A DNA stretch of 64,000 bases, taken from assembly GCA_016861205.1 (NCBI GenBank), contig BOKX01000001.1, forward strand, positions 988,758 to 1,052,757, in the 5' to 3' direction. The notes beneath the pieces were generated by a model that was given only the letters and a program-made list of their open reading frames with translations, was not told where the DNA came from and ran no database searches. Position 1 is the first letter of the stretch. The number at the start of each line of letters is the position of its first letter. Both the position numbers and the translations under genes were made by a program. This document shows positions 1-64,000 of this stretch, one piece after another. Source of the stretch: Patescibacteria group bacterium (GTDB lineage: Bacteria > Patescibacteriota > Microgenomatia > UBA1400 > PJMF01).

Positions 1-183
1 CCATCGTTTAATGGTTAAAGGGGAGACTCGCAACAGATCGGCAACTTCACGAACAGTTAACAGGTCTGGCAAGTTGTTGATATCGAGCTTGCTGGCGTCA
101 TCGGCTCGACCAGTGCGCTTGTCATCCAAGTCACCTGGATTGCCGGGTAGGTTTGAGCTGGGTGAAAATGGCTGGTTGACCAT
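1..183 (-). CDS. Partial gene running off the window start. N-terminal helix-turn-helix (excisionase/MerR-type, '...LLTVREVADLLRVSPLTIKRW...') DNA-binding protein.
   Basis: Reverse-strand translation from ATG at 183..181 gives MVNQPFSPSSNLPGNPGDLDDKRTGRADDASKLDINNLPDLLTVREVADLLRVSPLTIKRW with no stop before position 1. The motif matches excisionase-family HTH_17 domains. It is absent from the ORF track only because it is truncated. Confidence 0.4.
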   Translation of the reverse strand, partial: MVNQPFSPSSNLPGNPGDLDDKRTGRADDASKLDINNLPDLLTVREVADLLRVSPLTIKRW

Positions 184-652
184 ACAAATCCTTTCGTGCC
201 AAAAAACGAGTTAGTTGTTGTGTTTACCACCTTCAGCTAGCACAGCTTCACCAGGTTTGGCACAAACCAGGCACAGTGGCTGAAAGGAATAACCGGTGAG
301 AAAGGATGGCAGTCATTGGTCAACTGGTTCACAGTTAGACTTTTGTAAACTCAACAGTAGCAGAGTAGGAAGAACTGGGTCAAGGGGGAGATAGTGTGTA
401 TCAGTCGTTGATAGCAAGCACGTACGGCCGTTACCCAGCCTCAGTAGCAATGTACCCATTATTATTATTGATTCACAATCGTGGTTCGGTTGGTTATCGG
501 GTGTCATCGGTGATGTATGCCAACTTATCCCCATTTTAGACTTATAACTTTTTTGAAAGCAGCCGATAATGTTTGAACTGTGAATAACTTTTACGCGACC
601 AGGCTATAACTAGAGACATAATTAATTGACAACTGGGGACAGCTGGGGAAAC

Positions 653-680
653 AAAAACCCCCGCCGGAGCGGGGGTTTTA
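653..680. terminator. Rho-independent, bidirectional terminator downstream of rplL
   Basis: 7-bp GC stem (ccccgcc/ggcgggg pairing 658-664 with 669-675), 4-nt loop, flanked by an A-run on one side and a T-run on the other. It lies 22 nt past the rplL stop. Confidence 0.7.
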
Positions 681-701
681 ATCTCGATTAAGAGGTTGAG
701 C

Positions 702-1109
702 TTACTTAAGCTCGACCACACAACCGGCTTCTTCGAGGGTTTTCTTGGCAGCTTCAGCAGCTTCCTTCTTGGCCCCTTCGAGCACGGTAGCGGGTAATGC
801 TTCGACGAAGGCTTTGGCCTCACCCAAACCTAGTTCAGGCTTGAGGGTGCGGACAGCCTTGATCGCGCCGATTTTGTTGGCGCCAGCATCTTTGATGATG
901 ACGTCAAACTCGGTTTGTTCTTCAGCTGGGGCAGCAGCGGCTCCGGCGGCAGGCATAGCGCCAGCCATCATCATAGGAGCTGCGGCGGTCACGCCGAACT
1001 TGTCTTCCAGAGCTTTCACCAGGTCTGAAACTTCCATTAAGGAGAGCTCAGCCACGGCGTCGACGATTTTCTGGACTTTTTCCGAGAGTTGTTTTTGGTC
1101 GTCGGTCAT
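702..1109 (-). CDS. rplL: 50S ribosomal protein L7/L12
   Basis: Full-length match to L7/L12: N-terminal dimerisation helix, Ala/Pro hinge, and C-terminal domain ending ...[10 protein letters not shown]. Confidence 0.95.
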
Positions 1110-1130
1110 AGGATTCCTTTCTGATAATTA

Positions 1131-1637
1131 TTATTTTTGTTTATCAGCAATAGCTTGTAAGGCGTACACCAGGTTGCGTTGACTGGCCTTGAGGACGTTG
1201 ACCAAGCCGTAAGCAGGGCCTTGGATACGACTGATCAAGGTGGCAATCAACTCGTCTTTGCCTGGCAATTGACTCAGCTGTTCGACTTCAGCTGCTGACA
1301 AGACTTTGTCAGCCATCATGCCTTGCTTAATAACTAATTTGTCGGTTTCTTTATGAAAAGCGAAGAGTTTCTTGAGAGCTGAAACTTCATCTTCATATGA
1401 CAAAGCCAGAGCATTCATTCCCTCGAGAGAGTCGCTCAGTTTGCCTTTACCCAAAGCGATGTCCATGAGGGTATTTTTGGTCACGAACAGCTCGCCACCC
1501 ACTGACTTCAGCTCGGCGCGGAGTTTGACCTGCTCATTGGCGGTGGTGCCGGCGTACTCGACGACAGCCACTGATTTAGCTTTGCTCAATTTCTCTTGCA
1601 ACAGCTGAACTTGGGTTTGATTGTGTTGGTTTGGCAT
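1131..1637 (-). CDS. rplJ: 50S ribosomal protein L10
   Basis: 168 aa with L10 family features ([19 protein letters not shown]..., C-terminal L7/L12-binding helix). Sits immediately upstream of rplL as in the conserved operon. Confidence 0.9.
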
Positions 1638-2088
1638 ACGATTCCTTATCTAGATCTAAAGTTGAGTGAACTAGGGAAGTGTGCCAGAGGAAACAGTTCA
1701 GGGGAAACTGGTAATGTGACCAGTTTGCATGATTCTGAGGCCTCGGCGCGACTTACAGAGTATCTTGACTCAACCACGCTGTCTTCGGACAGAAGGCTAT
1801 TATACACCAGATTGGAAAGGAAGCAAGATGACACTAAGAGAAAATATGCCAGCCAGTTCTACAGAAATGAGCGACAAGGAACCAGGTCGCTTGGGTCGTT
1901 TTATGATGGGATTTTTCGAGTTATTAGCTAACTCGGCTGTGGGCTATGGGACCAGATCTGAAAACGTCTATGGTCGCGAAAAGGCTCATGATATTTGGCC
2001 GCACCCCCGTCGTGCGAGTGATGTTGGCTCACACCAGGCGATAGACCAAAGTCACAACTAAGTTGCGAGACCTTGCTATACTGACGGC

Positions 2089-2628
2089 ATGGTTGAATTC
2101 CTTCGCCCATTTAAGCGTTTTTGGCAGACCGATGATCGCCAGCCGGTGACCGCCCAGTCGAAGTTTGGTGATGAAAGGTTTTTCAAAAACCCCATCTATG
2201 AGCACAAACTGCCGTTCGAAAAGTCGGTGGCTGTTTTGGCTGAGTTCAAAAGTACCCTCAATGCCTTTTTGAGTGTTGAACATCCTCGAGCGGAGGATTT
2301 TGAACCAGTCAAAAAGTTATGGAGCCACCTTGATTCACTCCGGGCGGCTGAGGCCCAAAATCTCCAAGAGCTGATGTCAGCCGTGTACCAGAAGTATGAG
2401 ACCATGGCTGAGACGATTTACGTCCGGCAAGTGAAGAACTGGTTGCCAGGAATGAGTCAGTTCTACTTAGCCAAGTGTGTCGCCGATCTCAAGTTTTTTG
2501 AAGACAATAGCGTTACAACTCGACCACTGGCCTATAAACTGTACGATGCAGTCCAAAAAGCCCCAGCTATCCACGCTCAAGTCCGTGATACTGATGCCTG
2601 GCACACCCTCATCAAGCTCAGCCGGTAG
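2089..2628 (+). CDS. Hypothetical protein (179 aa)
   Basis: Long ORF with ordinary composition and no recognisable motif. Fills the gap between rplJ and thrS. Confidence 0.45.
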   Translation: MVEFLRPFKRFWQTDDRQPVTAQSKFGDERFFKNPIYEHKLPFEKSVAVLAEFKSTLNAFLSVEHPRAEDFEPVKKLWSHLDSLRAAEAQNLQELMSAVYQKYETMAETIYVRQVKNWLPGMSQFYLAKCVADLKFFEDNSVTTRPLAYKLYDAVQKAPAIHAQVRDTDAWHTLIKLSR

Positions 2629-2812
2629 GTGAGCAGCCTGATGGCATACCAAAACTCCATGATATACTACCCACTATGGTATTCGTCCAAATGACCACTA
2701 CTACCTCAACTACCAACCCGTCGCGGGGGTAATTGTGGTGGCACGTCACCAACTTCACCCCGCCAGCGGCGGGGTTTTTTATTACTAATTCGTATTACAA
2801 TAGAAAGAAACT
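2629..2812 (+). promoter_or_regulatory. Candidate thrS leader with alternative antiterminator/terminator (attenuator, T-box-like element)
   Basis: AATTGTGGTGGCACGTCACC (2731-2750) resembles the T-box consensus AAUUAGGGUGGUACCGCG. gcgggg (2723-2728) can pair with ccccgc (2758-2763), which would sequester the 5' arm of the terminator hairpin 2758-2774. Several ACC (Thr) triplets occur upstream. Confidence 0.3.
2758..2783 (+). terminator. Intrinsic terminator hairpin with T-run, 30 nt upstream of the thrS start
   Basis: ccccgcc-agc-ggcgggg 7-bp stem followed by tttttt att. Confidence 0.6.
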
Positions 2813-4576
2813 ATGTCACAAAATAACGCACCATCCGAATCACTTGATCAACTTCGCCACTCAGCCGCGCACCTGCTGGCAGCCGCGGTTATGGAGCTAT
2901 GGCCAGATACCAAGCCGACGATAGGGCCAGCTATTGAAGATGGTTTTTACTACGACTTCGAGTTTGCTCAGCCGATCTCAGAGGCTGATTTTCCAGCTAT
3001 CGAAGCTAAGATGCATGAGCTGGTCAAAGACTGGTCGAGTTTCGGGCGGGAAGAAGTGTCGGCGGAAGAGGCAAAAAAGCGCTATGCACACAACGAATAC
3101 AAACTGCAATTGATCGAAAAATTTGCTGAGGAAGGGCAGACTTTAAGTCTCTATAAGTCCGGCCAGTTTGTTGATTTGTGCCGTGGTGGCCACGTTGATA
3201 ACCCAGCCAAAGCGTTACAGCACTTTAAGTTGCTGTCCTTGGCAGGTGCCTACTGGCTTGGTGACGAAAAAAATCCGATGTTGTCACGGATTTATGGCAC
3301 AGCTTTCCCAAGTGCCGATGAGTTGGCTGCGTATCTTGAACGCCGTGAACTAGCTAAGCAGCGTGACCACAAAAAACTGGGCAAAGAACTTGACCTATTT
3401 GTGTTCTCCGAAACAGTTGGGAAGGGTTTGCCACTCTGGACCCCCAGAGGTGCCGCCGTCCGTCGGGAGCTAGAACGGTTCATAGTCGACGAAGAGCTCA
3501 AGCGCGGCTATCTGCACGTTTATACACCAGATATCGCGAATTTGGCCCTCTACAAGAAGTCAGGGCACTATCCCTACTACAAGGACTCTATGTATGCGCC
3601 GATCGTCATTGATGATGACGAGTACATGCTGCGCCCGATGACCTGTCCGCACCACTTCGAGCTGTATTTGAGTCGGCCGCACTCGTACAAAGAACTGCCA
3701 ATGCGCTTTGCCGAGTTGGCGAAGCTGTACCGATATGAACAATCAGGTGAACTGAGTGGTTTACTGCGGGTGCGCAGTTTCTGTCTGGCTGATGCGCACA
3801 TTGTGTGTCGGCGTGAGCAAGCAGAGTCTGAGATCAATGGAGTGCTTGATTTGATCGAGTACATCGCGGGTGTCTTTGGCTTGAAAGCCGGTGAAAACTA
3901 CCACTATCGTTTGTCCTTGGGTGACCGAGCAGACGACAAAAAATACTTCAAGGATGACGAGTCTTGGGACTATGCCGAAAATGTCTTGCGCTCAGTGCTC
4001 AAGGCCCGCGAGGCGCACTTCGTAGAAGCTCCTCAAGAAGCAGCGTTCTATGGTCCAAAAATCGACGTCCAGATGAAAAACGTCAATGGAAAAGAAGATA
4101 CGGCCTTTACGGTACAGTATGACTTCGTGATGCCGAAACGATTTGACCTGAAGTACGTCAATGAACAGGGTGCTGAAGAGCAGCCGATTGTGGTCCATCG
4201 ATCATCGATCGGCGCGATTGAGCGGGTAATGGCGTTTTTGATTGAACACTATGGTGGTGCTTTCCCAGTTTGGTTGTCACCGGTTCAGGTCAAGTTGTTG
4301 CCGATCGCAGATCGACATCTCGACTATGCCAAACAAGTTTGGGCCAAGCTCCATGCTTTGGGTATCCGAGTTGAGCTGGACGATCGCTCAGAGCGCTTGT
4401 CGGCTAAAATTCGCGACGCGCAACTTGAGAAGGTGCCCTATATGGCTGTAATTGGTGACAAAGAGATGGCTGAAGACCAACTGACCCTGCGTCAGCGCGG
4501 CCAAAAAGAGCAATCGGTGCTCACCGTTGATGAGTTTGTGAAACAAATTCAGGCAGAGATAGCCAAAAAGCAGTAG
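2813..4576 (+). CDS. thrS: Threonyl-tRNA synthetase (short form lacking the N-terminal TGS domain)
   Basis: 587 aa with an editing/second additional domain (HSAAHLLAAAV), class II catalytic core and a C-terminal anticodon-binding domain. Strong overall ThrRS similarity. Confidence 0.95.
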   Translation: MSQNNAPSESLDQLRHSAAHLLAAAVMELWPDTKPTIGPAIEDGFYYDFEFAQPISEADFPAIEAKMHELVKDWSSFGREEVSAEEAKKRYAHNEYKLQLIEKFAEEGQTLSLYKSGQFVDLCRGGHVDNPAKALQHFKLLSLAGAYWLGDEKNPMLSRIYGTAFPSADELAAYLERRELAKQRDHKKLGKELDLFVFSETVGKGLPLWTPRGAAVRRELERFIVDEELKRGYLHVYTPDIANLALYKKSGHYPYYKDSMYAPIVIDDDEYMLRPMTCPHHFELYLSRPHSYKELPMRFAELAKLYRYEQSGELSGLLRVRSFCLADAHIVCRREQAESEINGVLDLIEYIAGVFGLKAGENYHYRLSLGDRADDKKYFKDDESWDYAENVLRSVLKAREAHFVEAPQEAAFYGPKIDVQMKNVNGKEDTAFTVQYDFVMPKRFDLKYVNEQGAEEQPIVVHRSSIGAIERVMAFLIEHYGGAFPVWLSPVQVKLLPIADRHLDYAKQVWAKLHALGIRVELDDRSERLSAKIRDAQLEKVPYMAVIGDKEMAEDQLTLRQRGQKEQSVLTVDEFVKQIQAEIAKKQ

Positions 4577-4583
4577 CGGCTTG

Positions 4584-4994
4584 CTAAGCTCGTGGTTTAC
4601 CTAGTGCGACCAACGCTTTTGATGTGCGGTCAAACCCCTCGAGAGGTTTTTCGAGCTGAGCTAACATAGCCCTGACTTCGTGATGCTTGGGGTACACAAT
4701 AGCTACCCGTTCAATTTTGGGTTCGTCTTGGAGCTTGATGATCGTATCAAGAGCGGCTGGGGCCAAGCTTTGACACTGTTCGAGATTAAACAGCACTCGG
4801 TTAGGTTTGGGGCCAGCTAGGATACGGGCCGAGACGGCTTCAAGTTCTGTGCCACTTTGCAGGTGGCCATTGATTTCGATAACCCACTTGTGAAACTCGG
4901 GAAAAACATACTGTCGCTCCTGAAGGCGAGAGCGGTGCTGAAGCGCCTCAATTTGCAGTTGGTTGAAATGGCGATTTTTGTCAGGTGGATGCAT
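4584..4994 (-). CDS. Hypothetical protein (136 aa)
   Basis: ORF only; no motif recognised. Confidence 0.4.
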   Translation of the reverse strand: MHPPDKNRHFNQLQIEALQHRSRLQERQYVFPEFHKWVIEINGHLQSGTELEAVSARILAGPKPNRVLFNLEQCQSLAPAALDTIIKLQDEPKIERVAIVYPKHHEVRAMLAQLEKPLEGFDRTSKALVALGKPRA

Positions 4995-5017
4995 GGCAGA
5001 CTCGAGTGTGAAAATAC

Positions 5018-5431
5018 TTACTCTATTGTAGCATCGGCAGCCGCGGCAGCCTCGGCTGTCTCTTGTGCCACGTTTAAGCCAAGCAAAATTTGAGCCGCAT
5101 GAATATCTGGCTGGGTGCCAATTTTTTGGCCCAAACCTGAGGCTTCTAGGAGACTGGCTTGGAAGCTGTCACGGGGCTTGACCAAGGTCATTTTGGCTCC
5201 ATGGCGCACAACGGTTTGCAGATAAATGGCGTGTAGGGCGGTGTAAAACGCAGACCCTATCGACGTGACTTCAGCCAAGTTCATGATGATGTACGTACCA
5301 GCGGCATAGCGCCTGGCTTCAGTTTCTAGTTGACTGGCATTAGTCCAGTTAACTTCACCACTGACCGCAATGCTGGCTACACTGATTCCGTTTTGTTGGA
5401 AAAGTTCAGTTCTGAGTGCTAGGTTTGACAT
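5018..5431 (-). CDS. STAS-domain protein (anti-sigma-factor antagonist-like)
   Basis: About 110-aa core with the STAS/SpoIIAA-like alternation of hydrophobic strands (YIIMNLAEVTSIGSAFYTAL...) and an Ala-rich tail. Confidence 0.45.
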   Translation of the reverse strand: MSNLALRTELFQQNGISVASIAVSGEVNWTNASQLETEARRYAAGTYIIMNLAEVTSIGSAFYTALHAIYLQTVVRHGAKMTLVKPRDSFQASLLEASGLGQKIGTQPDIHAAQILLGLNVAQETAEAAAAADATIE

Positions 5432-5513
5432 AGTTGCGGTTGATTATAAAGGCAGAGCTTCAAACCACAATACGTACCTGTGACCAGTAGACAGAGTGAC
5501 GGTGAAACCGAGG

Positions 5514-6278
5514 TTACTCGATCACCACTTTGACGCTGGGACTCATGCTGGCTGAGATGCTGAGCTTGACCACTTTGCCTTTGAGGGCAGCGAGCAGAGC
5601 TTGCAGATTTTCAACCAAAGCCTTGGTGTCCATGTCAGTTTTGCCGATCGAAACGTGCATCAAAGGAGCTTTCTTTTCGCCCTTGAGGGTCACTTTGCCA
5701 CCTTCGAGCTCTTGTTTTTTGAGCTCAGGGTTGGCAGTGACGGTGCCGTTTTTCGGGTTTGGCATCAAACCTTTAGGACCGAGTACCTTAGCAAACTTGG
5801 CCAATTGAGGCATGAAACGAGGCTCAGTCACCAGCACGTCGAAGTTGAGTTGACCAGCTTCGATCTCTTTCAAAACCTGCTCGTTCACAATAGCAACAGT
5901 TAAGCTGCGACCGGTTGAGTGAGGGAAAGCCATGTTGACTTGGAAACCCTCTTCTTTGAGCACTGCATCAGCAGTGACGGTGCCGGCAAACTTGGTGTAA
6001 CTGAGTTTTTTGACCAGCTCCACTGCGGCAAACACGTCGTACGTTTTGGTCTTGTCGACTTGAGCACGAACAGCTTGATATTGGTGACTGCGAACTCGAG
6101 CGGCCTTCTTTGGCTTGGCGGCAGTTTCGCTGGATTCGACTGCTGGTGCAGCTTCAACAGCTACGACAGTTTCTTCACCGGCTGGAGTAGTTTCGATCAC
6201 GGTTTCTGACGCGACGTCACCCACAATTTTCACGGTGTCTTCAGTCATGGTTTTAACGATGTTTTTTTTGCTTCCCAT
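5514..6278 (-). CDS. rplA: 50S ribosomal protein L1 (with an N-terminal extension of about 45 aa)
   Basis: C-terminal 200 aa match L1 (…GPKGLMPNPKNGTV…MHVSIGKTDM…). Located downstream of rplK as in the rplKA operon. Confidence 0.9.
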   Translation of the reverse strand: MGSKKNIVKTMTEDTVKIVGDVASETVIETTPAGEETVVAVEAAPAVESSETAAKPKKAARVRSHQYQAVRAQVDKTKTYDVFAAVELVKKLSYTKFAGTVTADAVLKEEGFQVNMAFPHSTGRSLTVAIVNEQVLKEIEAGQLNFDVLVTEPRFMPQLAKFAKVLGPKGLMPNPKNGTVTANPELKKQELEGGKVTLKGEKKAPLMHVSIGKTDMDTKALVENLQALLAALKGKVVKLSISASMSPSVKVVIE

Positions 6279-6290
6279 ATAGTCCTTACC

Positions 6291-6713
6291 TTATTTGACA
6301 GCTACTCCCATACTTTTGGCCGTGCCGATGACACTTTGCATGGCTGACTCAACACTAGTGGTGTTGAGGTCAGGCAGTTTTTGCTCGGCGATGGCTTTCA
6401 CTTGATCCATCGTCAAGGTGCCCACGGTTTCGCGACCAGTGGTTTTACTACCTTGTTTTAACTTCAGGGCTTGTTTGATCATTTCTGCCACAGGTGGGAG
6501 TTTCAGGACGAACTTGAATGAGCGATCCTCAAAAATAGTGATCTCAGCTGGAATAACTTGACCTCGTTTGTCTGAGGTTTTGTCATTGTACTGCTTGAGG
6601 AAGTCCATCATGTTAATACCAGCTTGACCCAAAATTGGACCAATTGGAGGGGCAGGGGTAGCTGACCCAGCTGGTAGGTTTAACTTCAGAATATTTACGA
6701 CTTTTTTAGCCAT
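6291..6713 (-). CDS. rplK: 50S ribosomal protein L11
   Basis: 140 aa: MAKKVVNILKLNLPAGSATPAPPIGPILGQAGIN… is the canonical L11 N-terminal domain. Confidence 0.95.
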   Translation of the reverse strand: MAKKVVNILKLNLPAGSATPAPPIGPILGQAGINMMDFLKQYNDKTSDKRGQVIPAEITIFEDRSFKFVLKLPPVAEMIKQALKLKQGSKTTGRETVGTLTMDQVKAIAEQKLPDLNTTSVESAMQSVIGTAKSMGVAVK

Positions 6714-6894
6714 ACAAACTCCTTATTTAATAGTTGCTTATCTTGTGTGACAGGGGAAAGACGACGAAATTGACCACAGGTCAAAAAGTAGATGTGTCGC
6801 CAACCGGCTGTCGGTCGCTCCCTCAATTTTTGAGTCGCCGAGGTGAAGCGAGACCTGTATTGTACCACAAGCTTGGGGAAAATGCGCCGACTAT

Positions 6895-7650
6895 TTAGCG
6901 AAAACTGCTTTTTGGAGTGCTGTGCAAGAAGGTGCCGGTTGGGGTCAGGAGCTGCAGCTGTTCAGGGTAGGTGCTTTTGGGAGGTCCAAAAACGTTGATA
7001 ACGAGCTCGGCCTGCTGCAACACCGGCGGCAGGGGCAGTTGGTAGCCAAAAATGTGGGTGCAAATTTGCACGGTACCTTTTTCGGCTGCCTCGAGAATTG
7101 TTTGGCAGCTCACGATATCGTCATTGAGGTATCGAAGAGAGGTCCAGGTGGCAGGCAGGGTTTGTTGCAATTCGAGAAGTTGGCCAAGCAACTTCTGGTA
7201 TGAAAAGGCATCGTGAAGAACGATTTGCGGGAGAGCAGACTGTTTCTTTCGTAAAAGCAGCAGCAACTCTAGCCAAGCCAGACTCAAGCCGTTTCCTAAA
7301 ATGTCAATTTTTTTATCACCAACTTGCTCTACATGGTGCAGCAAAGTCGGCAGTTGCTCAATAGTTGCGGTCAATGTCCGGCGAGTGATGCCCAAACCAC
7401 CGATTTTTTCTCGACCGGCTGCCTTAGCAGCTATTTTATGTAGTTTCGAATCATCGTACGTGTGAATGTATTGTTGACTCAGGAAAAATGGATCATCAAT
7501 GTTGTCGAGGTACTCCAGCAATTCCTGCCGATTTGGCTCGCCCAACTCAACTTTGAAAGGGGCAAGCGTCAGACCGTAGCTGCCCTCATCGACACTGACT
7601 TGGACACTGCCTTCAGTATCAAGCAAACGGCGCTCACTAAGGGTGGGCAT
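6895..7650 (-). CDS. Hypothetical protein (251 aa) inserted between nusG and rplK; possible degenerate class-I methyltransferase fold
   Basis: ORF with weak motif-I-like KIDILGNGLS and a later acidic VLHDAF segment. No confident family assignment. Confidence 0.4.
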   Translation of the reverse strand: MPTLSERRLLDTEGSVQVSVDEGSYGLTLAPFKVELGEPNRQELLEYLDNIDDPFFLSQQYIHTYDDSKLHKIAAKAAGREKIGGLGITRRTLTATIEQLPTLLHHVEQVGDKKIDILGNGLSLAWLELLLLLRKKQSALPQIVLHDAFSYQKLLGQLLELQQTLPATWTSLRYLNDDIVSCQTILEAAEKGTVQICTHIFGYQLPLPPVLQQAELVINVFGPPKSTYPEQLQLLTPTGTFLHSTPKSSFR

Positions 7651-7659
7651 ACAGGAAAG

Positions 7660-8295
7660 TTAGACTTTTTGCACTTGCAAGAAGTCGAGTTCCACTGGGG
7701 TTTCGCGGCCAAAGATGCTGACCAGCACTTCGACTTTGCCTTTTTCTTCGTTGATGGTTTTGACTGTACCCAAGAAGTCGTTGAACGGGCCATCGACGAT
7801 GCGAACAGCTTCGCCTTCCACAAACTCGGCTTTGTATTGTGGCGTAGCCTGAGTCATGTACTTCTGGATAGCTTCCACTTCGTGGCGGGGCAGAGCGGTG
7901 GGTTTGTTGCCCATACCGACGAAGCCAGTCACGCCTTGAGTGGTGCGAACCGCTAACCATGAGGCGTCAGTCAGTTCCATTTGGACTAACATGTAGCCTG
8001 GGAAAATTTTCTCGTTCACGGTTTTGCGTTGACCACGTTTGATCTGAATTTTCTCTTGAGTTGGGATCAAAACAGCTAAGATGTAGTTGGTCAGGTTGAG
8101 GGTTTCAGCACGCTGCTTCAGAGTTTCAGCCACTTTGTTCTCATGACCTGAGTAGGTGTGCACCACGTACCAACGTGCTTTTTTGTTCTCAACAGGTGAG
8201 ATGACAATCATGTTGGGTGTGTTGACTTGCACTTCCTGAACTTCTGGTGGGGTGAGTGGTTCAGTGATGTCAGTGACAGGGGTGTTTTGATTCAT
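7660..8295 (-). CDS. nusG: Transcription termination/antitermination factor NusG
   Basis: NGN domain (RWYVVHTYSGHENKV…) and C-terminal KOW domain (GEAVRIVDGPFNDFLGTV). Start chosen at the ATG at 8295 (MNQNTPV…) so that it does not overlap secE; the ORF track extends to 8445. Confidence 0.85.
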   Translation of the reverse strand: MNQNTPVTDITEPLTPPEVQEVQVNTPNMIVISPVENKKARWYVVHTYSGHENKVAETLKQRAETLNLTNYILAVLIPTQEKIQIKRGQRKTVNEKIFPGYMLVQMELTDASWLAVRTTQGVTGFVGMGNKPTALPRHEVEAIQKYMTQATPQYKAEFVEGEAVRIVDGPFNDFLGTVKTINEEKGKVEVLVSIFGRETPVELDFLQVQKV

Positions 8296-8312
8296 ATCCG
8301 ATGTATTAAAAA

Positions 8313-8501
8313 TTAAACCTGAGTAATAAGTAAAGTAATGAGTCGCTGGAACACAAAGTCCAACGTTCCCACATACGCCCCAACGACTAAGCTGACGATT
8401 ACCACTAAAGCAGTCATTTCCCAGGTCTGTTGACGACTGGGCCAAGACACTTTTTGCAGTTCGGTCACGACTTCGCGGACGAATGTAGCAGGTTTGACCA
8501 T
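8313..8501 (-). CDS. secE: Preprotein translocase subunit SecE
   Basis: 62 aa with a single TM helix and the conserved SecE N-terminus (…ELQKVSWPSRQQT…). Immediately upstream of nusG. Confidence 0.8.
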   Translation of the reverse strand: MVKPATFVREVVTELQKVSWPSRQQTWEMTALVVIVSLVVGAYVGTLDFVFQRLITLLITQV

Positions 8502-8572
8502 AGATTTGTTATTGTATCAGACAAGCGCAAAATTCGAAATGGCCGACCGTTGAACCAAAATACTGCTAGTAA

Positions 8573-10405
8573 TTAGGGATTTTGAGTGGGGGGTTGAATC
8601 CCGTGCTGGCGAATCCGATCCATCATGGTGGGGGTGGACTGCACGTTAATACTGGGACCAGCCGGTGGGGTGATTGGGGTGGCTGGCTGAACAGGTGTCA
8701 CAGGTGGAGGAGTGATCGGCTGAACAGGTGCCGTCACCGACGTAGTTGAGGTCATTGGAGCTGGGGTACCGCCAAAAGAAACGGGGGGTGGAGTTGGTCG
8801 TAAACCGCCAGTAGGAGGTACCAAGTTGCTTGGTGGTGAGACTTGATTTGACTGGAGCTTGTTAATCTTTTGCTGCAGTTGGGCCTCGTAGGCTGACGAC
8901 GTGGCTGCTCTGGTTCCAGATTGACCACCGCCACCGCCACCACCGCGGCGACGACGCATCAAAATGATAGCGAGGACGATGAGCAAGATTACTGCGCCCA
9001 GTCCCAGTCCGGCGATGCCCAAAATGCTGGGTGATAGACCGAATAGGCCACTGACAGTTTCATCGGGGAGCACGGGTTCACCTGGCAAGGTAGTGTCGGG
9101 CAGTTCACCGCCTGGCAACGAACTTGGTGAGGCGAAGACGAATGGAGTTGGACTCGGGAAACTGCTGGGTGCCACACTAGCTGTCCCAAACGGGTTGGTG
9201 GTGGGCGTGTTAGGAGTTACCACGGCTCCCTTGGGTGCAGTGGTTGTGCCCCCAAATGGGCTAGCCGGGCTACAGGTCGTACTACTGCTGTTGGTAGCCA
9301 AGCGGCAGCGACCACTGACACATCGGAGGTTGGTGGCACACTGGCTATTTGAACTACAGGCTTGGTTACAGCTACGAGCCATAGCTTGCTGCTGAGCTGC
9401 TGTAGGCGCAGAACAGCTGGTGTTGTCTGGATTGTCTGGGCGACGGCAGCGGTTGAAGTAGCAGGTGTAGCTGTTACCACACTCATTACTGTCGGCACAG
9501 TACTCGTTACACTGGCGGTTAAGACCTTGGTCCGCTGGGGCGGCGCAGGTGCTGCTGCCAGTATTGGTTGCTAGGCGACAGCGACCTTCGAAACACCGCA
9601 GCTCGCTAGCACACTCACTATTGCTGCTACAGGTTTCATTACAAACCTTCAAAGTAGTGCCACCAGTTCCTGGAGTGGCCGATGGCGAAGGTGAGGGAGA
9701 GGGTGAGGGACTAGCCTGTGTTTCTGGACTGGGAGTAACTTGAGTACTTGGTGATGGGGTTGGGCTGGGTGTGGGATCAGCAGCGGCTACTACAGTATAG
9801 GTAGAAGCAGCTGCGGTTCGCAAAATATCCTCAGGCGGATTGGCGTTGAAACCAGCTACCAACGAACCATTGGGATCCATAGTTATAGTCAATGAACCAG
9901 CTTGGGTGGGAGTGAAGGTCAACCGAGCCACTGGTTGGGCTGTCGTAGTGGTGAACGGCTGACCAAAAGTTGCCGGCAGGGCCAAAATTCGGACACGAAA
10001 CCCACCGTTTTGCGGAGTAGCTTCAGCCAAAGCGCTCGTTAAGCCACTACTGGTAATCACGCTCGCTGACAGTTGATTGGTGACGTCAGTGTTGACGTTG
10101 AGTGTGAGTTCAACACCGGACGTTTGGGCACCTTGGGTGTTAATGGTTAGATCTATGTTGGTTTCTTGGCCGACCGTCAAATTAGTACTGGTGCCAGGGG
10201 AAACACCCATAGTAACTGTGCCGGTGTCACTAGAAGCAGCCCGGCGTAGATCTTGAGAATCTTGAAGTGGTTTCTGGACCAACAATAAACTTGCCGCACC
10301 AACTACCAACGCCAATCCACCCAAAGCACTGGCTACAAGACCCATCGACTTGGTCCAGGGGCGTTTCTTGACGTGGATGATCTGGTCTTTGACGCTGATT
10401 TCCAT
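8573..10405 (-). CDS. Membrane-anchored surface protein. Order of elements: N-terminal signal/anchor, cohesin-like beta-sandwich region, Pro/Ser linker, three 6-Cys repeats, TM helix, poly-Arg/Gly stretch, Pro-rich cytoplasmic tail.
   Basis: The N-terminus has a hydrophobic segment. A region of about 150 aa (LTVGQETNIDLTINTQG…LTITMDPNGSLVAGFN…TYTVVA) has the alternating strand pattern of cohesin domains. The PSPTPSPS linker is followed by 3x [C-x3-C-x5-C-x5-C-x4-C-x9/10-C]. Then comes a TM helix (ILGIAGLGLGAVILLIVLAIILM), then RRRRGGGGGGG, then a PPxTP-rich tail. Confidence 0.55.
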   Translation of the reverse strand: MEISVKDQIIHVKKRPWTKSMGLVASALGGLALVVGAASLLLVQKPLQDSQDLRRAASSDTGTVTMGVSPGTSTNLTVGQETNIDLTINTQGAQTSGVELTLNVNTDVTNQLSASVITSSGLTSALAEATPQNGGFRVRILALPATFGQPFTTTTAQPVARLTFTPTQAGSLTITMDPNGSLVAGFNANPPEDILRTAAASTYTVVAAADPTPSPTPSPSTQVTPSPETQASPSPSPSPSPSATPGTGGTTLKVCNETCSSNSECASELRCFEGRCRLATNTGSSTCAAPADQGLNRQCNEYCADSNECGNSYTCYFNRCRRPDNPDNTSCSAPTAAQQQAMARSCNQACSSNSQCATNLRCVSGRCRLATNSSSTTCSPASPFGGTTTAPKGAVVTPNTPTTNPFGTASVAPSSFPSPTPFVFASPSSLPGGELPDTTLPGEPVLPDETVSGLFGLSPSILGIAGLGLGAVILLIVLAIILMRRRRGGGGGGGQSGTRAATSSAYEAQLQQKINKLQSNQVSPPSNLVPPTGGLRPTPPPVSFGGTPAPMTSTTSVTAPVQPITPPPVTPVQPATPITPPAGPSINVQSTPTMMDRIRQHGIQPPTQNP

Positions 10406-10407
10406 AC

Positions 10408-11832
10408 TTAACTTTGGGCCCTGAAGGCAGTTACTAAAATTGTGTAATCCAAGATATTAATAACATTATCACAGTTTAGGTCGGCGGCGCTGCTAGCATT
10501 TCCACCAAGGTAAGCAGTAATAAGAGCGGTGTAGTCAAAGAGATTCACTCGGCCATCGCCAGTAATATCAGCCGTCTTGTTGCAGGTACCAGGACTGGCG
10601 CTAGGACTTGGATTCAAGCTTGGGCTGGGGCTAGGGTTGGCTGAAGCTGGTGGGGTAGGACAGGGTAAGAACTGACAGTTACGAGTTGCACTACGGCTGA
10701 CAAAGCTGCCATCTGGACATTGGAAAACATCAGCTGGACAAACCACTGGGCTGGGGCTAGGACTGCTGCTGACAATGATGCTCGGCGAAGGAATGACACT
10801 GGCTGACTGGAGGAACGGTGTTAGGCGAGCGTTAGTCAAGTTAATGGTACCCACAATTGCGCTTTGGTTATCAGAGGTCAAGCTAAGGGTGGGGTAGATG
10901 ACTGGATTGCCGATGGCGTGACTGCCGAAAGCATTACCACTGTAAAAGAGCCAACCACCTGGGTTTTGGCCGTTATAGGTCCGGACTTCGCTGACACTCC
11001 ATGTGTTGTTAACACGTTGGAAGTATATAAAGAGACGCATCTCAACACCTTGCTCTTGCCAGATCATTTCGAGGGTTTGGTTGCTACCGCTGCCTGGATT
11101 GCTTGATACTTGGAAAGCAGTGCCATTATCTGGAATACCGTGGAACGTTCGGTTGCCAATCTGGAGGTTGAAGTCATCAGCCACTAAGCGAGCGTACTGT
11201 GTCTCCCAAATAGCCGCGTGCACGATTGGTGAGGCGCTGGGTGAGGGAGTGGGTGCGGCGACGTTGAACGTGTACTGAGCAGTAAATACACTGCGGAGAA
11301 TGTCTTGGAGTGTGCTGTGTTCGATAGCTTTGCTTTGGCTGGCAGTAGGTTCTGGAACCAAGGTAAAAGAACCGGAAGCTGGGGCGGCATACGATAACGT
11401 GCCGACTGTTACATAGCTGGTACTCGAAAAAGGTTGCGTTGGGTTTTTGGTAATTAACCCTAATCTCAGATAGATGCCATTCTCTGAAGTGGTGATCTGA
11501 GGATTGGCTAGATCGAAGCGACCTGTGCTGACTGGAGTAAACGTCATTGGTGTGGTTGGATAGGTGCCGGTCATGTTGTACACCAACTGCAGACCATCTA
11601 TCTGTCGACCACCAGTGTTGACCTGAAGATTGGTAGTGATAGTTTGGCCGGGGGTGCCGGTTTGGTTGTTGGAGTTCCAGCGGACTTGAACAGGTCCTTG
11701 AGAAACACTAGCTTGATTGCGTGTGTCTTGACTAAAACGACTTAGGAAAACAGCAGCCATTAAACCCAGTAGTAATAGTAGTACTAAACTACCCATCACT
11801 ACCATGCGGAGTGGGATCTTCATGCGGCGCAT
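10408..11832 (-). CDS. Secreted protein with a C-terminal type-I dockerin domain. Also has an N-terminal cohesin-like region and a 4-Cys module.
   Basis: Signal peptide (MRRMKIPLRMVVMGSLVLLLLLGLMA). The C-terminus DITGDGRVNLFDYTALITAYLG…DLNCDNVINILDYTILVTAF contains two 22-residue Ca-binding dockerin repeats (D-x-N/T-x-D-G-x-V-N-x2-D-x-T-x-L). The preceding module is VVCPADVFQCPDGSFVSRSATRNCQFLPCP. Its stop is 3 nt from the next gene, so the two are likely an operon. Confidence 0.6.
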   Translation of the reverse strand: MRRMKIPLRMVVMGSLVLLLLLGLMAAVFLSRFSQDTRNQASVSQGPVQVRWNSNNQTGTPGQTITTNLQVNTGGRQIDGLQLVYNMTGTYPTTPMTFTPVSTGRFDLANPQITTSENGIYLRLGLITKNPTQPFSSTSYVTVGTLSYAAPASGSFTLVPEPTASQSKAIEHSTLQDILRSVFTAQYTFNVAAPTPSPSASPIVHAAIWETQYARLVADDFNLQIGNRTFHGIPDNGTAFQVSSNPGSGSNQTLEMIWQEQGVEMRLFIYFQRVNNTWSVSEVRTYNGQNPGGWLFYSGNAFGSHAIGNPVIYPTLSLTSDNQSAIVGTINLTNARLTPFLQSASVIPSPSIIVSSSPSPSPVVCPADVFQCPDGSFVSRSATRNCQFLPCPTPPASANPSPSPSLNPSPSASPGTCNKTADITGDGRVNLFDYTALITAYLGGNASSAADLNCDNVINILDYTILVTAFRAQS

Positions 11833-11964
11833 ACTTCATCTTAGACAGGTTGCCGTGTAAAATGCAATCACGGACTTACCGTGAGGGTGTATACTCTCTC
11901 AAGTTACTAAGCCCCGCCATTGGCGGGACAGGCCCCACCGTGTCCGGTGGGATGAGGAGATGTC

Positions 11965-12858
11965 ATGTCTGATACTCGTCGTGTTCGCAAAGCCATTATC
12001 ACTGACGCCGGTTTTGCGAGTCGTTATCTGCCTATCACCAAAACCATCCCCAAGGCTATGTTGCCACTCGGCAATCGGCCGATCATGCAGTTTGTAGTTG
12101 AAGAGTGTGTGGAAGCTGGCATCGAAGAGATTATTGTAGTGGCCACACCCGAAGGTAAGCCAATTTACGAAGACTACTTCAACAACAACGTCAACCGGAT
12201 TCGCAAGCAGCTGTCTGCTCAAGGCAAAGAGGACCGCTACGAGCCAGTTCAACATGTCTTAGATTTCCCGAAGATCGTGGTGATTGAGCAAGATCCCAGT
12301 TTGCCGTACGGCAATGGTTCACCCGTGGCTTCAGCCCAAAAGTTTGTGGAGGGTGAAGAAGCTTTTCTGGTTTTGTATAGTGACGACGTAGTGTTTGGTA
12401 CCCCAGGAGACGCCAAAGTTTTGGTTGATCTTTACGAGCAAAACCCCAATGTCGAGGGTATTATTATGGCTCAAGAAGTTAGCCCCGAGGTGGTAGATAA
12501 GTACGGCATTATTTCCTTTAAAGCTGGTTCTGATCGCGAGCTCGATAACATTATTGAAAAGCCTGATAAAGGCACCGAGCCTTCACGATTGGCTTCTTAC
12601 GGTCGTTATTTAGTTAAGCCATCGATTTTCGAGCACCTGAACCCCACCAACTTGGGTAAAGATGCTGAACTCTGGACTGTTGATGCCATCACCAAGATCG
12701 CTGCGACCAAAACTGTTTTGGTGGAGAAGACTCAAGCCATGTGGATGACCACCGGCGACCCAGAAAACTACTTCAAGGCTCACATGATGTTTGCCTTGCA
12801 GCATGAGAAGTACGGCAGCAAAATTGGGGATTGGCTCAGTGAGCTCAGCTCTAGTTAA
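11965..12858 (+). CDS. galU: UTP--glucose-1-phosphate uridylyltransferase
   Basis: N-terminal KAIITDAGFASRYLPITKTIPKAMLPLGNRPIMQ is the GalU nucleotide-binding signature. Length is about 297 aa. SD GAGGAG sits 6 nt upstream. Confidence 0.9.
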   Translation: MSDTRRVRKAIITDAGFASRYLPITKTIPKAMLPLGNRPIMQFVVEECVEAGIEEIIVVATPEGKPIYEDYFNNNVNRIRKQLSAQGKEDRYEPVQHVLDFPKIVVIEQDPSLPYGNGSPVASAQKFVEGEEAFLVLYSDDVVFGTPGDAKVLVDLYEQNPNVEGIIMAQEVSPEVVDKYGIISFKAGSDRELDNIIEKPDKGTEPSRLASYGRYLVKPSIFEHLNPTNLGKDAELWTVDAITKIAATKTVLVEKTQAMWMTTGDPENYFKAHMMFALQHEKYGSKIGDWLSELSSS

Positions 12859-13129
12859 GCGCTCAGTTTCATGCTATAGTTGAGGGTAACATGCCAGTCA
12901 GCATTTGCTAGTGAGGGGTTAGAATTTCCTCGATAATGCTTGACGAAGGGCTGATGGGTTGTCTGGGTACCCCGTGGGGTATTCGGCGCTCTGCCCACCT
13001 GGTTTCCAGGGGGATCAAGTCACCCCTCACTGCCAAGTGCTGACCTTGATCAGGGTCGAGGCTCTTATTGTGAGCCATAGTTTTCCGTTGAGAAAATTCG
13101 CCGAGTAAGGTACACTACACAGGTTCTGT

Positions 13130-13201
13130 GCCCAGATAGTTCAGTGGCAGAACGCCTTCTTGGTAAGAAGGAGGTCGAGGGTCCGATTCCCTCTCTGGGC
13201 T
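13130..13201 (+). tRNA. tRNA-Thr (anticodon GGT)
   Basis: Cloverleaf by hand folding: acceptor GCCCAGA/TCTGGGC, D arm GTTC-AGTGGCA-GAAC, anticodon stem CCTTC/GAAGG with loop TTGGTAA, T arm GAGGG-TCCGATT-CCCTC. No encoded CCA. Confidence 0.8.
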
Positions 13202-13222
13202 CTGAATAGAAAGATACCTTGC

Positions 13223-13558
13223 ATGTCTGAAACAGCAGCCGGTGAAGGCCGAAATCTCAAAACATACACGTTGCTTGGTTTCGCTCCACAAACGCCCGAG
13301 AGTGAAGTGCTGCCGGAAGATGTGGATCAGTTTGTAACTGCAGTTTTGGCACTACCAACCATTCAAACTTGTGAAAAGGTGCTTGGGGAGATCCGAGATT
13401 TTTCAGTCTACACAGCTGTGGTTTTGGTAGTAACTGCAGAGGGCGACGCCCAACAAGTTGGCAATGATATCTTAGAGATGAAGAGAAAAGGTATCCCAAA
13501 CAGTGAAGTAACGTCAAAAACCTTCATTGTTTCGGATTTACCGATTACAATTGAATAA
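13223..13558 (+). CDS. Hypothetical small protein (111 aa) between two tRNA genes
   Basis: ORF beginning MSETAAGEG…. The longer track ORF (13160) would overlap tRNA-Thr, so the internal ATG is preferred. No recognised family. Confidence 0.35.
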   Translation: MSETAAGEGRNLKTYTLLGFAPQTPESEVLPEDVDQFVTAVLALPTIQTCEKVLGEIRDFSVYTAVVLVVTAEGDAQQVGNDILEMKRKGIPNSEVTSKTFIVSDLPITIE

Positions 13559-13571
13559 ACATTAACGACAA

Positions 13572-13657
13572 GCCTGGTTACCCAAGTGGTCAACGGGGGC
13601 AGACTGTAAATCTGCTGACATACGTCTTCGGAGGTTCGAATCCTTCACCAGGCACCC
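13572..13657 (+). tRNA. tRNA-Tyr (anticodon GTA), long variable arm
   Basis: Acceptor GCCTGGT/ACCAGGC, anticodon stem GCAGA/TCTGC with loop CTGTAAA, a 14-nt variable arm (stem gac/gtc), and T arm GGAGG-TTCGAAT-CCTTC. Confidence 0.8.
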
Positions 13658-13820
13658 CTTCACAAACTGTTTTTTCGCACTTCGCACTGACGTGAGGCGT
13701 TCGAAAAGACAGTTTGTTCAGGTTTAGTCGCTTCGCACGAGAGGTGCTCAAACACAAAAGTTTTTGTGCCTTTTACTTTCTTTTTCCCAACCAAGCAATT
13801 AAGTCGTTTGAATCAATGCT

Positions 13821-14333
13821 TTAAAACGGCTCGATTCTGAAGCCGAGATCTTTGCCCAGATAGTCTTGCCAGACCACATAGCTGAGCTCGATAGTGCGAT
13901 GGCCGAAAGCGCGGCCCTCAATGGCGTGGTTTTCGTCGTAGATCACCATTTCTTTGCCACCATCCAGAAACTCCAAGTTGTACTTGCGCTCGCGGAAGCC
14001 AAAGTGGTGCTTCAACTCCAAGTATGAACTGCTCAGCCAGCGACACTCGAGGATGATGTCGCCACGGTGGTAAGTGGTTTCAGCAAACTGAAACTCTTGA
14101 TTAACGTTTTTATTGGCAATTTCGCCAACATACTTCTCGAAGTAGTACTCTTTGGAGTGATACATGTAGTGGGTGATTTTGTAGCTGGTGAAGCGGGGAG
14201 AGATCAGGGGATAGCCCGCGAACTCACTCCCGAACTTTGCCCAAAGCAACGCCATGCCAGCTTCTAGAAAATGATCCATGGGCGAATTATACTGCGGTCC
14301 GGTATAATACCGAAGTGGAGTTCGCTTTGGCAA
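13821..14333 (-). CDS. Hypothetical protein (170 aa)
   Basis: ORF with ordinary composition; no motif recognised. Confidence 0.4.
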   Translation of the reverse strand: MPKRTPLRYYTGPQYNSPMDHFLEAGMALLWAKFGSEFAGYPLISPRFTSYKITHYMYHSKEYYFEKYVGEIANKNVNQEFQFAETTYHRGDIILECRWLSSSYLELKHHFGFRERKYNLEFLDGGKEMVIYDENHAIEGRAFGHRTIELSYVVWQDYLGKDLGFRIEPF

Positions 14334-14343
14334 CTTCGCAGCT

Positions 14344-14396
14344 GCCTCCTTAGCTCAGTGGTTAGAGCATCCCGCTGTAAGCGGGAGGGTCCAGAG
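14344..14396 (+). pseudogene. Truncated tRNA-like sequence. It duplicates the 5' half of the downstream tRNA-Thr(TGT) but has a different anticodon arm and no T-arm 3' strand or acceptor 3' strand.
   Basis: Positions 1-26 (GCCTCCTTAGCTCAGTGGTTAGAGCA) are identical to the tRNA at 14418. The anticodon arm is TCCCG-CTGTAAG-CGGGA (would read GTA). The sequence continues GGGTCCAGAG and then diverges to gtaaacttaacaag. Confidence 0.45.
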
Positions 14397-14417
14397 GTAA
14401 ACTTAACAAGTAAATAT

Positions 14418-14490
14418 GCCTCCTTAGCTCAGTGGTTAGAGCACCTGTTTTGTAAACAGGGGGTCCAGAGTTCGAATCTCTGAGGGGGCT
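14418..14490 (+). tRNA. tRNA-Thr (anticodon TGT)
   Basis: Acceptor GCCTCCT/AGGGGGC (one G-U), D arm GCTC-AGTGGTTA-GAGC, anticodon stem CCTGT/ACAGG with loop TTTGTAA, T arm CAGAG-TTCGAAT-CTCTG. 73 nt. Confidence 0.8.
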
Positions 14491-14597
14491 CAAAAATGCT
14501 CTAAACAGTATATCGGCGTTCAAAGAGTTCCTCTCTAGCAAAACGAGCATTTTTTGTGTATACTACCAGTTCTGTAACGCGAAAAACGTAAAGATAT

Positions 14598-14801
14598 ATG
14601 GCAAAAAAGAAAAAAGGCCCCCGACAAGCAACTGGTTTGAAGTGCAAAGTGTGTAGCAACTTTAACTACATTACTGAGTACAACAAAATGAACGAACAGC
14701 TCAAGAAGCAAACGACCGGCGAGAGTACTTTCCCTCTGATGAAGTACTGCAAACGCTGCCGCAAGAGCACTGAGCACGTCATGTCCAAGAAGTTGAAGTA
14801 A
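14598..14801 (+). CDS. rpmG: 50S ribosomal protein L33
   Basis: 67 aa, Lys-rich, with two CxxC pairs (CKVCSNFNY…CKRCRKSTEH) forming the L33 zinc ribbon. Possible extended -10 (tgtgtatact) about 30 nt upstream. Confidence 0.7.
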   Translation: MAKKKKGPRQATGLKCKVCSNFNYITEYNKMNEQLKKQTTGESTFPLMKYCKRCRKSTEHVMSKKLK

Positions 14802-14845
14802 TAAGACTTCAATTTGGATTTTCCGACGCGCGCGTTTTTGTTTTC

Positions 14846-16171
14846 CTAAGATTTCGACTCTGTCTGTGCCACGTTGGCGATGTTTTTGGCACCTTCCAAG
14901 AAAAGGGGCTCAAGAGTTTGGGCGGTTTGCATGGCTTGCTCAATCCAGGACTGTGCCTGATGATGGGCACTCATTAAGGTTTTCAACTGTTCCCAGATGT
15001 GTTCAGCTTGTGCCTGACGCGCGATGCCTTTTTGTTCAAAAATCGACCGGATATTGTGTTCCCACTCACCCCACTCGTTGAGGGTCAACAAGAAACAGCC
15101 AGCCGCAGCTGCGTCGTAGGCCATGTCGCCTGATGGTTTCGAGATAAAGCCATCAGCCCAAGGGAAGCCGTACTTTATCAGTAGCTCATTGGCATCCACA
15201 ATCTGAGGATGGTAAATCAGGCGGAGTTTCTGGCGGGAGTCGGTCAGAGCACCAATCTTGACGCGGTGTTCCTTAGCTACCTCACGAACAAGATCGCAGA
15301 AATCACTGTTGGTGCCACCATAGACCAGGATTCGCAGCCGACTGTCTGGTTTACGTAACTCTGGCAGGAGTTGCTCCAAAATCGTTTTGATCTCAGTCTT
15401 GTTGGTGCCCAAGCCGCCCGTGGTCAAACACAGCTTCAGCAAGCCACTGCGCCAAGGGTGTTTGCGGCTGCGGACCGCTAAGATGCGTGGGTCAACTGGG
15501 GGACCGGTCACGATGATGCGTTCGGGATCAGGGTGCAGACCACGAATCATGGCCTTTTCCAAAAACTCAATCTTGGTTCGCTCGTCGAACACGCAAAACT
15601 TGATGTTAGGACGATCGGCGTTGTCCAAGTAGTCATCGCGAACGTGCGGATCAGTAATGACCTGAATGACGGACTTGCCTTGTTCGGCCAAGATATTTCC
15701 AGCTGCGATGTGCAGGGACAAAATGGGATGCTTGACGTTTTGGGTCAGGTGCAGCAGCGGCGGGGTGATGCTAGTCAGGATCGGCAGTTTGGAGCGACCA
15801 AACTTGTCGACTAAGTCTTTGACAAACTTGAGAAGTGGATGGCGGGCCAAAGTTCGGCCAACTTGTTGCGTGAACTCCACTTTGCGCCACTCTTTTTGGC
15901 TGACGTAGTTGGTGGGGTCAACGATCCATGCCTTGGTGGGGCGAATTTTATCACCCCAAACAGAGACGGCGATGGCGACCGCCATCGAGTAGTGAGCGCG
16001 TGACAGTACGATATCGGGCTGAGTATTGTTGGCGGGCATGCCATACCAATCTTTCAAGTCTTCTCGGTAACTAGCAGACACCGTGACCATGGGCAACTGG
16101 GTTTGCTCTAGAACTGATTTATCCTTGGCTAAGGCGAGAGTGAGGTGGGGATCAAGCAGGGAAGCGGGCAT
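14846..16171 (-). CDS. Glycosyltransferase family 28-like (MGDG synthase/UgtP-type diacylglycerol glycosyltransferase family)
   Basis: 441 aa. The C-terminal half (…ILVYGGTNSDF…SKPSGDMAYDAAAAGCFLLTLNEWGEWE…) resembles the GT-B C-terminal donor-binding domain of MGDG synthase/MurG-like enzymes. Confidence 0.5.
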   Translation of the reverse strand: MPASLLDPHLTLALAKDKSVLEQTQLPMVTVSASYREDLKDWYGMPANNTQPDIVLSRAHYSMAVAIAVSVWGDKIRPTKAWIVDPTNYVSQKEWRKVEFTQQVGRTLARHPLLKFVKDLVDKFGRSKLPILTSITPPLLHLTQNVKHPILSLHIAAGNILAEQGKSVIQVITDPHVRDDYLDNADRPNIKFCVFDERTKIEFLEKAMIRGLHPDPERIIVTGPPVDPRILAVRSRKHPWRSGLLKLCLTTGGLGTNKTEIKTILEQLLPELRKPDSRLRILVYGGTNSDFCDLVREVAKEHRVKIGALTDSRQKLRLIYHPQIVDANELLIKYGFPWADGFISKPSGDMAYDAAAAGCFLLTLNEWGEWEHNIRSIFEQKGIARQAQAEHIWEQLKTLMSAHHQAQSWIEQAMQTAQTLEPLFLEGAKNIANVAQTESKS

Positions 16172-16289
16172 AGGTACTTGTCAGTGTAACGGTTGGAGCG
16201 GTTGCTGAAAAGTAGTTGCAGGGAGAGCAGCATCTACGTTAGAATCGCCAACATTCAGTACTTACGCCTGCCCGCCCGAGGAGGTCCGT

Positions 16290-16733
16290 GTGCCTGTTTT
16301 CAGAGAAATGAGCCAAGCTCAAGCTGTAATCGAAAAACACTTGGGGATTCCAGCCAACGCTGTGACGCCCGACTACGCTATGTACTTGCTTGAGCAGTAT
16401 TGCGTTGATAACGTCCTGCTACCTGGTGAGGAGTTGGCCATAACTGAAGAGATGCCACAACGGGTGGTTAACGACCCAGTTATCCGGGATGCTATTTTTG
16501 AGGCATTGTCATTCTTAGCGACAGCTTCCGGTACCCATCCTCGTGAAGCTGCCCCTAAAATCAGTGATCGTCGCCGTGGCCGCGCGCTGAGTGAACTTCG
16601 CAACAATGTGCCAGGCCGCCGGTACAAGTTCCGTCCGGGCAGAATGATTGAGGCACAAGATGGGTTTGGCCCCGTGTCTGACAAGTACGCTCAACTGCAC
16701 CGTGGGCAGCTTGATGTGGACGCCAGCGTTTAG
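16290..16733 (+). CDS. Hypothetical protein (147 aa)
   Basis: ORF preceded by a plausible sigma70 promoter (TTGCAG-18 nt-TAGAAT at about 16216-16235). No motif recognised. Confidence 0.4.
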   Translation: MPVFREMSQAQAVIEKHLGIPANAVTPDYAMYLLEQYCVDNVLLPGEELAITEEMPQRVVNDPVIRDAIFEALSFLATASGTHPREAAPKISDRRRGRALSELRNNVPGRRYKFRPGRMIEAQDGFGPVSDKYAQLHRGQLDVDASV

Positions 16734-16756
16734 CCATAGACTCTAATTGTCTAACG

Positions 16757-16776
16757 CTCTCGAGTCACCTATAATG
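16757..16776 (+). promoter_or_regulatory. Putative sigma70-type promoter for the HNH endonuclease gene
   Basis: TTGTCT, 17-nt spacer, TATAAT (16757-16782 region), about 75 nt upstream of the GTG start. Local sequence is AT-rich. Confidence 0.4.
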
Positions 16777-16853
16777 CTGGCCAGCAGCTATCTTGGTAGA
16801 ACGTTGGTCTCCAAATGTTTTATATATTGGAGTCGTAATGATAAAATAAAGGG

Positions 16854-17300
16854 GTGCTCTGTGGGAGATGCAAACTAAACAAAGATATCAATAATTTCTC
16901 GCTAAAGAACAGAGAAAAAGGTCGGTATCATAGTGTTTGCAAGGCATGTCATTCTGAGTATAGAAGGCAGCATTATCTGAGTCACAAAGCGAAGTATCTG
17001 ACGAAGGCGATGCATTGGAATAAACGACAAAAAGAAGTATTAATCCAATATCTCTTTCAAAAGTTGTCGAATTCAAAATGCGTAGATTGTGGTGAAAAAG
17101 ATATTTTGGTTTTGGATTTTGACCACATCAAGGAAAAAGAGTTTAACATCGCTGTGCTATTTAAAAAAAGATGTGCCATAAAAACTCTTGAGAAAGAGTT
17201 GAACAAGTGTGAAGTCCGATGTGCCAACTGTCATCGAAGAAAAACGGCTAAAGAAATTGGTTCTTGGAAGTACAAGATGATAAATGAAATAGGGGCGTAG
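16854..17300 (+). CDS. HNH endonuclease (GTG start). Its last 10 nt overlap the 5' end of tRNA-Trp.
   Basis: CGRCKLNKD…CKAC and C-terminal …DFDHIKEKEFNIAV…NKCEVRCANCHRRK. The D-H-(N)-H catalytic motif is flanked by CxxC pairs. Low-GC, Lys-rich composition. Confidence 0.75.
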   Translation: MLCGRCKLNKDINNFSLKNREKGRYHSVCKACHSEYRRQHYLSHKAKYLTKAMHWNKRQKEVLIQYLFQKLSNSKCVDCGEKDILVLDFDHIKEKEFNIAVLFKKRCAIKTLEKELNKCEVRCANCHRRKTAKEIGSWKYKMINEIGA

Positions 17301-17363
17301 GTTAACGGTAGACCTGATCTCTCCAAAAGATCTAGTGAGGGTTCGACTCCTTCCGCCCCTGCA
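17291..17363 (+). tRNA. tRNA-Trp (anticodon CCA)
   Basis: Acceptor AGGGGCG/CGCCCCT, D arm GGTT-AACGGTA-GACC, anticodon stem GATCT/AGATC with loop CTCCAAA, T arm GAGGG-TTCGACT-CCTTC, discriminator G. Confidence 0.8.
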
Positions 17364-17443
17364 GCATTCTTGATGTCAAAAGCGCCAAGAATGTTCCTCA
17401 AACACGGTTCAACCTCTTTGCCTCCTTTACACTTCCCACAATT

Positions 17444-18736
17444 TTGATTACTTTGGTACTTAGTATGAACGAAGGTCTTTCCCGTCGTGATCTGCTGAAG
17501 CTGGGAGCTGCCGCGGCTGGGGCTTATCTGGCCAGTCGATTTCTAAAAGAAAAGCCCGAGCCTGATTTGGAACAGGTAGATTTTGAGGGTCACGTTTTCT
17601 TGATAGACAAAGAGGGTATTCCTCACTCTTGTCGCACCAAAGAAGGAACTGAAATAACCTTTAACATAGGTGATCTCCGACGGGCTCAGACAGAAGCCAA
17701 AAATCTGAAAGCTGATCGAGTGGGGGAAACATTTGCGGCCCGCCAAGAAAAAGAAGTTCCCGCCGTTGGTGGTGTAGAGCGACCACTGACTACCGAGTTG
17801 CCTGATGATATTGTTCCCGCTGAAAAACTTCAGCAACAGTATGGGATTAAGATTGTGCAGAGTGACATCACCCAGCTGCACATCCGTGAGAGTGCTTTTG
17901 CGCAAGGTGGTTTGCTAGAAGAGTTTGCTCGGGGAGGCAGAGATCTGACTATAGCCCTGATTCAGGCCCCATTTCTTATTCGTAGATACTTTGCCAACGA
18001 GAAGTATCGTGACTTGCCAACTACCAACATTGAAGGTGGGGTGGTGGGTGATTTTGGCAAAGATTTACCCTCTGATCAATTTCCAACGCCAGCTCAGTAC
18101 GAGGAGCTGCGGCAACAAAAAATCTTGGCGTTAAAGAAAATTATTTTGCAAACACAAGACAAATCACAACTTCTTGAGTTACTGGCTGATATTCATGCCT
18201 ATGCGAGTGGCATTGTAACTGATGAAGATTTGCTCTACGAAAGTACGAACGGTAGGATGCTGGCAGCAGGATTGTATGATCAACAGTGGAGTGAAGAAGG
18301 CAGTAAAGATTATATCTTTTTGGCGGTTGATGATCGTTTGCCGCGAGACTTAATGGCGGTGTGTTTTGACAAAGATGGCAAGTTTTTTCCCAAAAAATAC
18401 ACGATGTTGGCGCTACAGAATGCCCGCGTTCGTCCGCCGCAACCATGGCAGTCGCACCCAGATGGTGCTCACGCGTATACATATGCGGCGGCTTCAGATC
18501 AGGAAGGAACCATTGGTTTTAACTTGCGTCATGAGCTGGGGCATGATCGGCTGCGGTTGGATAATTTGAGAGATAGCGAGCAGGGGATAAATGATCAAAC
18601 CAAGCAAAGATTGCAGGCAGACTGGCGTCAGTGGCAAGAGAGTGGTTTTGGACGAACTGACCAAAAAGGCGACGAAGTATATCCTTTTGTTTTTTCAATT
18701 CCACCAGCGTTGGGTGGGGGGTACATTTTAACTTAA
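17444..18736 (+). CDS. Putative secreted zinc metallopeptidase-like protein with a twin-arginine (Tat) signal
   Basis: N-terminal SRRDLLKLGAAAAGAYLAS matches the Tat S/T-R-R-x-F-L-K pattern. An HExxH motif sits in FNLRHELGHDRL. 430 aa. Confidence 0.5.
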   Translation: MITLVLSMNEGLSRRDLLKLGAAAAGAYLASRFLKEKPEPDLEQVDFEGHVFLIDKEGIPHSCRTKEGTEITFNIGDLRRAQTEAKNLKADRVGETFAARQEKEVPAVGGVERPLTTELPDDIVPAEKLQQQYGIKIVQSDITQLHIRESAFAQGGLLEEFARGGRDLTIALIQAPFLIRRYFANEKYRDLPTTNIEGGVVGDFGKDLPSDQFPTPAQYEELRQQKILALKKIILQTQDKSQLLELLADIHAYASGIVTDEDLLYESTNGRMLAAGLYDQQWSEEGSKDYIFLAVDDRLPRDLMAVCFDKDGKFFPKKYTMLALQNARVRPPQPWQSHPDGAHAYTYAAASDQEGTIGFNLRHELGHDRLRLDNLRDSEQGINDQTKQRLQADWRQWQESGFGRTDQKGDEVYPFVFSIPPALGGGYILT

Positions 18737-18803
18737 AGTATAAAAGAGGTTCTCATACTCGCCACCAGTCCCACTTTTCGAGATTGTTTGCTATCATGCA
18801 AAC

Positions 18804-19142
18804 ATGCTGATCACCCAAAGTCTGCCGTTTTCTTCAGATCAAATCAAGCAGCTGGCTGAGCAGTTTGAAGTGTATATCAAAACTGTGATCGATATCGATA
18901 AAAAAGTGTGCTCGGCCGGAATGGACCGACATTTTGAGGGTGAGCAAGTTTTGTTGCAACAAGGTTCCGAACAGAGAAATCTTTGGGGTGGGGGAATTGA
19001 CCTTGAAACGAAGGAAATTGACTTCAACTCATTTATAAATATTCGCCCTCGAGACAACAACACAAAAAATGAAATTCAGAGTGAAGAAATCAAGAAAAAG
19101 TATAAAGAACTAACAGAGTATTTTTTTAAGGAAATACTATGA
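18804..19142 (+). CDS. Hypothetical small protein (112 aa), AT-rich and Lys/Glu-rich
   Basis: ORF only. Overlaps the next ORF by ATGA. Confidence 0.35.
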   Translation: MLITQSLPFSSDQIKQLAEQFEVYIKTVIDIDKKVCSAGMDRHFEGEQVLLQQGSEQRNLWGGGIDLETKEIDFNSFINIRPRDNNTKNEIQSEEIKKKYKELTEYFFKEIL

Positions 19143-19417
19143 CGGACATCGTAATGCTGGCCGGTTCTCTCTCGAATGATTTGTTTCGAGTGGCTTCACT
19201 AGCTCAGCGAGGTGCAAATCAAGCGGCTAGTCGCTTTTTAATTGAGGCACAACGTTGGTCAAATGATTTAGCCAAAGTTGCCCCCCAACCGTACATCAAA
19301 AAAATTGCCCAGGATATTTCTTCAAGAACTCCAGAGGAAATATCAGAGGATGCCGCGGAAAAATATCTGATGTATGGTGTGTTGCTTCAAAATTTTTGTT
19401 TACACAACCAAAAGTAA
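19139..19417 (+). CDS. Hypothetical small protein (92 aa)
   Basis: ORF translationally coupled to the previous one by a 4-nt overlap. No motif recognised. Confidence 0.3.
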   Translation: MTDIVMLAGSLSNDLFRVASLAQRGANQAASRFLIEAQRWSNDLAKVAPQPYIKKIAQDISSRTPEEISEDAAEKYLMYGVLLQNFCLHNQK

Positions 19418-19478
19418 AGTAGATCCCGTTAGTTTGCATGACAAAACAGTTTTATTGCGACAAAAAGAATGTGAGCAT

Positions 19479-19811
19479 ATGACGATCACCCATCTTTCCC
19501 AACTGCCTACCCAGCCAGTGTCCCACGATCCACATCTCTCCAAGCAAGTCATGATCGCGAATGGAGTTGTGCCGCATGTGACCAACTTTTCGCAAGCGGT
19601 CATTCCACCGAACGAAACAGTGACCACTCATCACCATCGGGACATGTGGGAAGTGTTTTTGGTGAGTGAAGGGGAGGGTAGCATCACCATTAATGGCACC
19701 GAACACACACTAACCAAAGGTACCTGTGTGGTGGTGGAACCGGGAGAAGAGCATAGCCTGGTGAACACCGGCAAGAGTGATTTAATCCTGACGTACTTTG
19801 GGGTGGTGTAG
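19479..19811 (+). CDS. Cupin-domain protein
   Basis: The two cupin motifs HHHRDMWEVFLVSEGEG…ING and …PGEEHSLVNTG are present. Start taken at the internal ATG (MTITHL…). Confidence 0.65.
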   Translation: MTITHLSQLPTQPVSHDPHLSKQVMIANGVVPHVTNFSQAVIPPNETVTTHHHRDMWEVFLVSEGEGSITINGTEHTLTKGTCVVVEPGEEHSLVNTGKSDLILTYFGVV

Positions 19812-19827
19812 CTGAACAGCAACCTGA

Positions 19828-20376
19828 CTAGTCAATCTTGCCACCACTGGCCCAGAGGTTGGTCTGGTCGGTCACGAGGTTTTTAGAACCTGAGCCGCCG
19901 TGATTCGCATAAAACTCAATGTAGTCACTCGATCCGTTGCAGTCGACCACGGCTGTGACAGAGGCGATTACACCATTCGTGCTAGCGCCTTCAGCGATCA
20001 TGACACTGTGGAGCTCGGAACCATTTTTGTAAATGGAGGCGATCACCGCGTTGCCACTGCCCACGCCACCACTGGCAAATCGAACAGCGCAGTTCACCAC
20101 ATATTTTCCAGCAACCGTGGGGGTGAAGCGGTAGTTACTGGTGTCAAAATTGCTGTTGGTATCAAATACTTCGGTGTTAAATTGAATTTTGGTTGGCGTT
20201 GAGGCGCTAATTGATTGGCCAGCGGTGCTGTACACAGAGAAGCTGGGTTTGGCGCCGGGTGATCCCCAAGCGGGGAGGCCGCTACTTACAACTAACTGGT
20301 CGCCATTGGATCCGATTGGCAACTTTGCCAGGTTTCCACTCGAGTCTCGGTAGTAGAGGTTTCCGGTATCTGTCAT
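19828..20376 (-). CDS. C1q/TNF-like (tail-fibre-like) jelly-roll domain protein
   Basis: C-terminal about 120 aa show the C1q pattern F-x-a-P-x-a-G-x-Y-x-h-x-h (YRFTPTVAGKYVVNCAVRF…IYKNGSEL…YIEFY), with a Gly/Ser-rich N-terminal half. Confidence 0.45.
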   Translation of the reverse strand: MTDTGNLYYRDSSGNLAKLPIGSNGDQLVVSSGLPAWGSPGAKPSFSVYSTAGQSISASTPTKIQFNTEVFDTNSNFDTSNYRFTPTVAGKYVVNCAVRFASGGVGSGNAVIASIYKNGSELHSVMIAEGASTNGVIASVTAVVDCNGSSDYIEFYANHGGSGSKNLVTDQTNLWASGGKID

Positions 20377-20458
20377 GTCTCAATTTTAGCCGGCGGCCAA
20401 AAAGGAAGGCAAGTGACAATAACTGGATCAGTCAGCCTTTGTTCGCTATGGACGTCTT

Positions 20459-20749
20459 TTGAGGTTGTTTGATAGAATCTCGGCCATGCAACACTCAGAA
20501 GCCCTCCGTCTCATCAAAGAAACCTTTCCCAAGTATCCACCCACCAACGCCCTCGAAGCCAAGAATTTGTTGGCAAAGTATGACCGGGGCGAAGTCCAGT
20601 TTCCAGCAGATCGTCAAGCCGATCTGTATCTGGCCCTTCAACTGGTAGTCATCTCTGAGCAAGGTGCTCACGGTAATGACGCCAAGCGTGCAGATCGATC
20701 AGCTGGCGAGAAACGCCGCCAAAAACGCACCGGTTCTCGCCGGGGCTAG
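20459..20749 (+). CDS. Hypothetical small protein (96 aa) with a basic tail
   Basis: ORF only. Confidence 0.3.
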   Translation: MRLFDRISAMQHSEALRLIKETFPKYPPTNALEAKNLLAKYDRGEVQFPADRQADLYLALQLVVISEQGAHGNDAKRADRSAGEKRRQKRTGSRRG

Positions 20750-20761
20750 TGACACACCCCT

Positions 20762-21049
20762 ATGCCATTTGTTAATCCCGAACAATATGGGCACCATTCA
20801 CGAAGTGACCGTCAACCTGGGCATGAAGTGGTGACAGCTACCACGCAAAGGTATGTTGAAGAGGACGGCAGTGACGTAAGAGTCAATCGTGTCCGAGTGT
20901 ATGACCAGCATGGCAACTTAGTCCGAGTGTACCTACGAGACACTATGGGCGTACCATTTGCCGACGAGCCCCATCTGGCTGATGATGACGGCTATGTAAC
21001 CGCATTGATGTTGGTTAGCCAAGCCCCTCAAGTTATTTCTAATCTGTAG
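20762..21049 (+). CDS. Hypothetical small protein (95 aa)
   Basis: ORF only. Confidence 0.3.
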   Translation: MPFVNPEQYGHHSRSDRQPGHEVVTATTQRYVEEDGSDVRVNRVRVYDQHGNLVRVYLRDTMGVPFADEPHLADDDGYVTALMLVSQAPQVISNL

Positions 21050-21079
21050 CCCAGATCTTGTTTTTGATATCATTTCCGT

Positions 21080-21304
21080 ATGAAACCACCTTCTACCCAG
21101 TGGCAAGTTGTAATTGTGCTCATCATAGTTGCCTTAATCGGCGCAGTCGTTGTTGTGGGGGGACTAGGGATTGGTACACAGTCCCGTCCAGTTCCGCCGG
21201 GCCCAAAAGGAGAGGTTGGCTGCACACTCGAGGCCAGAATTTGTCCTGACGGGACCGCGGTTGGCCGCAGTGGTCCAAACTGTGAGTTCGCGCCTTGCCC
21301 ATGA
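21080..21304 (+). CDS. Small membrane-anchored protein carrying the same 4-Cys module as the dockerin protein
   Basis: N-terminal TM helix (VVIVLIIVALIGAVVVVGGLGIG), then GCTLEARICPDGTAVGRSGPNCEFAPCP. Compare VCPADVFQCPDGSFVSRSATRNCQFLPCP at 10408..11832. Confidence 0.45.
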   Translation: MKPPSTQWQVVIVLIIVALIGAVVVVGGLGIGTQSRPVPPGPKGEVGCTLEARICPDGTAVGRSGPNCEFAPCP

Positions 21305-21375
21305 TGGGGAGCTAACTAGTTCGATTCCATCCGCCTAATTGCATTTCTGGAGTAGGTGAGCTACAGTGGCGGCAT

Positions 21376-22047
21376 ATGACCAAACCCGTGGCCTTGTCCG
21401 TCCTGTTAGCAAGTAGTTTTGCTTTAATGGCTTGTGTGCCAGGCAAAAATGTGATAACTTCTTCGGTTACTCCCACTCCAGTAGCTTCAGCTCAGCCAAC
21501 AGGTGGCTTTAATTTTGCTGATATGGCTAGCCAAATTCGCGGTGGTCAAAGCTACCGATGCACTTTCACAGACAAAACTTCTGGTCAGGCTATGAACTAC
21601 AGTTTCAAAGGTCAAAAAGTTGCCATCATGATGGCTGGGGCCGGCATGCCTGAAGGTGTCAAAGCCATGAACATGATTGGTGACGGTGAGCTCATGTACA
21701 TCTGGGACCCCGCCACCAAAAAGGGTATGAAGATGACCGTGCCCAAAGTTACGCCCAGTCCCGTGGCAAGTGGCCAACCAGCCGCACCCGCCGTCCAAGC
21801 CCAGCCGACTGTGCCTGACCTTGATGACCTGCAAGCGTGGCAGAAGCTGCAGGCACAGTACACAGTGTCGTGTTTACCCGGCGGCGTGAATGACAGCGAG
21901 TTTGTACCACCCACTGATGTTGAGTTCCAAACCTTACCAACTATGATGGGGACAGGGGCAGCAGGGTCGTATCCAGCCGTGCCACCAGCTGCTGGCCAAG
22001 GTTCAGTGCCGGGGTATCCGGGGATGATGGCCAAACCGGCCAACTAG
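21376..22047 (+). CDS. Putative lipoprotein (223 aa), Pro/Ala-rich
   Basis: Signal peptide with lipobox LMAC (…SSFALMACVPGKN). Confidence 0.5.
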   Translation: MTKPVALSVLLASSFALMACVPGKNVITSSVTPTPVASAQPTGGFNFADMASQIRGGQSYRCTFTDKTSGQAMNYSFKGQKVAIMMAGAGMPEGVKAMNMIGDGELMYIWDPATKKGMKMTVPKVTPSPVASGQPAAPAVQAQPTVPDLDDLQAWQKLQAQYTVSCLPGGVNDSEFVPPTDVEFQTLPTMMGTGAAGSYPAVPPAAGQGSVPGYPGMMAKPAN

Positions 22048-22096
22048 TCAGCCGCTCGGTGTGGTAGAAGTCATTTCAAAAAAAACTGACAAGTAG

Positions 22097-22867
22097 TTAG
22101 TTTTGGTCGCCCAAGGCTATGGCCAGAAGGTCAACTTTTTTGGCGCCGGTGATTAGCTCTGTTTCTCGATTTTGAGCTTGGGCTTCGTGAAAGATGTTAC
22201 GCGTCAATGAGCCATACACAAAAATGTTATCGACTTGTTCAGCCACGACGTCATCAGGCAAATGTGGAACTAAGGCACGAATCTGGTTGGCCATCTTTTG
22301 TTCAAGGGCGGCGTGAACAGCCTCTTTGAGGTACTCGATGATGTCTGGTAATGCACCATTGTTTTGAACCATGGTTTGCCGATCGATAACATAGGGAGCA
22401 TTTTTAATGATGCTGGGGTAATTTGTGGCCAGCCATGACACCAGTTGTGACATATCATTCTCAAATTGGTCGGGATTTTTACTGAGGTCAACTTTGAGCA
22501 AGTTGCGGGCTTTAAGCATAGCTATGACCAATGAATCAAAACTCAAGTTCATTTCCGGTCCAAAAAGCTCAAACAGTTCGTTAATGGCTTTATTGGCTGC
22601 TGCAAAGTTCAAGTTGTTCATTTGCAAAAGATCAAGCAACTCGCGTAGACCAGGGCTACGTACGTCGCGAAGTAAACCGCGACTCAAGGCGCTTACGATG
22701 TAGTTGGATAGCGCGTCTTGAAGTTGATAGATTTGTTCATCAGGCAACTGAGGTAGGAGTGGTTTTAAGTAGTCATAGATAGCAACGTAGTCTTTCGAGC
22801 TATGGCTTTCCAGCTCATCGAGTGCGGCATAAAACGACTTTTCGAGATCGGACAGTGGTTCATTCAT
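22097..22867 (-). CDS. Hypothetical protein (256 aa)
   Basis: ORF only. Confidence 0.45.
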   Translation of the reverse strand: MNEPLSDLEKSFYAALDELESHSSKDYVAIYDYLKPLLPQLPDEQIYQLQDALSNYIVSALSRGLLRDVRSPGLRELLDLLQMNNLNFAAANKAINELFELFGPEMNLSFDSLVIAMLKARNLLKVDLSKNPDQFENDMSQLVSWLATNYPSIIKNAPYVIDRQTMVQNNGALPDIIEYLKEAVHAALEQKMANQIRALVPHLPDDVVAEQVDNIFVYGSLTRNIFHEAQAQNRETELITGAKKVDLLAIALGDQN

Positions 22868-22899
22868 ACGAGTATTATATCCCTGGAGCGAACTTTAGG

Positions 22900-23436
22900 C
22901 TAATCCACCTGGGCGGCCACATGTGGCAGCGACCGTTTTTGTCCGCCGACGTCGATTCCAAAACCATAAATGAAGGCGTCGCTGCTAATCACAAAGCCAA
23001 TGTTGGTGGCTTCAACCGGTACTTCTTGGGCTCCATTGCGTGCGAAGAGGCAAGCGATGCCGGCTATTTCCGCAAATCCTGCCACATTCAGCAATTCTGC
23101 GATAATCGCCTGCAATGTATGGCCAGTATCCAAAATGTCCTCAATGATAAAAGCTCGTTGACCAGCAAATTGATTGGGTTTAAATAATGTACTGATCTCG
23201 GGTTCACGCGATGAAGTGGTGGCATCATAACTGTGCGTTTTGATGGAAGTTTGTGGGAAGTCGTAGCCTAACTGACCCATAGCCTGAATAAGGGCAGCGG
23301 CAAACTGCATGGCGCCCTCCATCACAATTACCAAAACCACATTTTCAGGTGTGACAAGTGTGTCAATAATTTCGGTGGCAAGTTGTTTAATCCGTTCGGC
23401 GAGTTGCTCGGGTGTGTAGAGGATGGTTTCAATCAT
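22900..23436 (-). CDS. hpt: Hypoxanthine-guanine phosphoribosyltransferase
   Basis: PRPP-binding motif AFIIEDILDTGHTL, 178 aa, typical HGPRT length and layout. Confidence 0.9.
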   Translation of the reverse strand: MIETILYTPEQLAERIKQLATEIIDTLVTPENVVLVIVMEGAMQFAAALIQAMGQLGYDFPQTSIKTHSYDATTSSREPEISTLFKPNQFAGQRAFIIEDILDTGHTLQAIIAELLNVAGFAEIAGIACLFARNGAQEVPVEATNIGFVISSDAFIYGFGIDVGGQKRSLPHVAAQVD

Positions 23437-23503
23437 GATCTCACAGTACGCTATATCGAGTCATGTTAAAATACGCACCAGCTAAGTAAGGATCAGCTAA
23501 ATC

Positions 23504-25210
23504 ATGGTTTTTGCAGAACTACCAGTCAATTCCGACTATTCGGAATTTCCGAATCAACCACAACAACTGATGCAGTATATGGTTGAGGGTTTGGTGCAGT
23601 GGTATCGGCGATACAACTTGAAGGTTGAGCATTTTCGTGATGTCAAACCAAGATTTATTGGCGAGTTAGAGCTTCAGCAAAAGCTCCGGACGAATCAGTT
23701 GCCGGCTGCTCATAATCCCAGTTTCGTTTACTTACTTAAAGATATTGTTTCCTATGTTGGTGACCAAGAATCGCTTGAAGCGTTGGCTGAGCGAATTTTA
23801 AAACCAAGTGATGAACTATTGGTAATGACAGCGATTGAGCGGTTGGTCGACAAAATTCCGCGTCCAAAGCGGTACCCAACAGACGATTTAGTATCGGAGT
23901 TAGCTGCTCGACTTGAGACTCGTTTGCCCCAAATCATCTTAGCTGGTTATGCGGATTTTATGGACCAGGCGGCAACCCGCCAAACTAAAATCGTGTCTGC
24001 TCTGCGGACAGAAATGATGGGATCAATTGGTCAGGCTGCAAGTGCATTTATTGATCTAGTTTCTGCCGAAGACCAAACCAATTTTTGGACTAACCATGAT
24101 GTGTCGTTAGCCCTGATTACTTTGCCAGAAGTGACGGGTCAGAACGATGAGTTGAGTTGGTCGCTGCGCGTTAATCCACAAGATGCTGCGAGCTGGTGGT
24201 GGCAAGCCGAACAACTGACCCAAGAAGATAATTTAACACTGTTGGATAAGTATCAGAAGTTGATGGAAGCTGAGCGGTTGAAGCCAGAGAACACACTTCG
24301 ATTGACAGGGGAGGCCGCCAGCGAGTTTAGTCAAAAGCTTTTGGATGACCCAGATTTACAGCCAATACTAGAATACTTGGTCATAAGCCAATGCTGGGAA
24401 ATTATGTGGGAGCGGTATCAGTCACTCTCATGGATTTTTCACCATGTGGCAAACAGCAACAACGAGCGAGTGCAGTTGGAAGTGCAAACGATGAACTTAG
24501 ACGTAGCAGTCAAAGGTTTTGAGTTGATTAAGTCTGCCACCCAGGAGGGCCGGCGTTTGCAGCTGGGGACAACCATGTTGTTCACAGCGGATCAAGTGAC
24601 CAGCCTGCGTTACCGACCGCTGGCAGTCGCCTTTGATGATACGCAAGAGATTCCCAAACCGCGGGCCCAGCAGCACCCACTTCAGGAGCGACTTGAACAA
24701 CCGTATGCGACGCATACAGTAGAACCACTACAGTTGTTTGAAGTTAGTTATGATGAGCAGCAACGAGTCGTTCGGTTTGAGTTGCCAGATCACCATCATA
24801 TAGTCTGGGTTAGGGTGACAGAGAATGGAATCATGGAGTACGCGGCTAACTCAGGAACAGATAGTAGTCAGTTGCAATTTTGCCGGCAACCGACTGCTTT
24901 TACTGCAGAGATGCGATATGTGGCGGATTTTTTCTCAAAAATGGCGATAACTGCTTATCAGCTTGATCCTATTGATTTTGAACAACACCATCGTGCGATC
25001 GACCGTAAGTATCGCCAGGTGCTAAAGCAATCTAGCCTGGAAAAATTCTTTGGAGTTCTGAACGTGAGCCAATTTGGCTCACTGTTCACTACCTACTTAC
25101 ATTTACACAATACAGTCATGTATCAGTTCTTTGTAACTGATCAACCAGGCAAGTTTAAACCGCTCAAAAATTTGGAACAACTTAAAGTTGTTGATCGTTC
25201 CCAAAACTAA
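23504..25210 (+). CDS. Hypothetical protein (568 aa)
   Basis: Long ORF with normal composition; no family recognised. Lies 48 nt upstream of the CobA-like gene on the same strand. Confidence 0.5.
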   Translation: MVFAELPVNSDYSEFPNQPQQLMQYMVEGLVQWYRRYNLKVEHFRDVKPRFIGELELQQKLRTNQLPAAHNPSFVYLLKDIVSYVGDQESLEALAERILKPSDELLVMTAIERLVDKIPRPKRYPTDDLVSELAARLETRLPQIILAGYADFMDQAATRQTKIVSALRTEMMGSIGQAASAFIDLVSAEDQTNFWTNHDVSLALITLPEVTGQNDELSWSLRVNPQDAASWWWQAEQLTQEDNLTLLDKYQKLMEAERLKPENTLRLTGEAASEFSQKLLDDPDLQPILEYLVISQCWEIMWERYQSLSWIFHHVANSNNERVQLEVQTMNLDVAVKGFELIKSATQEGRRLQLGTTMLFTADQVTSLRYRPLAVAFDDTQEIPKPRAQQHPLQERLEQPYATHTVEPLQLFEVSYDEQQRVVRFELPDHHHIVWVRVTENGIMEYAANSGTDSSQLQFCRQPTAFTAEMRYVADFFSKMAITAYQLDPIDFEQHHRAIDRKYRQVLKQSSLEKFFGVLNVSQFGSLFTTYLHLHNTVMYQFFVTDQPGKFKPLKNLEQLKVVDRSQN

Positions 25211-25257
25211 GAACTGCGGCCGACAAACACGTAGCTCACCTGTATACTCGGCCTTGT

Positions 25258-26256
25258 ATGATCGATGTTGAGCAGACGTACGTCAAAAATCCACTCAAGT
25301 ATGGGTATGAACTGCCCCCGGCATTATTTACTGATGTAATTGGTGGCACATTAGTTCGAGCTATCGGCAAAAATTGGGTGGTGGCGGTTACCAGCATCGA
25401 CCAAGACAAACTAACACCATGGGAGCGGCTGAGTGAGTTATTGGTCGATCCGAGCCAATTACTACTCTACAAAGTGACTAAATTACCGGTCAACATTGAC
25501 GCCAATCTAGTGATTGGTGAAGGAATGTCTGACCAGCGGCGAGCCATCCTACGGGCTCAGTCAAAATCAAATCATCAACATGTCGTGCTGATTGATCCAG
25601 ATGCGAATTATGATAACTATGATTTGATTTCGTTATTTAGCATTTTTAAACGAAGATTTGATACTGCTAGGGCGACCGCCATTATTGGTTTGGGTAAGGG
25701 CAAAACTACCACTGCTTTGGGCATGGCTCTGGAAGCTGTTTTACAAGGTAAGTCAGTCAAAATTGTCCAGTGGTTCAAGGAGCGGAACACCGGTGACCTG
25801 ACGTGGGCGATCAACGAGCATTTTTTCCCAGCCAAACTTAAAAAGCCAGAACTGATGGAGTTTTATCCTATGGGTTTAGGTTTTTTTGGTTCACCCAACA
25901 TGGACCGAGTTAAGGGTGAACAAGCCTATGCTCAACACCGTGCTAAGGCGTATGAAGGTCTCGAGCTTGCCAAAAAGTTGGTGTTTGAAACCAAGCCGGC
26001 CGTGATTGTGTTGGATGAACTACTGGACACGGTTGCTGAGATTGCCCGCAACATTGAGTACCCATTGATTGAGCTCGATAGCTTGAAGATTTTTTTGGCC
26101 GAGATTACTTCCCAAAACCACACCGAGGTGGTGGTGACCGGTCGTCGGACAATTCCCGAAATTGTGAAGTGGTTTAAACAATCGATCACCATTGATCAAG
26201 TCAAACACCCATGGGATGATGCTCACCAGGGTGCAGTATCAGGGCTTGATTACTAG
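25258..26256 (+). CDS. Two-domain protein: unknown N-terminal domain (about 140 aa) fused to a CobA/CobO/BtuR-type ATP:cob(I)alamin adenosyltransferase-like P-loop domain
   Basis: The C-terminal half aligns with E. coli BtuR across its length: IIGLGKGKTTTALGMALEAVLQGKSVKIVQWFK… (BtuR: FTGNGKGKTTAAFGTAARAVGHGKNVGVVQFIK), …VIVLDELLDTVA…HTEVVVTGRRTIPEIVKWFKQSITIDQVKHPWDDAHQGAVSGLDY (BtuR: …VVLDELTYMVA…HQTVIITGRGCHRDILDLADTVSELRPVKHAFDAGVKAQMGIDY). Confidence 0.6.
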   Translation: MIDVEQTYVKNPLKYGYELPPALFTDVIGGTLVRAIGKNWVVAVTSIDQDKLTPWERLSELLVDPSQLLLYKVTKLPVNIDANLVIGEGMSDQRRAILRAQSKSNHQHVVLIDPDANYDNYDLISLFSIFKRRFDTARATAIIGLGKGKTTTALGMALEAVLQGKSVKIVQWFKERNTGDLTWAINEHFFPAKLKKPELMEFYPMGLGFFGSPNMDRVKGEQAYAQHRAKAYEGLELAKKLVFETKPAVIVLDELLDTVAEIARNIEYPLIELDSLKIFLAEITSQNHTEVVVTGRRTIPEIVKWFKQSITIDQVKHPWDDAHQGAVSGLDY

Positions 26257-26259
26257 GCT

Positions 26260-27936
26260 GTGAGTGTGTTTACCTACAGTATGCGTCAGCATATCGACCG
26301 TTTGATTCCGGCTAAGTGGCAACAAGCCTGGGTGATTGCCCTCATTGTTTTCGTAGTGTACTTGCCATCGTTCTGGAACACTTTCGTGTGGGATGACGAG
26401 CAGTTTATTCAAAGGAATTTGTTTACCACCTCAGTTCGCTATATTCCTCAAATTTTTACCACGAACACCATTGCCGGGGCTGGCGAGTTTAGCAATTACT
26501 ATCGACCGTTCACCACACTCAGTTTCTTAGTTGATAGGTTGATTTGGGGGTTGCGACCATTTGGCTTTCACTTGACGAACACCGCTTTGCACGCTGGGGC
26601 TGCGGTACTCCTTTTTTTCTACTTGTCACGACTTGGTGTTAGGCGGTCGGCAGCTTGGTGGTTGGCGTTGGCTTTTGGTCTCAATCCTTTGCAAACTGAG
26701 GCGGTGGTGTACATGAACTCTCGAGGTGATTCATGGTATGTGCTGTGGCTTATGGCGGCGTTGTTGCTGGCGTTGCGGTGGCTAACAACAGTTGATTGGC
26801 GGTGGTACGTGGCTAGTTTATGTTGTTTTGTGGTTGCCATTTTGAGTAAAGAAATTGCAGTTGCGGGGGCTGGTTTGCTAGGGCTGACCTATCTGCATAT
26901 TTGGTTGAGAGGAGGAGACGGTAGTAAAGTATGGTCAAACAAATGGTGGATCAAAACACGGTGGGGTTGGGCATTGATTTTGGGTTGGGGCAGCGTGGTT
27001 ATCGGATATGTGGGTTTGCGGTTAACTGTTCTTAGCTTTGGGAATTTTCTCAATTTCTATCAGGGGACCAATCTATATACAGATAGTTTGGTGGTGAGAT
27101 TGGTCATGTTTTCGCGGGCGTTGTTTGAGTACTGGCGGTTGTTGATTTTACCGTACCCGCTGCACATGGAGCGTGGCATACCGTTGATAACCGAGTGGTG
27201 GAGTTGGCCCGTGTGGGGAGCGATTTTAGTGGTGGCGAGTGTATTAGGGCTTGGTTGGTGGGAGTGGCGCCAAACCCGACAATCTTGGATTTGGTTTGGC
27301 TTGGCCTGGTTTTTTGTCATGCTTGGACCAGTGTCTGGGGTAGTCCCGATTAATGGCTTGTTGTATGAACACTGGCTCTACTTGCCAATGGTAGGCTGGT
27401 GGATCATGGTCGGTCGAGTCATGCAACTGAGTTTGCAACGACTGCAACGGCAGTGGCTGGACCGAGCAATGAGTTGGCTGGTGGTAATGGTGTTTGTGAT
27501 CTGGACAGGATTGACGATCAGACAAAACTGGATCTGGCGATCTCCATTGAGTTTATACCCGTATACTCTCCAGTTTGCCCAAACCGCTCGCCTCCACAAT
27601 AATCTGGCGATGGCCTATGCAGACGCTGGTGAGGTGGGTCAGGCGATTCATCATTACCAACAAGCGATTGCGCTGGATGATGGTTATCCACAAACCCACT
27701 ACAATCTGGGGCGCACCTATCTAGAACTTAATCAGGTACAACAGGCAGAGGTCGAGTTTAAACGAGCGCTGGAAATTAATCCCCGGTTTGATTTGGCCAA
27801 AGTGGCGTTGCTCGAGTTAGCACTCGAAGCGGAGAACTGGCCGCTCGCCAACCAGTACCTCGATGAGTTGCTTCAACTTTATCCGCGAGAGCCGCAATTA
27901 TTGCAGTTGAAAACTCAGTTGAAAGCCAAGCTATAA
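26260..27936 (+). CDS. Polytopic GT-C-type glycosyltransferase-like membrane protein (PMT/ArnT-like) with C-terminal TPR repeats
   Basis: More than 10 predicted TM helices. A DE motif in the first extracytoplasmic loop (WNTFVWDDEQF) as in GT39/GT83 enzymes. C-terminal TPR units (…LAMAYADAGEVGQAIHHYQQAIALD…NLGRTYLEL…). Confidence 0.55.
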   Translation: MSVFTYSMRQHIDRLIPAKWQQAWVIALIVFVVYLPSFWNTFVWDDEQFIQRNLFTTSVRYIPQIFTTNTIAGAGEFSNYYRPFTTLSFLVDRLIWGLRPFGFHLTNTALHAGAAVLLFFYLSRLGVRRSAAWWLALAFGLNPLQTEAVVYMNSRGDSWYVLWLMAALLLALRWLTTVDWRWYVASLCCFVVAILSKEIAVAGAGLLGLTYLHIWLRGGDGSKVWSNKWWIKTRWGWALILGWGSVVIGYVGLRLTVLSFGNFLNFYQGTNLYTDSLVVRLVMFSRALFEYWRLLILPYPLHMERGIPLITEWWSWPVWGAILVVASVLGLGWWEWRQTRQSWIWFGLAWFFVMLGPVSGVVPINGLLYEHWLYLPMVGWWIMVGRVMQLSLQRLQRQWLDRAMSWLVVMVFVIWTGLTIRQNWIWRSPLSLYPYTLQFAQTARLHNNLAMAYADAGEVGQAIHHYQQAIALDDGYPQTHYNLGRTYLELNQVQQAEVEFKRALEINPRFDLAKVALLELALEAENWPLANQYLDELLQLYPREPQLLQLKTQLKAKL

Positions 27937-27942
27937 TGCGAG

Positions 27943-29019
27943 ATGCAGAAAACTTGGCAACGTTTGAGTCAACAACCTCAGCTACAAGCACCATTTCGTG
28001 TTCGTGAAGTGGTGATTGATACGATTCGAGGCTTTTTTAAAACCCAAGACTTTTTGGAAGTTGAGACCCCACTGTTGGTCCAACGGCCCAGCACCGAGAC
28101 TTTTTTGGATTTTTTTGGATCTGAGTTGCGGATGGCCGAAGGCCAGCGTCGACCGGGTTTTTTGACTACTAGTCCTGAGTACGCCATGAAGAAAATTTTA
28201 GTGGCGGGTTTTCCCAGAGTGTTTCAAGTCTGCAAAAGTTTCCGTAACGGGGAAGGCAGGAGCCCAAAGCACAATCCCGAGTTTACTATTTTGGAGTGGT
28301 ATCGCACCCAAGCCGATTACACCGATATCATGAGGGACTGCGAAGAGCTGATGCTCGAGTTGGTAGCAGCGGTTAACGAGTGGCGTGGTGAGGCAGTTAT
28401 GCCCGATGTGGAGCCTACTTTGCAGTATCAAGGGCGAACCTATCACCTGAATGCACCCTGGCCGCGACTGAGTGTGGCTGAGGCGTTTGAACAGTTTGCG
28501 GGGATTGAAGTTGAGGAACTCTTGGACGAGGTGGCGCTGCCCAAGCGAGCAGCGACGAAGGGATACCAAGTGACTGATGCCACTTCTTGGGAACAAGCCT
28601 ATCATCAAATATTTTTGAATGAGGTCGAGCCAGCGTTAACGCAGTTTGATCGACCGGTGTTCTTGTACGACTATCCAACCAGCCAAGCCGCGCTGTCGCG
28701 CCGGAAAGCTGATGATCCGCGGTTTGCAGAACGGTTTGAGTTGTATCTGGGTGGCATTGAGTTGGGAAACGCATTTTCTGAATTGATTGATGCTGATGAA
28801 CAGGAAGCACGGCTTAAAGCTGACCTGGAACTTCGCCGAAAGGAACAGCGTCCGCCGTTCGAACTCGATACCGACTTTATTGAAGCCTTGCGACTGGGGA
28901 TGCCGCCGACAGGTGGTATAGCAGTAGGGGTGGATCGGTTGGTAATGCTGCTGGCCGATGTGCCAAGCATTAAAGACACATTGTTCTTCCCAGTGGAAGA
29001 TGTGTTTGATCTCGAGTAA
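27943..29019 (+). CDS. epmA: Elongation factor P--(R)-beta-lysine ligase (EpmA/PoxA/GenX; LysRS-like catalytic domain without an anticodon-binding domain)
   Basis: Class II aaRS motifs and an EpmA-specific alignment with E. coli EpmA: TSPEYAMKKILVAGFPRVFQVCKSFRNGEGRSPKHNPEFTILEWY, AERFELYLGGIELGNAFSELIDADEQ, GMPPTGGIAVGVDRLVMLLAD. 358 aa. Immediately upstream of efp. Confidence 0.85.
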   Translation: MQKTWQRLSQQPQLQAPFRVREVVIDTIRGFFKTQDFLEVETPLLVQRPSTETFLDFFGSELRMAEGQRRPGFLTTSPEYAMKKILVAGFPRVFQVCKSFRNGEGRSPKHNPEFTILEWYRTQADYTDIMRDCEELMLELVAAVNEWRGEAVMPDVEPTLQYQGRTYHLNAPWPRLSVAEAFEQFAGIEVEELLDEVALPKRAATKGYQVTDATSWEQAYHQIFLNEVEPALTQFDRPVFLYDYPTSQAALSRRKADDPRFAERFELYLGGIELGNAFSELIDADEQEARLKADLELRRKEQRPPFELDTDFIEALRLGMPPTGGIAVGVDRLVMLLADVPSIKDTLFFPVEDVFDLE

Positions 29020-29039
29020 AAGTGGTATAATACACCCCT

Positions 29040-29609
29040 ATGGCAACAATCAAAGGCGGAAACATCACCAAAGGTAACTACATTTTGTTCAAGGGTGCCC
29101 CTTGGCTTGTCACGAAAACCGAGTTCGTTAGTCCGGGCAAAGGCTCTGCTTTCACTCGAGCGAAACTCAAAAACGCTCGAACTGGTGCTTCCCAAGAGTT
29201 CACGTTCAAATCGACCGAAACAATTGAAGAGCTGGATGTTTCCAGCCGTGAAATGCAGTTCTTATATCTGGATGGCAGTGACGCAGTGTTCATGGATCCA
29301 CGTAGTTATGAACAAGTCTCAGTGCCAGTTGATCTGCTCGATGGCCGTGAAGGTTTCTTGACTCCAGACATCACCGTGTACATTTTGTTTTACAACGAAG
29401 CCGCCATTGGGGTGCGTTTGCCAGCTAGTGTCAAACTCAAAGTCACGTATGCTGAAGATGCCACCGCTGGTAACCGCGTCAATGCTCCCAAGAAGCCAGT
29501 CACGGTTGAAACCGGCTTGATTGTTCAAGCGCCACTGTTCATTAAAGTAGGTGACGTCATCAGTATCGAAACTGATGGTGGCCAATACCAGTCGCGCGTT
29601 AACGAGTAA
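29040..29609 (+). CDS. efp: Elongation factor P
   Basis: 189 aa, MATIKGGNITKGNYILFKGAPWLVTKTEFVSPGKGSAF… The PGKG loop lysine is the EpmA substrate position. Three OB-like domains. Confidence 0.9.
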   Translation: MATIKGGNITKGNYILFKGAPWLVTKTEFVSPGKGSAFTRAKLKNARTGASQEFTFKSTETIEELDVSSREMQFLYLDGSDAVFMDPRSYEQVSVPVDLLDGREGFLTPDITVYILFYNEAAIGVRLPASVKLKVTYAEDATAGNRVNAPKKPVTVETGLIVQAPLFIKVGDVISIETDGGQYQSRVNE

Positions 29610-29623
29610 AAAGCTAGCCTCCT

Positions 29624-30808
29624 ATGTTTCTCCAGACACCAGAAGCCAAACGGCGAGCGGCCGGCCTAACTGCCATCGCTGGTACTTTAGATCTAGCAGT
29701 TACAGCCGGAACTGAACTGCCAACTTGGTCTGATGAGGATCCCACGGCCATAGTTGTTACTGAAGATCAAAAAACCATATTGGCTTCAAGCACTAGCCCA
29801 ACTGAGTTACAACAAGTTTTGGTTTCTCCTGGTGGGGGAGAGTATCCTGGTTTACATGATGTGTCGTTGAGACCGAATGAGTATCTCCGCAAAACCACTG
29901 GGACTGGTTGGGCAATCCTGAGCTATCATCCGGCTGATGCACCCGTAACTTGGAAATTGCGTCATTTATTGACCGGTCAAGAAATGCAAGTTGCAGAAGT
30001 GTGGCCAACCTTTGATCTTGAAGGCAATGCATATATAAATCTGGGGACTGACCAAGCTGGTCTGCCAGTGCTGTTTGTTCAAGTTCACAATGAGGGCTAT
30101 TCAAGAGTAGGTTACCTTGATGGGCGAGTGCAGGTTGTTGATGGTTACATCACCTCGGTTGAGCACGGCCAAGCTGTGACTGTTTTTAACAAAGACACTA
30201 CCGCGATCGCAGTGGTTAATTTGGAAACTACTGAAACGTTTCGTCTGCCAACAGACATGATTACGTCAATTGCCGCTAACTCCGAGTGGGTCGCCTGGAG
30301 TATGGTTGATCAAGACGGGACAGCTATCACTAGTTATGACCGAACGAACGAGGTATATCGGGAAATGCACTTTCCAAATGAGTACCTGGTGGCCGGATTC
30401 GCATTGGAAGGTGACACATTGTTGATAAGCTCAACTGAGCTTGATATTCACAATCAAACCTCGACCAAAACCTATGCTTTGGATCTTAAAACGCAATCAA
30501 TGGAGCTGATAAGTAGACTCGACTTTTTAGCCAATCAAGTCAGCTTTCTTCCTGATGGGAAAACTGCGGTTTTCAACCCACTGGAATGGAATGATGGCGT
30601 GACATCCGTTCTCAATGTAGCGACTGGCCAAGTTACCAGTTTAGATCGAACCTATCTGGGCAGTTTTGACTTGGTTGACTTGCCGAATCGAGCTGAAAAT
30701 GAAACTGTGGAGCCACTGCTCATCGCAATCTTACTCTATATTATTGCTTGGCAACTTCTGGTATCTGCCAAACGCCAAGCCACTCAGCACCAAAACAGCC
30801 GAGGTTAA
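29624..30808 (+). CDS. Hypothetical protein (394 aa) with a C-terminal TM anchor
   Basis: ORF. A hydrophobic helix (PLLIAILLYIIAWQLLV) lies near the C-terminus. No family recognised. Confidence 0.45.
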   Translation: MFLQTPEAKRRAAGLTAIAGTLDLAVTAGTELPTWSDEDPTAIVVTEDQKTILASSTSPTELQQVLVSPGGGEYPGLHDVSLRPNEYLRKTTGTGWAILSYHPADAPVTWKLRHLLTGQEMQVAEVWPTFDLEGNAYINLGTDQAGLPVLFVQVHNEGYSRVGYLDGRVQVVDGYITSVEHGQAVTVFNKDTTAIAVVNLETTETFRLPTDMITSIAANSEWVAWSMVDQDGTAITSYDRTNEVYREMHFPNEYLVAGFALEGDTLLISSTELDIHNQTSTKTYALDLKTQSMELISRLDFLANQVSFLPDGKTAVFNPLEWNDGVTSVLNVATGQVTSLDRTYLGSFDLVDLPNRAENETVEPLLIAILLYIIAWQLLVSAKRQATQHQNSRG

Positions 30809-30825
30809 GAGTTCACAAAGGCTAA

Positions 30826-31593
30826 CTACAGTGTCTCGTAACTGAGTGTCACCGAGTACGTAAAGCTCGTTGAGCCAGGCTCGACATTGGTGGGAGCGCC
30901 ACCACCGGCACCGGCTTTGGCATCCATCATCACTTCTGGTCGAGGATAGTAATCAGAACCGACATTAATCTCCATCACGTTGACGATTTTGCCTAAGCGC
31001 ATGCCAGCCAGTCTTGATAACTCATTGGCTTTGTCTTTGGCGTTATCGATGGCTTCTTTGCGGGCTTGCTCTTCAGTTTCGGCTTTTTTAGTATCGGAGA
31101 GTGAGAAAGTAATCCCGCCAATCTGGTTGGCGCCCGCTCCGGTGGCTGCGTCGATAGCCTGGTTTAGCTTGGCGAAATCGGTCAGGGTGGCCACTAAGTT
31201 GGCGTTGACTGAGTAACCGATGATGCGTTGGCCGCTACCTGATTGGTAGTCATAGTTGGGGTAGAGGGAGTAGTTTTCAGTTTTGAGGTCTTTTTTCTCA
31301 ACACCCAGTTTAGCGAGCTCACCATTTATGTTGTTAATGATGGTGTTGGCTTTGTCCTGAGCGGCCTTGACGGTGGGTTCGTTGACAGTGATGCCGAGTC
31401 GAACTTCAGCCTGGTCGGGGATGGTGGTGATTTTGGACTCACCTGTTACGTCAAAAGTGGCTTGTTTATTGGTTGAAACTTGGTTAATGGCCAAGGAAGG
31501 GCCGCCAAAAAAGCGAGTGACTGCCACCGCACTGCCGACTGCCAACGTCGAGATCAGAATTGTTTGCAGGGCGGGGAGGAGGAGTTTTTGCAT
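30826..31593 (-). CDS. SIMPL/DUF541-family (YggE-like) periplasmic protein
   Basis: Signal peptide, then the characteristic two-lobed DUF541 pattern (…GYSVNANLVATLTDFAKLNQAIDAATGAGANQIGGITFSLSD…EEQARKEAIDNAKDKANELSRLAGMRLGKIVNV…). Confidence 0.7.
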   Translation of the reverse strand: MQKLLLPALQTILISTLAVGSAVAVTRFFGGPSLAINQVSTNKQATFDVTGESKITTIPDQAEVRLGITVNEPTVKAAQDKANTIINNINGELAKLGVEKKDLKTENYSLYPNYDYQSGSGQRIIGYSVNANLVATLTDFAKLNQAIDAATGAGANQIGGITFSLSDTKKAETEEQARKEAIDNAKDKANELSRLAGMRLGKIVNVMEINVGSDYYPRPEVMMDAKAGAGGGAPTNVEPGSTSFTYSVTLSYETL

Positions 31594-31655
31594 AGATGCA
31601 TTGTGTCATAATTTACCTCGAGTGGCAAGCTTGTACCATTTTGATATAATTAGGT

Positions 31656-32024
31656 ATGACAGAAACCTTACCAGCCTCAAGTGAAGTCTTGGCGCTGTTG
31701 CAGATTTTAGACGTTTTCCCTCAAAAAACAGTGGTGCTCGAGAGTGCGTTGCGGCATTTCTTGTCCGTTCCTGACTCATTTCTCGAGGAGACTCACAAGG
31801 GTAGTTCCTCAGATGAAGTCAAGAAACGTGTGCGCCAAGTTCTTGAAGGGTACAATCGCGATTTACCAGGCAAAGCTTGGAAAGAGTTCGTTGACGCCTA
31901 CTTTGAGGCCATGTTGGCCGATGACATTAACTTCCGGGTGGCCCGGACCATTTTGGCCGGCAAAATGAAAACTGTAGGTGTTTTTCCCAGTTACTGGGAG
32001 GCCTACGAGACCTACGTAGGTTAA
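31656..32024 (+). CDS. Hypothetical protein (122 aa)
   Basis: ORF only. Confidence 0.35.
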   Translation: MTETLPASSEVLALLQILDVFPQKTVVLESALRHFLSVPDSFLEETHKGSSSDEVKKRVRQVLEGYNRDLPGKAWKEFVDAYFEAMLADDINFRVARTILAGKMKTVGVFPSYWEAYETYVG

Positions 32025-32641
32025 GTTTCCAATTTGAGTTTTGTTTCCTGTACAGTACTCGCTGGCCCGTGGCCCGCAAAGAACTGCGTGTGATGTGGCA
32101 GTGACAGCAAGTCATGCACAGAGTTACTCAGTTGCAACGCGTTTCCATAACGATGATTACTGCTGCCCACGCTCTCACTGAATAGGGTATCTCCAGTAAA
32201 CAAAATTGATTCATTTTTACTATATAGTGCGATGCTTCCGGGAGTATGTCCTGGCACATTTTTAACTTCAAGAAGGTTGTCTCCCAGCCAAAGGTAGCGA
32301 TTATTTGGGTAAGCTTGGGTGTGGTTGGGGACGGGATCAACAGGATGTTTGAGCCAATGTTCGGCTCGGTTTTGGGCCGTGTTAATCAGAAACTGATCGG
32401 CAGGGTCCAGATATATGGGTACCGGAAAGTTGAGACTCACCTCCAGTAGCCCCAACACATGGTCGAAGTGGCCATGGGTGAGGGCAATGCCGACAGGGTG
32501 CAAACCCAGCTCCAGAAGTCGAGTAGTGATGCTGTCGCCGCTGTCGGCTGGATCGATGATCAGAGCGTCACGGGTTTTAGTGTCGAAGACAAGGTAGCAG
32601 TTCGTTTGTAACTCGCCCAAGACTAAAGTTTCAATTTCCAT
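32021..32641 (-). CDS. MBL-fold metallo-hydrolase (hydroxyacylglutathione hydrolase-like)
   Basis: THGHFDH metal-binding motif plus downstream His/Asp ligands (…NVPGHTPGS…). Start taken at MEIETL…. Confidence 0.8.
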   Translation of the reverse strand: MEIETLVLGELQTNCYLVFDTKTRDALIIDPADSGDSITTRLLELGLHPVGIALTHGHFDHVLGLLEVSLNFPVPIYLDPADQFLINTAQNRAEHWLKHPVDPVPNHTQAYPNNRYLWLGDNLLEVKNVPGHTPGSIALYSKNESILFTGDTLFSESVGSSNHRYGNALQLSNSVHDLLSLPHHTQFFAGHGPASTVQETKLKLET

Positions 32642-32705
32642 GCGGTGATTGTGCCACTGCCAAGTGGGTGGGTACAATAGGACCATTGAAAATCCGAAGG
32701 TGAGA

Positions 32706-33365
32706 ATGATTGTTTACTTTGATGTCGATTACACTCTGTTTAACAATGGTAGGTTCCGTGAACTCATGGATCCAGCCTTGGCTCGAGTGGCTGGAGTTGA
32801 GGTGTCCCAACTGCAGGCAGCCAGCCTGGCATACTCTCAATCACTCGACTCATTTACCGATTTTGAACCAGATGCATATGTAACCTCGTTGGCAACGGCA
32901 TTTCATTTGGATTCGGATCACCAAGCTCAACTGAAAAGCACCTTTTGGTCGGCAGAAATTTTCGCAGCCTCGTTGTTTGATGATGTCAAACCAGCTTTAA
33001 CCCGACTCAACGAGCGGGGTGTGCGGCTCGGTATTTTCTCGGAAGCCATTGAATCTTGGCAGCAAAAAAAGCTTGAATTGTTGGGTATAAAATCATTTTT
33101 TGAGCAAAATTTAATGCTTATCGAAAGACGCAAGGAAACACCCGAAGCAGTCACGAAGCTAGAGTCCGGTAGTTGGATTGTTGATGACAAGCCAAGCGTG
33201 GTCACTTTGCTCGCTGAGCAACCGGCTTTGCATCCCGTTTGGTTACATCGTTCAACAGCTAAACACCAGCCCACTTCAGCTGAACAGGGAGTCATTTCCA
33301 CCAAAGCGGCCCGAGTCACATCGCTGACGGAGTTTGCTGATCTGGTACTCCAAGCGGTCAGTTAA
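32706..33365 (+). CDS. HAD-superfamily hydrolase
   Basis: Motif I FDVDYTL at the N-terminus, later …IVDDKPS… (motif IV-like). Start taken at MIVYFDVDYTL. Confidence 0.6.
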   Translation: MIVYFDVDYTLFNNGRFRELMDPALARVAGVEVSQLQAASLAYSQSLDSFTDFEPDAYVTSLATAFHLDSDHQAQLKSTFWSAEIFAASLFDDVKPALTRLNERGVRLGIFSEAIESWQQKKLELLGIKSFFEQNLMLIERRKETPEAVTKLESGSWIVDDKPSVVTLLAEQPALHPVWLHRSTAKHQPTSAEQGVISTKAARVTSLTEFADLVLQAVS

Positions 33366-33985
33366 GGCAAAAGTAGACCACTGAGCAGACTCACCACCGG
33401 TCCAACCAGGTAACTAACTGGGGCTGATCCACCAGCCCAAGGAAAGATCAGTAGTAACAAGACCAGCATGCCAAACTGGCGCATGGTCTCTTCGTACTCG
33501 ATCGCTAATTGAGGCGGCAAGACGGCCAGGATAATTTTGCTGCCATCGAGTGGATAAACTGGAATCAGGTTAAAAACGGCCAGCACCAAGTTAATGATCA
33601 GTAGTTGTGCCAAGCCGATCTGCAGCCACAGCCAAGGAGCCAGTCCTAGGTGCATAACAATGGAGAGAACCAGAGCGATGGTGATGTTAGTCAAAGGGCC
33701 AGCCACCGCGATAATGGCTGTATCCTTGAGCGGATGTCGTAAATTATATGGGTCAAACTGAACTGGTTTGCCCCAACCGAATCGGGTCAATAGCAAAGCC
33801 AGTGTCCCGAGTGGATCGAGGTGGGCCAGCGGGTTAAGTGTGACTCGGCCTTGGACACGGGGAGTGGGATCTCCCAACCGGTCAGCCGTCCAAGCATGGG
33901 CGAACTCATGCAGGGCTAGCGAGATGAGCAGGCCTGGAAACAGAAACAAAAAAGCCAAGGGGTCGCTGAAGAAGAGACTGATCAT
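33362..33985 (-). CDS. Site-2 protease family (peptidase M50B) membrane metalloprotease
   Basis: HEFAHAW (HExxH within a TM helix) and the downstream NLIPVYPLDGSKI motif typical of SpoIVFB/RseP-like M50 proteases. Multi-TM, 207 aa. Confidence 0.7.
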   Translation of the reverse strand: MISLFFSDPLAFLFLFPGLLISLALHEFAHAWTADRLGDPTPRVQGRVTLNPLAHLDPLGTLALLLTRFGWGKPVQFDPYNLRHPLKDTAIIAVAGPLTNITIALVLSIVMHLGLAPWLWLQIGLAQLLIINLVLAVFNLIPVYPLDGSKIILAVLPPQLAIEYEETMRQFGMLVLLLLIFPWAGGSAPVSYLVGPVVSLLSGLLLP

Positions 33986-34108
33986 ACCTGGACAATTTTA
34001 CACTATTGAGGCTGAAGGTAATCTGAAGATCAACCGCGCCCTGGTTTGTATCACCCACTTGAGTATCTGCCTTGCCTATCTGGACCAAAACTGGTATACT
34101 ACCCGTCT

Positions 34109-34321
34109 ATGTCGTCTTTCGCCTTCAAATATCCTCGAGTAGCCAGTGTTGGTAATCGAGTTTCTCACGCCAAAAACCGAACCAAGCACGCTTTCAAGTA
34201 CAACTTGCACACCGTGACTGTGGTCATGGATGGCACCAAACAACGTTTACGTGTGCCAACTAAAGTGCTCCGCAAGTTGAAAAAAGCCGGTGTGACCACT
34301 CACTACCGCGCTGAAAAATAA
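34109..34321 (+). CDS. rpmB: 50S ribosomal protein L28
   Basis: …VGNRVSHAKNRTKHAFKYNLHTVTV…DGTKQRLRVPTKVLRKL… matches the L28 core (GNNVSHANNKTKRRF…NLQ…). Start taken at the ATG at 34109, directly after a TGgTATACT -10-like element. An alternative start is at 34046. Confidence 0.7.
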   Translation: MSSFAFKYPRVASVGNRVSHAKNRTKHAFKYNLHTVTVVMDGTKQRLRVPTKVLRKLKKAGVTTHYRAEK

Positions 34322-34368
34322 TTTCATTTTAGAATTTTCTCAGTCAAACCTTGGCTAGTGTGCCAGGG

Positions 34369-35343
34369 CTAGTTGCGTTGCCAAACTGATTTGAGTTGAG
34401 CCCAGGAACTGGGTTGTTTACCTTCAAGTTGAACGGTATCGAGTACCAACCGGCCGTGATCAAGATGGGTAGCCAGAATCTTGAGTCGCTGGTCACCTTT
34501 GGCAGTGGGAAGCAAGGTCCATAGTCCTGGCCAGGGTGAGAAAGCTCGGGTAGCTCGTTCCAAGACGGTTGGCCAATCAGCAGTCTCTGCGTTTACCTCA
34601 GCCAGCAGGTTTGATGAAGCGGCAATCCCATCAGGAGGCAGCAGCCCAGCCGCGGCGGCCAGAATTGGCCACTCGATGAAGCTGTCAGTTTTGTTGAGTC
34701 GCTTGGCAATGGGAGTTGGTGAAGTGGCAGGCTGGGACGTGCTCACAGGTTGGGCGGCAAACTGCTTAACCAAATCTGGTAGGCGAGTAGCCATTAGCGC
34801 GAAACTTTCCCGATAGTAGTCAATGCTAGTCCAAGTGGGGTCTACAGCAATCGGCAAGGTCGCGATGATCGGTCCCTCATCCAGTCCGGCACTCATGATC
34901 ATCAAGGTGACAGCGCTGGTTGAGTCGCCAAACAGCAGACAAAACTGTGCCGGCGAACTGCCGCGCCAGCGCGGCAGATCCGAAGGGTGAATGTTTAAGG
35001 GCGCAATTTTAGGCAACTTGAGCAACCAGTCCGGGACCAGATACCCAAAATCAACAACCAATAGGATATCAATCGGTTGGTTGGTGTTGAGAGCCATTAC
35101 TTGTGTTTCAACCTCTGCATCGAGTTTAGTCTGGACATGAACAACTGGAATACCTTGGGCTTGCGACCATAGCTCCACCGGGTTGGTAGTCATTATTTGT
35201 TGGCGGCCAATTGGTTGGGGTGGTGGGGTGAGAGTCCAGACGATTTGGAACACTGGATCAGCAGTTAATGATTCGGCCATCAGGCGAGTTCGTTCCGTGC
35301 TGCCAGCAAGGCCGACTGAGATGGTTTTTGATGGGCTGGTCAT
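34369..35343 (-). CDS. fmt: Methionyl-tRNA formyltransferase
   Basis: N-terminal formyltransferase domain with NIHPSDLPRWRGSSP (SLLPRWRG motif), about 320 aa. Downstream of def as in the def-fmt operon. Confidence 0.9.
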   Translation of the reverse strand: MTSPSKTISVGLAGSTERTRLMAESLTADPVFQIVWTLTPPPQPIGRQQIMTTNPVELWSQAQGIPVVHVQTKLDAEVETQVMALNTNQPIDILLVVDFGYLVPDWLLKLPKIAPLNIHPSDLPRWRGSSPAQFCLLFGDSTSAVTLMIMSAGLDEGPIIATLPIAVDPTWTSIDYYRESFALMATRLPDLVKQFAAQPVSTSQPATSPTPIAKRLNKTDSFIEWPILAAAAGLLPPDGIAASSNLLAEVNAETADWPTVLERATRAFSPWPGLWTLLPTAKGDQRLKILATHLDHGRLVLDTVQLEGKQPSSWAQLKSVWQRN

Positions 35344-35346
35344 ACG

Positions 35347-35925
35347 TTAAAAACCTAGTGCGACAGAACGGTCAATCTCTATCAATTTGCTACTGCGTGA
35401 GGTCCCGCGGAAAAGCGGCAAGTCATACTGCAGAATGTAGTCGGTGAATAAAACCCCGTTCAAGTGGTCCAGCTCGTGCTGAATGACACGGGCGGCAAAG
35501 TCGCTGGCTCGCATGCGACGATTGACGAGTTTGTCACCTTCGACGGTTTGATACTCCAACTCCACCCAGCTCCATCGAGGAACTGGTCCGTAGAGATCGG
35601 GAATCGACAAACAGCCTTCCAAAACCTCCTCACCAGCTCGTGGCCCAAGAACAGGAGTTGCGCTGGTTTTGGTTATAACCGGGTTGATGTACAGGACCAT
35701 CTGGCTAGGTGCAGATTCATCATTATCCAGAGCCACATGGGTCACAAACATGCGCCAAGACTGATTTACCTGGGGAGCCGCCAAGCCAACACCGGGAGGG
35801 TTGTTTTGGGCCAAAAGGGTTTTGGGGAGCTCGGTGCTGAGTTGCCACAGCTCGTCAGTGAGCTTGGTCACTGGCTGGGCAGTAGCTCGCAGAGTTGCAT
35901 GGGGAACCGAGATAATCTTCATCAT
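35347..35925 (-). CDS. def: Peptide deformylase
   Basis: All three PDF motifs are present: GVGLAAPQV, EGCLSIP, QHELDHLNG. Start taken at MMKIIS…. Confidence 0.9.
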   Translation of the reverse strand: MMKIISVPHATLRATAQPVTKLTDELWQLSTELPKTLLAQNNPPGVGLAAPQVNQSWRMFVTHVALDNDESAPSQMVLYINPVITKTSATPVLGPRAGEEVLEGCLSIPDLYGPVPRWSWVELEYQTVEGDKLVNRRMRASDFAARVIQHELDHLNGVLFTDYILQYDLPLFRGTSRSSKLIEIDRSVALGF

Positions 35926-35966
35926 GTGCGACACTATTATACTAGAGCATACGTTAAAACCATCCA

Positions 35967-38192
35967 CTAGCGTGTTTGGGGCTGAGCGCTGAGTGTGGCT
36001 TGCAACTGCTCCAGTCGATCGCGAATCGCGTCATTCTTCGGATTCTTGGTCAAGATGTACTGGTACTCAGCCATTGCTTCGGTCCAGTTCTTTTGTTGTT
36101 CAAACAACTTACCAAGCTCAGCCCGCGCAGACTCATAGTTGGGGCGCAACTGGATGGCCGTCTCGAGCAGTTCTTGGCCTTTTGCTGTTTGGCCCTGGCT
36201 TAGTACAACCAGTGCAAGGTTGTAGACTAGTTTGGCATCCGTTGGTGAGAGTTTGAGTGCTTGTTCTAAAACGTGTTGGGCAGCTGGGATTTTACTTGCA
36301 TCAAAACTCCCGAGAGTGATAAAGAGTCGTGCTCGGGTTTTGTAAAAGTTCAGGTGCCGAGGGTTGCGACGCAGAGCTTCGTCACTGAACGCTTCAGCAG
36401 AAGTAGCAAACTGAGCGGCCGCGGTCGACTCATGTTGTAGCTCCAAAGCGGCTGAGATTTGTCCATAGGTCCCAGCTAGTTCGTCGTAGAACAGGGCTTC
36501 AGCTGGTGAAAGTCTGACAGCCATTTCCAAATTTTGGATTCCGAGCTCAACTAAGCCAGATTTTATGGCGTTTTTACCTTGTGCGTAGCGATAATCTGCT
36601 TGCCATTGAGTTCGAACCAACCACAACCACCAGATTAAACAGAGAGCCAGTAGAATCAGCCCAATGGTTTGGGCTGGATGCCAGTCATCAGATTGTGTGG
36701 CTTGGTACTTGGTATCAGGTATGGCAAGGAGACTGAGGCCTGCCATATATAAATAGAGTAAGACCGTGACCATGACGGTCGAGAAACCAAAAAAGTTGGA
36801 TACGCTCAAAGCGATGACACCACTGCCCCAAGCCAAGATTTGAAGCACTGAAGCGTTCTCATCCGGTTTTGCAGTGAAAATTTGTTTGAAGCCGAGCCAA
36901 CCACCCATTCCCAAAACAGCGAGATAGGTGACGAGACCAATCAAGCCTGTAGTAGCTAAATAGTTCAAAAATTCGTTGTGAGCCTTGTTATACAAGAAGT
37001 CCCATTCTGAGACATTATTGTGTTCAACTGGTCGATCTTGGTAGTAACTATAGGCAAAAGTTTCTACGCCTGATCCGAAGATGGGATAGCGTTGCCAAAC
37101 CTTGATTGCTCCTTGCCAGACAATTTTGCGGATTTCACCGGAATCGGTGCCACCTTCACCAAGTCGGTCAACTGAACCAGTTTCAGCCGGAGTAGCTGGT
37201 GACGGTACGACTGACAGGGTGCTGTTGCTTAGTAGAGATTGAAGCGACGGTGAAAAAGGGGTGCCACTATATAGACTAACACTGACTATAATCGCCATCG
37301 CTGCGCCAACGAAGATTGAGAGAGGTTTCCAACTTGAGTGGGGAGAGTGACCGCGCAGTCGATGCCAGAGTTGCCAGCCAATCCAGCCACCAATGTATAC
37401 ACCAAGCCCCAGCCCCAGACCGAGGATACCAGACCGAGATCTTGTGTAAAGGGTGGTGGCAGTAAATAATCCCACCACACTACAACCAACTGTGGCCCAA
37501 CCCAATTTTTGTGCCAAGGTCCAGTGACTGGTTTTTGCCCATTGCCGACTCCACATCGAAATCGTGAGTGGAATAATCATGATTAAGTACGCTGCCAACC
37601 AGTTTGGTTGCCCAAACGTACCGAACACCCGACTTTTGACATCCTGAATCCAGCAGTCGACACCGAAACTTTGGCCGTTAGTAATTAACCAGCAACTTGG
37701 AGAATGACCAAAATGTTCAGGAGCAGCATATAACGAGGCCCCGATGGCTCCCACGATGACACTCCACCATAAACCTTGTAGGCTCCGGCGAGTAAATGTG
37801 TTGACAGCGGTGTAGTACAGCAACAGGTAAGCGACAGTGGAGGCTAACCCACCATGGAAGCGAGAGTAGTAACCCCAAACTGATGTATACGGGTGAATTG
37901 ACAAGACGGTCGAGAGAACTTGTGAAGCAGCAAAGGCAGCCAACACCCAATCAAGGGGTGTTTTGCGCCAGATGAAGCGTTGCTGCAACAGCATCCGGCC
38001 TACCCAAGTACTAACAATCAAGCCAGTCAAAGCATAGACCGCAATCATCTTGTTAAACTCAAACAACTCATCGTTTATCCAGGTGAACAAAAAAGGTACC
38101 AGCAGCACGAGGAGGTGGAACAGGCCAATCCCAGCCACGCGCCAGTGCTCAGGATTCAAGAAAGAATTTTGTGTCTTCACCGCAGTGCTCAT
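35967..38192 (-). CDS. O-antigen ligase/polymerase-like polytopic membrane protein fused to C-terminal TPR repeats
   Basis: About 12 TM helices in the N-terminal 450 aa with a Wzy_C-like pattern. The C-terminal 250 aa contain multiple TPR units (…AEYQYILTKNPKNDAIRDRLEQL…). Confidence 0.5.
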   Translation of the reverse strand: MSTAVKTQNSFLNPEHWRVAGIGLFHLLVLLVPFLFTWINDELFEFNKMIAVYALTGLIVSTWVGRMLLQQRFIWRKTPLDWVLAAFAASQVLSTVLSIHPYTSVWGYYSRFHGGLASTVAYLLLYYTAVNTFTRRSLQGLWWSVIVGAIGASLYAAPEHFGHSPSCWLITNGQSFGVDCWIQDVKSRVFGTFGQPNWLAAYLIMIIPLTISMWSRQWAKTSHWTLAQKLGWATVGCSVVGLFTATTLYTRSRSGILGLGLGLGVYIGGWIGWQLWHRLRGHSPHSSWKPLSIFVGAAMAIIVSVSLYSGTPFSPSLQSLLSNSTLSVVPSPATPAETGSVDRLGEGGTDSGEIRKIVWQGAIKVWQRYPIFGSGVETFAYSYYQDRPVEHNNVSEWDFLYNKAHNEFLNYLATTGLIGLVTYLAVLGMGGWLGFKQIFTAKPDENASVLQILAWGSGVIALSVSNFFGFSTVMVTVLLYLYMAGLSLLAIPDTKYQATQSDDWHPAQTIGLILLALCLIWWLWLVRTQWQADYRYAQGKNAIKSGLVELGIQNLEMAVRLSPAEALFYDELAGTYGQISAALELQHESTAAAQFATSAEAFSDEALRRNPRHLNFYKTRARLFITLGSFDASKIPAAQHVLEQALKLSPTDAKLVYNLALVVLSQGQTAKGQELLETAIQLRPNYESARAELGKLFEQQKNWTEAMAEYQYILTKNPKNDAIRDRLEQLQATLSAQPQTR

Positions 38193-38214
38193 AAGTTGCT
38201 ATAGTATAAGGGTT

Positions 38215-38865
38215 ATGACAGATCCTGCCCAGTCAAATTCTTACGTAGATTCGTACGCACCACCAAGCTCTCAAGCTGCCACTGCGCCTGCCTCTTTTGC
38301 TGAGCCAGCGCCCATGACCCCGAGCGCGCCAGCTATGCCAACTCAAAGTCAGCCAGTCATGCCTGCTGATAATGCGACACCAGCTTCTGACGCATCACCC
38401 GCAGCTGATATGTTTGATGCTAACGATCCAGAAGCCCTCGAGAACCAAAATATTTTCGAACTTCTTGGTGTGGTGGATGGGACTGAGGCCGAGCGTGAGT
38501 CGTTCCTGGATGAACTACAACAAGTGATCTGGGAAGACATGTTGGAGAACGATGTTCCGCAGCTGATTACAGCTGAAGAACTCACCCAGCTTGATGGTAT
38601 TAAAGCCCAAACGTTTGCCAGTGAGCTGGAGAAGCAAGAAGCGATCATTACCTTTTTGGAGAAGATTATTCCTGATCTTGAAGAGATCATGCTCGAAAAA
38701 GCACTGGAACTCAAAGAAGACATGATGCGCGAGCGAATTAGCGGCATGCGCGAGTACTATGTTAACCAGGCTGAACCGCTGCAAAAAATAGCTTCGGCTG
38801 AAGAGCTGATTAATAGTGATAAGTGGCGTTCTGCAGCCACAATTTTGAACGCACTCCAGTCATAG
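38215..38865 (+). CDS. Hypothetical acidic protein (216 aa)
   Basis: Start at the internal ATG 38215 (MTDPAQS…) to avoid antisense overlap. Pro/Ala-rich N-terminus and an acidic C-terminal half. Confidence 0.45.
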   Translation: MTDPAQSNSYVDSYAPPSSQAATAPASFAEPAPMTPSAPAMPTQSQPVMPADNATPASDASPAADMFDANDPEALENQNIFELLGVVDGTEAERESFLDELQQVIWEDMLENDVPQLITAEELTQLDGIKAQTFASELEKQEAIITFLEKIIPDLEEIMLEKALELKEDMMRERISGMREYYVNQAEPLQKIASAEELINSDKWRSAATILNALQS

Positions 38866-38950
38866 GAGTTGCCAAACTGGTTCCAGCAACGTCAGGTTTT
38901 TTACATACCGCCTGGTAACAAGGTGTGATATTCTCGTCACAACAGCGACT

Positions 38951-39973
38951 ATGAGTTCTATTAAATTACCATTCTGGGATCGGTGGCAGCCAGAGGCAGT
39001 GTATCTCGATTGGGGTTCCCGAAGTTTCAAGTATCAGGTCGGGCAACGTGCGATTCAATCTCAAGCGGGTTGTGTGGTGTATCACCCAGGGAAGCAAAGT
39101 GTCGTCAGTTGGGGAACTGCAGCTGTAGGTTGGACCGGCAAGCTACCACCAGGACTTCGGCAAGTTTGGCCAGTCAAGCAGGGGGCAGTAGTGGATATCG
39201 AAGCGGCTACTTTGCTGATGCGAAGTTGGTGGCAAAGCTGGCCGCACGCAAAAGGCCAGCGATACCATTTATATGTGGCTGTGCCGACGCTGGCTTCGCC
39301 AGTCGAGCGCAGTATTATGAGTGATGCCTTCGGTTCAGCTGGTATTCACGCTGTCAAGTTGGTGAATCAGGCGGATTGTTTAGTCTATGCTGCTCAACAC
39401 AGTGGGCGAGCTATGCACACTGGTTTACTGATCATGATTGGCTCGACGTACAGTGAAGTGGTGGTGCTGCACGACAACCAAATCAAAGCCCAACGAACCT
39501 GGCGATGGGGCAGCGACAACATTACCACCGAGTTACAAAAACTATTGCACACAGAGTACCAATGCCAAGTAAGTTGGCAGACCATTCAAGCAGCTCAATG
39601 GTCGATAGCTCAATTACCGGTTATGAGCACTGGGGTAGCTGGCGAACAACAAGTGACAATGCGGGGCAAGCATGCTTTGACGCATCTACCGGTGACGCTA
39701 ACCCTCACCAATGTGATGTGCCAACCGGTGTTAGATACTTGGAGTTTACAAGTCAGACAAGAGCTCGTGTCATTTTTAGCAACCCTGCCGGCAACTGTAC
39801 GGGAGTCAGTGCTCGCTCAAGGTGTGTGGCTGACGGGCGGTGGAAGTCGAGTGAAAAAAGTTGAGCAGTACTTGGCTGATATTCTTGATTGTTCGGTGTC
39901 TACTGCGCTACAACCAGAACTAAGCGTGTTACAAGGTTTGCAAGGAGTGATGAATGGATCCCAGAAAGATTGA
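38951..39973 (+). CDS. mreB: Divergent actin-like ATPase, probably rod-shape protein MreB-like
   Basis: Weak actin-fold motifs (YLDWGSRSFKY phosphate-1-like; GVWLTGGGSRVKKVEQYLADIL adenosine motif). Genomic position directly upstream of mreC/mreD/PBP2. Confidence 0.55.
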   Translation: MSSIKLPFWDRWQPEAVYLDWGSRSFKYQVGQRAIQSQAGCVVYHPGKQSVVSWGTAAVGWTGKLPPGLRQVWPVKQGAVVDIEAATLLMRSWWQSWPHAKGQRYHLYVAVPTLASPVERSIMSDAFGSAGIHAVKLVNQADCLVYAAQHSGRAMHTGLLIMIGSTYSEVVVLHDNQIKAQRTWRWGSDNITTELQKLLHTEYQCQVSWQTIQAAQWSIAQLPVMSTGVAGEQQVTMRGKHALTHLPVTLTLTNVMCQPVLDTWSLQVRQELVSFLATLPATVRESVLAQGVWLTGGGSRVKKVEQYLADILDCSVSTALQPELSVLQGLQGVMNGSQKD

Positions 39974-40754
39974 GTATCCCAGCTTTTTTCAAGCTTTGCG
40001 CGCCGAAAAGTTGCAGCTAGTTGTAGTTGTGGCAGGTATTTGGTTTTTTGAGTGGCTGGGAATGACCACGAACCTGACTGTTTTTTTGGGATGGCTTGCC
40101 AACCCGCTGCTAACCACTAGTCACCAGTTGGTGATGACAGCAGCTTGGCCATATCAAATTTTGCGCACTAGCCATCGCGCTGCCCGACGAATACAAGACT
40201 TAGAGCTCAAGTATGCGGTCAGTCAGGCACAATTATCAGACTTAGCCGCATTGCAAGCGGAGAATCAGGCTTTGCGGGCATTGTTGGAGAGCTCAACCCG
40301 TGCCAGCGGCAGTGGAGTTGTGGCGGCCCCAATTGTGTCGCTGACAGACCCAGCCATTGCGGCCGGCTCTGAAGCCGGGGTGAAGCCAGGTTATTTAGTG
40401 ACTGCTAGTGGTACTTTACTGGGTATTGTGCAAGCGACCGGCCCGTATCAATCCGAGATCTCACTCTTGTCACAACGAGATGGCGTGTTGATTGTGGCGC
40501 GGACTGAAACAGGCGTAGAAGGTCTTATCAAAGGTGATGGCCGACGGGTGTTGCTGACTGAAGTCCCGTTGGATCAACCACTTGAGGTGGGGCAGAAACT
40601 GGTGACGGTTGGGCAGATAGGAGTCACGCCCCAGTTGTTTATTGGTCAGATTCAAAGTATCAAGGCGGATCCGACCGCCGCAACTCAAGTGGCTGTAGTT
40701 GATCAGTTAGTGTCGTTTTATCAAACAGTGATAGTAGAGGTTCAGTCACCATGA
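39954..40754 (+). CDS. mreC: Rod shape-determining protein MreC
   Basis: N-terminal TM helix, coiled coil (…LAALQAENQALRALLE…), C-terminal beta-rich domain (…GYLVTASGTLLGIV…VGQKLVTVGQ…). Confidence 0.7.
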   Translation: MDPRKIEYPSFFQALRAEKLQLVVVVAGIWFFEWLGMTTNLTVFLGWLANPLLTTSHQLVMTAAWPYQILRTSHRAARRIQDLELKYAVSQAQLSDLAALQAENQALRALLESSTRASGSGVVAAPIVSLTDPAIAAGSEAGVKPGYLVTASGTLLGIVQATGPYQSEISLLSQRDGVLIVARTETGVEGLIKGDGRRVLLTEVPLDQPLEVGQKLVTVGQIGVTPQLFIGQIQSIKADPTAATQVAVVDQLVSFYQTVIVEVQSP

Positions 40755-41215
40755 TACTGAAAATAGTCACGCAACTTGGTTGGTTTGTTGGTTTAGCATT
40801 CGTGGCGACTTTAGAGCGAGTGGTGGGCTTGCCGGGTTGGTACTTTTTGGGTATGTGGTGGTGGACTACGCAACTACCGGCCGGTTGGGTGCGGGTTTTA
40901 GCGTTGGTAGCTGGAGGGTTGTGGTTAGCTGTGGTGTTCAATGTCCCGTTGAGCTGGGGCGTAGCGTTGTTAGCAAGTTGGTACTTAGCAGGTACGTTGT
41001 TACCGACACAAGCTAGCTGGCAAACAGTCAGACTCTGTTTGTTGGTTTTGGTGTGGATGTTGCTGGTGGCGGTGTTGGCAAAAGTTCCGTGGTCTTGGCT
41101 CAGTGTGGGGTACACCTTGGGTGTGCTGGCGGTGGTGGTAATTGTTAGTCGAGCAGTGGTGATTTGGGATCAGCGGTTGCAGTTATCGGCTTGGTGGAAA
41201 TACCGATCAATATGA
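40751..41215 (+). CDS. mreD: MreD-like small polytopic membrane protein
   Basis: 154 aa with about 4-5 TM helices, in the mreD position between mreC and PBP2. 4-nt overlaps with both neighbours. Confidence 0.45.
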   Translation: MILKIVTQLGWFVGLAFVATLERVVGLPGWYFLGMWWWTTQLPAGWVRVLALVAGGLWLAVVFNVPLSWGVALLASWYLAGTLLPTQASWQTVRLCLLVLVWMLLVAVLAKVPWSWLSVGYTLGVLAVVVIVSRAVVIWDQRLQLSAWWKYRSI

Positions 41216-43038
41216 CAAACACTTCTACGCGGCCACTGGCTGTCAGAACTCGGATCCTGACGGGGGTGTGGGTGTCATTGCTGAGTTTATTGGGGGTGAG
41301 GTTGATTGATGTGCAACTGCATAAAGGGAGTGAGTTTCGAGTTCAAGCCGATGACAATCGTTTTTTTACCCAACGTCTCGTTGCCAATCGAGGGGTTTTG
41401 CTTGATCGATATGGTGAGCCATTAGTTTGGAACCAGCGACGTTACTACACCGTCGCTGATCCACAATCACTCCATCCTACCAAGCAATTTATCGATCGAG
41501 AAACTGCGTTGGTGTTGCTGGCAACTCGCTCTGCAGAGGTTGGGTTTACGACCGAGCGGGAGTATCGCTACCCAGAGGTTTTAGCCCAAGTAGTAGGCTA
41601 TGTAGCCCCCGTGACGGTGGAAGATTTGGAGCAAGATCCCACCTTGTCATCACAACATCAAGTAGGCAAGTTGGGTTTGGAAAAAAGTTTTGACGAGCGA
41701 TTGCGAGGGATTGATGGTAAAGAAGTGGTGGAAATTAATGCTCTGGGTCAAAAACAACGGGTGATCAAACACGTTGAGCCACAATCTGGTCAAGCGATCC
41801 AAACTACGCTCGATCCAGAACTAGCTCAAGTAGCCTGGCAGGCTTTGGGTGATCATCCCGGGGCGGTGGTGATCAGTGACGCTAGTAGTGGAGCCCTACT
41901 GGCGGTTGTCAACAAACCGAGTTTTGATGCAAACCTTATTAGTCAGGTGCCAATCGATGATCAAGAGCGGCAAAGCCGCGCCAGCCAGCTGTCAACTCTT
42001 TTTACCGATCCACGAAAGTTGTTTTTTAATCGAGCTGTCGCCGGTGCATATCCGCCGGGTTCTGTTTTCAAGCTGGTCACCGCATTGGCTGGTTTGGAAT
42101 CGGGGGCAATTACGGCTGAGACCTCTGTCGTCGACGAAGGTATTTTAAAAGTTGGCGAATACGAGTATCGCAACTGGTACTTTACCCAATATGGGCGTAC
42201 AGAGGGGGAAATTTCACTGGTGCGAGCACTAGCACGCAGTAATGATATTTACTTCTACAAAGCGGCTGAGTTTATCGGGCCGAGCAAGTTGGCCGAGTTT
42301 GCCCGCATTTTTGGGTTTGGAAAAGCACCTGGCAGCCAGCTGAGTGGCGAGGCTGTCGGGCTTGTTCCGGATCCAGAGTGGAAAGAGCAAAAGCTAGGTG
42401 AGCGGTGGTTTTTAGGTAACACGTATCACTTTGGGATCGGCCAAGGCGATCTCCTAGTCTCTCCGTTGCAAATTGCATCGCTAGGTCAAGCTATTGCTAA
42501 CAACGGCATGCAATGTCAGCCAAGTTTTACCCCACAACAAATTCCGGATTGTCGGGAGATTAGTGTCCATACCGAAAACATGGAACTGATTTTGCAGGGG
42601 ATGCTCGACGCTTGTAGCCCAGGGGGAACCGCGTTCCCGTTTTTCGCTTTCAATCAAGCTCGAAGGGTGACTGATCAGGATGCAAAGGCTGATTTAGAAT
42701 CTGGTGCTGTAGCTTGTAAGACTGGTACCGCGGAGTTTGGGGGAGCCGATGCCAATGGCCATAGACGGACTCACGGTTGGTTTTTGGCTATCGTTGAGCC
42801 CAAGCTCAGCAGTACAGCACCAAGTGATCCGCAGCAACTCAAGTGGTGGGAGCGGGCGCGTGCTCAAGGTTTCCCACGTCGGTTGGTGATCACTGTTTTA
42901 ACAGAAAGTAATGATCAGATTCCTTTCAAAGAAGGTTCTCGTGAAGCCGCCCCAGTGGCTAAGTCAATTGTGGACTGGTTGAATGGAGCGGCAGCGCCAA
43001 CTGCCACGGCTTCTGCTGGGCCCGCTTCTTCTCGTTGA
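41212..43038 (+). CDS. mrdA: Penicillin-binding protein 2 (peptidoglycan D,D-transpeptidase)
   Basis: N-terminal TM, PBP dimerisation domain, transpeptidase motifs SVFK (SxxK), SND (SxN) and KTGTA (KTG). Start at ATG 41212 (MTNTST…), overlapping the mreD stop. Confidence 0.85.
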   Translation: MTNTSTRPLAVRTRILTGVWVSLLSLLGVRLIDVQLHKGSEFRVQADDNRFFTQRLVANRGVLLDRYGEPLVWNQRRYYTVADPQSLHPTKQFIDRETALVLLATRSAEVGFTTEREYRYPEVLAQVVGYVAPVTVEDLEQDPTLSSQHQVGKLGLEKSFDERLRGIDGKEVVEINALGQKQRVIKHVEPQSGQAIQTTLDPELAQVAWQALGDHPGAVVISDASSGALLAVVNKPSFDANLISQVPIDDQERQSRASQLSTLFTDPRKLFFNRAVAGAYPPGSVFKLVTALAGLESGAITAETSVVDEGILKVGEYEYRNWYFTQYGRTEGEISLVRALARSNDIYFYKAAEFIGPSKLAEFARIFGFGKAPGSQLSGEAVGLVPDPEWKEQKLGERWFLGNTYHFGIGQGDLLVSPLQIASLGQAIANNGMQCQPSFTPQQIPDCREISVHTENMELILQGMLDACSPGGTAFPFFAFNQARRVTDQDAKADLESGAVACKTGTAEFGGADANGHRRTHGWFLAIVEPKLSSTAPSDPQQLKWWERARAQGFPRRLVITVLTESNDQIPFKEGSREAAPVAKSIVDWLNGAAAPTATASAGPASSR

Positions 43039-43096
43039 TCGCTCGGCATCGTTGTCAAGCAAGCTTCGTGCAAGCTCAACTGCGTATAGTCAAAGT

Positions 43097-44017
43097 ATGG
43101 GATTTGAGAGTCGTTATCGAACTGAGCCAACTCATCTTATTTCTACTACAGACCAAGCGTATCCCGAATGGTTGCGAAGGTGCTCAGACCATCCAGAGCA
43201 GTTGTTTGTCAAAGGTACCTGGCCTTGGGGTGAGCCCCAACTCGATAGACCAAGTTTGGCAGTGATTGGAACTCGTCATCCTACCGTGTATGGTGCCACT
43301 GCGACTCAAACACTGATCCGGCAGCTAGCCCACGTTCGGCCAATTATTGTGTCTGGCGCAATGGTGGGGATTGATAGCCTATCTCACCATGCAGCTTTAG
43401 CACAGAAGCTTACTACGGTCGGAGTATTAGGATACGGGTTTGAGCATTGTTATCCGAGTTCTCAACTTGAGTTGTTTGAGACAATTTTAGCCAATGGAGG
43501 CTGTTTAGTTAGTGAGTACCCACCAGCTGTTGGGCCGCGCAAACACCAGTTTGTGCATCGCAACCGAATCATTGCAGGTTTGGCGCAGATGGTGATTGTA
43601 GTAGAGGCTGCCGAACAGAGTGGAACGATGATCACAGTCCAGTACGCACTCGACTACGGGCGAAGCGTGGGAGCAGTGCCAGGCCCCATTACAAATCCCT
43701 ACAGTGTTGGTACGAGTTGCTTACTAAATCAGGGGGCGGTGTGTGTCATCAATGGTCAAAGTGTTTTAGCCGAGATTGGCTGGGAAGGCAAGCCATTGTT
43801 AGCAGGGTCCAGTCAAGGTGAGCATCCGCACCAGCCGGTTCTGAGTGAGCCAGTGTCAGCCAAACTTTGGGAAACACTGCAGGCGCAGCCCCAGTCAATT
43901 GACCAACTCGCCGCAGTGGTGTCAGCCCCGCTCGATCAAATCTTAGTGGTTCTCAGCGGTTGGGAACTGGCTGGCTGGGTGATGTTTGCTCATGGTGTTT
44001 GGATGCCTGCTCGCTGA
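43097..44017 (+). CDS. dprA: DNA-processing protein DprA (Smf)
   Basis: Rossmann-like DprA core: LAVIGTRHPTVYG…IIVSGAMVGIDSLSHHAAL…IIAGL…VVVEAAEQSGTMIT. C-terminal winged-helix-like region. Confidence 0.8.
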   Translation: MGFESRYRTEPTHLISTTDQAYPEWLRRCSDHPEQLFVKGTWPWGEPQLDRPSLAVIGTRHPTVYGATATQTLIRQLAHVRPIIVSGAMVGIDSLSHHAALAQKLTTVGVLGYGFEHCYPSSQLELFETILANGGCLVSEYPPAVGPRKHQFVHRNRIIAGLAQMVIVVEAAEQSGTMITVQYALDYGRSVGAVPGPITNPYSVGTSCLLNQGAVCVINGQSVLAEIGWEGKPLLAGSSQGEHPHQPVLSEPVSAKLWETLQAQPQSIDQLAAVVSAPLDQILVVLSGWELAGWVMFAHGVWMPAR

Positions 44018-44050
44018 AGAAGTTGCATGAGTGTGTCATAATGCCGGGAT

Positions 44051-46303
44051 ATGTCGTTGGTTATCGTAGAATCTCCTACCAAAGCTCGCAAGTTGGCCGA
44101 ATACTTGGGCAGCAAGTACACAGTTATGGCTTCTGTGGGTCACGTTCGTGACTTGCCGAAGAGCGAGTTGGGTATTGATATCGATCATGATTTCGAGCCC
44201 ACGTACGTGGTTGATGCTGGTAAGCGCGACGTCGTTAAAAAACTGCGTGATTTGGCCGAACGTAACGAAGTTGTGTACTTAGCTACTGACCCTGACCGAG
44301 AAGGCGAAGCCATTGCTTGGCACGTTCAATACTTGTTAACAAACCAATCTGGTAGCAAATCAAAGAGGTCAAACGATCCCAAGTTCTATCGGGCTGTTTT
44401 CCACGAGATTACCAAGCAAGCTGTGCAGTCGGCGATTGCCAATCCGATTCAGCTCAATCAAGATTTAGTTAATGCGCAGCAAGCGAGACGGGTAGTTGAT
44501 CGCCTGGTGGGTTACCAAGTTTCACCGGTGTTGTGGCGAAAAGTCCGACGCGGTCTTTCAGCTGGTCGTGTTCAGTCGGTGGCGTTGCGTCTGATTGTCG
44601 AGCGTGAGCGAGAGATTCAAGCTTTCGTGCCCGAAGAGTATTGGGAACTGGATGTGTTGTTGTCACTCAATGGAGGCCAACTTGGTATTTCAGTCAGCGG
44701 TGATCCGTTGACCAAACCTGCGTGGCTAGATAATCCACCCGCCGACACATTGGTCGCCCGAGTCATCAAAATCGATGAGAAAAACTTTGAACCGCAGTCG
44801 GCTGCCATGGCTGAACCAATTTTACGGTGGTTGCCAGGAGCGCAGTATCAAGTTTCGAGCATCGAGCGCAAACGCCGCGAACGAGTCAGTTTGCCGCCAT
44901 TTACGACCTCAACGTTACAGCAAGCAGCCGCGAATCGATTGGGTTTTACCAGTAAGCAGACCATGAGTTTGGCTCAGCAGCTATACGAAGAAGGTCTGAT
45001 TACGTATCACCGGACTGATGCGGTGGCTTTGTCGCAGTCAGCTATTGAAATGGCTCGTGCGCACATTGCTCATCACTATGGCTCAGAGTACGTGCCGGTG
45101 CAACCGCGTCGATTTTCAACCAAGTCCAAAAACGCCCAAGAGGCTCACGAAGCCATCCGGGTGACCGACGTCAAAATCAGTGCCAACGCAGTGGCTGGGC
45201 GAGGGGCAAAATTGGGTGACCGACATGCTAAGCTGTACGACTTAATTTGGCGACGCTTTGTGGCCAGTCAAATGGCGGCCTCAGTTTCAGATCAAACCAC
45301 TATTCTGATCGAAGCTCGAGGTGGGGCAGCTGACGGACAACCAAGTTCGGCCCAACTGAAAGCTACTGGCTCAGTAATGACTTTTGATGGCTGGACAAAG
45401 TTGTTTCCGGCCAGCGATGATCGCCTGCTGCCAGCAGTTCAAGATAACCAAGCCCTACAGTACCAAGTTCATCATGGTGCCCAAAAGTTTACCCAGCCAC
45501 CAGCTCGGTACAACGATGCCTCGTTAGTCAAAGAGTTGGAAAAACGGGGAATTGGCCGCCCGAGTACATATGCTTCAATCATCTCTGTTTTGGTCGATCG
45601 TGGATATGTGGAACGGCTAGAGAAAAGGTTTGTGCCTACGGCTGTTGGTATGGCTGTCGCAGATTTTCTGCTGCAGCATTTCCGAGTTTTTATGGAGTAC
45701 GATTTTACGGCTGAAATGGAAGAAGATCTGGACCGAATTGCCCGAGGTGAACGCGAGTGGCACAAGGTGGTCAAAGCTTTTTATCAACCACTAGCCCAGA
45801 TCATCGCCCAGGTGACAAAACAAGCCGAACGAGTCCAGATTCCGGTTGAAGAGACTGGCGAGAGTTGTCCGACTTGCGGTGCCACAGAGGGTGGGCGAGT
45901 GGTTATTCGCTCTGGTCGTTTTGGCAAGTTCCGCAGTTGCAATCGATTCCCTGAGTGCGATTACACTGAAAACATTGTTGAAAAAGTGGCTGATCAAAAG
46001 TGTCCGCTGTGTCAAAAAGGGGAAGTGATTATCAAGCCCAGTCGATGGGGTAAATCATTTTTTGGCTGCTCCCGCTATCCAGAATGTAAGTGGGCGAGTT
46101 GGAAAAAACCTGAACCAGGATTGGTAATTACGGAGGCTGAGTGGGCGGATATGCAGGCAGAACGAGAAGCTAAAAAGGCTGCCAAGTTAGCTAAGAATGG
46201 TGGTAAGCCCGCATCAAAAACTGCCGGTCGAAGCACATCATCTGCGAAAAAAACACCTAAAAAAAGCCCGCGGTCAAAGTCGACGAAGGCGGCCAAAGCG
46301 TAA
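44051..46303 (+). CDS. topA: DNA topoisomerase I
   Basis: N-terminal Toprim (LVIVESPTKARKLAEYLG…), TOP1A core, C-terminal Cys4 zinc ribbons (CPTCG…, CPLCQ…C) and a Lys-rich tail. 750 aa. Confidence 0.95.
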   Translation: MSLVIVESPTKARKLAEYLGSKYTVMASVGHVRDLPKSELGIDIDHDFEPTYVVDAGKRDVVKKLRDLAERNEVVYLATDPDREGEAIAWHVQYLLTNQSGSKSKRSNDPKFYRAVFHEITKQAVQSAIANPIQLNQDLVNAQQARRVVDRLVGYQVSPVLWRKVRRGLSAGRVQSVALRLIVEREREIQAFVPEEYWELDVLLSLNGGQLGISVSGDPLTKPAWLDNPPADTLVARVIKIDEKNFEPQSAAMAEPILRWLPGAQYQVSSIERKRRERVSLPPFTTSTLQQAAANRLGFTSKQTMSLAQQLYEEGLITYHRTDAVALSQSAIEMARAHIAHHYGSEYVPVQPRRFSTKSKNAQEAHEAIRVTDVKISANAVAGRGAKLGDRHAKLYDLIWRRFVASQMAASVSDQTTILIEARGGAADGQPSSAQLKATGSVMTFDGWTKLFPASDDRLLPAVQDNQALQYQVHHGAQKFTQPPARYNDASLVKELEKRGIGRPSTYASIISVLVDRGYVERLEKRFVPTAVGMAVADFLLQHFRVFMEYDFTAEMEEDLDRIARGEREWHKVVKAFYQPLAQIIAQVTKQAERVQIPVEETGESCPTCGATEGGRVVIRSGRFGKFRSCNRFPECDYTENIVEKVADQKCPLCQKGEVIIKPSRWGKSFFGCSRYPECKWASWKKPEPGLVITEAEWADMQAEREAKKAAKLAKNGGKPASKTAGRSTSSAKKTPKKSPRSKSTKAAKA

Positions 46304-46321
46304 CTACCAATCATCAGGCTT

Positions 46322-46906
46322 ATGAAAATTGGTTTATTCGGAGCTGCTTTTGATCCACCACATCTTGGTCATCAACATTTGATTGCTGAGTTATTGAAAG
46401 CCAACCTGGTTGATCAGGTATGGGTTGTGCCTGTCAAAAGTCACCCCTTTGCCAAACCTCTTAGCCCAGTCGAACACCGCTTGGCTATGGTGAAGCTGAT
46501 GCTCGCTGCTTTGCAGACAGAGGGCTGGGGCCCTGAGCAAGTACGTCTTGAGACGTATGAACTGGATCAACCCGGGGTAAGTTACTCGTACCAAACACTA
46601 CAGTACTTTGCAGGCGCTTATCCAGACCACACCTTTAGCTGGATCATAGGGGCTGATAACGTAGCCAATTTTGCCAAGTGGCATCACTACCAAGAATTAC
46701 TCGCTCAACATCAGGTGTTAATCTACCCACGACCAGGTTACAGCATGGAACCACTCTTGCCAGGCATGGTGCCACTGGACGCAGTGACGCCCATGGCGGC
46801 CTCATCAACAGAGGCTCGAAAAGTACTGGCTGAAGCAGCTAGCGACACGACGAAGCTTGTATTACCAGAGGTTGCCCAGTATAGTAAGCAGCATCAGCTC
46901 TATTGA
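46322..46906 (+). CDS. nadD: Nicotinate-nucleotide adenylyltransferase
   Basis: GLFGAAFDPPHLGH (HxGH nucleotidyltransferase motif), …WIIGADN… ISxDxR-like region. 194 aa. Confidence 0.85.
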   Translation: MKIGLFGAAFDPPHLGHQHLIAELLKANLVDQVWVVPVKSHPFAKPLSPVEHRLAMVKLMLAALQTEGWGPEQVRLETYELDQPGVSYSYQTLQYFAGAYPDHTFSWIIGADNVANFAKWHHYQELLAQHQVLIYPRPGYSMEPLLPGMVPLDAVTPMAASSTEARKVLAEAASDTTKLVLPEVAQYSKQHQLY

Positions 46907-46909
46907 GAC

Positions 46910-47722
46910 ATGGCACCCTTTATGACCCTTCACCTTTCCAGTCCCGATCAAACCCTCAACGCTTTAGTTGAGTTTATTCGCCACACTTTTGACACCCAAA
47001 AAAAACAGCTTGCAGTGGTTGCTGTTTCTGGTGGCATCGACTCAGCTCTAGCTCTGACCCTAGTGACGCGCGCGTTGGGTACAGCTCGAGTTCGACCACT
47101 TTTTTTGCCATACCAAAATCAGAGCACTGCCGATGCCGAGTTGATTTGCACTTGGAATCAAATACCGACGAGCCAATGGCAAGTGACTAACATTGAACCG
47201 ATCGTTCGCGCAGCGGCTGGCGCAGTTGGACTTGATCTGGAAGCCGGCGACGGACAGCCGATAGCCATGGAGCAAGTTAGGGTTGGCAACCTGATGGCTC
47301 GTGCCCGAATGATGGTGGTTTTTGACGTGGCCAAAAAATGGGATGCCCTGGTTTGCGGCACTGAAAACAAGTCAGAGCATTACTTGGGTTACTTCACTCG
47401 GTTTGGTGATGCAGCCTCAGATTTAGAACCCATTAGCACCCTCTACAAGACGCAGGTTCGCCAGTTAGCGACACATCTTGGTTTACCGGAGCAGTTGATC
47501 ACGAAACCGCCCTCAGCTGGTTTGTGGCAGCATCAAACAGATGAAGACGAGTTGGGTTTCACTTATGAACAAGCTGATCAGGTTTTGCAACAAGTGATCG
47601 ATGAAGGGACGCTGTCAGCTCCCAAGGTGGTGCCGGGCATAGATCCCGACATCCAAGCCAAAGTGATTGGCCAAGTTAAGTCATCTGCTTTTAAGCGGGT
47701 GGTGCCGTATGTGCTAGAGTAA
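46910..47722 (+). CDS. nadE: NH3-dependent NAD+ synthetase
   Basis: PP-loop SGGIDS, about 270 aa, adjacent to nadD. Confidence 0.85.
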   Translation: MAPFMTLHLSSPDQTLNALVEFIRHTFDTQKKQLAVVAVSGGIDSALALTLVTRALGTARVRPLFLPYQNQSTADAELICTWNQIPTSQWQVTNIEPIVRAAAGAVGLDLEAGDGQPIAMEQVRVGNLMARARMMVVFDVAKKWDALVCGTENKSEHYLGYFTRFGDAASDLEPISTLYKTQVRQLATHLGLPEQLITKPPSAGLWQHQTDEDELGFTYEQADQVLQQVIDEGTLSAPKVVPGIDPDIQAKVIGQVKSSAFKRVVPYVLE

Positions 47723-47747
47723 AGCAAGAGAGTACGAAGAAAGTTCC

Positions 47748-48365
47748 ATGACACCCGCACCGTTGCACTCACAAATCGTGACCGAGTTTACCGAGCTTGC
47801 ACCACTGGTGGAGCGTTTTCGCCAAGCAGGCCAGCGCATTGTGCTGACCCAAGGCGTTTTTGACCTGGTTCATATTGGTCATGCCCGCTATTGCCAAGTC
47901 GCAAAGCAGTTTGGTGATGTACTGATTGTGGGCGTGGACAGTGATGAGAAAGTGCGCACTCGCAAAGGGCCGGACCGACCGGTCGTTCCCCAAGCAGAAC
48001 GGATGGAGATGGTGGCTCATCTGGCGGCAGTTGATGTGGTAGTGCTCAAACAGCTAGACGAGCCAAAGTGGAAACTAATCAAGACGGTCAAACCGGATGT
48101 CTTAGTGGCGACCCAGGATACCTACACACCTGAGCAAGTGGCGGAGTTGCAGAAAATCTGTGGTCGAGTGGTGGTGTTGGAGCCCATGGCCACCACCAGT
48201 ACCAGTGCTAAGTTGCGCCGTCTGCAGATCGGCGCTGCCCAAAAAATTTCTGATCAACTGAGTCAAAAACTGATTGAAACCATCGAAAATGTGTTAGCCG
48301 AGTTGAAAGGGGAACGACCACATGTCCGCAAGACCCGCCGACCGCGCGCCAAAGCCAAACGGTAA
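47748..48365 (+). CDS. Cytidylyltransferase-like nucleotidyltransferase (RfaE domain II/HldE-adenylyltransferase-like) with a basic C-terminal tail
   Basis: VLTQGVFDLVHIGHARYCQVAKQFGDVLIVGVDSDEKVRTRKGPDRPVVPQAERMEMVAHLAAVDVVV matches the (T/H)xGH…GVNSDxSV…RP…ER core of this family. Confidence 0.55.
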   Translation: MTPAPLHSQIVTEFTELAPLVERFRQAGQRIVLTQGVFDLVHIGHARYCQVAKQFGDVLIVGVDSDEKVRTRKGPDRPVVPQAERMEMVAHLAAVDVVVLKQLDEPKWKLIKTVKPDVLVATQDTYTPEQVAELQKICGRVVVLEPMATTSTSAKLRRLQIGAAQKISDQLSQKLIETIENVLAELKGERPHVRKTRRPRAKAKR

Positions 48366-49206
48366 AACTATCTTGATTGCGTACGTGCCGGTGGTTCACA
48401 CGGGGTACTTAGAGTGGTTTGCCCGGTTTCCTGAGGTTACGGAACTGTGGCTGTTGGGCCGGGAGTTGATTCCCGAGTACAGAGCGTTACTCAAAGATCT
48501 GCGGGCCATCGAACCAACTGCCATGGTGTCTCTGTTACACAGTTTACAACGCTTTTCGAACATCCAAGTGGCCACGCCGGCAGACTTAACCCAACTGGCT
48601 GCCAGTGGGTATCATGTGATTGCCCCAGACGAGGATATTTCCAGACAAGTTATCTTGCAGTACTTCTCGCCCGACCAAGTCACGTTTGACACGGTTTTCT
48701 TGCGCTGGGAAGCAGTGCGAACCACGGTCGCTCACGAATTAGAACCAGACGTTGAGGTGTCCGAAGCCGAGTTTGATCGCCAGATGATGCAGGCGGCGCG
48801 CGATGCCGCTCAGCACAGCTCAGACTGGTGGCGACAAGTAGGTGCGGCTTTGGTGATTGGTGAAGAGCTGAAGCTGGTGGTGCGTAATCGTCACTTGCCT
48901 CAGGACCTGCAGCACTACAGCGATGGCGATCCGCGGGCTCTGTTCCAAAGCGGCGAACAGATTGAGTTCACAAGTTCCATTCATGCCGAGGCGGAGTTGA
49001 TTGCTCAAGTAGCCAAACAAGGTCTCAAAATTGAGGGAGCGAGTGTGTACTGTACCACTTTTCCTTGTCCGGTTTGTGCCAAGTTGCTGGCTCGGGCGGG
49101 GATAGCCAAACTGTACTACAGTGATGGCTATAGCTTGCTGGATGGTGAAAATGTGCTCAAGAATGCCGGGGTGCAAGTAGTGAAAGTAGTTAGCACTCCA
49201 AAGTAG
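48322..49206 (+). CDS. dCMP/CMP deaminase (zinc-dependent) fused to an uncharacterised N-terminal domain of about 150 aa
   Basis: C-terminal HAEAELI…CTTFPCPVCAKLL is the cytidine/deoxycytidylate deaminase H(A)E…PCxxC zinc site. The N-terminal half has no recognised motif. The start overlaps the preceding gene by about 44 nt, so it may be later. Confidence 0.7.
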   Translation: MSARPADRAPKPNGKTILIAYVPVVHTGYLEWFARFPEVTELWLLGRELIPEYRALLKDLRAIEPTAMVSLLHSLQRFSNIQVATPADLTQLAASGYHVIAPDEDISRQVILQYFSPDQVTFDTVFLRWEAVRTTVAHELEPDVEVSEAEFDRQMMQAARDAAQHSSDWWRQVGAALVIGEELKLVVRNRHLPQDLQHYSDGDPRALFQSGEQIEFTSSIHAEAELIAQVAKQGLKIEGASVYCTTFPCPVCAKLLARAGIAKLYYSDGYSLLDGENVLKNAGVQVVKVVSTPK

Positions 49207-49235
49207 GTGCGCAACTCGCCAACCAAGCCGGGGAT

Positions 49236-49700
49236 TTACTTCCGATTTTTGCCAAGTTTGACGCGGACCGGTTCAAAATCAGGGTCAGTGATTTCTGGCA
49301 CAATGAGTTGAGCGTGCAGGTGTGCCACTGTCCCAGCCGAAAACTGAGTGTCACCAAACCGCAGCGACAAGCCACCGCCGGGGAGGTCATAGCGCTCAGC
49401 CACTTGCCGAAGTAACTCAAACAACTCACCACCCATCTCAGTTGTTACCTCAGAGATGTGGGTAAGGTGCGCTTTGGAAATAATCATGAATTGGTGCCGA
49501 GTATGTTTGTATGGCCATTGGTTGGTAGTGACGAGCCAGTGTTTTCCCTCAAGCAAAGTGGGCTGATGATGATACTTGGCCAGATTCTCCAAGCAAAACG
49601 GGCACTCGCCGGCGGCCACAATCTCGGTCATGACCGCGTGTTGCTCGGGCAAGCGAGTGTTATCGATATCGACGAGTTGTGTGGATTTGGTTGGTGACAT
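49236..49700 (-). CDS. HIT-family protein (nucleotide hydrolase/transferase)
   Basis: Histidine triad …VAHLHAQLIV… (HxHxHxx) near the C-terminus. 154 aa. Confidence 0.65.
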   Translation of the reverse strand: MSPTKSTQLVDIDNTRLPEQHAVMTEIVAAGECPFCLENLAKYHHQPTLLEGKHWLVTTNQWPYKHTRHQFMIISKAHLTHISEVTTEMGGELFELLRQVAERYDLPGGGLSLRFGDTQFSAGTVAHLHAQLIVPEITDPDFEPVRVKLGKNRK

Positions 49701-49706
49701 GTTGGT

Positions 49707-50675
49707 TTAGATCGCCACGGGAATGGCGCGAATTCCTGGGTGTGGGTGATAGTCATGGAGCTCAAAATCATCGTAGCGAAAGGCGAACAAATCTTTTTTG
49801 GTCGGATCTTTGATGGTGACGGTGGGCAGCGGTCGCGGCTCGCGGCTGAGCATGGTTTGAACAGCTTCCACTTGGTCTACATAAATGTGGGCATCTGAGA
49901 AACTGTGAATGTACTCATCTGGTTCGAGTCCGGTTACCTGGGCGATCATCAACAGTAAGGCAGCATACTGGACCATGTTGGCTGGTACCCCTACCGGCAC
50001 ATCAGCCGAGCGTTGCATCATGTGGAGGGTCAGTTTGCCATCCAGCACGCGCAAGTGAATCCAGCCGTGGCAGGGAGCCACGACCACTTTTTGCTGTTTG
50101 CCCGTGCCGCGAATGGTGTACTGCGGAATCCAAGGGGTGATGTAGTGAGTTCGCAGGTGGGGGAACTCTTTAATCTGTTCAACGATGTTTTGAAATTGGT
50201 TGTAGGTGGGACCTTCGGTGGTGGGGAAGTCGTGGAAGGCGGCCCCATACGAGCCTGGACCCAGGTCGCCAGTCTCCAAACCCCGTTTGCGACACTTGGC
50301 TTCCGTGCCCCAAGGCGCCCACCAGTAGCAGCCAAAATTTTCCAGCTGTTCCAAAGTGCGCGCGCCGTTGATAAAACCACAAATCTCACCAATGGCTTGA
50401 TGCCAAATAGTCACGGGCAACCGCTCAGAGGTGGCGGGACTCATGTTGCGCTCGGTAATCATCGGGAATGCTTCACGGACCTTAAATCGCATTGGAGGTG
50501 GCGCCATCAGCGTAATCGCATCAGTTTCTTGTTGAGTCTGGGTTCGGTGACCATAGTCCAAGATAGTTTGCAGCACTTGTCGGTACTGGCCTTCGGGAGC
50601 GGTGTCAAAGTTGGCGTACCCGCTGGGCGAAGTTGTTTTAGTAGTGGGTTGGGTGGTTTTGTCGGAGTGGATCAT
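49707..50675 (-). CDS. thyA: Thymidylate synthase (ThyA family) with an N-terminal extension of about 30 aa
   Basis: Catalytic Cys in APCHGW. MQRSADVPVGVPANMVQYAALLLMIA (cf. [21 protein letters not shown]). C-terminal LSREPRPLPTV…YDDFELHDYHPHPGIRAIPVAI matches the E. coli ThyA C-terminus nearly residue-for-residue. Confidence 0.85.
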   Translation of the reverse strand: MIHSDKTTQPTTKTTSPSGYANFDTAPEGQYRQVLQTILDYGHRTQTQQETDAITLMAPPPMRFKVREAFPMITERNMSPATSERLPVTIWHQAIGEICGFINGARTLEQLENFGCYWWAPWGTEAKCRKRGLETGDLGPGSYGAAFHDFPTTEGPTYNQFQNIVEQIKEFPHLRTHYITPWIPQYTIRGTGKQQKVVVAPCHGWIHLRVLDGKLTLHMMQRSADVPVGVPANMVQYAALLLMIAQVTGLEPDEYIHSFSDAHIYVDQVEAVQTMLSREPRPLPTVTIKDPTKKDLFAFRYDDFELHDYHPHPGIRAIPVAI

Positions 50676-50722
50676 AAGCGTTCTAGTGTTATCTCGGTTC
50701 TCATGCTACTCTAACAACCGAC

Positions 50723-51151
50723 ATGTCACAAGTCAAAATCAAACAGTTCGACCCAAGTTTGCCATTTCCGGCGTATCAGTCACCTCGAGCAGCGGCGTTT
50801 GACTTGGTAGCGCGAGTCTCAGTTGAGATTAAACCTGGCCAGGTCGAACGAGTGCCATTGAATGTAGCTATTCAAGTCCCACCCAACCACTGGGTGCTCT
50901 TGGCAGCCCGCAGTTCACTCTACAAAAAGGGCCTGACTATGATCAACGGGATTGGGATTGGCGATGAAGATTTTGCGGGTAACGATGACGAGTACCAGGC
51001 AGCTTTGCAAAACTTTACAACTGAACCGGTGACGGTTCAAAAAGGCGACAGAATTGCCCAAGCCATTATTTTACCTCGAGAACAAATGGAGCTAGTGGCT
51101 GTGTCACAGCTTGACCAACCCAATCGAGGTGGGTTTGGGAGCACGGGGTGA
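50723..51151 (+). CDS. dut: dUTP pyrophosphatase
   Basis: 142 aa with dUTPase motifs (…AAFDLVA…, …RSSL…GL…, …GDRIAQ…, C-terminal …RGGFGSTG). Confidence 0.85.
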   Translation: MSQVKIKQFDPSLPFPAYQSPRAAAFDLVARVSVEIKPGQVERVPLNVAIQVPPNHWVLLAARSSLYKKGLTMINGIGIGDEDFAGNDDEYQAALQNFTTEPVTVQKGDRIAQAIILPREQMELVAVSQLDQPNRGGFGSTG

Positions 51152-51675
51152 GTATGAACTGTTTTTTAATTGCCGCGGTGACGGCTGATGGCTTTATCGC
51201 TCGACATCCTGACGATCGGTCGTTTGACTGGACCAGCTTGGAAGACAAAAAGTTTTATGTGGACATGATTAAGCAGGCGGGGACCGTGGTGATGGGTCGC
51301 CAGACTTTTGGCACATTCACTCGCTACCCCAAAGGGCTGCAGTTTGTGATTTATACGCGCGAGCCAGCTAGTTTCCAAAACCCGAAGCCCGAGGTGATTG
51401 ACGCTTGGGCCACCCAACAAAGTCCAGCCGAACTGTTGGCCGACCTAGCCAAAAAAGGTTGTACAAATGTGGCTATTTGTGGCGGATCATCAATCTATAC
51501 TATGTTTATGAAAAGTGGACTGGTAACCAAGTTGTACCTGACCGTAGAGCCAGTTCTGTTCGGGCAGGGAGTAAGCTTATTTTCAGACAGTTTGGATCAG
51601 AACTTACAGTTGGTAGAGGTGAAAAAACTCTCCGACCAGACCATCGTCTTAGAGTACGATGTGCTGAAAGCTTAG
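51148..51675 (+). CDS. folA: Dihydrofolate reductase
   Basis: NCFLIAAVTADGFIAR…TVVMGRQTFG…ICGGSSIYTMFM…KLYLT aligns with DHFR beta-alpha-beta motifs. Start overlaps the dut stop (ATGA). Confidence 0.7.
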   Translation: MSMNCFLIAAVTADGFIARHPDDRSFDWTSLEDKKFYVDMIKQAGTVVMGRQTFGTFTRYPKGLQFVIYTREPASFQNPKPEVIDAWATQQSPAELLADLAKKGCTNVAICGGSSIYTMFMKSGLVTKLYLTVEPVLFGQGVSLFSDSLDQNLQLVEVKKLSDQTIVLEYDVLKA

Positions 51676-51698
51676 CGACAGAGACGGCTACTAGCGAG

Positions 51699-52343
51699 TT
51701 ACCGACTGCTGGAAGATTTGCGCCAGTCGCCGGTGGTGAATCGGTTTTTGCCTTTGACGTGCCAGTCGTTGGGATTGGACTCTTGAATGGCGTAAAAGAA
51801 CTCGCGGGCGGTTTCAGTGTACAGTTTGGTTTGGGCCACGTATTGGCGGCCGTCAAACGTGTCTTCGCCGAGACGAACTCCTCGGAACTCTTGTTCCTTC
51901 AACTCCAAGTCCACGTCCAGGGTGTCTGCGTCTTTGACGATCTTGGCTTCGATGGAGTCGCGTTCTTCATACTCTTTCCAGATAGCCATGAACTCCTCAC
52001 GCACAGCTGTTTCATGGAGAGTATCTTCCAAAGCTTCTTCTTCAAATCGTTCCACGTATTGGCGCGAGATATAGTGGGAGTCAACTGAGCGACTTTCTGA
52101 CAAGTCATGAATGAGTGCCATCTTGATGATTTTTTCAGTATTTTTAACCCCTTCATACCGGGCCAAAACTAAAGAAATCCAGATCACACGCAGAATGTGC
52201 TCACTCAAATTTTGAAAATCAGGATTCAAAAATTGTTTCCAAGTCCGCTGAATATGCCGCAAGCAGCCGATTTCGTACAAGAACTCGAGGTCACGAGCCA
52301 TGTCAAAGTCGGGAAGTGAAGGGGCAGAAGTTGTACTCATCAT
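51699..52343 (-). CDS. HD-domain 5'-deoxynucleotidase (YfbR-like)
   Basis: …NLSEHILRVIWISLVLA…MALIHDLSES… matches the YfbR H…HD…D metal-binding pattern. 214 aa. Confidence 0.6.
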   Translation of the reverse strand: MMSTTSAPSLPDFDMARDLEFLYEIGCLRHIQRTWKQFLNPDFQNLSEHILRVIWISLVLARYEGVKNTEKIIKMALIHDLSESRSVDSHYISRQYVERFEEEALEDTLHETAVREEFMAIWKEYEERDSIEAKIVKDADTLDVDLELKEQEFRGVRLGEDTFDGRQYVAQTKLYTETAREFFYAIQESNPNDWHVKGKNRFTTGDWRKSSSSR

Positions 52344-52459
52344 AACTATATTATACTGCTACAGCCATTTTAAAGCCAGTTGGCCCGCGAAAACACCACA
52401 TCTTGTTGAGCCTATAGTTGCCAACCACAACATCTGGGGTTCTGAGCTAGTTTGTCATA

Positions 52460-54121
52460 TTGCAGGCGAGTCCAATTCTGCGTAACCTGTCACCTTATAG
52501 CCAACAGATAAATAAAAGATGTGTAAGTATGGTTGCCGTTAAAGAAGTAAAACCACCAGTTTATGAAGGTTCAGGGTTAAAACTCATCAACCCCCTAGAC
52601 TTAACCGACGCAGGAGGCGTGTCGCCAAAATCACATCATGTTGAGATTAAACCCCGAGACCTAAAGTTTAGGCCAGATGGATTTCTTGATTTGCCAGATC
52701 ATAATGATCGAGAATTCTGGGGGGACTATCCACCCAGTTTTATTTTAATCACCTCGGGTAGCTATCGCAAAACGTTGATGTTGCTGTTGTTGCATCATGG
52801 CTTAACTTTTCCAGCTATGACCGAGAGACAGCAGAAAATCAATCGCGATCGAGCGCCTGTAAAACGGCGCAAATCTAAATCACGCTACGTACCTGAGAAT
52901 CGAACAGCCGCAGAATCACCAGATAGCTACGCCCAGTATATCTCTCGGTACATTTCCAACGGTAACAGTGAACGCAAGCAAGGCATGCAGTTGCTGGGAT
53001 ACTTGCACGGGGTACCAATTTTATCGGCTCCCCAGATCGGTGAGACAGATAAAAACGACGACCCAGTCCGGGAAGCCAATAACAAGATCTGGTTTTGGAA
53101 AGAAGTCCTGGAGGGGCAGAACGGGATTCTGATTTCAACCGATACTGTTGACGGCCCAGATAGCACGTATGAAAAGCTAGGGAAACCGGCTAACCGCATT
53201 GATTACCCTCGGTCAGATAGTCTTGATGAAGAGGAGTACGCAAAAATTTTGGATCACTACCAATACTGGTTCTTTGATGTTCGCCATGAACATACGGCGG
53301 ATTACTTGTTAGCTATGCCGAAAGTAACTGGTTTCCGCGATGAGGAAGAACTCAAGATCGCTCGGGAGGCTTACCTGCGGTTATACCTAGCGCGTTTTTA
53401 TCCTCCAGGTACCGAGATCGAGCACACAAATGGCTTGGCCATCTATGACACGTTGGTATCTGGTCGAGTTCTTCAGGATACCCATCTGGATTTTTTTGCT
53501 GACACGGAAAGTGGCCGAGTATGGGGTGATTGGCAGATTACCCAAATGTTTTTCAAAATATTGGAAAGTCACAACTTAAAACCTGACCCTGAATCTGGTG
53601 GTGGCGGCATGAGCCAGCAGACAGTGGACTTTGAACAAGGCAAGATCTACGAAGAGCTACTCGCTTGGGCAGCGACTCTTGATCCGGAAAATGCAGCTTT
53701 AGCTCAGAGCTTGGTCCAAGCAGCAGAATCTGGATTGACAGTGGCCTATGATTACTACCTGAGTCTTGGTGACACGATTGCTCAGGAGGCTTGGAAAGAC
53801 CTATCGCTCAATCAACTGCGCTGGGCAGTGTACTGTCAGATCGCTGGGATGCCATGGGCAGTGTTTGTAAACGCGTTAGGACATCTTAAGTACAGTGCGC
53901 AGCGGGCCGAGGTGGTCGAACAGCTGAAGCGAGAGGCATTAGATCGTGAAATAACTATTCGAGCCGCACGTGCTGGCGAAGTTGATCAAGAAGTATCTCA
54001 CGCCAACACACCAGGGCTACTATTCGGAAAAAAATTACTGTCTCCGCCTCAAATTCCCAAACGACCACAACCAGTCCCAATCCCAGCTGATGTGGCATCG
54101 TTAGCAGCCGTCGGTGACTAA
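52460..54121 (+). CDS. Hypothetical protein (553 aa; TTG start in the track, with an alternative ATG at 52529)
   Basis: Long ORF embedded in the dTTP-metabolism cluster; no motif recognised. Confidence 0.5.
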   Translation: MQASPILRNLSPYSQQINKRCVSMVAVKEVKPPVYEGSGLKLINPLDLTDAGGVSPKSHHVEIKPRDLKFRPDGFLDLPDHNDREFWGDYPPSFILITSGSYRKTLMLLLLHHGLTFPAMTERQQKINRDRAPVKRRKSKSRYVPENRTAAESPDSYAQYISRYISNGNSERKQGMQLLGYLHGVPILSAPQIGETDKNDDPVREANNKIWFWKEVLEGQNGILISTDTVDGPDSTYEKLGKPANRIDYPRSDSLDEEEYAKILDHYQYWFFDVRHEHTADYLLAMPKVTGFRDEEELKIAREAYLRLYLARFYPPGTEIEHTNGLAIYDTLVSGRVLQDTHLDFFADTESGRVWGDWQITQMFFKILESHNLKPDPESGGGGMSQQTVDFEQGKIYEELLAWAATLDPENAALAQSLVQAAESGLTVAYDYYLSLGDTIAQEAWKDLSLNQLRWAVYCQIAGMPWAVFVNALGHLKYSAQRAEVVEQLKREALDREITIRAARAGEVDQEVSHANTPGLLFGKKLLSPPQIPKRPQPVPIPADVASLAAVGD

Positions 54122-54220
54122 GAGACAAAAAGTAGTCTTGACCTCAATGGGGGGTTTGCTATGCTCAAGTTTGCTTGCCCGGCTTATTTAGATACGTTTG
54201 TTTTCTGAACCGAGGCATCT

Positions 54221-54994
54221 ATGGCTCTGCAACCTGACTACCTTCGCCACTCTACACCCACCAACCTTGCCCAGCCTGATGTCCTACCCACCGGTTTTTA
54301 CGCCGCCGTGGTTGGCCCCACTGGTAGTGGCAAAAGCCAACTCATCAATGTTCTGGAAGCGGGTGGGTATCCAGTCAAGCGTGAGGTGCCGCCCGCCGAA
54401 AATCCTTACTTAGCTGATTTTTATGACCAAATGGCCACTCGAAAACCAGACCAATCATTGGAAGTAGCCCTGCTGTCGCAGTTGTGTTTCTTAGAAGCCT
54501 CGCTTGCACAAAGTGCGCAGATCAAAGACCGAGTAGCGCATGGTGAAACAGTGTTCCATGAAATGCCTTGGTATGGCCACGAGATGTATGCGTATTTGCT
54601 CTGGCAAAGTGGAGTTCTGGATGACGAGATGTGGAATTTGTACCGGGCAACCGTCGCACAGCAGTTGCCAAACCTCATAGTGCCTGAAGTGACCCTTGTG
54701 GTGGTGCCACCGACGATTGAGCATCTACATGGCCAAATTCTGGGGCGCGCCAGGGAGGATGAATCAAGACAGAAAGAAGCCCAGGTCGATGTGCGTTACT
54801 GGGCATCACAATTGAGATATTGGCAAGCTAAGTTGATTCAGAACCAACGCCCATACGGCTCACCACTTTATCCGATGCGACCAGATAAACACAACTGGCT
54901 CACTGAGGCAGGTGCACACTCGGCATTGGCTGAGTGTCGGCAGGTGTTGATGGGAATTGGCCGGTCAAAATCAACCGGTCGACACTGGCAGTAG
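54221..54994 (+). CDS. Deoxynucleoside kinase family protein
   Basis: P-loop VVGPTGSGKS, then the dNK-family segment …REVPPAENPYLADFYDQ… (cf. EPVxxW…LLxxFYxDPxRW) and an ERS-like region. 257 aa. Confidence 0.6.
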   Translation: MALQPDYLRHSTPTNLAQPDVLPTGFYAAVVGPTGSGKSQLINVLEAGGYPVKREVPPAENPYLADFYDQMATRKPDQSLEVALLSQLCFLEASLAQSAQIKDRVAHGETVFHEMPWYGHEMYAYLLWQSGVLDDEMWNLYRATVAQQLPNLIVPEVTLVVVPPTIEHLHGQILGRAREDESRQKEAQVDVRYWASQLRYWQAKLIQNQRPYGSPLYPMRPDKHNWLTEAGAHSALAECRQVLMGIGRSKSTGRHWQ

Positions 54995-55054
54995 GTTTAC
55001 GAAGCTTTAAAAAAGTAGTGTAAGATGAAATCAACAATTCATCGGAAAGTTGTC

Positions 55055-55684
55055 ATGGCAAAAAAAGGACTGTTAATTACATTCGAAGGTGGTGAGGGCT
55101 GCGGCAAAAGTACCCAGATTGTGCAGTTGCGTGATGTTCTGACCAAAGCCGGTCAAGATGTGGTGGTGCTGCGTGAGCCAGGTGGGACGGTGATTTCAGA
55201 GCAAATTCGCGAAGTTGTGTTATCGAGCAAAAATATTGGTATTGCGTTTACTACCGAAGTATTGCTGTTTCAAGCTGCTCGGGCCCAGATTTATCGAGAA
55301 ATTGTGCTGCCTTCACTCGAGGCTGGCAAAGTGGTGCTGATGGACCGATCACGCGACAGTTCGGTGGTGTATCAGGGTAAGGTGCGTGGTTTTGGTGTAG
55401 AGCTCATTGAACAGCTGAACAACTTGTCGACCAAAGACACTTTTCCTGATCTGACCATTTTGCTTGATGTTCCTGTGGAAATTGGCTTGAGCCGTCGTAG
55501 CAAAACTGGCAAGATGGATCGTCTTGACATGGAAGCCCAAGACTTTCATCAAAAAGTTCGAGATGCTTACCTGGCATTGGCCAAAGCCAATGACCGGAAA
55601 CGTTGGCTGGTGATCGATGCTACGCTGAGTATTGAAGCAGTCGCAGAAGCAGTGACCAAGGCCGTCCTCAAGCACATTAAGTGA
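55055..55684 (+). CDS. tmk: Thymidylate kinase
   Basis: LITFEGGEGCGKSTQ P-loop, DRxxxSSxxYQG (DRSRDSSVVYQG) and LID region. Start taken at MAKKGLL…. Confidence 0.9.
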   Translation: MAKKGLLITFEGGEGCGKSTQIVQLRDVLTKAGQDVVVLREPGGTVISEQIREVVLSSKNIGIAFTTEVLLFQAARAQIYREIVLPSLEAGKVVLMDRSRDSSVVYQGKVRGFGVELIEQLNNLSTKDTFPDLTILLDVPVEIGLSRRSKTGKMDRLDMEAQDFHQKVRDAYLALAKANDRKRWLVIDATLSIEAVAEAVTKAVLKHIK

Positions 55685-55760
55685 GGGCAGCGTATAAACC
55701 AAAAAATAGCTCGTCTGGTCGACACAATTTGACCTGATGTGGTAAGCTGAGAACACGTCT

Positions 55761-57683
55761 ATGATAATTGAAGGCACTAACCCCGGTTCTGGTGAACAAC
55801 ATCAGAGTGTTGGCGAGAGAATGGCAAAAATTCGTCAAAACCTTCTGCGCAAGGGCCACAACAAAGATGAGATTCGCGCAAAAATGAACGATGCAGTAGC
55901 CCGCAAAGAAGCAGAAGAAAACCAGAGAGAGCGGGAGCACAAGATGCTGGCAAGAGCTGAACATCAAGGTAAAGTTCTGAGTAATCTTGACAGTAGTTTG
56001 TGGAATCTGGTGGAGACTTTTTCTGAACAACAGCCAGAAGCAATTCGGTTAGCTGAACAGGCTACCTTAAGTGCCTTATCGCAAGTAGCTGAGCAACTGG
56101 ACAGTCTTGACCCAGATTCTGGTGATGGCAGTCTGTACGTTGAACAAATCTGGCAAAAGTTGTCAAAACTGGCTCGGACCATTAATATTCCCAAAGAGTC
56201 ACCAGTTACCAAAATGTTGAACCGTTTATCTATTAAAGCTGCCTTTGCGCACGAGCGCGTGATGGCGGCCGTTCAACCTGACTACGATTTGTTGCAAGAG
56301 GACTTCAACAAAGCATTAGCCAACCTGGAAGATAGACCCAAGTTATTAATTAACAACTTGGATTTTGCTTTTGCAGTTGGGCGAATGGCGGCCCTTATTG
56401 ATAGTCTGGATGCAGCTAACAACCGGGAGTTTCTGGAAAAACGCGGCGAGGACCTGGAAAAAATTATTAAAGAACTTCGACCTGAGGTAATCAACCGACA
56501 ATTTGATGACGAGGGTCGAGTGACCAAAACAATTTGGGGTCCCAATCGATATTCGGACACATTTGTCTTTCTGCCGTTGGCTGAGCTTGATGACGTGATT
56601 GCCCGCAAACTGGGACAAGTATCAACCGCCCGACATTTGCCTAGTGTTCACGACAGATACCAGTTAGGTGCTGAAGTTCCGCCATATCAAGGAGAAGCCG
56701 ATTCGCCAAGACCCACAAAGGATAACCCTCTCAATTTGCGGCAGAGCGGGCAAGCTCCAGACCTGACTGACATGATATCTGGCCAGTACAAGCATTACCT
56801 TGAGAAATGGGCTGAGCATCGAGCAGAGGAACTTGTAAAAATAGCGGGAACACCAGCTCAGCGAGCTGAGAGAGACAAAAAAGAACGAACGGCACTTGGG
56901 GCGCCGAGAGAGTTGCCTGAAAACATGGTTATCAAGGGGGGCGAATGGGGCTTAGGTAGTGCTGCTGATCGAATCCAACAAATCAAAAACGAAGCTGATG
57001 CGCGCTATGGTCAAGCGAGAACCGAGTGGTATCGTGAGCTGAGTGCGGCAAGAAAGCAATCACCTCCCGACACTGAGACGATGAAGAGATTACAACGACA
57101 AATTGATGTCTCTCGGGCTCAAGAAGCTGCCGAGGTTATGGCCGAGATCAGTAAATTGAAGCAAGAAGCGGGCCTTCCTCAGCTAGAGGCAGCACTAAGA
57201 AACTCCAGATTGCCACAGTTTTTGCGAGAACTAGTCTTGGGTGATCCACAAAAAGGCGAAGAACCACTTGAGATCAAGTTCAAAGCGGGTGGAGGAACAA
57301 ATTGGGATATACAGCATCTGTTACATCAAGTCCAAAGTCAGGACCCAATGGACTATGAATCAGCCAAAAATCCATTGCCGAGAGTCAATGTTCGGGTTCA
57401 CAATGTATCTGAAACACCAAAAAGAGTCTTCCGAGGTGAAGCGAAGCCTGTTCGCCCAGTTGAGTCTATTGAAGGTCCCACGGACGAGGCTACACAAGTT
57501 GAGCAAGGTATGGCCATTATTAGAGCTCTTTTAGAGCAAGGTAGTGTGGAGAATAGTGAAACACCTACTCTGGGTGGTGGTCTGATTATTGACGATATAG
57601 ATCTAGGCGCCTTGAACCTCGATGAGATCGATTTTGGAGATCCTGGATCGCTTGCGGGGTTTGATTTTGAAGATATTGCCTAG
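55761..57683 (+). CDS. Hypothetical protein (640 aa), helical/coiled-coil-rich, with an acidic C-terminal D-[IL]-D repeat tail
   Basis: Long ORF with the C-terminus …LIIDDIDLGALNLDEIDFGDPGSLAGFDFEDIA. No family recognised. Confidence 0.5.
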   Translation: MIIEGTNPGSGEQHQSVGERMAKIRQNLLRKGHNKDEIRAKMNDAVARKEAEENQREREHKMLARAEHQGKVLSNLDSSLWNLVETFSEQQPEAIRLAEQATLSALSQVAEQLDSLDPDSGDGSLYVEQIWQKLSKLARTINIPKESPVTKMLNRLSIKAAFAHERVMAAVQPDYDLLQEDFNKALANLEDRPKLLINNLDFAFAVGRMAALIDSLDAANNREFLEKRGEDLEKIIKELRPEVINRQFDDEGRVTKTIWGPNRYSDTFVFLPLAELDDVIARKLGQVSTARHLPSVHDRYQLGAEVPPYQGEADSPRPTKDNPLNLRQSGQAPDLTDMISGQYKHYLEKWAEHRAEELVKIAGTPAQRAERDKKERTALGAPRELPENMVIKGGEWGLGSAADRIQQIKNEADARYGQARTEWYRELSAARKQSPPDTETMKRLQRQIDVSRAQEAAEVMAEISKLKQEAGLPQLEAALRNSRLPQFLRELVLGDPQKGEEPLEIKFKAGGGTNWDIQHLLHQVQSQDPMDYESAKNPLPRVNVRVHNVSETPKRVFRGEAKPVRPVESIEGPTDEATQVEQGMAIIRALLEQGSVENSETPTLGGGLIIDDIDLGALNLDEIDFGDPGSLAGFDFEDIA

Positions 57684-57722
57684 GGTGGCACAAGATACGT
57701 TTCGATAGTATAGTACTCCAAT

Positions 57723-58340
57723 ATGGCAGCCAAACTTCCTCGGGCCGTGTCCCGATTGATCGAGCAGTTTGAACGTTTACCAGGTGTGGGTCCCAAGTCT
57801 GCCCAAAGACTGGTCTTTTACTTGTTGCACAACCCAGAACACCAACTCCAAGAGTTTGCTGATCGGTTAGTGGCGCTCAAGCGTGAGACCGTGCTGTGCA
57901 GTCGTTGTCACAACGTCAGTGAAACTGATCCGTGTAGTATTTGTGATGACACCAGCCGAGATGAAGCCCAGCTGTGTGTGGTGGAACAACCTCTTGATCT
58001 GTTAGCGATTGAGCGATCAGAGCGGTTTACTGGCCGCTATCATGTGTTGCACGGTGCGATTTCGCCGCTTAATCATATTGGGCCAGACCAATTATTTCTG
58101 CACGATATTTTGAAACGTTTAGAACCAGTCGAGGAGCTGATCATTGCCACCAATCCCACCATGGAAGGGGAGTCAACAGCCCTCTACATCACTGAGCTGA
58201 TCAAGCAATCGCTACCGCCTGAACAAGCGGCTTCATTGAAAATTACCCGGATTGGTCACGGTTTACCGATCGGAGCTGACATTGAGTACGCCGATGGCGT
58301 GACGTTAGCTCGCGCTCTCGAGGGGCGTCGGCAGATGTAA
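57723..58340 (+). CDS. recR: Recombination protein RecR
   Basis: HhH (RLPGVGPKSAQRL), C4 zinc finger (CSRCHN…CSIC), Toprim domain. 205 aa. Confidence 0.9.
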   Translation: MAAKLPRAVSRLIEQFERLPGVGPKSAQRLVFYLLHNPEHQLQEFADRLVALKRETVLCSRCHNVSETDPCSICDDTSRDEAQLCVVEQPLDLLAIERSERFTGRYHVLHGAISPLNHIGPDQLFLHDILKRLEPVEELIIATNPTMEGESTALYITELIKQSLPPEQAASLKITRIGHGLPIGADIEYADGVTLARALEGRRQM

Positions 58341-58457
58341 AAGCGGACCCTCAAAAAGGTCGAGTTTTAGCCACTTTGTACTACTCTGTAACCTTGCTGT
58401 TTTGGCTTTTCTTTGCTAGTATGAACAGTGTCATGCAGATGTTGCTGACAAGAGGTG

Positions 58458-58496
58458 CCCTGGGTCCAGCTCGATGAGTTGGCTAGGGTTTTTTTG
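58458..58496 (+). terminator. Intrinsic terminator-like hairpin with a 7-T run, between recR and hpf
   Basis: ccctgg-gt-ccagctc-gat-gagttgg-ctaggg (interrupted 13-bp stem), then ttttttt. Confidence 0.5.
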
Positions 58497-58552
58497 TACT
58501 AACAGGTTCTAATTAGCCTCTCGTTAGAGCCCAAGGGAAGAAAGGAGCCTCG

Positions 58553-58936
58553 ATGCAAATCCTGGTTCAGTCCAAAACCTTGAGTATTACTGCCGCGCTG
58601 CGGGCGTTCATCGAACGCCAAGCACGCAAACTCAGTCGCCGGGGCGAACGCGTCCAAGCGGTGACCGTGTTTGTGGAAACCGTCGGCAAAAAGAAGAACG
58701 ATGTCCAGTCGGCCATCGCCAAGATGAAGGTGAGTCTGCCCGGTCGCGACCTGATGGTCGAGCGCCGAGCGCAAGACCTCTACGAAGCCGTCATCGACGT
58801 GACTGCCCGGGCTGCCCGGCAAATTCGCAAAACGAAAGAGCGTCGTATCCAGTTTAAACGCAGTTGGCGTTTACCCAGTTCCCAAGGGATTTGGGAAGAC
58901 AGATTAGCTGAAGTCCGCGAGCCAGCTCGCACCTAG
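58553..58936 (+). CDS. hpf: Ribosome hibernation-promoting factor / ribosome-associated inhibitor A (short HPF)
   Basis: MQILVQSKTLSITAALRAFIERQARKLSRRGERV…AVIDVTARAARQIRKTKERR follows the YfiA/HPF beta-alpha-beta-beta-beta-alpha pattern (NIxITGKNIEITPALREYVEKKL…RQLRKHKE). Confidence 0.7.
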   Translation: MQILVQSKTLSITAALRAFIERQARKLSRRGERVQAVTVFVETVGKKKNDVQSAIAKMKVSLPGRDLMVERRAQDLYEAVIDVTARAARQIRKTKERRIQFKRSWRLPSSQGIWEDRLAEVREPART

Positions 58937-58987
58937 TTGTCCAGACGACACTTGCAGAGTACCCCCGGGGCTTGCTATGGTTAGGTC

Positions 58988-59455
58988 ATGACCGATAGCA
59001 CCACCCCGGGGGGTGTTGGTTCTCCAGCTCCCGCACCGGTTTCCAGTGATCCAGCCAGCCAGCCGGCTCCAACCCCAGCTCCAACTCAACCAGCTGCTGC
59101 AGATAGTGCCAAAAAAAGCCCTCTCGATATCTTGGAAGAAATTTTGAATGAAACCCAAAATCAACAAGCCGGAGGCAAGGCGGCAGCTCCAGCTGCGGCT
59201 CCCGCTCCTGACCCAGCAGTTAGTGCTGAGGCTCAGGCTGCTGAACTAGCTCGCATTCAGGCTGAAAATGAGGCGCGCGCTGCGCGCGATCAAGCCGCTG
59301 CTCAAGCTAAGCTCGCTGACATCAAGGCTCAAACCAACTCGCCAGAGTACCAAGCCGCGGTTCAACAACAAACCTCCGAACAGCAAGCTCATGACCAGCA
59401 CACCCAAGCCCAAGAAGGATTTGAAATTGTTCAGCTGGGACACACTAAGCTGTAA
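58988..59455 (+). CDS. Hypothetical low-complexity protein (Ala/Pro/Gln-rich, 155 aa)
   Basis: ORF in GC-rich sequence; compositionally biased. Confidence 0.4.
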   Translation: MTDSTTPGGVGSPAPAPVSSDPASQPAPTPAPTQPAAADSAKKSPLDILEEILNETQNQQAGGKAAAPAAAPAPDPAVSAEAQAAELARIQAENEARAARDQAAAQAKLADIKAQTNSPEYQAAVQQQTSEQQAHDQHTQAQEGFEIVQLGHTKL

Positions 59456-59492
59456 ACCGTAATCGACGCCAGTAGCGAGTACTGAACTGCCT

Positions 59493-60131
59493 ATGATTGG
59501 ACCCAAACCCGCTTTTCGACCGCGCCCTGGAGGGGGTTTTAACCCTGGTTTTGGGCAGATGAACGAACACTTGGATGAGTCGGCGGTTCAGGCAGCTTCA
59601 CAGCAAAAAGCCCTCCAGCAAACAGCTGGCTCAGTCTCAGCCAACCCACCTAGTGGCCCGGGTGCAGCCGCCCCAGGTGGCCTGCCAGCTGGTCCCAGTT
59701 CTGAACCCGTCAAACCCCGAGCCATGGGTAGCATTCCGGAAGAGCTGGTCGTGCGACCGGCCAAAGATATTGTCAAAGGACTGGCAAGTTTGTTTGATTT
59801 GAATGCCTGGCTCGGGATTCCTAAACAGGTTGACGACCCTCAAACTCAAGCCCGCAAGCAACAGATGCTGCAACGGTTCAATCGGCTGACCGATGAGCAG
59901 CAGGCTGAGGCGAAGCGTCGCTACGACTTGAATCTCAAGAAGAAGCAACAGGCTGAGCAGGAAAAGCAAGCTCGTGAACAGCAGCAGCGTCAGCAAGAAG
60001 CGCAAAGTTTGGAGATGCCAAGTAGTCCGCAAAAAGGCCCGGTTGGCCCAGGCAGCTCCAAGAAACAAAAAGCGGCCAATAAACTCCAGCAAGATCGCAA
60101 AACCTTGAGCGGGCCGTCGAGCGTAGGGTAG
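59493..60131 (+). CDS. Hypothetical low-complexity protein (Gln/Ala/Pro-rich, 212 aa)
   Basis: ORF with a Q/K/E-rich helical C-terminal half (…KKKQQAEQEKQAREQQQRQQEAQ…). Confidence 0.4.
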   Translation: MIGPKPAFRPRPGGGFNPGFGQMNEHLDESAVQAASQQKALQQTAGSVSANPPSGPGAAAPGGLPAGPSSEPVKPRAMGSIPEELVVRPAKDIVKGLASLFDLNAWLGIPKQVDDPQTQARKQQMLQRFNRLTDEQQAEAKRRYDLNLKKKQQAEQEKQAREQQQRQQEAQSLEMPSSPQKGPVGPGSSKKQKAANKLQQDRKTLSGPSSVG

Positions 60132-60283
60132 GGGGATACTTTTAAACTGTACCAACAGCACTTCCACAGAAGCACTGTATCGTTAGAGTCTTTCACCAAC
60201 CTTACCTCTGATTCATTGCACCCTTGATCTTTGCCCCTAATTCGCGGAGAATTGCACCACCATAAAATCAGGCAAGGAGTGCC

Positions 60284-61741
60284 ATGAAGCTGTACAACAC
60301 CCTCACCCGTCAAATCGATGTGGTTGAGCCGATCCAACCCCCGCGCGTCGGCCTGTATGCGTGTGGATTGACGGTGTACGACTTCACTCACTTGGGGCAC
60401 TTGCGCAAGTACACCATGGACGATGTCCTGATTCGCACGCTGCGCCGAGCTGGCTATCAAGTCACCTTTGTGCAAAACGTGACCGATGTCGGCCACCTGA
60501 CCTCTGATAGTGACACAGGTGAAGACAAGTTGGAGAAGGGCGCTCGTAAGTATGGCAAAACAGCTTGGGATGTAGCCAAGGAGTTTGAAGAGTATTTCTG
60601 GCGGTCGATGGATGCCATGGGCAATGTGCGACCCGATGTCAGCTGCCGAGCCACTGAACACATTCCAGAACAGCTGGAGATGGTCAAAACCCTCGAAGCC
60701 AAAGGTTTTGCCTACGTGATTGACGATGACGGTGTGTACTTTGATACATCCAAACTTGATGACTATGGCAAGTTAGCTCTGATCGATATTGAACAACTGC
60801 GCGAAGGAGCCCGGGTCGAGCGCGTGGCTGGCAAACGTAATCCAACTGACTTTGCGCTGTGGAAGTTTGAGCGGCCGGGTGAAAACCGGGCCATGGCCTG
60901 GCCGAGCCCTTGGGCAGAGCGGAGCTTTCCGGGTTGGCATATCGAGTGTTCAGCTATGTCCATGAAGTACTTGGGTGAGCAGTTTGAGATTCACACCGGC
61001 GGCATTGATCACATCAACGTTCACCACACCAATGAGATTGCACAAGCCGAAGCAGCTACTGGCAAAAAACCTTTCGTGAAGTACTGGGTGCATCACAACT
61101 TTTTGCGAGTTGATGGCGAAAAAATGAGCAAGTCGCTCGGCAACTTTTTTACCATTGATGACATTGAAAAAAGAGGGTTGTCACCGAGAGCTCTGCGGCT
61201 GCTGTTTTTGACGACGCATTATCGCTCAGAGATGAACTTCACTTGGGGCAACTTAGAGGGTATGCAAAAAACTTGGGAACGGTTGATCCGCCAAGTGGTG
61301 CAACTGAAAGCTGAGACCGGACGAACGACTCTCTCCGAAGAGAAGCTCGACCAACTGAACGAGTATCGCCAGCGATTTGTGACTGCTATGGAAAACGATC
61401 TCGACACCCCAACCGCTGTGGCGGTGATGTGGGAAATGCTGAAGTCAAATATTCCCAGTCCCGATAAATACGATTTACTGATAGAGCTCGACGAACTGAT
61501 GGGGCTGGGTTTGAGGCAAGCGGACAGTTATCTGGCTGAAATTGAAGCTAAGCACCACGCACAGTCAGTGCGCGTCGAGGAGCTATCCGCCGAGCTCCAA
61601 CAAGTGGTCCAAGATCGCCAAACGGCCCGAGCCAACCAGGATTGGGCAGCGGCTGACGCAGCGCGAGATACGCTGCTCGCGGCTGGTTACACCATTAAGG
61701 ATACACCGCAAGGGCCTGTCCTTACCAAGACATCAATCTAA
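60284..61741 (+). CDS. cysS: Cysteinyl-tRNA synthetase
   Basis: HIGH-type motif (FTHLGH), zinc-binding Cys residues, KMSKS. 485 aa with a C-terminal helical anticodon-binding domain. Confidence 0.95.
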   Translation: MKLYNTLTRQIDVVEPIQPPRVGLYACGLTVYDFTHLGHLRKYTMDDVLIRTLRRAGYQVTFVQNVTDVGHLTSDSDTGEDKLEKGARKYGKTAWDVAKEFEEYFWRSMDAMGNVRPDVSCRATEHIPEQLEMVKTLEAKGFAYVIDDDGVYFDTSKLDDYGKLALIDIEQLREGARVERVAGKRNPTDFALWKFERPGENRAMAWPSPWAERSFPGWHIECSAMSMKYLGEQFEIHTGGIDHINVHHTNEIAQAEAATGKKPFVKYWVHHNFLRVDGEKMSKSLGNFFTIDDIEKRGLSPRALRLLFLTTHYRSEMNFTWGNLEGMQKTWERLIRQVVQLKAETGRTTLSEEKLDQLNEYRQRFVTAMENDLDTPTAVAVMWEMLKSNIPSPDKYDLLIELDELMGLGLRQADSYLAEIEAKHHAQSVRVEELSAELQQVVQDRQTARANQDWAAADAARDTLLAAGYTIKDTPQGPVLTKTSI

Positions 61742-61808
61742 TTCGGTGAGAACTCTGGCCATCGACTACCGCGTTTGCTTCGGGGGAAGCTCTCCAGTAT
61801 AATGAGAT

Positions 61809-62195
61809 TTACTCAAGCACGCGACAGAGGGTGGCGTAGATTTCGTCCGTACTGCTCAACGCGTGAATGACGCCAATTTTGCGACCCCAGTCAGTGCCTG
61901 GCACTACCGAGATAGGAGTCAAAAAATTGATAACAAACATGACTGGAATCAAGTGGTCGGTGGAGAGTTGTTTGACTCGCTCCAACACGCGAACTTGATC
62001 CTGAATCGGCAAGCTGGTGCTCAGCAGAACCAAGTCTGGTTTATCGCTGAGCTCTTTGAGTGCAGTTTGCAGATCGGAGTAGCGAGACAGTTTTTTGGCC
62101 GCCATAAACAGCTTATATGGTGACACCAAAGTTCGGTCCGTTTCGACGATAGCAACATGATTTGGTATCGGAGGCATTTGAGTCATCATAGACAA
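61809..62195 (-). CDS. Receiver (REC)-like domain protein lacking the canonical phospho-acceptor Asp (pseudo-receiver)
   Basis: The beta/alpha pattern VAIVETD…DLVLLSTSLP…IPVMFV mirrors CheY-like receivers, but LLSTS replaces LLDxxMP. Confidence 0.4.
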   Translation of the reverse strand: MSMMTQMPPIPNHVAIVETDRTLVSPYKLFMAAKKLSRYSDLQTALKELSDKPDLVLLSTSLPIQDQVRVLERVKQLSTDHLIPVMFVINFLTPISVVPGTDWGRKIGVIHALSSTDEIYATLCRVLE

Positions 62196-62242
62196 AATGA
62201 TCTTTATAAGGTAGATTTAATTCTACAAACGAAGGAAGCAAA

Positions 62243-62548
62243 ATGTCAAATCCAAAACAGCTCACTTTAGGACAAAAAATCCGTATGGCCCGTCGCGAGA
62301 AGGGTTTGTCGCAGCGCGAAGTGGCCGACCACCTCAAGTTGAGTGACAAAGCGATCAGTTCTTACGAAGTTGACCGCAGTGAGCCAACTTTGGGTAATCT
62401 GAAAGAAATTGGCAAACTAACCGATAAACCGATCATGTACTTCGTCGATGATGATGCTAACTTTGAAGAGATGGCTTTGAAAAGCAAAATCATGACCATT
62501 GAGCGTGAGTTGAGAGCCATCAAGGATATCTTGACCAAGAAGAAGTAA
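62243..62548 (+). CDS. XRE-family helix-turn-helix transcriptional regulator
   Basis: LGQKIRMARREKGLSQREVADHLKLSDKAISSYE is a canonical HTH_3 (Cro/C1-type) motif. 101 aa. Confidence 0.7.
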   Translation: MSNPKQLTLGQKIRMARREKGLSQREVADHLKLSDKAISSYEVDRSEPTLGNLKEIGKLTDKPIMYFVDDDANFEEMALKSKIMTIERELRAIKDILTKKK

Positions 62549-62587
62549 GGGCTGCACTTCGAGCCAAATCAGACTGTTTCATCGCGC

Positions 62588-64000
62588 TTAGCGCCGTTTA
62601 AACATTTTTTCCAGCTCCAGAATAGTGATTTCGATTTGGGTGGGCCGACCGTGAGGGCATGTGGTGTGGTTTGGTGTTTGCCACAGTTTTAGCAGTAATT
62701 CTTGCCGCTGGGCTGGTGCTACAAAGTCACCGGCTTTAATAGCTTGATGACAAGCCAAATACGCGGCGGTTCGTTCAGCCTGTGAATCAAGTCCGACGAG
62801 CGGTTTACCACTTTCAATGTCGTGTAGCACTTCGTGCAGCACTGTTTCGATCGAGTGATCGAGCAACAGTTGTGGTACCTGACTGACCTGAAAAGTGTGT
62901 GGCCCAAACTCATTAATTTCCCAGCCCAGCTGAGAGAGGTCAGCCAGATGATCTTGTAGGAGCTGAGCATAGCTTGGTTCGAGCTGAATCAGGATTGGCT
63001 CGGAGAGAGTAGCCGATGTTGCGTGACCAGCTAGTTGGTTAAGTTGACTGATGTACTGCTCAAATAAAATTCGCTCGTGCACAGCATGCTGGTCAAACAA
63101 ACTTAAGCCGTGGGGAGTGGCCACTGCTAGATAGGTTCGATCAATCTGCATAATTTCAGGTGGTTGCTCAGAATCGAACTTCCATGGCAGGGTCACATTT
63201 TGTAGTTGGTCGCGAGTGTGGAGCGAAGTCAGCCGAGGTAACGGCTGCCAGTTTGGTCCTGAGTCTGCCAGAGATAATGGCAATGATGCAGGGCGGGGTA
63301 GTGTTGGATAACGTTGGGGTGGTGTATGAAGAGCATCGCTTAGTGCCTGGCGGAGGGTTTTCCAGATAGTGTCATCATCCATGATGCGCACGGTGGTTTT
63401 ACGTGGGTGGGTATTTACATCGAGAAACTGAGGCGGCAGTTCGATGTTGAGCATCAACCATGGTTCAAGTTTCGGTGGTAGCAAACTGCCGTAGACTTCT
63501 TTGCAGAGCTGGCTGAGCTGTGGCAGGCTGACTGGGCGATGATTTACGGCCAGAAAATGGTGCCGGCGATGGGGTTTGGCTAGCTGTGGCGAGCCGAGCC
63601 AACCTTGGAGTTTGACGGGCCAGGCTTCAAATGTGAGGGGATGGAGTTTGGTGGTGACTGTTTGGCCAAAAACATCGGTTAGCCGGGTGGCTGCGGTTTG
63701 GCCAGCTGGGACGAGTAACAGAATTTTATTCTGATGATAAAGGCTAAATCCGACATGCGGATGATGAATGGCCAACTGAGTCACGATCTCGACGCTGCGA
63801 CGCAGCTCGGTGCTGAGTTTTTTTAGAAACTTGAGCCGGGCGGGTTGGCGTTCGAATAAACCCAACACTTCAACTTGGGTGCCGGGCATCATGGCCTGAG
63901 GGTGCGGTGTGCTCAGCTGACCTTCGGTCACACGAATTTGAGTGCCGACAGCGCTCCCAGGTGGCCGGCTGGCCAGGACTACGTCTGCCACGCTGACCAG
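62588..64000 (-). CDS. mutL: DNA mismatch repair protein MutL (C-terminal about 470 aa; the N-terminus lies beyond the window end)
   Basis: C-terminal dimerisation domain ending …TTCPHGRPTQIEITILELEKMFKRR (conserved CPHGRP motif). The upstream part (…LFERQPARLKFLKK…) matches the MutL transducer region. The ORF is open at 64000. Confidence 0.85.
   Translation of the reverse strand: MVSVADVVLASRPPGSAVGTQIRVTEGQLSTPHPQAMMPGTQVEVLGLFERQPARLKFLKKLSTELRRSVEIVTQLAIHHPHVGFSLYHQNKILLLVPAGQTAATRLTDVFGQTVTTKLHPLTFEAWPVKLQGWLGSPQLAKPHRRHHFLAVNHRPVSLPQLSQLCKEVYGSLLPPKLEPWLMLNIELPPQFLDVNTHPRKTTVRIMDDDTIWKTLRQALSDALHTPPQRYPTLPRPASLPLSLADSGPNWQPLPRLTSLHTRDQLQNVTLPWKFDSEQPPEIMQIDRTYLAVATPHGLSLFDQHAVHERILFEQYISQLNQLAGHATSATLSEPILIQLEPSYAQLLQDHLADLSQLGWEINEFGPHTFQVSQVPQLLLDHSIETVLHEVLHDIESGKPLVGLDSQAERTAAYLACHQAIKAGDFVAPAQRQELLLKLWQTPNHTTCPHGRPTQIEITILELEKMFKRR

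What the first reader, a model, noticed from the sequence alone, without database searches (positions are those of the whole stretch)
8573..11832. Adjacent dockerin-bearing secreted protein and membrane-anchored cohesin-like protein: a minimal cohesin-dockerin surface module
The upstream gene (10408..11832) ends in two textbook type-I dockerin Ca-binding repeats (DITGDGRVNLFDYTALITAYLG / DLNCDNVINILDYTILVTAF). Both this protein's N-terminal half and the downstream protein (8573..10405) contain regions of about 150 aa with a cohesin-like strand periodicity. The two genes are 3 nt apart on the same strand, so they are probably co-transcribed.

The second protein is a type-I membrane protein: cohesin-like domain, PS linker, 3x 6-Cys repeats, TM helix, then an Arg/Gly stretch and a Pro-rich cytoplasmic tail. 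A small-genome bacterium with an rpl/nusG core and few biosynthetic genes would have little use for a cellulosome. More plausibly this is a cohesin-dockerin-type protein-protein attachment device, for example for host or partner-cell adhesion or surface-layer assembly. The Pro-rich cytoplasmic tail could transmit a signal.
Basis: partly seen in the sequence, partly recalled or inferred. Interest (0 to 1): 0.8.

Follow-up and report, generated by a model that had tools for sequence, protein, structure and literature searches.

The report
Cohesin-dockerin surface cassette in Patescibacteria
Two adjacent genes of a tiny-genome (Patescibacteria/CPR) bacterium encode a dockerin-tipped surface protein and a membrane-anchored protein with a highly divergent cohesin domain, and the same pair recurs in many relatives with proteases or glycan-degrading enzymes on the dockerin, so it is probably how these bacteria hang proteins on their surface.

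Summary

B then has a Pro/Ser linker, three invariant 6-Cys modules, a transmembrane helix and a conserved cytoplasmic tail.

The pair is not an accident. In 22 of 32 non-redundant loci from related bacteria, a dockerin gene sits directly upstream of the B homologue. That homologue usually lies just upstream of secE-nusG-rplK-rplA. Dockerin cargo in relatives includes a GH5 cellulase, a pectate lyase, papain-like and M64-like peptidases, and PKD/CARDB modules.

Distances between B's cohesin-like domains track those of the adjacent dockerins after controlling for species distance. B's Cys region shows no such link.

Best reading: a membrane-anchored, single-cohesin anchoring scaffoldin plus exchangeable dockerin cargo. 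Binding itself is untested. It is a new variant of a known kind. Open points are a shared N-terminal leader (TM helix + QDxRxxA) and the function of A's middle domain.

The parts
10408..11832 (-). Gene A: 474-aa dockerin-bearing modular surface protein (leader, cohesin-like domain, middle domain, 4-Cys module, dockerin)
   Evidence: ORF found. Modules defined. An identical protein is on record as P0001.
11743..11802 (-). A: N-terminal hydrophobic helix (aa 11-30), either a signal anchor or an unusually long signal peptide
   Evidence: Read directly from the sequence. AlphaFold2 predicts a helix at aa 8-31.
11710..11733 (-). A: conserved post-helix leader motif SQDTRNQA (family pattern Q[DE]xRxxA)
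   Evidence: The same motif occurs in B and in most cassette dockerin proteins of related loci.
11257..11700 (-). A: cohesin-like beta jelly-roll domain (aa ~45-192), paralogous to the one in B
10813..11220 (-). A: uncharacterised all-beta middle domain (aa ~205-340; motifs ADDF, SDPG, YTTLE, EMRLxIYF, RTYNG)
   Evidence: pLDDT >90. Most of the 150 listed relatives in the 1.84-billion-protein search match through this domain (about 125 sequences cover it). No Pfam or PDB sequence match. The same domain is fused to dockerins in L010, L018, L020, L021 and L033.
10660..10740 (-). A: 4-Cys module CPADVFQCPDGSFVSRSATRNCQFLPC (aa 365-391)
   Evidence: Position. It recurs, often in tandem, in other proteins. 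The model confidence is low here.
10420..10590 (-). A: type I dockerin (aa 415-471; Pfam match aa 421-466), with Ca loops at 10531..10569 and 10444..10482
   Evidence: Pfam PF00404 at 27.5 bits, above the 22.9 cut-off. My own dockerin HMM gives 8e-21. AlphaFold2 predicts two helices, aa 431-443 and 460-473, at pLDDT ~95.
8573..10405 (-). Gene B: 610-aa membrane-anchored cohesin-like protein, the proposed anchoring scaffoldin
   Evidence: ORF found. It belongs to a family of 87 clusters sharing the same architecture.
10277..10345 (-). B: N-terminal hydrophobic helix (aa 21-43), preceded by a K/R-rich N-terminus
10235..10255 (-). B: leader motif QDLRRAA (family consensus SQDxRxQAS)
9785..10234 (-). 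B: cohesin-like domain (aa ~58-207)
   Evidence: AlphaFold2 with a 40-sequence alignment gives pLDDT 94.1 and pTM 0.87. Foldseek against PDB gives mostly cohesins among the top hits (E down to 4.4e-6, TM up to 0.75). No Pfam Cohesin hit. Its pairwise distances co-vary with those of the adjacent dockerins.
9659..9778 (-). B: Pro/Ser/Thr-rich linker (aa 210-249)
   Evidence: Read from the sequence. Its length varies across the family.
9272..9643 (-). B: three 6-Cys modules (aa 255-287, 299-331, 346-378), pattern C-x3-C-x5-C-x5-C-x4-C-x10-C
   Evidence: All 18 Cys are invariant or nearly invariant in 37 family members. There is no PDB sequence match. The only Pfam match is a sub-threshold Dumpy DPY hit.
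8957..9025 (-). B: C-terminal transmembrane helix (aa 461-483)
   Evidence: It is followed by RRRRGGGGGGG, consistent with the positive-inside rule.
8576..8956 (-). B: cytoplasmic tail, containing the R/G stretch, a conserved YExxLQxKIxxLQ helix (8852..8890), a Pro-rich spacer and a conserved C-terminal motif PTMMDRIRQHGIQPP (8588..8632)
   Evidence: Family alignment, (M594 nearly invariant). Composition.
8313..8501 (-). secE, 71 nt downstream of B; part of the conserved context (secE-nusG-rplK-rplA)
   Evidence: Pfam SecE, 67.5 bits. Synteny shown.
11965..12858 (+). Divergent NTP_transferase gene, the conserved upstream boundary of the cassette
   Evidence: Pfam NTP_transferase. Found at the same position in most related loci.

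Best explanation
A and B form a two-gene cohesin-dockerin surface-display cassette typical of a Patescibacteria (CPR) lineage.

B is the anchor. A C-terminal TM helix and a conserved cytoplasmic tail hold it in the membrane. Outside the membrane it carries a stalk of three disulfide-rich 6-Cys modules and a Pro/Ser linker, topped by a single, highly divergent cohesin domain.

A is exported and carries a C-terminal type I dockerin. That dockerin binds, Ca2+-dependently, to the cohesin-like domain of B and tethers A's cargo at the cell surface. The cargo is a second cohesin-like domain plus an uncharacterised beta domain. Because A has its own cohesin-like domain, it can act as an adaptor that recruits a further dockerin.

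In relatives the same anchor gene is preceded by dockerin proteins with hydrolytic or Ig-like cargo, so the cassette is a general display platform with exchangeable cargo.

Shown: domain identities, folds, conserved gene pairing, cargo diversity, and domain-specific co-variation.

Inferred: physical dockerin-cohesin binding, topology (whether the leader is cleaved), and biological role (nutrient scavenging versus adhesion).
For: - Dockerin: Pfam hit above threshold, and the expected two-helix fold.
- Cohesin fold in B: the B domain model has pLDDT 94.1, and its Foldseek top hits are almost all cohesins.
- Homology to cohesins: A and B N-terminal domains are paralogous. A is collinear with P0165 and P0124, whose equivalent N-terminal domains are Pfam Cohesin at E = 2e-10 and 1.6e-11. 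NCBI names P0165 a cohesin domain-containing protein of Ca. Levybacteria.
- Conserved pairing: a dockerin gene lies directly upstream on the same strand in 22 of 32 non-redundant loci, with gaps mostly of 2-63 nt.
- Cargo diversity, as expected of cohesin-dockerin systems: GH5; Peptidase_C1, Peptidase_M64-like, pectate lyase, PKD and CARDB.
- Co-variation: the partial correlation between cohesin-like-domain distances and adjacent-dockerin distances, given NusG+RplK distances, is 0.49 (p = 3e-4; rank version 0.38, p = 5e-3). For the Cys region of the same protein it is about 0.01-0.07 and not significant.
- Architecture: the B family has an invariant two-hydrophobic-segment architecture with 18 Cys.
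Against: - Neither domain, nor any of the 40 family members scanned, reaches Pfam Cohesin.
- Profile links to true cohesins are weak: PDB 5m2s E = 0.21; P0078 cohesin iE = 2e-3; hhalign probability 22% over 41 columns.
- P0078 carries both this domain and a canonical Pfam cohesin, so the two may not be functionally equivalent.
- 10 of 32 loci lack an adjacent dockerin gene.
- No complex could be modelled. The full-length A model has pTM 0.44, so it says nothing about the dockerin docking on A's own cohesin-like domain.
- If the N-terminal helix is not cleaved, the cohesin-like domain sits about 15 residues from the membrane, which is awkward for display.
- Mantel-type tests on 15-17 related loci can be inflated by shared phylogeny.
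Confidence: 0.6

Rival explanations
1. The shared N-terminal beta domain is a cohesin-fold structural or ligand-binding module, for example a membrane-proximal base or a glycan or cell-wall binder. It is not the dockerin receptor. A's dockerin would bind a canonical cohesin encoded elsewhere in the genome, or a non-protein ligand. B would be an unrelated envelope protein that merely shares the operon.
For: - No Pfam Cohesin hit.
- P0078 has this domain plus a separate Pfam cohesin.
- The domain always sits directly after the leader helix in both A-like and B-like proteins, which suggests a position-specific role.
- 10 of 32 loci have the B homologue without an adjacent dockerin gene.
Against: - The conserved tight pairing argues against it.
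- So does the dockerin co-variation being specific to this domain and absent for the Cys region.
- No other cohesin-like or dockerin ORF occurs in the 64-kb window.
- In homologous architectures (P0124, P0165, P0076) a canonical cohesin occupies exactly this position.
Confidence: 0.2
2. The system is mainly an adhesion or filament device rather than an enzyme display. A carries both a cohesin-like domain and a dockerin, so it polymerises head-to-tail on the B anchor. The resulting extracellular fibre exposes the aromatic-rich middle domains, which bind host or partner-cell glycans.
For: - A has a cohesin-like domain and a dockerin in one chain.
- The middle domain has no catalytic signature, has invariant Trp/Tyr residues, and is very common in this lineage.
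- PKD and CARDB cargo occurs in relatives.
- Cultivated Patescibacteria (mostly Saccharibacteria) grow as epibionts, and the authors speculate that an essential dockerin-domain protein in Southlakia targets host-cell glycans for adhesion or degradation (PMC10633639).
Against: - Self-association is untested.
- Many cassette cargos in relatives are hydrolases.
- Glycan binding by the middle domain is pure inference.
- The Southlakia protein lies in a different genomic context.
Confidence: 0.12
3. B is mainly a transmembrane receptor. Ligand or dockerin engagement outside the cell is relayed through the TM helix to the conserved cytoplasmic tail, which recruits an intracellular partner.
For: The tail motifs are conserved across the family: YExxLQxKIxxLQ and C-terminal SSMxDRxKxKGI, with a nearly invariant Met.
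Against: - There is no recognisable signalling domain.
- The tail is mostly low-complexity Pro-rich sequence of variable length.
- There is no conserved adjacent regulator. The two-component genes near L004 are not conserved elsewhere.
Confidence: 0.06
4. The adjacency and the resemblance are coincidental: two unrelated secreted proteins, with a generic beta-sandwich mistaken for cohesin.
For: Beta-sandwich folds are common. Lower-ranked fold hits include integrin, CARDB, pilin and LAMP domains.
Against: - Cohesins dominate the top of three independent fold searches.
- The pairing recurs in 22 of 32 loci.
- Collinear homologues with Pfam cohesins exist.
Confidence: 0.02

Closest known systems
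Cellulosomal anchoring scaffoldins with type I cohesin-dockerin pairs (e.g. Clostridium thermocellum OlpA/OlpC, PDB 3ul4 and 4dh2; CipA cohesin-Xyn10B dockerin, 1ohz)
   Same: A cell-bound protein with a cohesin jelly-roll captures proteins that end in a duplicated Ca-binding type I dockerin. Pro/Ser/Thr linkers separate the modules. Cargo is exchangeable and includes glycoside hydrolases in relatives.
   Different: - The cohesin is too divergent for Pfam PF00963.
- There is a single cohesin and no CBM.
- Anchoring is by a TM helix plus cytoplasmic tail, not by SLH domains or sortase.
- The stalk is made of three 6-Cys modules.
- The organism is a ~1.15-Mb (contig length) Patescibacteria genome.
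- A in this window carries no recognisable enzyme.
Non-cellulosomal cohesin-dockerin pairs (Clostridium perfringens GH84/GH33 toxin complexes, PDB 2jh2, 2vo8, 2ozn; Archaeoglobus fulgidus cohesin, 2xdh; survey by Peer et al. 2009, cited in PMC10066038 and PMC9012536)
   Same: Cohesin and dockerin modules are used outside plant-cell-wall degradation to assemble extracellular proteins. The C. perfringens cohesin-like modules are the best Foldseek matches of B's domain.
   Different: Those systems are not organised as a conserved two-gene cassette next to secE-nusG. They lack the TM/Cys-module anchor and the shared QDxRxxA leader.
Dockerin/cohesin proteins of ANME archaea (PMC9012536) and the non-cellulosomal dockerins of Omnitrophota giant proteins (PMC10066038)
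   Same: Uncultivated, partner-dependent microbes with many dockerin and/or cohesin proteins, proposed to attach functional proteins to the cell surface or to mediate cell-cell contact.
   Different: The lineages and architectures differ. In those cases the domains are detected by standard models, and no conserved anchor-cargo gene pair has been described.
Essential dockerin-domain envelope protein SEML1_0315 of the saccharibacterium Southlakia epibionticum (PMC10633639)
   Same: A dockerin-annotated envelope protein in a Patescibacteria epibiont, which the authors speculate targets host glycans.
   Different: It is a 927-aa protein next to a tRNA gene and an alpha/beta-hydrolase gene, not in the NTP_transferase/secE-nusG context. 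No cohesin partner was reported for it. Homology to A or B was not tested here.

Membership tests
Type I dockerin (Pfam PF00404) | Match to the family HMM above the curated threshold | tested here: met
   A aa 421-466 scores 27.5 bits against a cut-off of 22.9, E = 3.6e-6. B has no hit.
Type I dockerin (Pfam PF00404) | Tandem duplication of a ~22-residue segment, each with an EF-hand-like Ca loop (Asp/Asn at positions 1, 3, 5, 9, 12) followed by a helix | tested here: met
   The loops are DITGDGRVNLFD and DLNCDNVINILD. Position 3 of loop 1 is Thr rather than Asn/Asp. AlphaFold2 predicts helices at aa 431-443 and 460-473 with pLDDT ~95.
Type I dockerin (Pfam PF00404) | Ca2+-dependent folding and binding to a cohesin | not testable with these tools
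   Needs biochemistry or multimer modelling.
Cohesin (Pfam PF00963) | Match to the family HMM above the curated threshold | tested here: not met
   No hit for A or B at E <= 1. No hit for any of the 40 aligned family domains.
Cohesin (Pfam PF00963) | Nine-stranded flattened beta jelly-roll superposable on solved cohesins | tested here: met
   [not shown]
Cohesin (Pfam PF00963) | Detectable sequence homology to bona fide cohesins | tested here: inconclusive
   Weak links, aligned in register:
- PDB 5m2s, E = 0.21.
- Profile of the B-type domain against the P0078 cohesin, iE = 2.3e-3.
- hhalign probability 22% and 65% to P0076.

A is collinear with P0124 and P0165, whose equivalent domain is Pfam Cohesin. 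However, A's domain alone gives no phmmer hit to them.
Cohesin (Pfam PF00963) | Binds a dockerin | not testable with these tools
   Only indirect support is available: conserved adjacency and domain-specific co-variation with the neighbouring dockerin.
Cellulosome (multi-enzyme scaffoldin system) | Primary scaffoldin with several cohesins and a cellulose-binding CBM | tested here: not met
   B has one cohesin-like domain and no CBM hit.
Cellulosome (multi-enzyme scaffoldin system) | Dockerin-borne plant-cell-wall hydrolases | tested here: not met
   In this window A has no catalytic domain. It is the only dockerin ORF in the 64 kb. Relatives do have GH5 and pectate-lyase dockerin proteins, and also proteases.
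Cell-surface anchoring scaffoldin | Cohesin protein fixed to the cell by SLH domains or a sortase LPXTG signal | tested here: not met
   B has no SLH hit. Instead it has a C-terminal TM helix with an Arg-rich stop-transfer sequence and a cytoplasmic tail. The mode of action is analogous but the anchor differs.

The most novel reading that the evidence does not exclude
The cassette may define a previously unrecognised Patescibacteria envelope system with three linked features. First, substrates would be marked by a lineage-specific N-terminal sorting leader (TM-length helix + Q[DE]xRxxA). Second, they would be processed and then assembled through an orphan cohesin subfamily into head-to-tail cohesin-dockerin chains or fibres on a Cys-knot stalk. 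Third, the anchor's conserved cytoplasmic tail would couple the surface assembly to an intracellular partner. Its fixed position in front of secE-nusG would then reflect co-regulation with the secretion and ribosomal core.
Probability: 0.15. Interest if true: 0.8.

Novelty: new variant of a known kind. Interest (0 to 1): 0.6.

Why it matters
Patescibacteria (CPR) make up a large share of bacterial diversity. They appear largely dependent on other organisms (the few cultivated members grow as epibionts), yet how they equip their cell surface is largely unknown.

This cassette gives a concrete, testable mechanism: one membrane anchor with an orphan cohesin, plus interchangeable dockerin-tagged proteins. 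The dockerin-tagged proteins include proteases, glycanases, Ig-like modules and a very common domain of unknown function.

It also shows that standard domain models miss a whole cohesin subfamily, so cohesin-dockerin systems are probably under-counted in metagenomes.

Finally, it offers a small, orthogonal cohesin-dockerin pair, possibly disulfide-stapled, for protein engineering.

Tried and rejected
1. Word-index homologue search with full-length A found only A itself and P0002. Searching with the middle domain alone found one hit. The exhaustive HMMER search was needed to find relatives.

2. Profile-versus-PDB searches gave nothing significant for the cohesin-like domain, the middle domain or the 6-Cys region. 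Enterotoxin and VPS26 hits at E > 0.02 were dismissed as chance.

3. Pfam scans of 40 cohesin-like domains and 27 middle domains gave only scattered sub-threshold hits.

4. NCBIfam gave only a sub-threshold 'GC-type dockerin' hit for A and a meaningless internalin hit on B's PS linker.

5. Attempts to link A's N-terminal domain directly to the Pfam-positive cohesins of P0124 and P0165 by phmmer/HMM failed. hhalign gave only 22% probability. Homology therefore rests on fold, collinearity and weak in-register matches.

6. The promoter/terminator scan was no better than shuffled sequence and says nothing about operon structure.

8. I checked whether the essential Southlakia dockerin protein sits in the same context. 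It does not.

9. Four full-text searches of the held library found no paper describing this cassette.

10. No multimer prediction was possible. The full-length A model (pTM 0.44) gives no usable inter-domain information.

Full report
**Observation**

The two minus-strand ORFs are as described: A = 10408..11832 (474 aa) and B = 8573..10405 (610 aa). They are separated by TAA-GT-ATG, a 2-nt gap.

Downstream on the same strand lie secE (8313..8501), nusG (7660..8295), an unknown 251-aa ORF, rplK and rplA. Upstream and divergent lies an NTP_transferase gene (11965..12858).

Pfam finds Dockerin_1 in A at aa 421-466, at 27.5 bits against a cut-off of 22.9.

B has no Pfam or NCBIfam family.
- a Pro/Ser linker;
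- three 6-Cys modules (18 Cys);
- a TM helix at aa 461-483;
- RRRRGGGGGGG, then a tail with 19.5% Pro.

**The cohesin question**

The N-terminal ~150-aa regions of A and B are paralogous: 27% identity over 184 columns, E = 1e-11.

Neither region matches Pfam Cohesin. Nor does any of the 40 related domains I aligned (A1). A profile of A1 against PDB sequences gives only a weak match to a Ruminococcus cohesin (5m2s, E = 0.21).

Structure prediction is clear.
- B aa 53-215, modelled with the 40-sequence alignment, gives pLDDT 94.1 and pTM 0.87, and is all-beta.
- Foldseek against the PDB returns cohesin modules for most of the top hits. These include 2jh2, 2vo8, 6kg8, 1g1k and 4dh2, with E down to 4.4e-6 and target-normalised TM up to 0.75.
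- Full-length A, modelled with a 66-sequence alignment (pLDDT 84.3), has two confident beta domains and a two-helix dockerin.
- Its Foldseek top 50 are almost all cohesins.

There are also sequence bridges.
- P0124 and P0165 are collinear with A across the leader, N-terminal domain and middle domain. BLASTP of A against P0165 gives 27% identity over 438 columns, E = 4e-27.
- Their N-terminal domains are Pfam Cohesin, at E = 1.6e-11 and 2e-10.
- NCBI names P0165 a cohesin domain-containing protein of Candidatus Levybacteria.
- Domain-only comparisons are marginal.

I conclude that this is a divergent cohesin subfamily. The fold is shown. Homology is likely but not proven by sequence statistics.

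**The family and its context**

B belongs to a family of 87 clusters with one architecture:
- a K/R-rich N-terminus and a 20-23-residue hydrophobic helix;
- a conserved SQDxRxQAS motif;
- the cohesin-like domain and a variable PS/PT linker;
- 18 invariant or nearly invariant Cys;
- a second TM helix and an Arg-rich stop-transfer sequence;
- a YExxLQxKIxxLQ helix, a Pro-rich spacer and a conserved C-terminal SSMxDRxKxKGI motif.

A scan of species-representative genomes returned 31 loci. Their titles name Patescibacteria, Paceibacterota and Woesebacteria; several titles appear to be mislabelled.

I scanned all ORFs of these loci with my own HMMs. The order is strongly conserved: NTP_transferase (divergent), then 0-4 dockerin genes, then the B homologue, then secE-nusG-rplK-rplA.
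- In 22 of 32 non-redundant loci with enough upstream sequence, a dockerin gene lies directly upstream on the same strand. The gaps are mostly 2-63 nt.
- nusG follows the B homologue in 27 of 36 loci.

The dockerin proteins vary widely in size and content, as expected for exchangeable cargo:
- a GH5 cellulase;
- a papain-family protease, an M64-like metalloprotease, a pectate lyase, and PKD and CARDB modules;
- A's own middle domain, in L010, L018, L020, L021 and L033;
- in some loci, little more than a leader plus a dockerin (L011, 131 aa).

**Test of a specific cohesin-dockerin link**

I compared pairwise distances across 15-17 loci. Distances between B's cohesin-like domains correlate with distances between the adjacent dockerins.
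- Controlling for NusG+RplK distance, the partial r is 0.49 (permutation p = 3e-4).
- The rank version gives 0.38 (p = 5e-3).
- Dropping the closest quartile of species pairs still gives 0.38 (p = 0.011).
- The Cys-module region of the same protein shows no such relation (0.01-0.12, not significant).
- The cohesin-dockerin correlation survives conditioning on the Cys region.

This supports co-evolution of exactly the two modules proposed to bind. It is not proof. The sample is small, and Mantel-type tests can be inflated by shared ancestry.

**The other modules of A**

The middle domain (aa ~205-340) is modelled at pLDDT >90. It has invariant aromatic residues. It is the most widespread part of A. 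The exhaustive search found 1764 relatives of A at E <= 1e-3, and most of the 150 listed match through this domain. About 35 of those also end in a dockerin. It has no Pfam or PDB sequence match.

The 4-Cys module (aa 365-391) recurs in tandem arrays in other proteins.

A subset of these dockerins, including A's, has a Cys before loop 1 and a Cys at position 4 of loop 2. This pair may form a disulfide staple.

**Mechanism**

The best-supported reading is a membrane-anchored, single-cohesin anchoring scaffoldin (B) that captures dockerin-tagged exported proteins. In this genome the captured protein is A, which has its own cohesin-like domain and so could act as an adaptor.

What remains inferred:
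- the binding itself;
- the topology;
- the biological role.

On topology: the N-terminal helices are of TM length, and the conserved Q[DE]xRxxA motif after them is shared by B and by most cassette cargo proteins. If this leader is cleaved, the cohesin sits at the tip of a Cys-module stalk, which is ideal for display. If it is not cleaved, B is anchored at both ends and the cohesin lies close to the membrane.

For this particular genome, A carries no recognisable enzyme, so binding or adhesion remains plausible.

**Comparison with what is known, and novelty**

Cohesin-dockerin pairs outside cellulosomes are established. Examples are the survey by Peer et al. 2009, cited in PMC10066038 and PMC9012536; the C. 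perfringens and Archaeoglobus structures among my top fold hits; and the ANME archaea.

A dockerin-domain protein has been noted as essential in the saccharibacterium Southlakia (PMC10633639). It lies in a different genomic context.

Four full-text searches found no description of this cassette.

Relative to known systems, the following are new:
- an orphan cohesin subfamily invisible to Pfam;
- a TM plus cytoplasmic-tail anchor in place of SLH domains or sortase;
- a 3 x 6-Cys stalk;
- a shared N-terminal leader motif;
- a conserved position in front of secE-nusG.

I rate it a new variant of a known kind, with interest 0.6.

Noticed in passing
window 11710..11733 and 10235..10255 (minus strand); also L006, L010, L011, L018, L020, L022, L023, L026, L027 and others: A, B and most cassette dockerin proteins in relatives share an N-terminal leader. 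It is a 20-23-residue hydrophobic helix followed, after 3-8 residues, by Q[DE]xRxxA[ST]. It occurs even in proteins without the cohesin-like domain, for example a papain-like protease in L026 and a 131-aa leader-plus-dockerin protein in L011. No Pfam or NCBIfam model matches it. It could be a lineage-specific sorting or cleavage signal.
   Followed up: partly
window 8588..8632 and 8852..8890 (minus strand): The otherwise low-complexity cytoplasmic tail of the B family carries two conserved motifs: YExxLQxKIxxLQ and a C-terminal SSMxDRxKxKGIxxP with a nearly invariant Met. This suggests an unknown intracellular partner.
   Followed up: partly
[not shown]
   Followed up: partly
window 10660..10740 (minus strand); window 21080..21304 (plus strand): The 4-Cys module CPxxxxxCPDGSxVxRxxxxxCxFxPC of A recurs up to ten times in tandem in other proteins (e.g. 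P0178, P0105). A weak copy (E = 3e-5) lies in a 74-aa ORF elsewhere in the window.
   Followed up: no
window 10555..10587 and 10444..10482 (minus strand); L006, L010, L011, L029: A subset of these dockerins has one Cys a few residues before Ca loop 1 and another at position 4 of Ca loop 2 (A: C417 and C454). This is a candidate disulfide staple not typical of clostridial dockerins.
   Followed up: partly
window 6895..7650 (minus strand): A 251-aa ORF with no Pfam hit is wedged between nusG and rplK, which are usually adjacent. In L004 a different 360-aa gene on the opposite strand occupies the same position.
   Followed up: no
L002 6440..9797: A GH5 cellulase with a dockerin lies divergent from P0078. 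P0078 combines the leader, the orphan cohesin-like domain, a canonical Pfam cohesin, a 6-Cys module and a dockerin. This locus is not next to secE-nusG.
   Followed up: partly
L017 5604..13264; L026 1939..10166: Some loci have expanded cassettes. In L017 the B homologue is flanked by one dockerin gene upstream and three downstream. L026 has three dockerin genes and two Cys-module TM proteins in a row.
   Followed up: no
L008, L010, L011, L015, L016, L018, L021, L023, L025, L026, L029, L033 (record titles): Many public MAG records that carry this Patescibacteria-type cassette are titled 'uncultured Pseudomonadales bacterium' or 'Limisphaerales bacterium'. These titles appear to be taxonomic mislabels.
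   Followed up: no

What the first reader, a model, noticed from the sequence alone, without database searches (positions are those of the whole stretch)
14344..14490. Tandem tRNA locus: 5' half of a tRNA (identical acceptor and D arm, different anticodon arm) duplicated upstream of an intact tRNA-Thr(TGT)
Positions 14344-14396 reproduce the first 26 nt of the downstream tRNA exactly. They then carry a different, well-paired anticodon stem-loop (TCCCG-CTGTAAG-CGGGA) and the start of the T stem. The sequence then breaks off into AT-rich sequence 21 nt before the complete tRNA.

A truncated tRNA next to its intact copy is the kind of scar left by site-specific recombination at a tRNA gene. It could also be the remnant of a second isoacceptor gene that was partly deleted. 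Two different anticodon arms on an identical body are unusual.
Basis: seen in the sequence. Interest (0 to 1): 0.5.

Follow-up and report, generated by a model that had tools for sequence, protein, structure and literature searches.

The report
Dead tRNA stub from nuclease cassette
The half-tRNA in front of tRNA-Thr is real but non-functional, and it most likely marks where a small selfish nuclease gene once sat in front of the tRNA, an arrangement that recurs near tRNA genes in this group of tiny bacteria.

Summary
Window 14343-14369 equals 14417-14443 (27 nt) and 14387-14396 equals 14461-14470. A different 17-nt hairpin lies between them, and 21 nt separate the fragment from an intact tRNA-Thr(TGT).

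The fragment is not a tRNA: ARAGORN makes no call and the Rfam score is below threshold. It is not a second isoacceptor either. It is present in two lineages of one Microgenomates (Patescibacteria) species, absent in a third lineage, and absent in all sister species.

The "different anticodon arm" belongs to a family of GC palindromes (TCCCG...CGGGA). These recur exactly where loops or arms of tRNA remnants lie in other Microgenomates genomes.

The spacer reads K-L-N-K-stop, 4 nt before the tRNA. It recurs next to tRNA stubs in two distant genomes with the stop kept.

Intact versions of the layout exist elsewhere. They read promoter, hairpin-bearing 5' tRNA stub, small GIY-YIG nuclease ORF, intact tRNA, in 6 of 6 protein clusters examined. 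The window itself has a tRNA-Trp stub, an HNH endonuclease ORF and an intact tRNA-Trp at 16792-17362.

Best reading (about 0.55): a decayed nuclease-tRNA cassette whose ORF was deleted. No integrase and no 3' partner fragment were found.

The parts
14303..14308 (+). TATAAT -10-like box, the likely promoter of the stub/tRNA-Thr transcript
   Evidence: Read. A homologous GGTCsGGTATAAT lies directly upstream of the tRNA in strain L006. TATAAT lies upstream of tRNA-Thr in relatives. Promoter function is inferred; the simple scan did not list it because no -35 box is present.
14344..14369 (+). Stub part 1: tRNA-Thr(TGT) positions 1-26 (acceptor 5' strand and D arm), 100% identical to the intact gene
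14370..14386 (+). GC-rich palindrome TCCCGC-TGTAA-GCGGGA occupying exactly positions 27-43 (the anticodon arm)
   Evidence: The same TCCCG..CGGGA family is found in tRNA remnants of L033, L053, L054, L110, L118 and L146. It occurs once in the window.
14387..14398 (+). Stub part 2: positions 44-53 identical to the intact gene, then GT (positions 54-55 with T54G). The copy breaks at T55|C56 in the T-loop box.
   Evidence: L033 and L076 break at the same position.
14399..14417 (+). Spacer AAA CTT AAC AAG TAA ATAT, read as the probable vestigial 3' end (K L N K stop, then 4 nt) of a lost small nuclease ORF
   Evidence: The same 19-mer with TAA changed to TGA occurs in L046/L138. L033 has ACA ATT GAA AAG TAA ATAT. 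Intact GIY-YIG ORFs end 4-9 nt before the tRNA with ...EFNK*...ATIK*...TLKN*. This reading is an inference.
14418..14491 (+). Intact tRNA-Thr(TGT)
   Evidence: ARAGORN; Rfam tRNA 70.3 bits
16792..16815 (+). Analogue in the same window: 5' remnant of an older tRNA-Trp allele (D-arm 3' side plus anticodon stem/loop, broken after CTCCAAA), sitting behind promoter TATAAT 16770-16775
   Evidence: In strain L001/L009 the same promoter is followed by a plain, different tRNA-Trp.
16854..17300 (+). HNH endonuclease ORF (148 aa) whose stop codon overlaps the 5' end of tRNA-Trp
   Evidence: PHROG phrog_2255, E = 5e-30. The CxxC...DH...N...CxxCH motif is visible in the translation. The ORF is absent from strain L001/L009.
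17291..17362 (+). Intact tRNA-Trp(CCA), an allele very different from that of strain L001/L009

Best explanation
The fragment is the dead 5' stub of a tRNA-Thr(TGT) copy. It belongs to a decayed nuclease-tRNA cassette.

In these bacteria (Microgenomates/Patescibacteria), small homing-type nuclease genes (GIY-YIG or HNH) sit wedged between a tRNA promoter and the tRNA. On their upstream side they leave a duplicated 5' piece of the tRNA that carries GC-rich palindromes in one of its loops. On their downstream side lies an intact tRNA, 4-9 nt after the stop codon.

Proposed steps, all inferred:
1. The nuclease cuts a cassette-free tRNA allele in or near a loop-coding box.
2. The break is repaired from a cassette-bearing copy, or by microhomology. 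This produces promoter, stub, ORF, tRNA, and homogenises the flanks.
3. The ORF later decays.

At 14344-14417 the ORF has been deleted. What remains is the stub (positions 1-26, palindrome, positions 44-55) and the last four codons plus the stop.

Shown: the anatomy, the strain polymorphism, the intact cassettes elsewhere, and the HNH analogue in the same window.

Inferred: that a nuclease ORF once lay here, that cleavage and repair created the stub, and that the stub now has no function beyond being co-transcribed in the tRNA leader.
For: (1) The fragment is not a tRNA.

(2) It is lineage-specific and polymorphic.
- It is identical in the window/L002 lineage and in the roughly 94-97% identical L009 lineage.
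- It is absent in strain L006, where the same promoter abuts CAGAGTTCTGATAT-tRNA, which keeps a T-arm piece.
- It is absent in L017/L096, L170, L177-L180, L018 and L098.

(3) The same window holds an undecayed analogue: Trp stub 16792-16815, HNH ORF 16854-17300 (PHROG E = 5e-30) and intact tRNA-Trp. Strain L001/L009 has neither stub nor HNH and carries a different Trp allele.

(4) Intact cassettes exist elsewhere. All six GIY-YIG protein clusters whose DNA could be read show promoter, 5' tRNA stub with GC hairpins, ORF, intact tRNA. These are L071 Tyr (Pfam GIY-YIG E = 6e-12), L182, L183/4, L185-7, L188-90 and L191-3, all Ser.

(5) The spacer reads K L N K stop with the stop 4 nt before the tRNA.
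- L046 has the same 19-mer with TAA changed to TGA, so the stop is kept.
- L033 has T I E K stop.
- Compared with the L182 ORF end (GAA TTT AAT AAA TAA), the differences are mostly synonymous or conservative.
- AAGTRAATAT next to a tRNA 5' end occurs only in the hairpin-stub modules: the window (counted separately) and 2 of 347 distinct tRNA upstream contexts in the loci, L033 and L046.

(6) TCCCG..CGGGA palindromes give 14 non-redundant hits in 703 kb of loci. Seven distinct cases lie inside tRNA remnants, often replacing positions 27-43 exactly.

(7) The stub breaks at T55|C56 of GTTCGAAT. The phage GIY-YIG nuclease SegB cuts inside tRNA genes at RAWTSGAAC, which is the reverse complement of that box. 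SegB also drives tandem amplification of tRNA plus a 3'-truncated segB (PMC13096335; PMC2330249, listed).

(8) There are zero mismatches between the window and L009 over 14200-14600, inside flanks that differ by 2.5-10%. This is what co-conversion would give.
Against: - No strain seen carries an ORF at this exact site.
- The ORF vestige is only five codons, so the coding reading rests on a short pattern.
- No GIY-YIG gene is present in the 64-kb window.
- The single TCCCGC hairpin in the anticodon-arm position differs from the twin D-loop hairpins of the Ser cassettes.
- The stub is identical to the adjacent gene, which a plain tandem duplication would also give.
- The short (80-94 aa) GIY-YIG proteins have a catalytic domain only, and none has been shown to be a homing enzyme.
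- The window and L046 share the same ORF-less end points. This fits spread of an already ORF-less unit better than independent decay, and the mechanism for such spread is unknown.
- The perfect conservation of 14200-14600 could instead reflect function.
Confidence: 0.55

Rival explanations
1. Integrase att scar. An integrative element recombined with tRNA-Thr, displaced the 5' part, and was later lost.
For: - Partial tRNA copies next to intact tRNAs are the classic signature of integration.
- Clear 3'-end direct repeats flank short inserts elsewhere in the clade: L041/42 Tyr 67-84, L099 and L057 Trp 55-72.
- The locus is strain-variable.
- Published precedents exist: PMC10865867 (integration disrupts the tRNA and the phage supplies a copy) and PMC3293823 (an archaeal 5' tRNA-Thr fragment upstream of the tRNA with a recombinase insert).
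Against: - None of the 59 window ORFs scanned is an integrase or transposase. PHROG and NCBIfam gave nothing recombinase-like for the neighbours.
- Only 21 nt lie between the copies.
- No displaced 3' fragment exists.
- A tyrosine-recombinase crossover cannot replace both strands of the anticodon stem while keeping positions 1-26 and 44-53.
Confidence: 0.1
2. Plain tandem duplication of 74 bp by slippage or unequal crossing-over, followed by drift. The hairpin and spacer would be chance products.
For: - The unit length (fragment plus spacer = 74 nt) equals the tRNA length.
- The stub is identical to the neighbouring gene.
- Tandem arrays of stubs exist in L053 and L146.
Against: - Drift cannot change about 12 of 17 positions in the arm and all 21 positions at the 3' end while leaving 37 flanking positions untouched.
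- The hairpin family and the 19-mer recur in unrelated genomes next to other tRNAs.
Confidence: 0.1
3. A functional leader element. The stub and hairpin would be a selected part of the pre-tRNA/rpmG transcript, acting as a processing signal, a folding modulator or a decoy.
For: - It lies between the -10 box and the tRNA, so it should be co-transcribed.
- It is 100% conserved between lineages whose flanks differ by 2.5-10%.
- The predicted minimum-energy fold pairs the stub's 5' strand with the 3' acceptor strand of the real tRNA, z = -3.2.
- GC hairpins in related cassettes covary.
Against: - It is dispensable: strain L006 and all sister species lack it.
- It has no T arm or 3' acceptor strand, so it is not a substrate for RNase P or RNase Z.
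- Related stubs break at different positions (D loop, anticodon loop, T loop), so they share no common RNA fold.
Confidence: 0.15
4. Remnant of a second isoacceptor or other tRNA gene that was partly deleted.
For: The well-paired 5+7+5 arm looks like an anticodon arm.
Against: - The anticodon would be GTA (Tyr) on a class-I Thr body.
- C32-G38 can pair, giving a 5-nt loop or smaller.
- Homologous hairpins elsewhere have 3-5-nt loops.
- In about 150 related loci the cluster is Thr(GGT)-Tyr-Thr(TGT), with no extra gene here.
Confidence: 0.03

Closest known systems
SegB, the free-standing GIY-YIG homing endonuclease of T-even phage tRNA clusters (PMC2330249; PMC13096335)
   Same: - A small nuclease gene is embedded among or next to tRNA genes.
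- It cuts inside tRNA genes at the T-loop box (RAWTSGAAC).
- It drives gene conversion and tandem units of tRNA plus a 3'-truncated nuclease gene through microhomology between the tRNA 5' end and the gene's 3' end.
   Different: - Here the host is a cellular Patescibacteria chromosome, not a phage.
- The GIY-YIG proteins are 80-94 aa with a catalytic domain only.
- The cassette includes a hairpin-bearing 5' tRNA stub and sits between the tRNA promoter and the tRNA.
- At the Thr site no ORF survives.
- No cleavage data exist.
tRNA-dependent lysogeny (Guerrero-Bustamante and Hatfull 2024, PMC10865867)
   Same: A mobile element destroys the resident tRNA gene and brings a working copy of the same isotype. 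This matches L171/L071, the Trp locus of the window, and possibly the Thr site.
   Different: That system uses a tyrosine integrase and a whole prophage. Here no integrase is present and the element is at most a few hundred bases.
tRNA fragments at integration sites of genomic islands or prophages; the 5' tRNA-Thr fragment of Caldiarchaeum (PMC3293823)
   Same: A partial tRNA copy lies near an intact one at a strain-variable locus.
   Different: - The usual case is a 3' fragment at the far end of kilobases of foreign DNA that includes an integrase.
- Here a 5' stub lies 21 nt from the gene.
- The anticodon arm is swapped for a palindrome.
Group I introns (some with HNH genes) in Patescibacteria tRNA genes (Nakagawa et al. 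2026, PMC13011429)
   Same: - Same phylum.
- Anticodon-loop hot spot at 35/36 or 36/37.
- HNH genes associated with tRNAs.
- Annotation tools are confused by them.
   Different: - There is no intron here: Rfam finds no group I match in 12500-18000 at E <= 10.
- The downstream tRNAs are complete and uninterrupted.
- The nuclease ORFs are free-standing, upstream of the tRNA.
Mobile GC-rich palindromes of AT-rich genomes (yeast mitochondrial GC clusters, Rickettsia palindromic elements, REP). Recalled from my own knowledge, not tested here.
   Same: Short GC-rich perfect hairpins recur at many sites, including inside RNA-gene-like sequence.
   Different: - Here they lie almost only in loops or arms of tRNA remnants.
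- They are linked to nuclease cassettes.
- No transposition mechanism or target duplication has been established. One possible TCCA duplication was seen in L084.

Membership tests
Functional tRNA gene | Complete cloverleaf (acceptor stem, D, anticodon and T arms) recognised by tRNA finders | tested here: not met
   ARAGORN makes no call, with or without the intron option. The Rfam tRNA score is 27.2, below the gathering score of 29, with the T arm missing.
Functional tRNA gene | Canonical 7-nt anticodon loop with an anticodon suited to the body | tested here: not met
   The loop CTGTAAG would read GTA on a Thr body. RNAfold closes it to a 3-nt loop. Homologous hairpins elsewhere have 3-5-nt loops.
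Integrase-generated att scar at a tRNA gene | Direct repeat of a tRNA segment | tested here: met
   27-nt and 10-nt exact repeats
Integrase-generated att scar at a tRNA gene | Integrase or recombinase gene, or foreign DNA, between or beside the repeats | tested here: not met
   Only 21 nt lie between the copies. None of the 59 ORFs scanned with Pfam is an integrase or transposase. PHROG and NCBIfam gave nothing recombinase-like for the neighbours.
Integrase-generated att scar at a tRNA gene | Displaced partner fragment (the other half of the tRNA) elsewhere | tested here: not met
   No match to tRNA positions 54-74 anywhere in the 64 kb. The candidate at 21320-21336 is rejected.
Free-standing homing-endonuclease cassette at a tRNA gene (SegB-like) | Nuclease ORF adjacent to the target gene | tested here: not met
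   No ORF lies at 14344-14417, only a five-codon vestige (inference). The feature is met at the Trp locus of the same window (HNH 16854-17300) and in 6 of 6 GIY-YIG clusters elsewhere.
Free-standing homing-endonuclease cassette at a tRNA gene (SegB-like) | Presence/absence polymorphism between close relatives, with flanks homogenised around the site | tested here: met
   The stub is present in the window/L002 and L009 lineages and absent in L006. There are 0 mismatches over 14200-14600 against 2.5-10% in the flanks. The HNH ORF is present in the window and absent in L001/L009.
Free-standing homing-endonuclease cassette at a tRNA gene (SegB-like) | Site-specific cleavage of the cassette-free allele | not testable with these tools
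   This needs purified protein and DNA substrates.
Group I intron-containing tRNA | Group I ribozyme fold between two tRNA halves | tested here: not met
   Rfam finds no intron family at E <= 10 in 12500-18000. The interval between the copies is 21 nt.
Conserved dicistronic or processed precursor | The same arrangement in all relatives | tested here: not met
   The stub is absent in L006 and in every sister species examined.

The most novel reading that the evidence does not exclude
Patescibacteria may carry a widespread family of promoter-hijacking nuclease-tRNA cassettes that I did not find described in the searched literature.

The proposed family has these features:
- A small GIY-YIG or HNH ORF is wedged between a tRNA promoter and an intact tRNA.
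- It is always preceded by a duplicated 5' tRNA stub that carries covarying GC hairpins.
- The cassettes turn over tRNA alleles between strains.
- They have non-autonomous, ORF-less derivatives that still spread. The window's Thr stub and the L046 Tyr stub share the same 19-mer and would be examples.

Under this reading the window fragment is one such derivative, and the GC palindromes are a functional part of the element (an RNA 5'-UTR structure or a DNA recognition site).
Probability: 0.4. Interest if true: 0.75.

Novelty: new variant of a known kind. Interest (0 to 1): 0.58.

Why it matters
On its own the fragment is a pseudogene. Its value is as a pointer.

- tRNA genes of these reduced genomes appear to be repeatedly invaded and replaced by tiny nuclease cassettes. 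Two strains about 94-97% identical carry unrelated tRNA-Trp alleles at the same promoter.
- If this holds, tRNA genes would be among the most mobile loci in Patescibacteria.
- It would explain stubs and odd tRNA-like calls that confuse annotation.
- It would extend the SegB paradigm from phages to cellular chromosomes.
- It would define a covarying hairpin motif that is absent from Rfam.
- It also bears on how streamlined genomes tolerate selfish DNA: the ORF rides on a strong tRNA promoter and costs only about 300 bp.

Tried and rejected
- The first genome-contig scan, with the 152-aa upstream protein, found no relatives. One search failed on a frame error.
- ARAGORN with the intron option called nothing new.
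- Viral contigs: the 19-mer gave one probably chance hit in a giant-virus MAG, and the hairpin-in-tRNA pattern gave none. There is no phage link.
- The spacer was tested as a general tRNA leader or promoter and rejected. AAGTRAATAT abuts a tRNA in only 2 of 347 upstream contexts in the loci, both of them stub modules. In the window TAAATAT touches the tRNA 5' end, too close for a promoter.
- The hairpin was tested as a dispersed repeat of this genome and rejected. It occurs once in 64 kb. Other GC hairpins in the window look like terminators.
- A group I or BHB intron reading was rejected. [quoted passage not shown]
- The hairpin as a tRNA-Gly acceptor junction was rejected because the loop-proximal bases vary.
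- The ~220-aa proteins that end at tRNA-Trp in six loci could not be assigned a nuclease fold. Pfam, PHROG and PDB sequence searches found only an N-terminal HTH.
- A look-up of the 441-aa neighbour gave no new strain variants.
- P0117 had no DNA available.
- A GIY-YIG profile search of the window's six-frame ORFs found nothing.

Full report
**1. What is there**

The window is a chromosomal segment of a Patescibacteria (CPR) bacterium of the Microgenomates group. The evidence is housekeeping genes and L33 homologues named Woesebacteria or Pacebacteria.

The local gene order is as follows:

| Feature | Coordinates |
|---|---|
| tRNA-Thr(GGT) | 13130 |
| 111-aa ORF | 13226-13558 |
| tRNA-Tyr | 13572 |
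| 152-aa ORF, minus strand | 13821-14279 |
| the finding | 14344-14417 |
| tRNA-Thr(TGT) | 14418-14491 |
| rpmG | 14598-14801 |
| 441-aa ORF, minus strand | 14846-16171 |
| 147-aa ORF | 16290-16733 |
| 148-aa ORF | 16854-17300 |
| tRNA-Trp | 17291 |

- 14343-14369 equals 14417-14443 (27 nt).
- 14387-14396 equals 14461-14470.
- The 17 nt between them differ.
- The copy ends 21 nt before the intact tRNA.

ARAGORN and Rfam do not accept the fragment as a tRNA. The substituted arm TCCCGC-TGTAA-GCGGGA is a very stable hairpin, with z = -3.35.

**2. Distribution**

Exact-protein look-ups recovered the locus from several public assemblies.
- The fragment plus tRNA is identical in L002, L004, L005 and L009.
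- The window is 100% identical to L002 over 14401-20279.
- L009 and L001 represent a lineage about 94-97% identical to the window.

A third lineage, L006, lacks the fragment. A 547-aa gene lies upstream, and a near-identical promoter (GGTCGGGTATAAT) is followed by CAGAGTTCTGATAT and the tRNA. CAGAGTTC is a T-arm piece.

No stub is present in sister species, whose L33 is 96-85% identical: L017/L096, L170, L177-L180, L018 and L098. In about 150 L33-anchored loci the ancestral layout is Thr(GGT)-Tyr-Thr(TGT)-rpmG...Trp, with no extra gene.

The stub is therefore young, polymorphic and dispensable.

Between the window and L009 there are no mismatches over 14200-14600, although the flanks differ by 2.5-10%.

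**3. No integrase, no partner**

None of the 59 ORFs of at least 140 aa scanned with Pfam is an integrase or transposase. No match to the tRNA's 3' third exists in the window. The suggested partner at 21320-21336 neither matches nor has a T stem.

**4. The arm and the spacer are recurrent modules**

I compared each annotated tRNA with its own locus by BLAST. This showed that tRNA pieces next to intact tRNAs are common in the clade.

GC palindromes with the base TCCCG...CGGGA sit exactly where loops or arms of these pieces should be. Examples:
- L053: pseudo-Thr GAGCG-TCCCGCTAAGCGGGA-AGGTCC, and a Tyr stub with TCCCGATCATATCGGGA.
- L033: TCCCGCCAAGGCGGGA.
- L146: TCCCGATCTGCAATCGGGA, in two tandem copies.
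- L118: CCCCGCTAAGCGGGG, and TCCCGCCCATTGCGGGA in the T loop.
- L110: in the T loop.
- L054: a Trp remnant.

There are 14 non-redundant TCCCG..CGGGA hairpins in 703 kb of loci. Seven distinct cases lie inside tRNA remnants. The window has a single copy.

The spacer is shared as well.
- L046/L138 carry Tyr 1-31, a decayed hairpin, TAAATCTGC, then AAACTTAACAAGTGAATAT.
- L033 carries a decayed Thr(GGT) 5' half, a hairpin, AGGTCTCGGGTT, then ACAATTGAAAAGTAAATAT, then the intact tRNA.

Among 347 distinct tRNA upstream contexts in the loci, AAGTRAATAT occurs only in those two modules. The window, counted separately, is the third case.

The window, L033 and L076 all break at T55|C56.

**5. The clue inside the window**

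ORF 16854-17300 is an HNH endonuclease (PHROG E = 5e-30; the motif is visible). Its stop codon overlaps the tRNA-Trp 5' end.

Immediately upstream lies a promoter (TATAAT 16770-16775). It is shared with strain L001/L009. After it comes CTTGGTAGAACGTTGGTCTCCAAA. This is a 5' remnant of a tRNA-Trp allele resembling that of sister species L177, broken in the anticodon loop.

In L001/L009 the same promoter drives a plain and very different tRNA-Trp, with no HNH gene.

So one locus in this genome shows stub, nuclease ORF and replacement tRNA in undecayed form.

**6. Intact cassettes elsewhere**

In L071 a Tyr stub with GC hairpins in its D loop is followed by a GIY-YIG ORF (Pfam E = 6e-12). That ORF runs into the intact tRNA-Tyr.

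Homologues form a family of more than 7,600 proteins of 80-94 aa, named Patescibacteria where names exist.

Every cluster whose DNA I could read has the same layout. These are P0116/L182, P0115/L183-4, P0140/L185-7, P0157/L188-90 and P0214/L191-3, plus P0112/L071. The layout is:
1. a promoter;
2. the first 12-35 nt of the tRNA;
3. GC hairpins inserted in a loop of that stub;
4. the GIY-YIG ORF;
5. 4-9 nt (in L071 the ORF instead runs into the tRNA);
6. the intact tRNA.

A twin hairpin (NCNGCC-CGA-GGCNGN, then TCNGCC-TTG-GGCNGA) is 100% paired in five examples. It shows four pairs with compensatory double changes. The caveat is that the rows were hand-picked and one was spliced. Rfam 15 has no family for it.

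**7. Reading the spacer**

The intact ORFs end as follows:

| Locus | ORF end and junction |
|---|---|
| L182 | GAA TTT AAT AAA TAA TATTTT \| tRNA |
| L183 | ACA ATT AAA TAA ATTATATAA \| tRNA |
| L185 | ...GAA TGA TCAT \| tRNA |
| L188 | ...GAG TAG TTAC \| tRNA |
| L191 | ...AAA AAT TAA ATAAAAT \| tRNA |

The window spacer is AAA CTT AAC AAG TAA ATAT | tRNA. L046 has TGA in place of TAA, so a stop is kept. L033 has ACA ATT GAA AAG TAA ATAT.

Family C-termini typically read ...KYLL(x)3-6K.

I therefore read 14399-14417 as the vestigial 3' end of such an ORF. This is an inference from a short pattern.

The window and L046 share the same end points beside different tRNAs. This suggests that the ORF-less form may itself have spread.

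**8. Mechanism**

The closest experimental model is phage SegB, a free-standing GIY-YIG nuclease in tRNA clusters.
- It cuts inside tRNA genes, with the motif RAWTSGAAC. This is the reverse complement of the T-loop box GTTCSAWTY.
- It promotes co-conversion of the tRNA region.
- It promotes tandem units of tRNA plus a 3'-truncated segB (PMC2330249, listed).

By analogy, a nuclease-made break in tRNA-Thr would be repaired from a cassette-bearing copy or through microhomology. This would give stub, ORF, tRNA. The ORF was later deleted, as expected from the gain-decay-loss cycle of homing genes (established knowledge).

The stub remains in the tRNA leader. Its predicted pairing with the true 3' acceptor strand is a computed possibility only.

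**9. What remains open**

- The role of the GC palindromes is unknown.
- No GIY-YIG gene is present in the window.
- The agent that made the Thr stub has not been identified.

The rivals (integrase scar, plain duplication, functional leader, lost isoacceptor) are weighed in their own sections. None explains the recurrence of both modules together with the intact cassettes.

**10. Verdict**

The feature is an ordinary pseudogene in function. It is nevertheless a member of a recurrent nuclease-tRNA cassette architecture that I did not find described in the literature library searched.

Noticed in passing
window 16770-17362: After promoter TATAAT comes a 24-nt remnant of an older tRNA-Trp allele, then a 148-aa HNH endonuclease ORF whose stop overlaps an intact tRNA-Trp. 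A strain about 94-97% identical has the same promoter followed by a quite different tRNA-Trp, with no HNH gene.
   Followed up: yes
L182, L183/L184, L185-L187, L188-L190, L191-L193, L071: Small GIY-YIG genes (80-94 aa, from a family of more than 7,600 proteins) sit 4-9 nt upstream of, or run into, intact tRNA-Ser or tRNA-Tyr genes. Each is preceded by a duplicated 5' tRNA stub that carries twin GC hairpins with compensatory base changes. Rfam has no family for the hairpins.
   Followed up: partly
L171 740-960 (minus strand) and L071 2200-2420: A complete tRNA-Thr(TGT) sits on a 14-bp stalk inside the anticodon loop (TTTTG|TAAACC) of another tRNA-Thr(TGT). The outer copy is undecayed in L171 (fold z = -5.2) and decayed in L071. 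The stalk keeps pairing through the change CCCGC/GCGGG to CCTGC/GCAGG.
   Followed up: partly
L021, L024, L074, L118, L135, L167 (ORFs ending at the tRNA-Trp 5' end): A family of ~220-aa proteins with an N-terminal HTH and an unassigned C-terminal domain (motif LLFWGEGSK...NSDP) ends exactly at, or overlaps, the 5' end of tRNA-Trp. I suspect a homing endonuclease, but Pfam, PHROG and PDB sequence searches did not show it.
   Followed up: partly
window 13226-13558: A 111-aa ORF with no family match is inserted between tRNA-Thr(GGT) and tRNA-Tyr, which are adjacent in relatives. It ends ACA ATT GAA TAA 13 nt before tRNA-Tyr, resembling the L033 vestige. It is the most divergent stretch between strains, with about 100 mismatches in 400 nt.
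   Followed up: no
L006 (reverse complement 668-2365), compared with window 14293: Strain L006 carries a 547-aa gene between the 152-aa gene and the tRNA-Thr promoter. The only hit is a sub-threshold MobP1 relaxase match (E = 0.002). The indel has no flanking repeats.
   Followed up: no
L001 2470-4629 and L009 10890-12894, compared with window 17363-17423: Downstream of tRNA-Trp the other strain has a ~2.2-kb insert with a Gp49/HTH toxin-antitoxin pair and a GNAT acetyltransferase. The window lacks this insert.
   Followed up: no
L041/L042 2329-2346; L099 5056-5073; L057 4519-4534: Classic 16-19-nt direct repeats of tRNA 3' ends (Tyr 67-84, Trp 55-72) flank inserts of only 115-240 nt. These are att-like scars with no element left.
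   Followed up: no
L053 460-720 and L146 1380-1530: Tandem arrays of hairpin-substituted tRNA pieces: at least 3 units of 92 nt before tRNA-Tyr, and 2 units of 75 nt after tRNA-Thr.
   Followed up: partly
L076 630-1850: Two inverted 37-nt copies (CTGACTTTAGATCCCGAATCAAATTCGGGATGACGAC), each containing a TCCCG..CGGGA hairpin, flank a 1.1-kb segment with a 256-aa gene.
   Followed up: no
L003/L007/L008/L010/L014 contig ends, and the start of L001: Logan contigs from SRR27676189-91 stop at ...GAGCATCC inside the stub and restart at ATAT plus the tRNA. This indicates a branch in the assembly graph, from either tandem stub copies or a mixture with the L006-type allele.
   Followed up: partly
window 14359-14370 and 14496-14507: A 12-nt inverted repeat (11 of 12 complementary) links the stub's D-arm 3' side plus the first hairpin base to the tRNA trailer. 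Four such pairs occur in 4.6 kb, so it may be chance.
   Followed up: no
record titles of L017, L019, L023 and others: Many of these Patescibacteria MAG records are titled 'uncultured Pseudomonadales', 'Vitreimonas', 'Limisphaerales' or 'Methylococcaceae'. The organism names in those records appear unreliable.
   Followed up: no

What the first reader, a model, noticed from the sequence alone, without database searches (positions are those of the whole stretch)
16740..17363. AT-rich HNH endonuclease gene with its own canonical promoter, ending inside tRNA-Trp
The 148-aa HNH gene (16854..17300, GTG start) has a marked drop in GC and a Lys-rich product. A near-consensus TTGTCT-17 nt-TATAAT promoter sits upstream, and its stop codon lies 10 nt into tRNA-Trp(CCA).

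tRNA-Trp normally sits directly upstream of secE-nusG. Here it has been separated from them by about 9 kb, and an HNH nuclease is lodged at its 5' flank. This has the look of a free-standing homing-type endonuclease that inserted next to a tRNA. It may be responsible for local rearrangement of the rpmG / tRNA-Trp / secE cluster.
Basis: partly seen in the sequence, partly recalled or inferred. Interest (0 to 1): 0.55.

Follow-up and report, generated by a model that had tools for sequence, protein, structure and literature searches.

The report
tRNA-targeting HNH homing endonuclease cassette
The AT-rich gene is a selfish HNH nuclease cassette lodged between tRNA-Trp and that tRNA's own promoter; it belongs to a large, apparently undescribed family in bacteria and phages that sits against the 5' end of tRNA genes and carries a short sequence complementary to that tRNA's anticodon loop.

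Summary
A 148-aa HNH ORF (16854-17300, GC 0.36 against 0.50) ends in a TAG formed by tRNA-Trp positions 8-10, and TTGTCT-17-TATAAT lies upstream.

This is a mobile homing-type element. A strain with 98.6% identical neighbour protein (L171) lacks the HNH. It has the same promoter 34 nt upstream of a different tRNA-Trp allele (44/72 identical). The promoter is therefore the tRNA's, not the nuclease's, and the tRNA allele travels with the HNH.

The gene order, with secE-nusG about 9 kb away and inverted, is the same in an HNH-less relative (L170). The HNH did not cause that rearrangement.

This is a family trait:
- In 61 of 80 genome loci from at least six phyla, the ORF abuts a same-strand tRNA (Trp, Arg, Pro). 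In 28 the stop is the tRNA's U8-A9-G10.
- Phage homologs sit the same way inside tRNA arrays.
- Eleven of 66 cellular loci keep an upstream copy of the tRNA's 5' half, ending at position 38/39, about 46 nt before the HNH start.
- Thirty-one of 100 loci carry the reverse complement of the cognate anticodon loop, across twelve anticodons.

I found no description of this architecture. The cleavage mechanism and the role of the hairpin are inferred, not shown.

The parts
16747..16775 (+). Sigma-70-type promoter TTGTCT-17-TATAAT. It is the native tRNA-Trp promoter, now about 515 bp from the tRNA.
   Evidence: Scan: 10/12, best in the region. The same sequence occurs in HNH-less strain L171, where it lies 34 nt upstream of tRNA-Trp, and in HNH+ strains L172 and L173.
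16776..16791 (+). 5' leader shared with the HNH-less allele. The alignment between HNH+ and HNH- strains ends at about 16791.
   Evidence: blastn of window 16172-16791 against L171 1759-2378 gives 91% and then breaks. Alignments A3 and one search agree.
16794..16815 (+). Degraded remnant of a tRNA-Trp 5' half (positions about 15-38), ending in the anticodon loop CTCCAAA.
   Evidence: 19/22 identical to L012-type tRNA-Trp. The nine best hits among 868 tRNAs, and 11 of the top 12, are tRNA-Trp. Shuffle z is about 2.7. It resembles the HNH-less relatives' GGTCTCCAAA arm, not the window's working tRNA. It ends 38 nt before the HNH start, close to the family pattern of 43-50 nt. Part of it can alternatively be aligned to the L171 leader, so its extent is uncertain.
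16809..16832 (+). Inverted repeat or hairpin. The 5' arm CTCCAA(A) at 16809-16815 is a copy of the anticodon loop. The 3' arm TTGGAG at 16827-16832 is its complement.
   Evidence: Family-wide, a reverse complement of at least 6 nt of the cognate anticodon loop occurs in 31/100 loci (permutation mean 3.1, max 8), and 7/7 in 19 (control 0.76). Both arms are present in 25 loci across 11 anticodons. The fold of the window copy alone is not significant (z -1.0).
16819..16847 (+). Cassette-internal promoter-like site TTTATA-17-(TG)TAAAAT. The -10 element ends 6 nt before the GTG, a leaderless-type layout.
   Evidence: Scan 9/12 with TG extension. The same layout (TTGAyT-17-TAnAAT, start codon 5-8 nt after -10) occurs in Arg-type cassettes. 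Such promoters occur in 17/99 loci against 1.8 in shuffles.
16854..17300 (+). HNH endonuclease gene, 148 aa, GTG start. It has an N-terminal CxxC...CxxC zinc ribbon, a long helical region and a C-terminal beta-beta-alpha-metal HNH domain. The last 10 nt lie inside tRNA-Trp.
   Evidence: NCBI annotates only the C-terminal 96 aa (P0001). The N-terminal cysteines C3, C6, C29 and C32 are invariant in homologs, which supports the long form.
17291..17362 (+). tRNA-Trp(CCA), intact. The allele is linked to the HNH: 72/72 with HNH+ strain L172, 64/72 with HNH+ L007, and 44/72 with conspecific HNH-less L171.

Best explanation
The locus holds a free-standing HNH homing-endonuclease cassette of a large tRNA-targeting family. 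The order is: native tRNA-Trp promoter, short leader, degraded tRNA-Trp 5'-half remnant, anticodon-loop hairpin with a weak internal promoter, HNH ORF, intact tRNA-Trp.

Shown:
- The cassette is present or absent among near-identical strains.
- The tRNA allele is inherited with the HNH.
- There is no room for a promoter between the ORF and the tRNA. The tRNA must therefore be transcribed through the HNH gene.
- The geometry recurs in hundreds of loci in bacteria and phages, against different tRNAs.

Inferred:
- The enzyme recognises the tRNA gene around the anticodon arm and cuts near position 38/39. That is where the upstream 5'-half remnants end.
- The break is repaired from an HNH-bearing copy. 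With flanking homology, within a species, the whole tRNA is co-converted. With only tRNA homology, the recipient's own 5' half is left upstream as a pseudogene, and the cassette supplies a replacement. The essential tRNA then stays intact without any splicing.
- Expression is low and tied to the tRNA transcript. RNase P cleavage at tRNA +1 removes the stop codon from the HNH message, as was proposed for T4 SegB.
- The anticodon-loop hairpin is a selected part of the cassette. My best guess is a target-like operator or RNA structure that controls the cassette promoter.
For: 1. Empty sites. L171 is the same species by neighbour identity and lacks the HNH. It has the identical promoter, a 34-nt leader and a different tRNA-Trp allele. 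L167-L170 also lack it.
2. Co-conversion. The window tRNA-Trp is 44/72 identical to L171's but 64/72 to L007's (HNH+). L171 and L167 share 69/72. All five HNH-less alleles share AGGTCTCCAAAACCT. All three HNH+ alleles of this clade have compensated changes in that stem.
3. Family pattern. 61/80 genome loci abut a same-strand tRNA. In 53 the ORF stops inside the tRNA, and 28 of those use U8-A9-G10 as TAG. 31/80 IMG/VR loci do the same inside tRNA arrays. PegLeg gp102 overlaps tRNA-Met by 10 nt.
4. 5'-half remnants. They occur in 11/66 cellular loci (z 5.7-26) and, where their end is preserved (7 loci), stop at canonical position 38-39, 43-50 nt before the HNH start. There are no matching 3'-half remnants downstream.
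5. Target tracks protein phylogeny. The nearest neighbour shares the tRNA in 68/95 cases, against 22 by chance.
6. Tandem copies lie in front of one tRNA, and many library proteins have 2-4 repeats of the domain.
7. HNH fold and catalytic residues.
8. Precedents. SegB and T5 F-Tfl nucleases sit in phage tRNA clusters, and processing of tRNA-Arg removes the segB stop codon (PMC2330249). HNH genes are noted in phage and mycobacterial tRNA arrays (PMC5966550, PMC6409571, PMC6582537).
Against: - There is no biochemical evidence. Nuclease activity, the cleavage site and the target are all inferred.
- Remnants are detectable in only 11/66 cellular loci.
- Tandem copies do not show the 5' half between them that the simple model predicts.
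- In the window, the HNH+/HNH- difference covers the whole tRNA and starts in the leader. The window's remnant was therefore probably imported with the cassette, not made in this genome.
- HNH GC tracks host GC (r = 0.92), which implies long residence in lineages.
- Several other Trp-type HNH+ loci keep the GGTCTCCAAAACC core, so 'immunity by stem changes' is not general.
- The start is GTG with a poor Shine-Dalgarno sequence, so the window copy may be barely expressed.
Confidence: 0.75

Rival explanations
1. The HNH gene is a passive passenger. A phage-derived 'HNH + tRNA' module was acquired by ordinary recombination or transduction. The nuclease has another role, such as phage DNA packaging, or none, and does not drive its own spread.
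For: The family is abundant in tRNA-bearing phages. The whole tRNA allele differs between HNH+ and HNH- strains. The window copy has a weak GTG start.
Against: No phage genes flank it, and it sits exactly at the native tRNA-Trp locus behind the native promoter. The HNH-linked tRNA resembles a Patescibacteria tRNA-Trp (L007, 64/72). The constant junction geometry, the remnants ending at 38/39 and the anticodon-loop motif across 12 anticodons are hard to obtain by random recombination. All catalytic residues are conserved.
Confidence: 0.12
2. It is a degenerate or unrecognised self-splicing intron in the tRNA anticodon loop that carries an HNH ORF. The hairpin is its P1 helix (5' exon paired to an internal guide).
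For: Group I introns, some with HNH genes, do occur in anticodon loops of Patescibacteria tRNAs (PMC13011429). The remnant ends in the anticodon loop. The arm pairing resembles P1 and covaries with the 'exon'.
Against: No group I or II model matches 16600-17500 even at E <= 10. Only about 38-46 nt lie between the remnant and the ORF, and none between the ORF and the tRNA, so there is no room for a ribozyme core. The downstream tRNA is complete, with its own 5' half. The hairpin has no U.G pair at the would-be splice site. That paper reports no group I intron at 37/38 and none outside the anticodon loop, so the 38/39 junction inferred here, at the loop-stem boundary, is not one of its group I insertion sites.
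Confidence: 0.04
3. It is a domesticated host gene, inherited vertically, with a cellular function linked to tRNA-Trp expression.
For: The same position is occupied in L006 and L007, with HNH identity (61%, 55%) similar to the neighbour gene's (62%, 60%). HNH GC tracks host GC.
Against: Closer relatives, and one conspecific strain, lack it. The distribution is patchy: 409 hits in 185,579 species genomes. Related copies sit against many other tRNAs and in phages.
Confidence: 0.04

Closest known systems
Phage T4 SegB, and T5 F-TflI/II/IV: free-standing homing endonucleases inside phage tRNA gene clusters (PMC2330249)
   Same: A free-standing nuclease gene sits directly upstream of a tRNA gene. 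The ORF end is coupled to the tRNA 5' end, so tRNA processing separates the stop codon from the message. The nuclease promotes inheritance of the adjacent tRNA region.
   Different: SegB is GIY-YIG, not HNH. Those cases are described only in phage co-infection. No duplicated tRNA half or anticodon-loop inverted repeat is reported. Here the host is the single chromosomal tRNA-Trp of a small-genome bacterium.
HNH endonuclease genes in tRNA arrays of mycobacteriophages (cluster M PegLeg, Bongo, Rey; cluster C) and mycobacterial plasmids and chromosomes (PMC5966550, PMC6409571, PMC6582537; Pope et al. 2014, not held)
   Same: It is the same protein family (tblastn 30-39% identity). PegLeg gp102 overlaps tRNA-Met by 10 nt and has TTATGAG, the complement of the Met anticodon loop, 8 nt upstream.
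   Different: Those papers note only the presence of the genes and suggest a role in tRNA repertoire diversity. I found no description of the junction geometry, the 5'-half remnants, the loop-complement motif or the invasion of housekeeping tRNA genes in six or more bacterial phyla.
Group I introns with HNH homing endonuclease genes in tRNA anticodon loops of Patescibacteria (PMC13011429)
   Same: Same phylum and the same kind of target (tRNA anticodon loop). An HNH nuclease is the mobility gene. A 5'-exon/guide-like pairing is present.
   Different: No ribozyme is present. The tRNA is kept intact by carrying a replacement copy instead of by splicing.
Integrase-borne genomic islands that insert into tRNA genes and restore them with a duplicated 3' segment
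   Same: They target an essential, conserved tRNA gene and keep it functional by duplicating part of it, leaving a partial tRNA copy as a scar.
   Different: The duplication here is mirror-image (5' half, upstream). No integrase is present. The element is about 0.5 kb with one nuclease gene. True 3'-end island scars also occur at this same tRNA in strain L172 and are a separate phenomenon.
I-TevI autorepression through an operator that resembles its homing site (recalled from Edgell et al. 2004, not checked here)
   Same: It is a possible model for the target-like inverted repeat that straddles the -35 region of the cassette promoter.
   Different: This is purely an analogy. No binding data exist. 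Two compensatory double changes in the arms fit a base-paired hairpin better than a protein operator.

Membership tests
HNH (beta-beta-alpha-metal) nuclease superfamily | Conserved D-H general base, Asn, and a C-terminal N/H metal ligand, framed by two CxxC zinc pairs | tested here: met
   C76, C79, D90, H91, C123, N125, C126 and H127 are invariant in 22 homologs, including the window protein.
HNH (beta-beta-alpha-metal) nuclease superfamily | Significant match to a curated HNH profile | tested here: inconclusive
   Pfam PF01844 gives 11.2 bits against a cut-off of 21.4, E 0.43. PHROG 2255 'HNH endonuclease' gives E 5e-30. NCBIfam gives nothing.
HNH (beta-beta-alpha-metal) nuclease superfamily | Beta-beta-alpha-metal fold | tested here: inconclusive
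Free-standing homing endonuclease gene | Presence or absence of the gene at the same locus in closely related genomes | tested here: met
   The window, L172 and L173 carry it. L171 lacks it, with neighbour proteins 95.6-100% identical. L167-L170 also lack it.
Free-standing homing endonuclease gene | Co-conversion of flanking target sequence with the nuclease gene | tested here: met
   The tRNA-Trp allele is 72/72 among HNH+ strains, 44/72 against the conspecific HNH- strain and 64/72 against distant HNH+ L007.
Free-standing homing endonuclease gene | Site-specific cleavage of the nuclease-less allele near the insertion point | not testable with these tools
   This is inferred only from remnant ends at tRNA position 38/39.
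Group I intron | Conserved catalytic core (P3-P9) detectable by covariance model, with the host gene interrupted | tested here: not met
   There is no Rfam hit at E <= 10 in 16600-17500. The downstream tRNA is complete.
Integrase-type tRNA-targeting island | Tyrosine or serine recombinase gene, and a direct repeat of the tRNA 3' end | tested here: not met
   The HNH is the only gene between the remnant and the tRNA. No 3'-half repeat lies within 200 nt downstream, and no copy of the resident-type 3' half occurs in the window.
SegB-like (GIY-YIG) tRNA-cluster homing endonucleases | GIY-YIG catalytic domain | tested here: not met
   The protein has the HNH motif and no GIY-YIG match. It works like SegB but is not a member.

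The most novel reading that the evidence does not exclude
The 7-10 nt motif upstream of each HNH gene, which is exactly complementary to the anticodon loop (and sometimes positions 30-39) of whichever tRNA the cassette sits against, is a guide. It would specify the target by base pairing, as RNA or single-stranded DNA, with the loop displayed by the anticodon hairpin. That would make a small, naturally re-programmable nuclease element, in which target switches need only a change of the motif. L122 (Thr) and L148 (Lys) are 63% identical yet sit against different tRNAs.
Probability: 0.1. Interest if true: 0.9.

Novelty: new variant of a known kind. Interest (0 to 1): 0.62.

Why it matters
Homing endonuclease genes normally avoid killing their host gene in one of two ways. 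They hide in a self-splicing intron or intein, or they sit between genes. This family appears to use a third way. It invades an essential tRNA gene and brings a replacement copy, leaving the old 5' half behind.

The family is large. The profile search found 936 clusters (50% identity) at E <= 1e-30 and 14,601 at E <= 1e-10. It spans tRNA-rich phages and the single-copy housekeeping tRNAs of Patescibacteria, Chloroflexota, Acidobacteriota, Dependentiae and others.

It could therefore explain three things: how tRNA alleles move between lineages, why phage tRNA arrays are mosaic, and why some tRNA genes have long protein-coding leaders.

The anticodon-loop complement covaries with twelve anticodons. 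It gives a concrete, testable handle on how these nucleases are regulated or targeted.

For annotation, the gene is mis-called as 96 aa. The degraded tRNA half and the promoter assignment would also be missed by standard pipelines.

Tried and rejected
- Partial tRNA or intron upstream of the HNH, by Rfam at E <= 10: nothing. The remnant was detected only by direct alignment to collected tRNAs.
- PDB sequence search with the family profile: no relative.
- Vertical inheritance since the ancestor shared with L006 and L007. This was suggested by equal divergence of the HNH and its neighbour. I rejected it once closer HNH-less relatives and an HNH-less conspecific strain were found.
- The window's remnant as the displaced resident 5' half of this genome. 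This was weakened: the HNH+/HNH- difference starts in the leader and includes the whole tRNA, so the remnant was probably imported. An earlier MAFFT alignment that paired the leader GGCCAG with an acceptor stem was misleading.
- 3'-half remnants downstream, as a whole-tRNA insertion model would predict: none systematic, and none of the resident type in the window.
- Allowing G.U pairs to separate an RNA role from a DNA role for the motif: uninformative (36/99 against control 13.3).
- RNA fold of the window hairpin: not better than shuffles.
- 5' halves between tandem HNH copies: not found.
- Link to T5 F-Tfl nucleases: the enterobacterial phage hits are Felix-O1-like, not T5.
- Other HNH copies in the window: none.

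Full report
**1. The observation**

The ORF 16854..17300 (+, GTG, 148 aa) exists. It is Lys-rich, with 24 of 148 residues. Its GC is 0.36, against 0.50 for the window.

ARAGORN and Rfam place tRNA-Trp(CCA) at 17291..17362. The ORF's TAG (17298-17300) is tRNA positions 8-10. The C-terminal I-G-A is therefore read from the acceptor stem.

TTGTCT-17-TATAAT lies at 16747-16775 and is the best promoter-like site in 3.2 kb. The cluster genes are nusG 7660-8445 (-), secE 8325-8501 (-), rplK and rplA further on, and rpmG 14598-14798 (+). The stated 9-kb separation holds.

**2. What the protein is**

- Pfam HNH is sub-threshold. PHROG 2255 'HNH endonuclease' matches at E 5e-30.
- In an alignment of 22 homologs, two N-terminal CxxC pairs and C76/C79, D90-H91, C123-x-N125-C126-H127 are invariant.
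- No solved structure is a sequence relative.
- The public annotation of this genome calls only the C-terminal 96 aa (P0001). Conservation of the N-terminal zinc ribbon supports the 148-aa form.

**3. The position against a tRNA is a family trait**

The nearest homolog (62% identical, L004/L006) also ends on tRNA-Trp.

A scan of one genome per species found 409 relatives. I examined the best 80:
- In 61, the ORF abuts a same-strand tRNA.
- In 53, it stops inside the tRNA.
- In 28, the stop is the tRNA's own U8-A9-G10 read as TAG.

The closest homologs sit on tRNA-Trp (14 loci). More distant ones sit on tRNA-Arg(TCG) (40 loci), Arg(TCT/CCG/ACG) and Pro(TGG). The hosts include many Patescibacteria classes, Chloroflexota, Acidobacteriota, Dependentiae, Eremiobacterota, Armatimonadota and Nitrospirae.

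In IMG/VR, 326 relatives were found. Full-length ones lie inside tRNA arrays and abut Cys, Asn, Val, Gln, Thr, Lys, Glu, Phe, Leu, Trp and Arg tRNAs in the same way (31 of 80). Shorter relatives that lack the N-terminal region have no tRNA nearby.

GenBank phages with hits are tRNA-rich actinophages, Felix-O1-like, PAK_P1-like and crAss-like phages. In PegLeg, the annotated gp102 overlaps tRNA-Met by 10 nt.

The nearest protein neighbour shares the target tRNA in 68 of 95 cases, against 22 by chance. A profile search gives 936 clusters at E <= 1e-30 and 14,601 at E <= 1e-10. Many of these proteins hold two to four copies of the domain. This matches the tandem copies seen in front of one tRNA in L030, L050, L053, L071, L072 and L084.

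**4. Architecture upstream of the gene**

*Remnants.* In 11 of 66 cellular loci, the 160 nt upstream of the HNH contain a significant copy of the 5' half of the downstream tRNA (z 5.7-26). L083 matches 38 of 40 positions. Where its end is preserved (7 of the 11 loci), the copy runs from position 1 to canonical position 38-39, and ends 43-50 nt before the HNH start. Matching 3'-half copies downstream are absent.

*Promoter.* In Arg-type cassettes the roughly 46-nt spacer is a sigma-70 promoter (TTGAyT-17-TAnAAT). The start codon lies 5-8 nt after the -10 element. Such promoters occur in 17 of 99 loci, against 1.8 in shuffles.

*Loop complement.* The 70 nt upstream of the start contain the exact reverse complement of the anticodon loop (positions 32-38) of the tRNA that follows:
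- At least 6 nt in 31 of 100 loci (permutation control mean 3.1, max 8).
- All 7 nt in 19 loci (control 0.76, max 3).
- It is seen for Trp, Arg-TCG, Arg-ACG, Pro, Lys-TTT, Lys-CTT, Glu, Met, Gln, Thr, Ile and Cys.

*Hairpin.* In 25 loci a copy of the loop itself lies 8-22 nt upstream (8-14 nt in 21 of them), which gives a hairpin or inverted repeat. In Trp-type loci the rest of the remnant has decayed, but both arms persist. L104 and L144 show compensatory double changes at position 32. The -35 element lies in the hairpin loop.

**5. The window in this light**

From 5' to 3':
- promoter, 16747-16775
- 16-nt leader
- TGGTAGAACGTTGGTCTCCAAA, 16794-16815. This matches tRNA-Trp positions 15-38. 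The nine best hits among 868 tRNAs, and 11 of the top 12, are tRNA-Trp
- 3' arm TTGGAG, 16827-32
- promoter-like TTTATA-17-TAAAAT, ending 6 nt before the GTG
- HNH ORF
- tRNA-Trp

*Strain comparison.* Three close strains were recovered through the orphan ORF147. L172 and L173 carry the HNH (96.6% aa identity). L171 does not. In L171 the same promoter is followed by a 34-nt leader and a tRNA-Trp that is only 44/72 identical to the window's. L171 is otherwise very close: the 441-aa neighbour is 98.6% identical, the downstream 430-aa protein 95.6%, and DUF5674 100%.

*tRNA alleles.* L171's allele equals that of the next relative, L167 (69/72). The window's allele resembles that of HNH+ L007 (64/72). 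L167-L170 (neighbour gene 77-62% identical) also lack the HNH. All five HNH-less alleles share AGGTCTCCAAAACCT. The three HNH+ alleles of this clade have compensated changes in that stem. This suggests, but does not show, that the stem is part of the recognition site.

*What follows.* The promoter is the tRNA's. The cassette and a foreign tRNA allele replaced the resident tRNA. Because the HNH+/HNH- difference begins in the leader (about 16791), the window's remnant was probably imported with the cassette.

**6. The rearrangement claim**

HNH-less L170 has the same gene order and orientations as the window. Chloroflexota L013 and L015 keep nusG-rplK after tRNA-Trp with the HNH present. The HNH is not the cause.

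What does vary between strains is the DNA 3' of tRNA-Trp:
- a toxin-antitoxin and acetyltransferase block in L171
- a NUDIX block in L172 and L173
- decayed 3'-half copies of the tRNA 2 kb downstream in L172

These are the usual scars of integrase-type islands.

**7. Mechanism**

*Shown:*
- presence and absence polymorphism
- linkage of the tRNA allele to the HNH
- obligatory co-transcription, since there is no space for, and no match to, a promoter between the ORF and the tRNA
- the recurrent junction geometry

*Inferred:*
- cleavage near position 38/39
- repair from an HNH+ copy, with either flank homology (whole-tRNA co-conversion) or tRNA-only homology (5'-half duplication)
- loss of the stop codon on RNase P processing, as proposed for segB (PMC2330249)
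- a regulatory or targeting role for the hairpin

HNH GC is about 8 points below the flanks in 70 of 74 cellular loci but tracks host GC (r = 0.92). Low GC is therefore a family property, and residence times are long.

**8. Comparison with what is known**

HNH genes in phage and mycobacterial tRNA arrays are on record, and a homing role has been suggested (PMC5966550, PMC6409571, PMC6582537). SegB is the experimental precedent (PMC2330249). Group I introns with HNH genes occur in Patescibacteria tRNAs (PMC13011429).

In eight full-text searches I found no description of any of the following:
- the stop-in-tRNA geometry for this family
- the 5'-half remnants
- the anticodon-loop complement
- the invasion of chromosomal single-copy tRNA genes across phyla

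Pope et al. 2014 could not be read. I rate the finding a new variant of a known kind.

**9. Caveats**

- The sample is the best 80 loci of each scan. Many records are metagenome bins with unreliable taxon labels.
- HNH start codons in the surveys were estimated from alignments.
- Loci are phylogenetically related, so counts are not independent events. The twelve different anticodons are the safer measure of independence.
- The role of the hairpin is unresolved.

Noticed in passing
window 14346-14400: A truncated tRNA-like copy lies 17 nt upstream of tRNA-Thr(TGT) (14418-14491). Its acceptor 5' strand and D arm are identical to that tRNA's (GCCTCCTTAGCTCAGTGGTTAGAGCA). Its anticodon arm is different (TCCCG-CTGTAAG-CGGGA). 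It includes the start of the T arm and then breaks off. ARAGORN and Rfam do not call it.
   Followed up: no
window 13203-13571 and 13657-14417: The Thr-Tyr-Thr tRNA trio is spread out by two inserts that are absent in relatives such as L170, where the three tRNAs are 13-36 nt apart. One is an ORF of about 111 aa (ATG 13224 to 13558) that ends 13 nt before tRNA-Tyr. The other is a 170-aa ORF on the minus strand (13821-14333). Neither has a Pfam or PHROG match.
   Followed up: partly
window 16290-16733: The 147-aa ORF between the 441-aa gene and the tRNA-Trp promoter is an orphan. It is found only in three near-identical strains. It is only 89-90% identical there, while its neighbour is 98-99% identical. 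It is absent from relatives at 77% neighbour identity and below, where the intergenic region is as short as 69 nt in the closest relative, L167.
   Followed up: partly
L172 4119-4169 and 4409-4445; L171 2469-4628: The DNA 3' of tRNA-Trp differs between strains. L171 has a Gp49/HTH toxin-antitoxin and acetyltransferase block. L172 and L173 have a NUDIX block. L172 also keeps two decayed copies of the tRNA 3' half about 2 kb downstream. This looks like integrase-type island traffic at the same tRNA, independent of the HNH.
   Followed up: partly
L170 about 3928-3975 (reverse strand), against window 16838-16847: In HNH-less relative L170, the tRNA-Trp leader contains TTGGAG (the complement of the Trp anticodon loop) 2 nt before the tRNA. 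It also contains AATGATAAAAT, identical to the -10 region of the window's cassette-internal promoter. This could be chance, or a footprint of a lost cassette.
   Followed up: no
window 6895-7650 (-): A 251-aa ORF with no Pfam or PHROG match lies between nusG and rplK, a gene pair that is normally adjacent.
   Followed up: no
L030, L050, L053, L071, L072, L084; proteins P0243-P0260: Two or more HNH copies occur in tandem before one tRNA, and library proteins of 250-465 aa contain 2-4 copies of the domain. In some cases the tandem copies are apparently fused into one reading frame. No tRNA half was detected between the copies.
   Followed up: partly
window 14846-16171 (-): The 441-aa neighbour has no Pfam match, yet it is very widely conserved in Patescibacteria. 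952 proteins reached E <= 1e-20, and the top-listed ones are mostly about 60-66% identical. It usually lies next to rpmG and tRNA-Trp. It is a conserved gene of unknown function.
   Followed up: no
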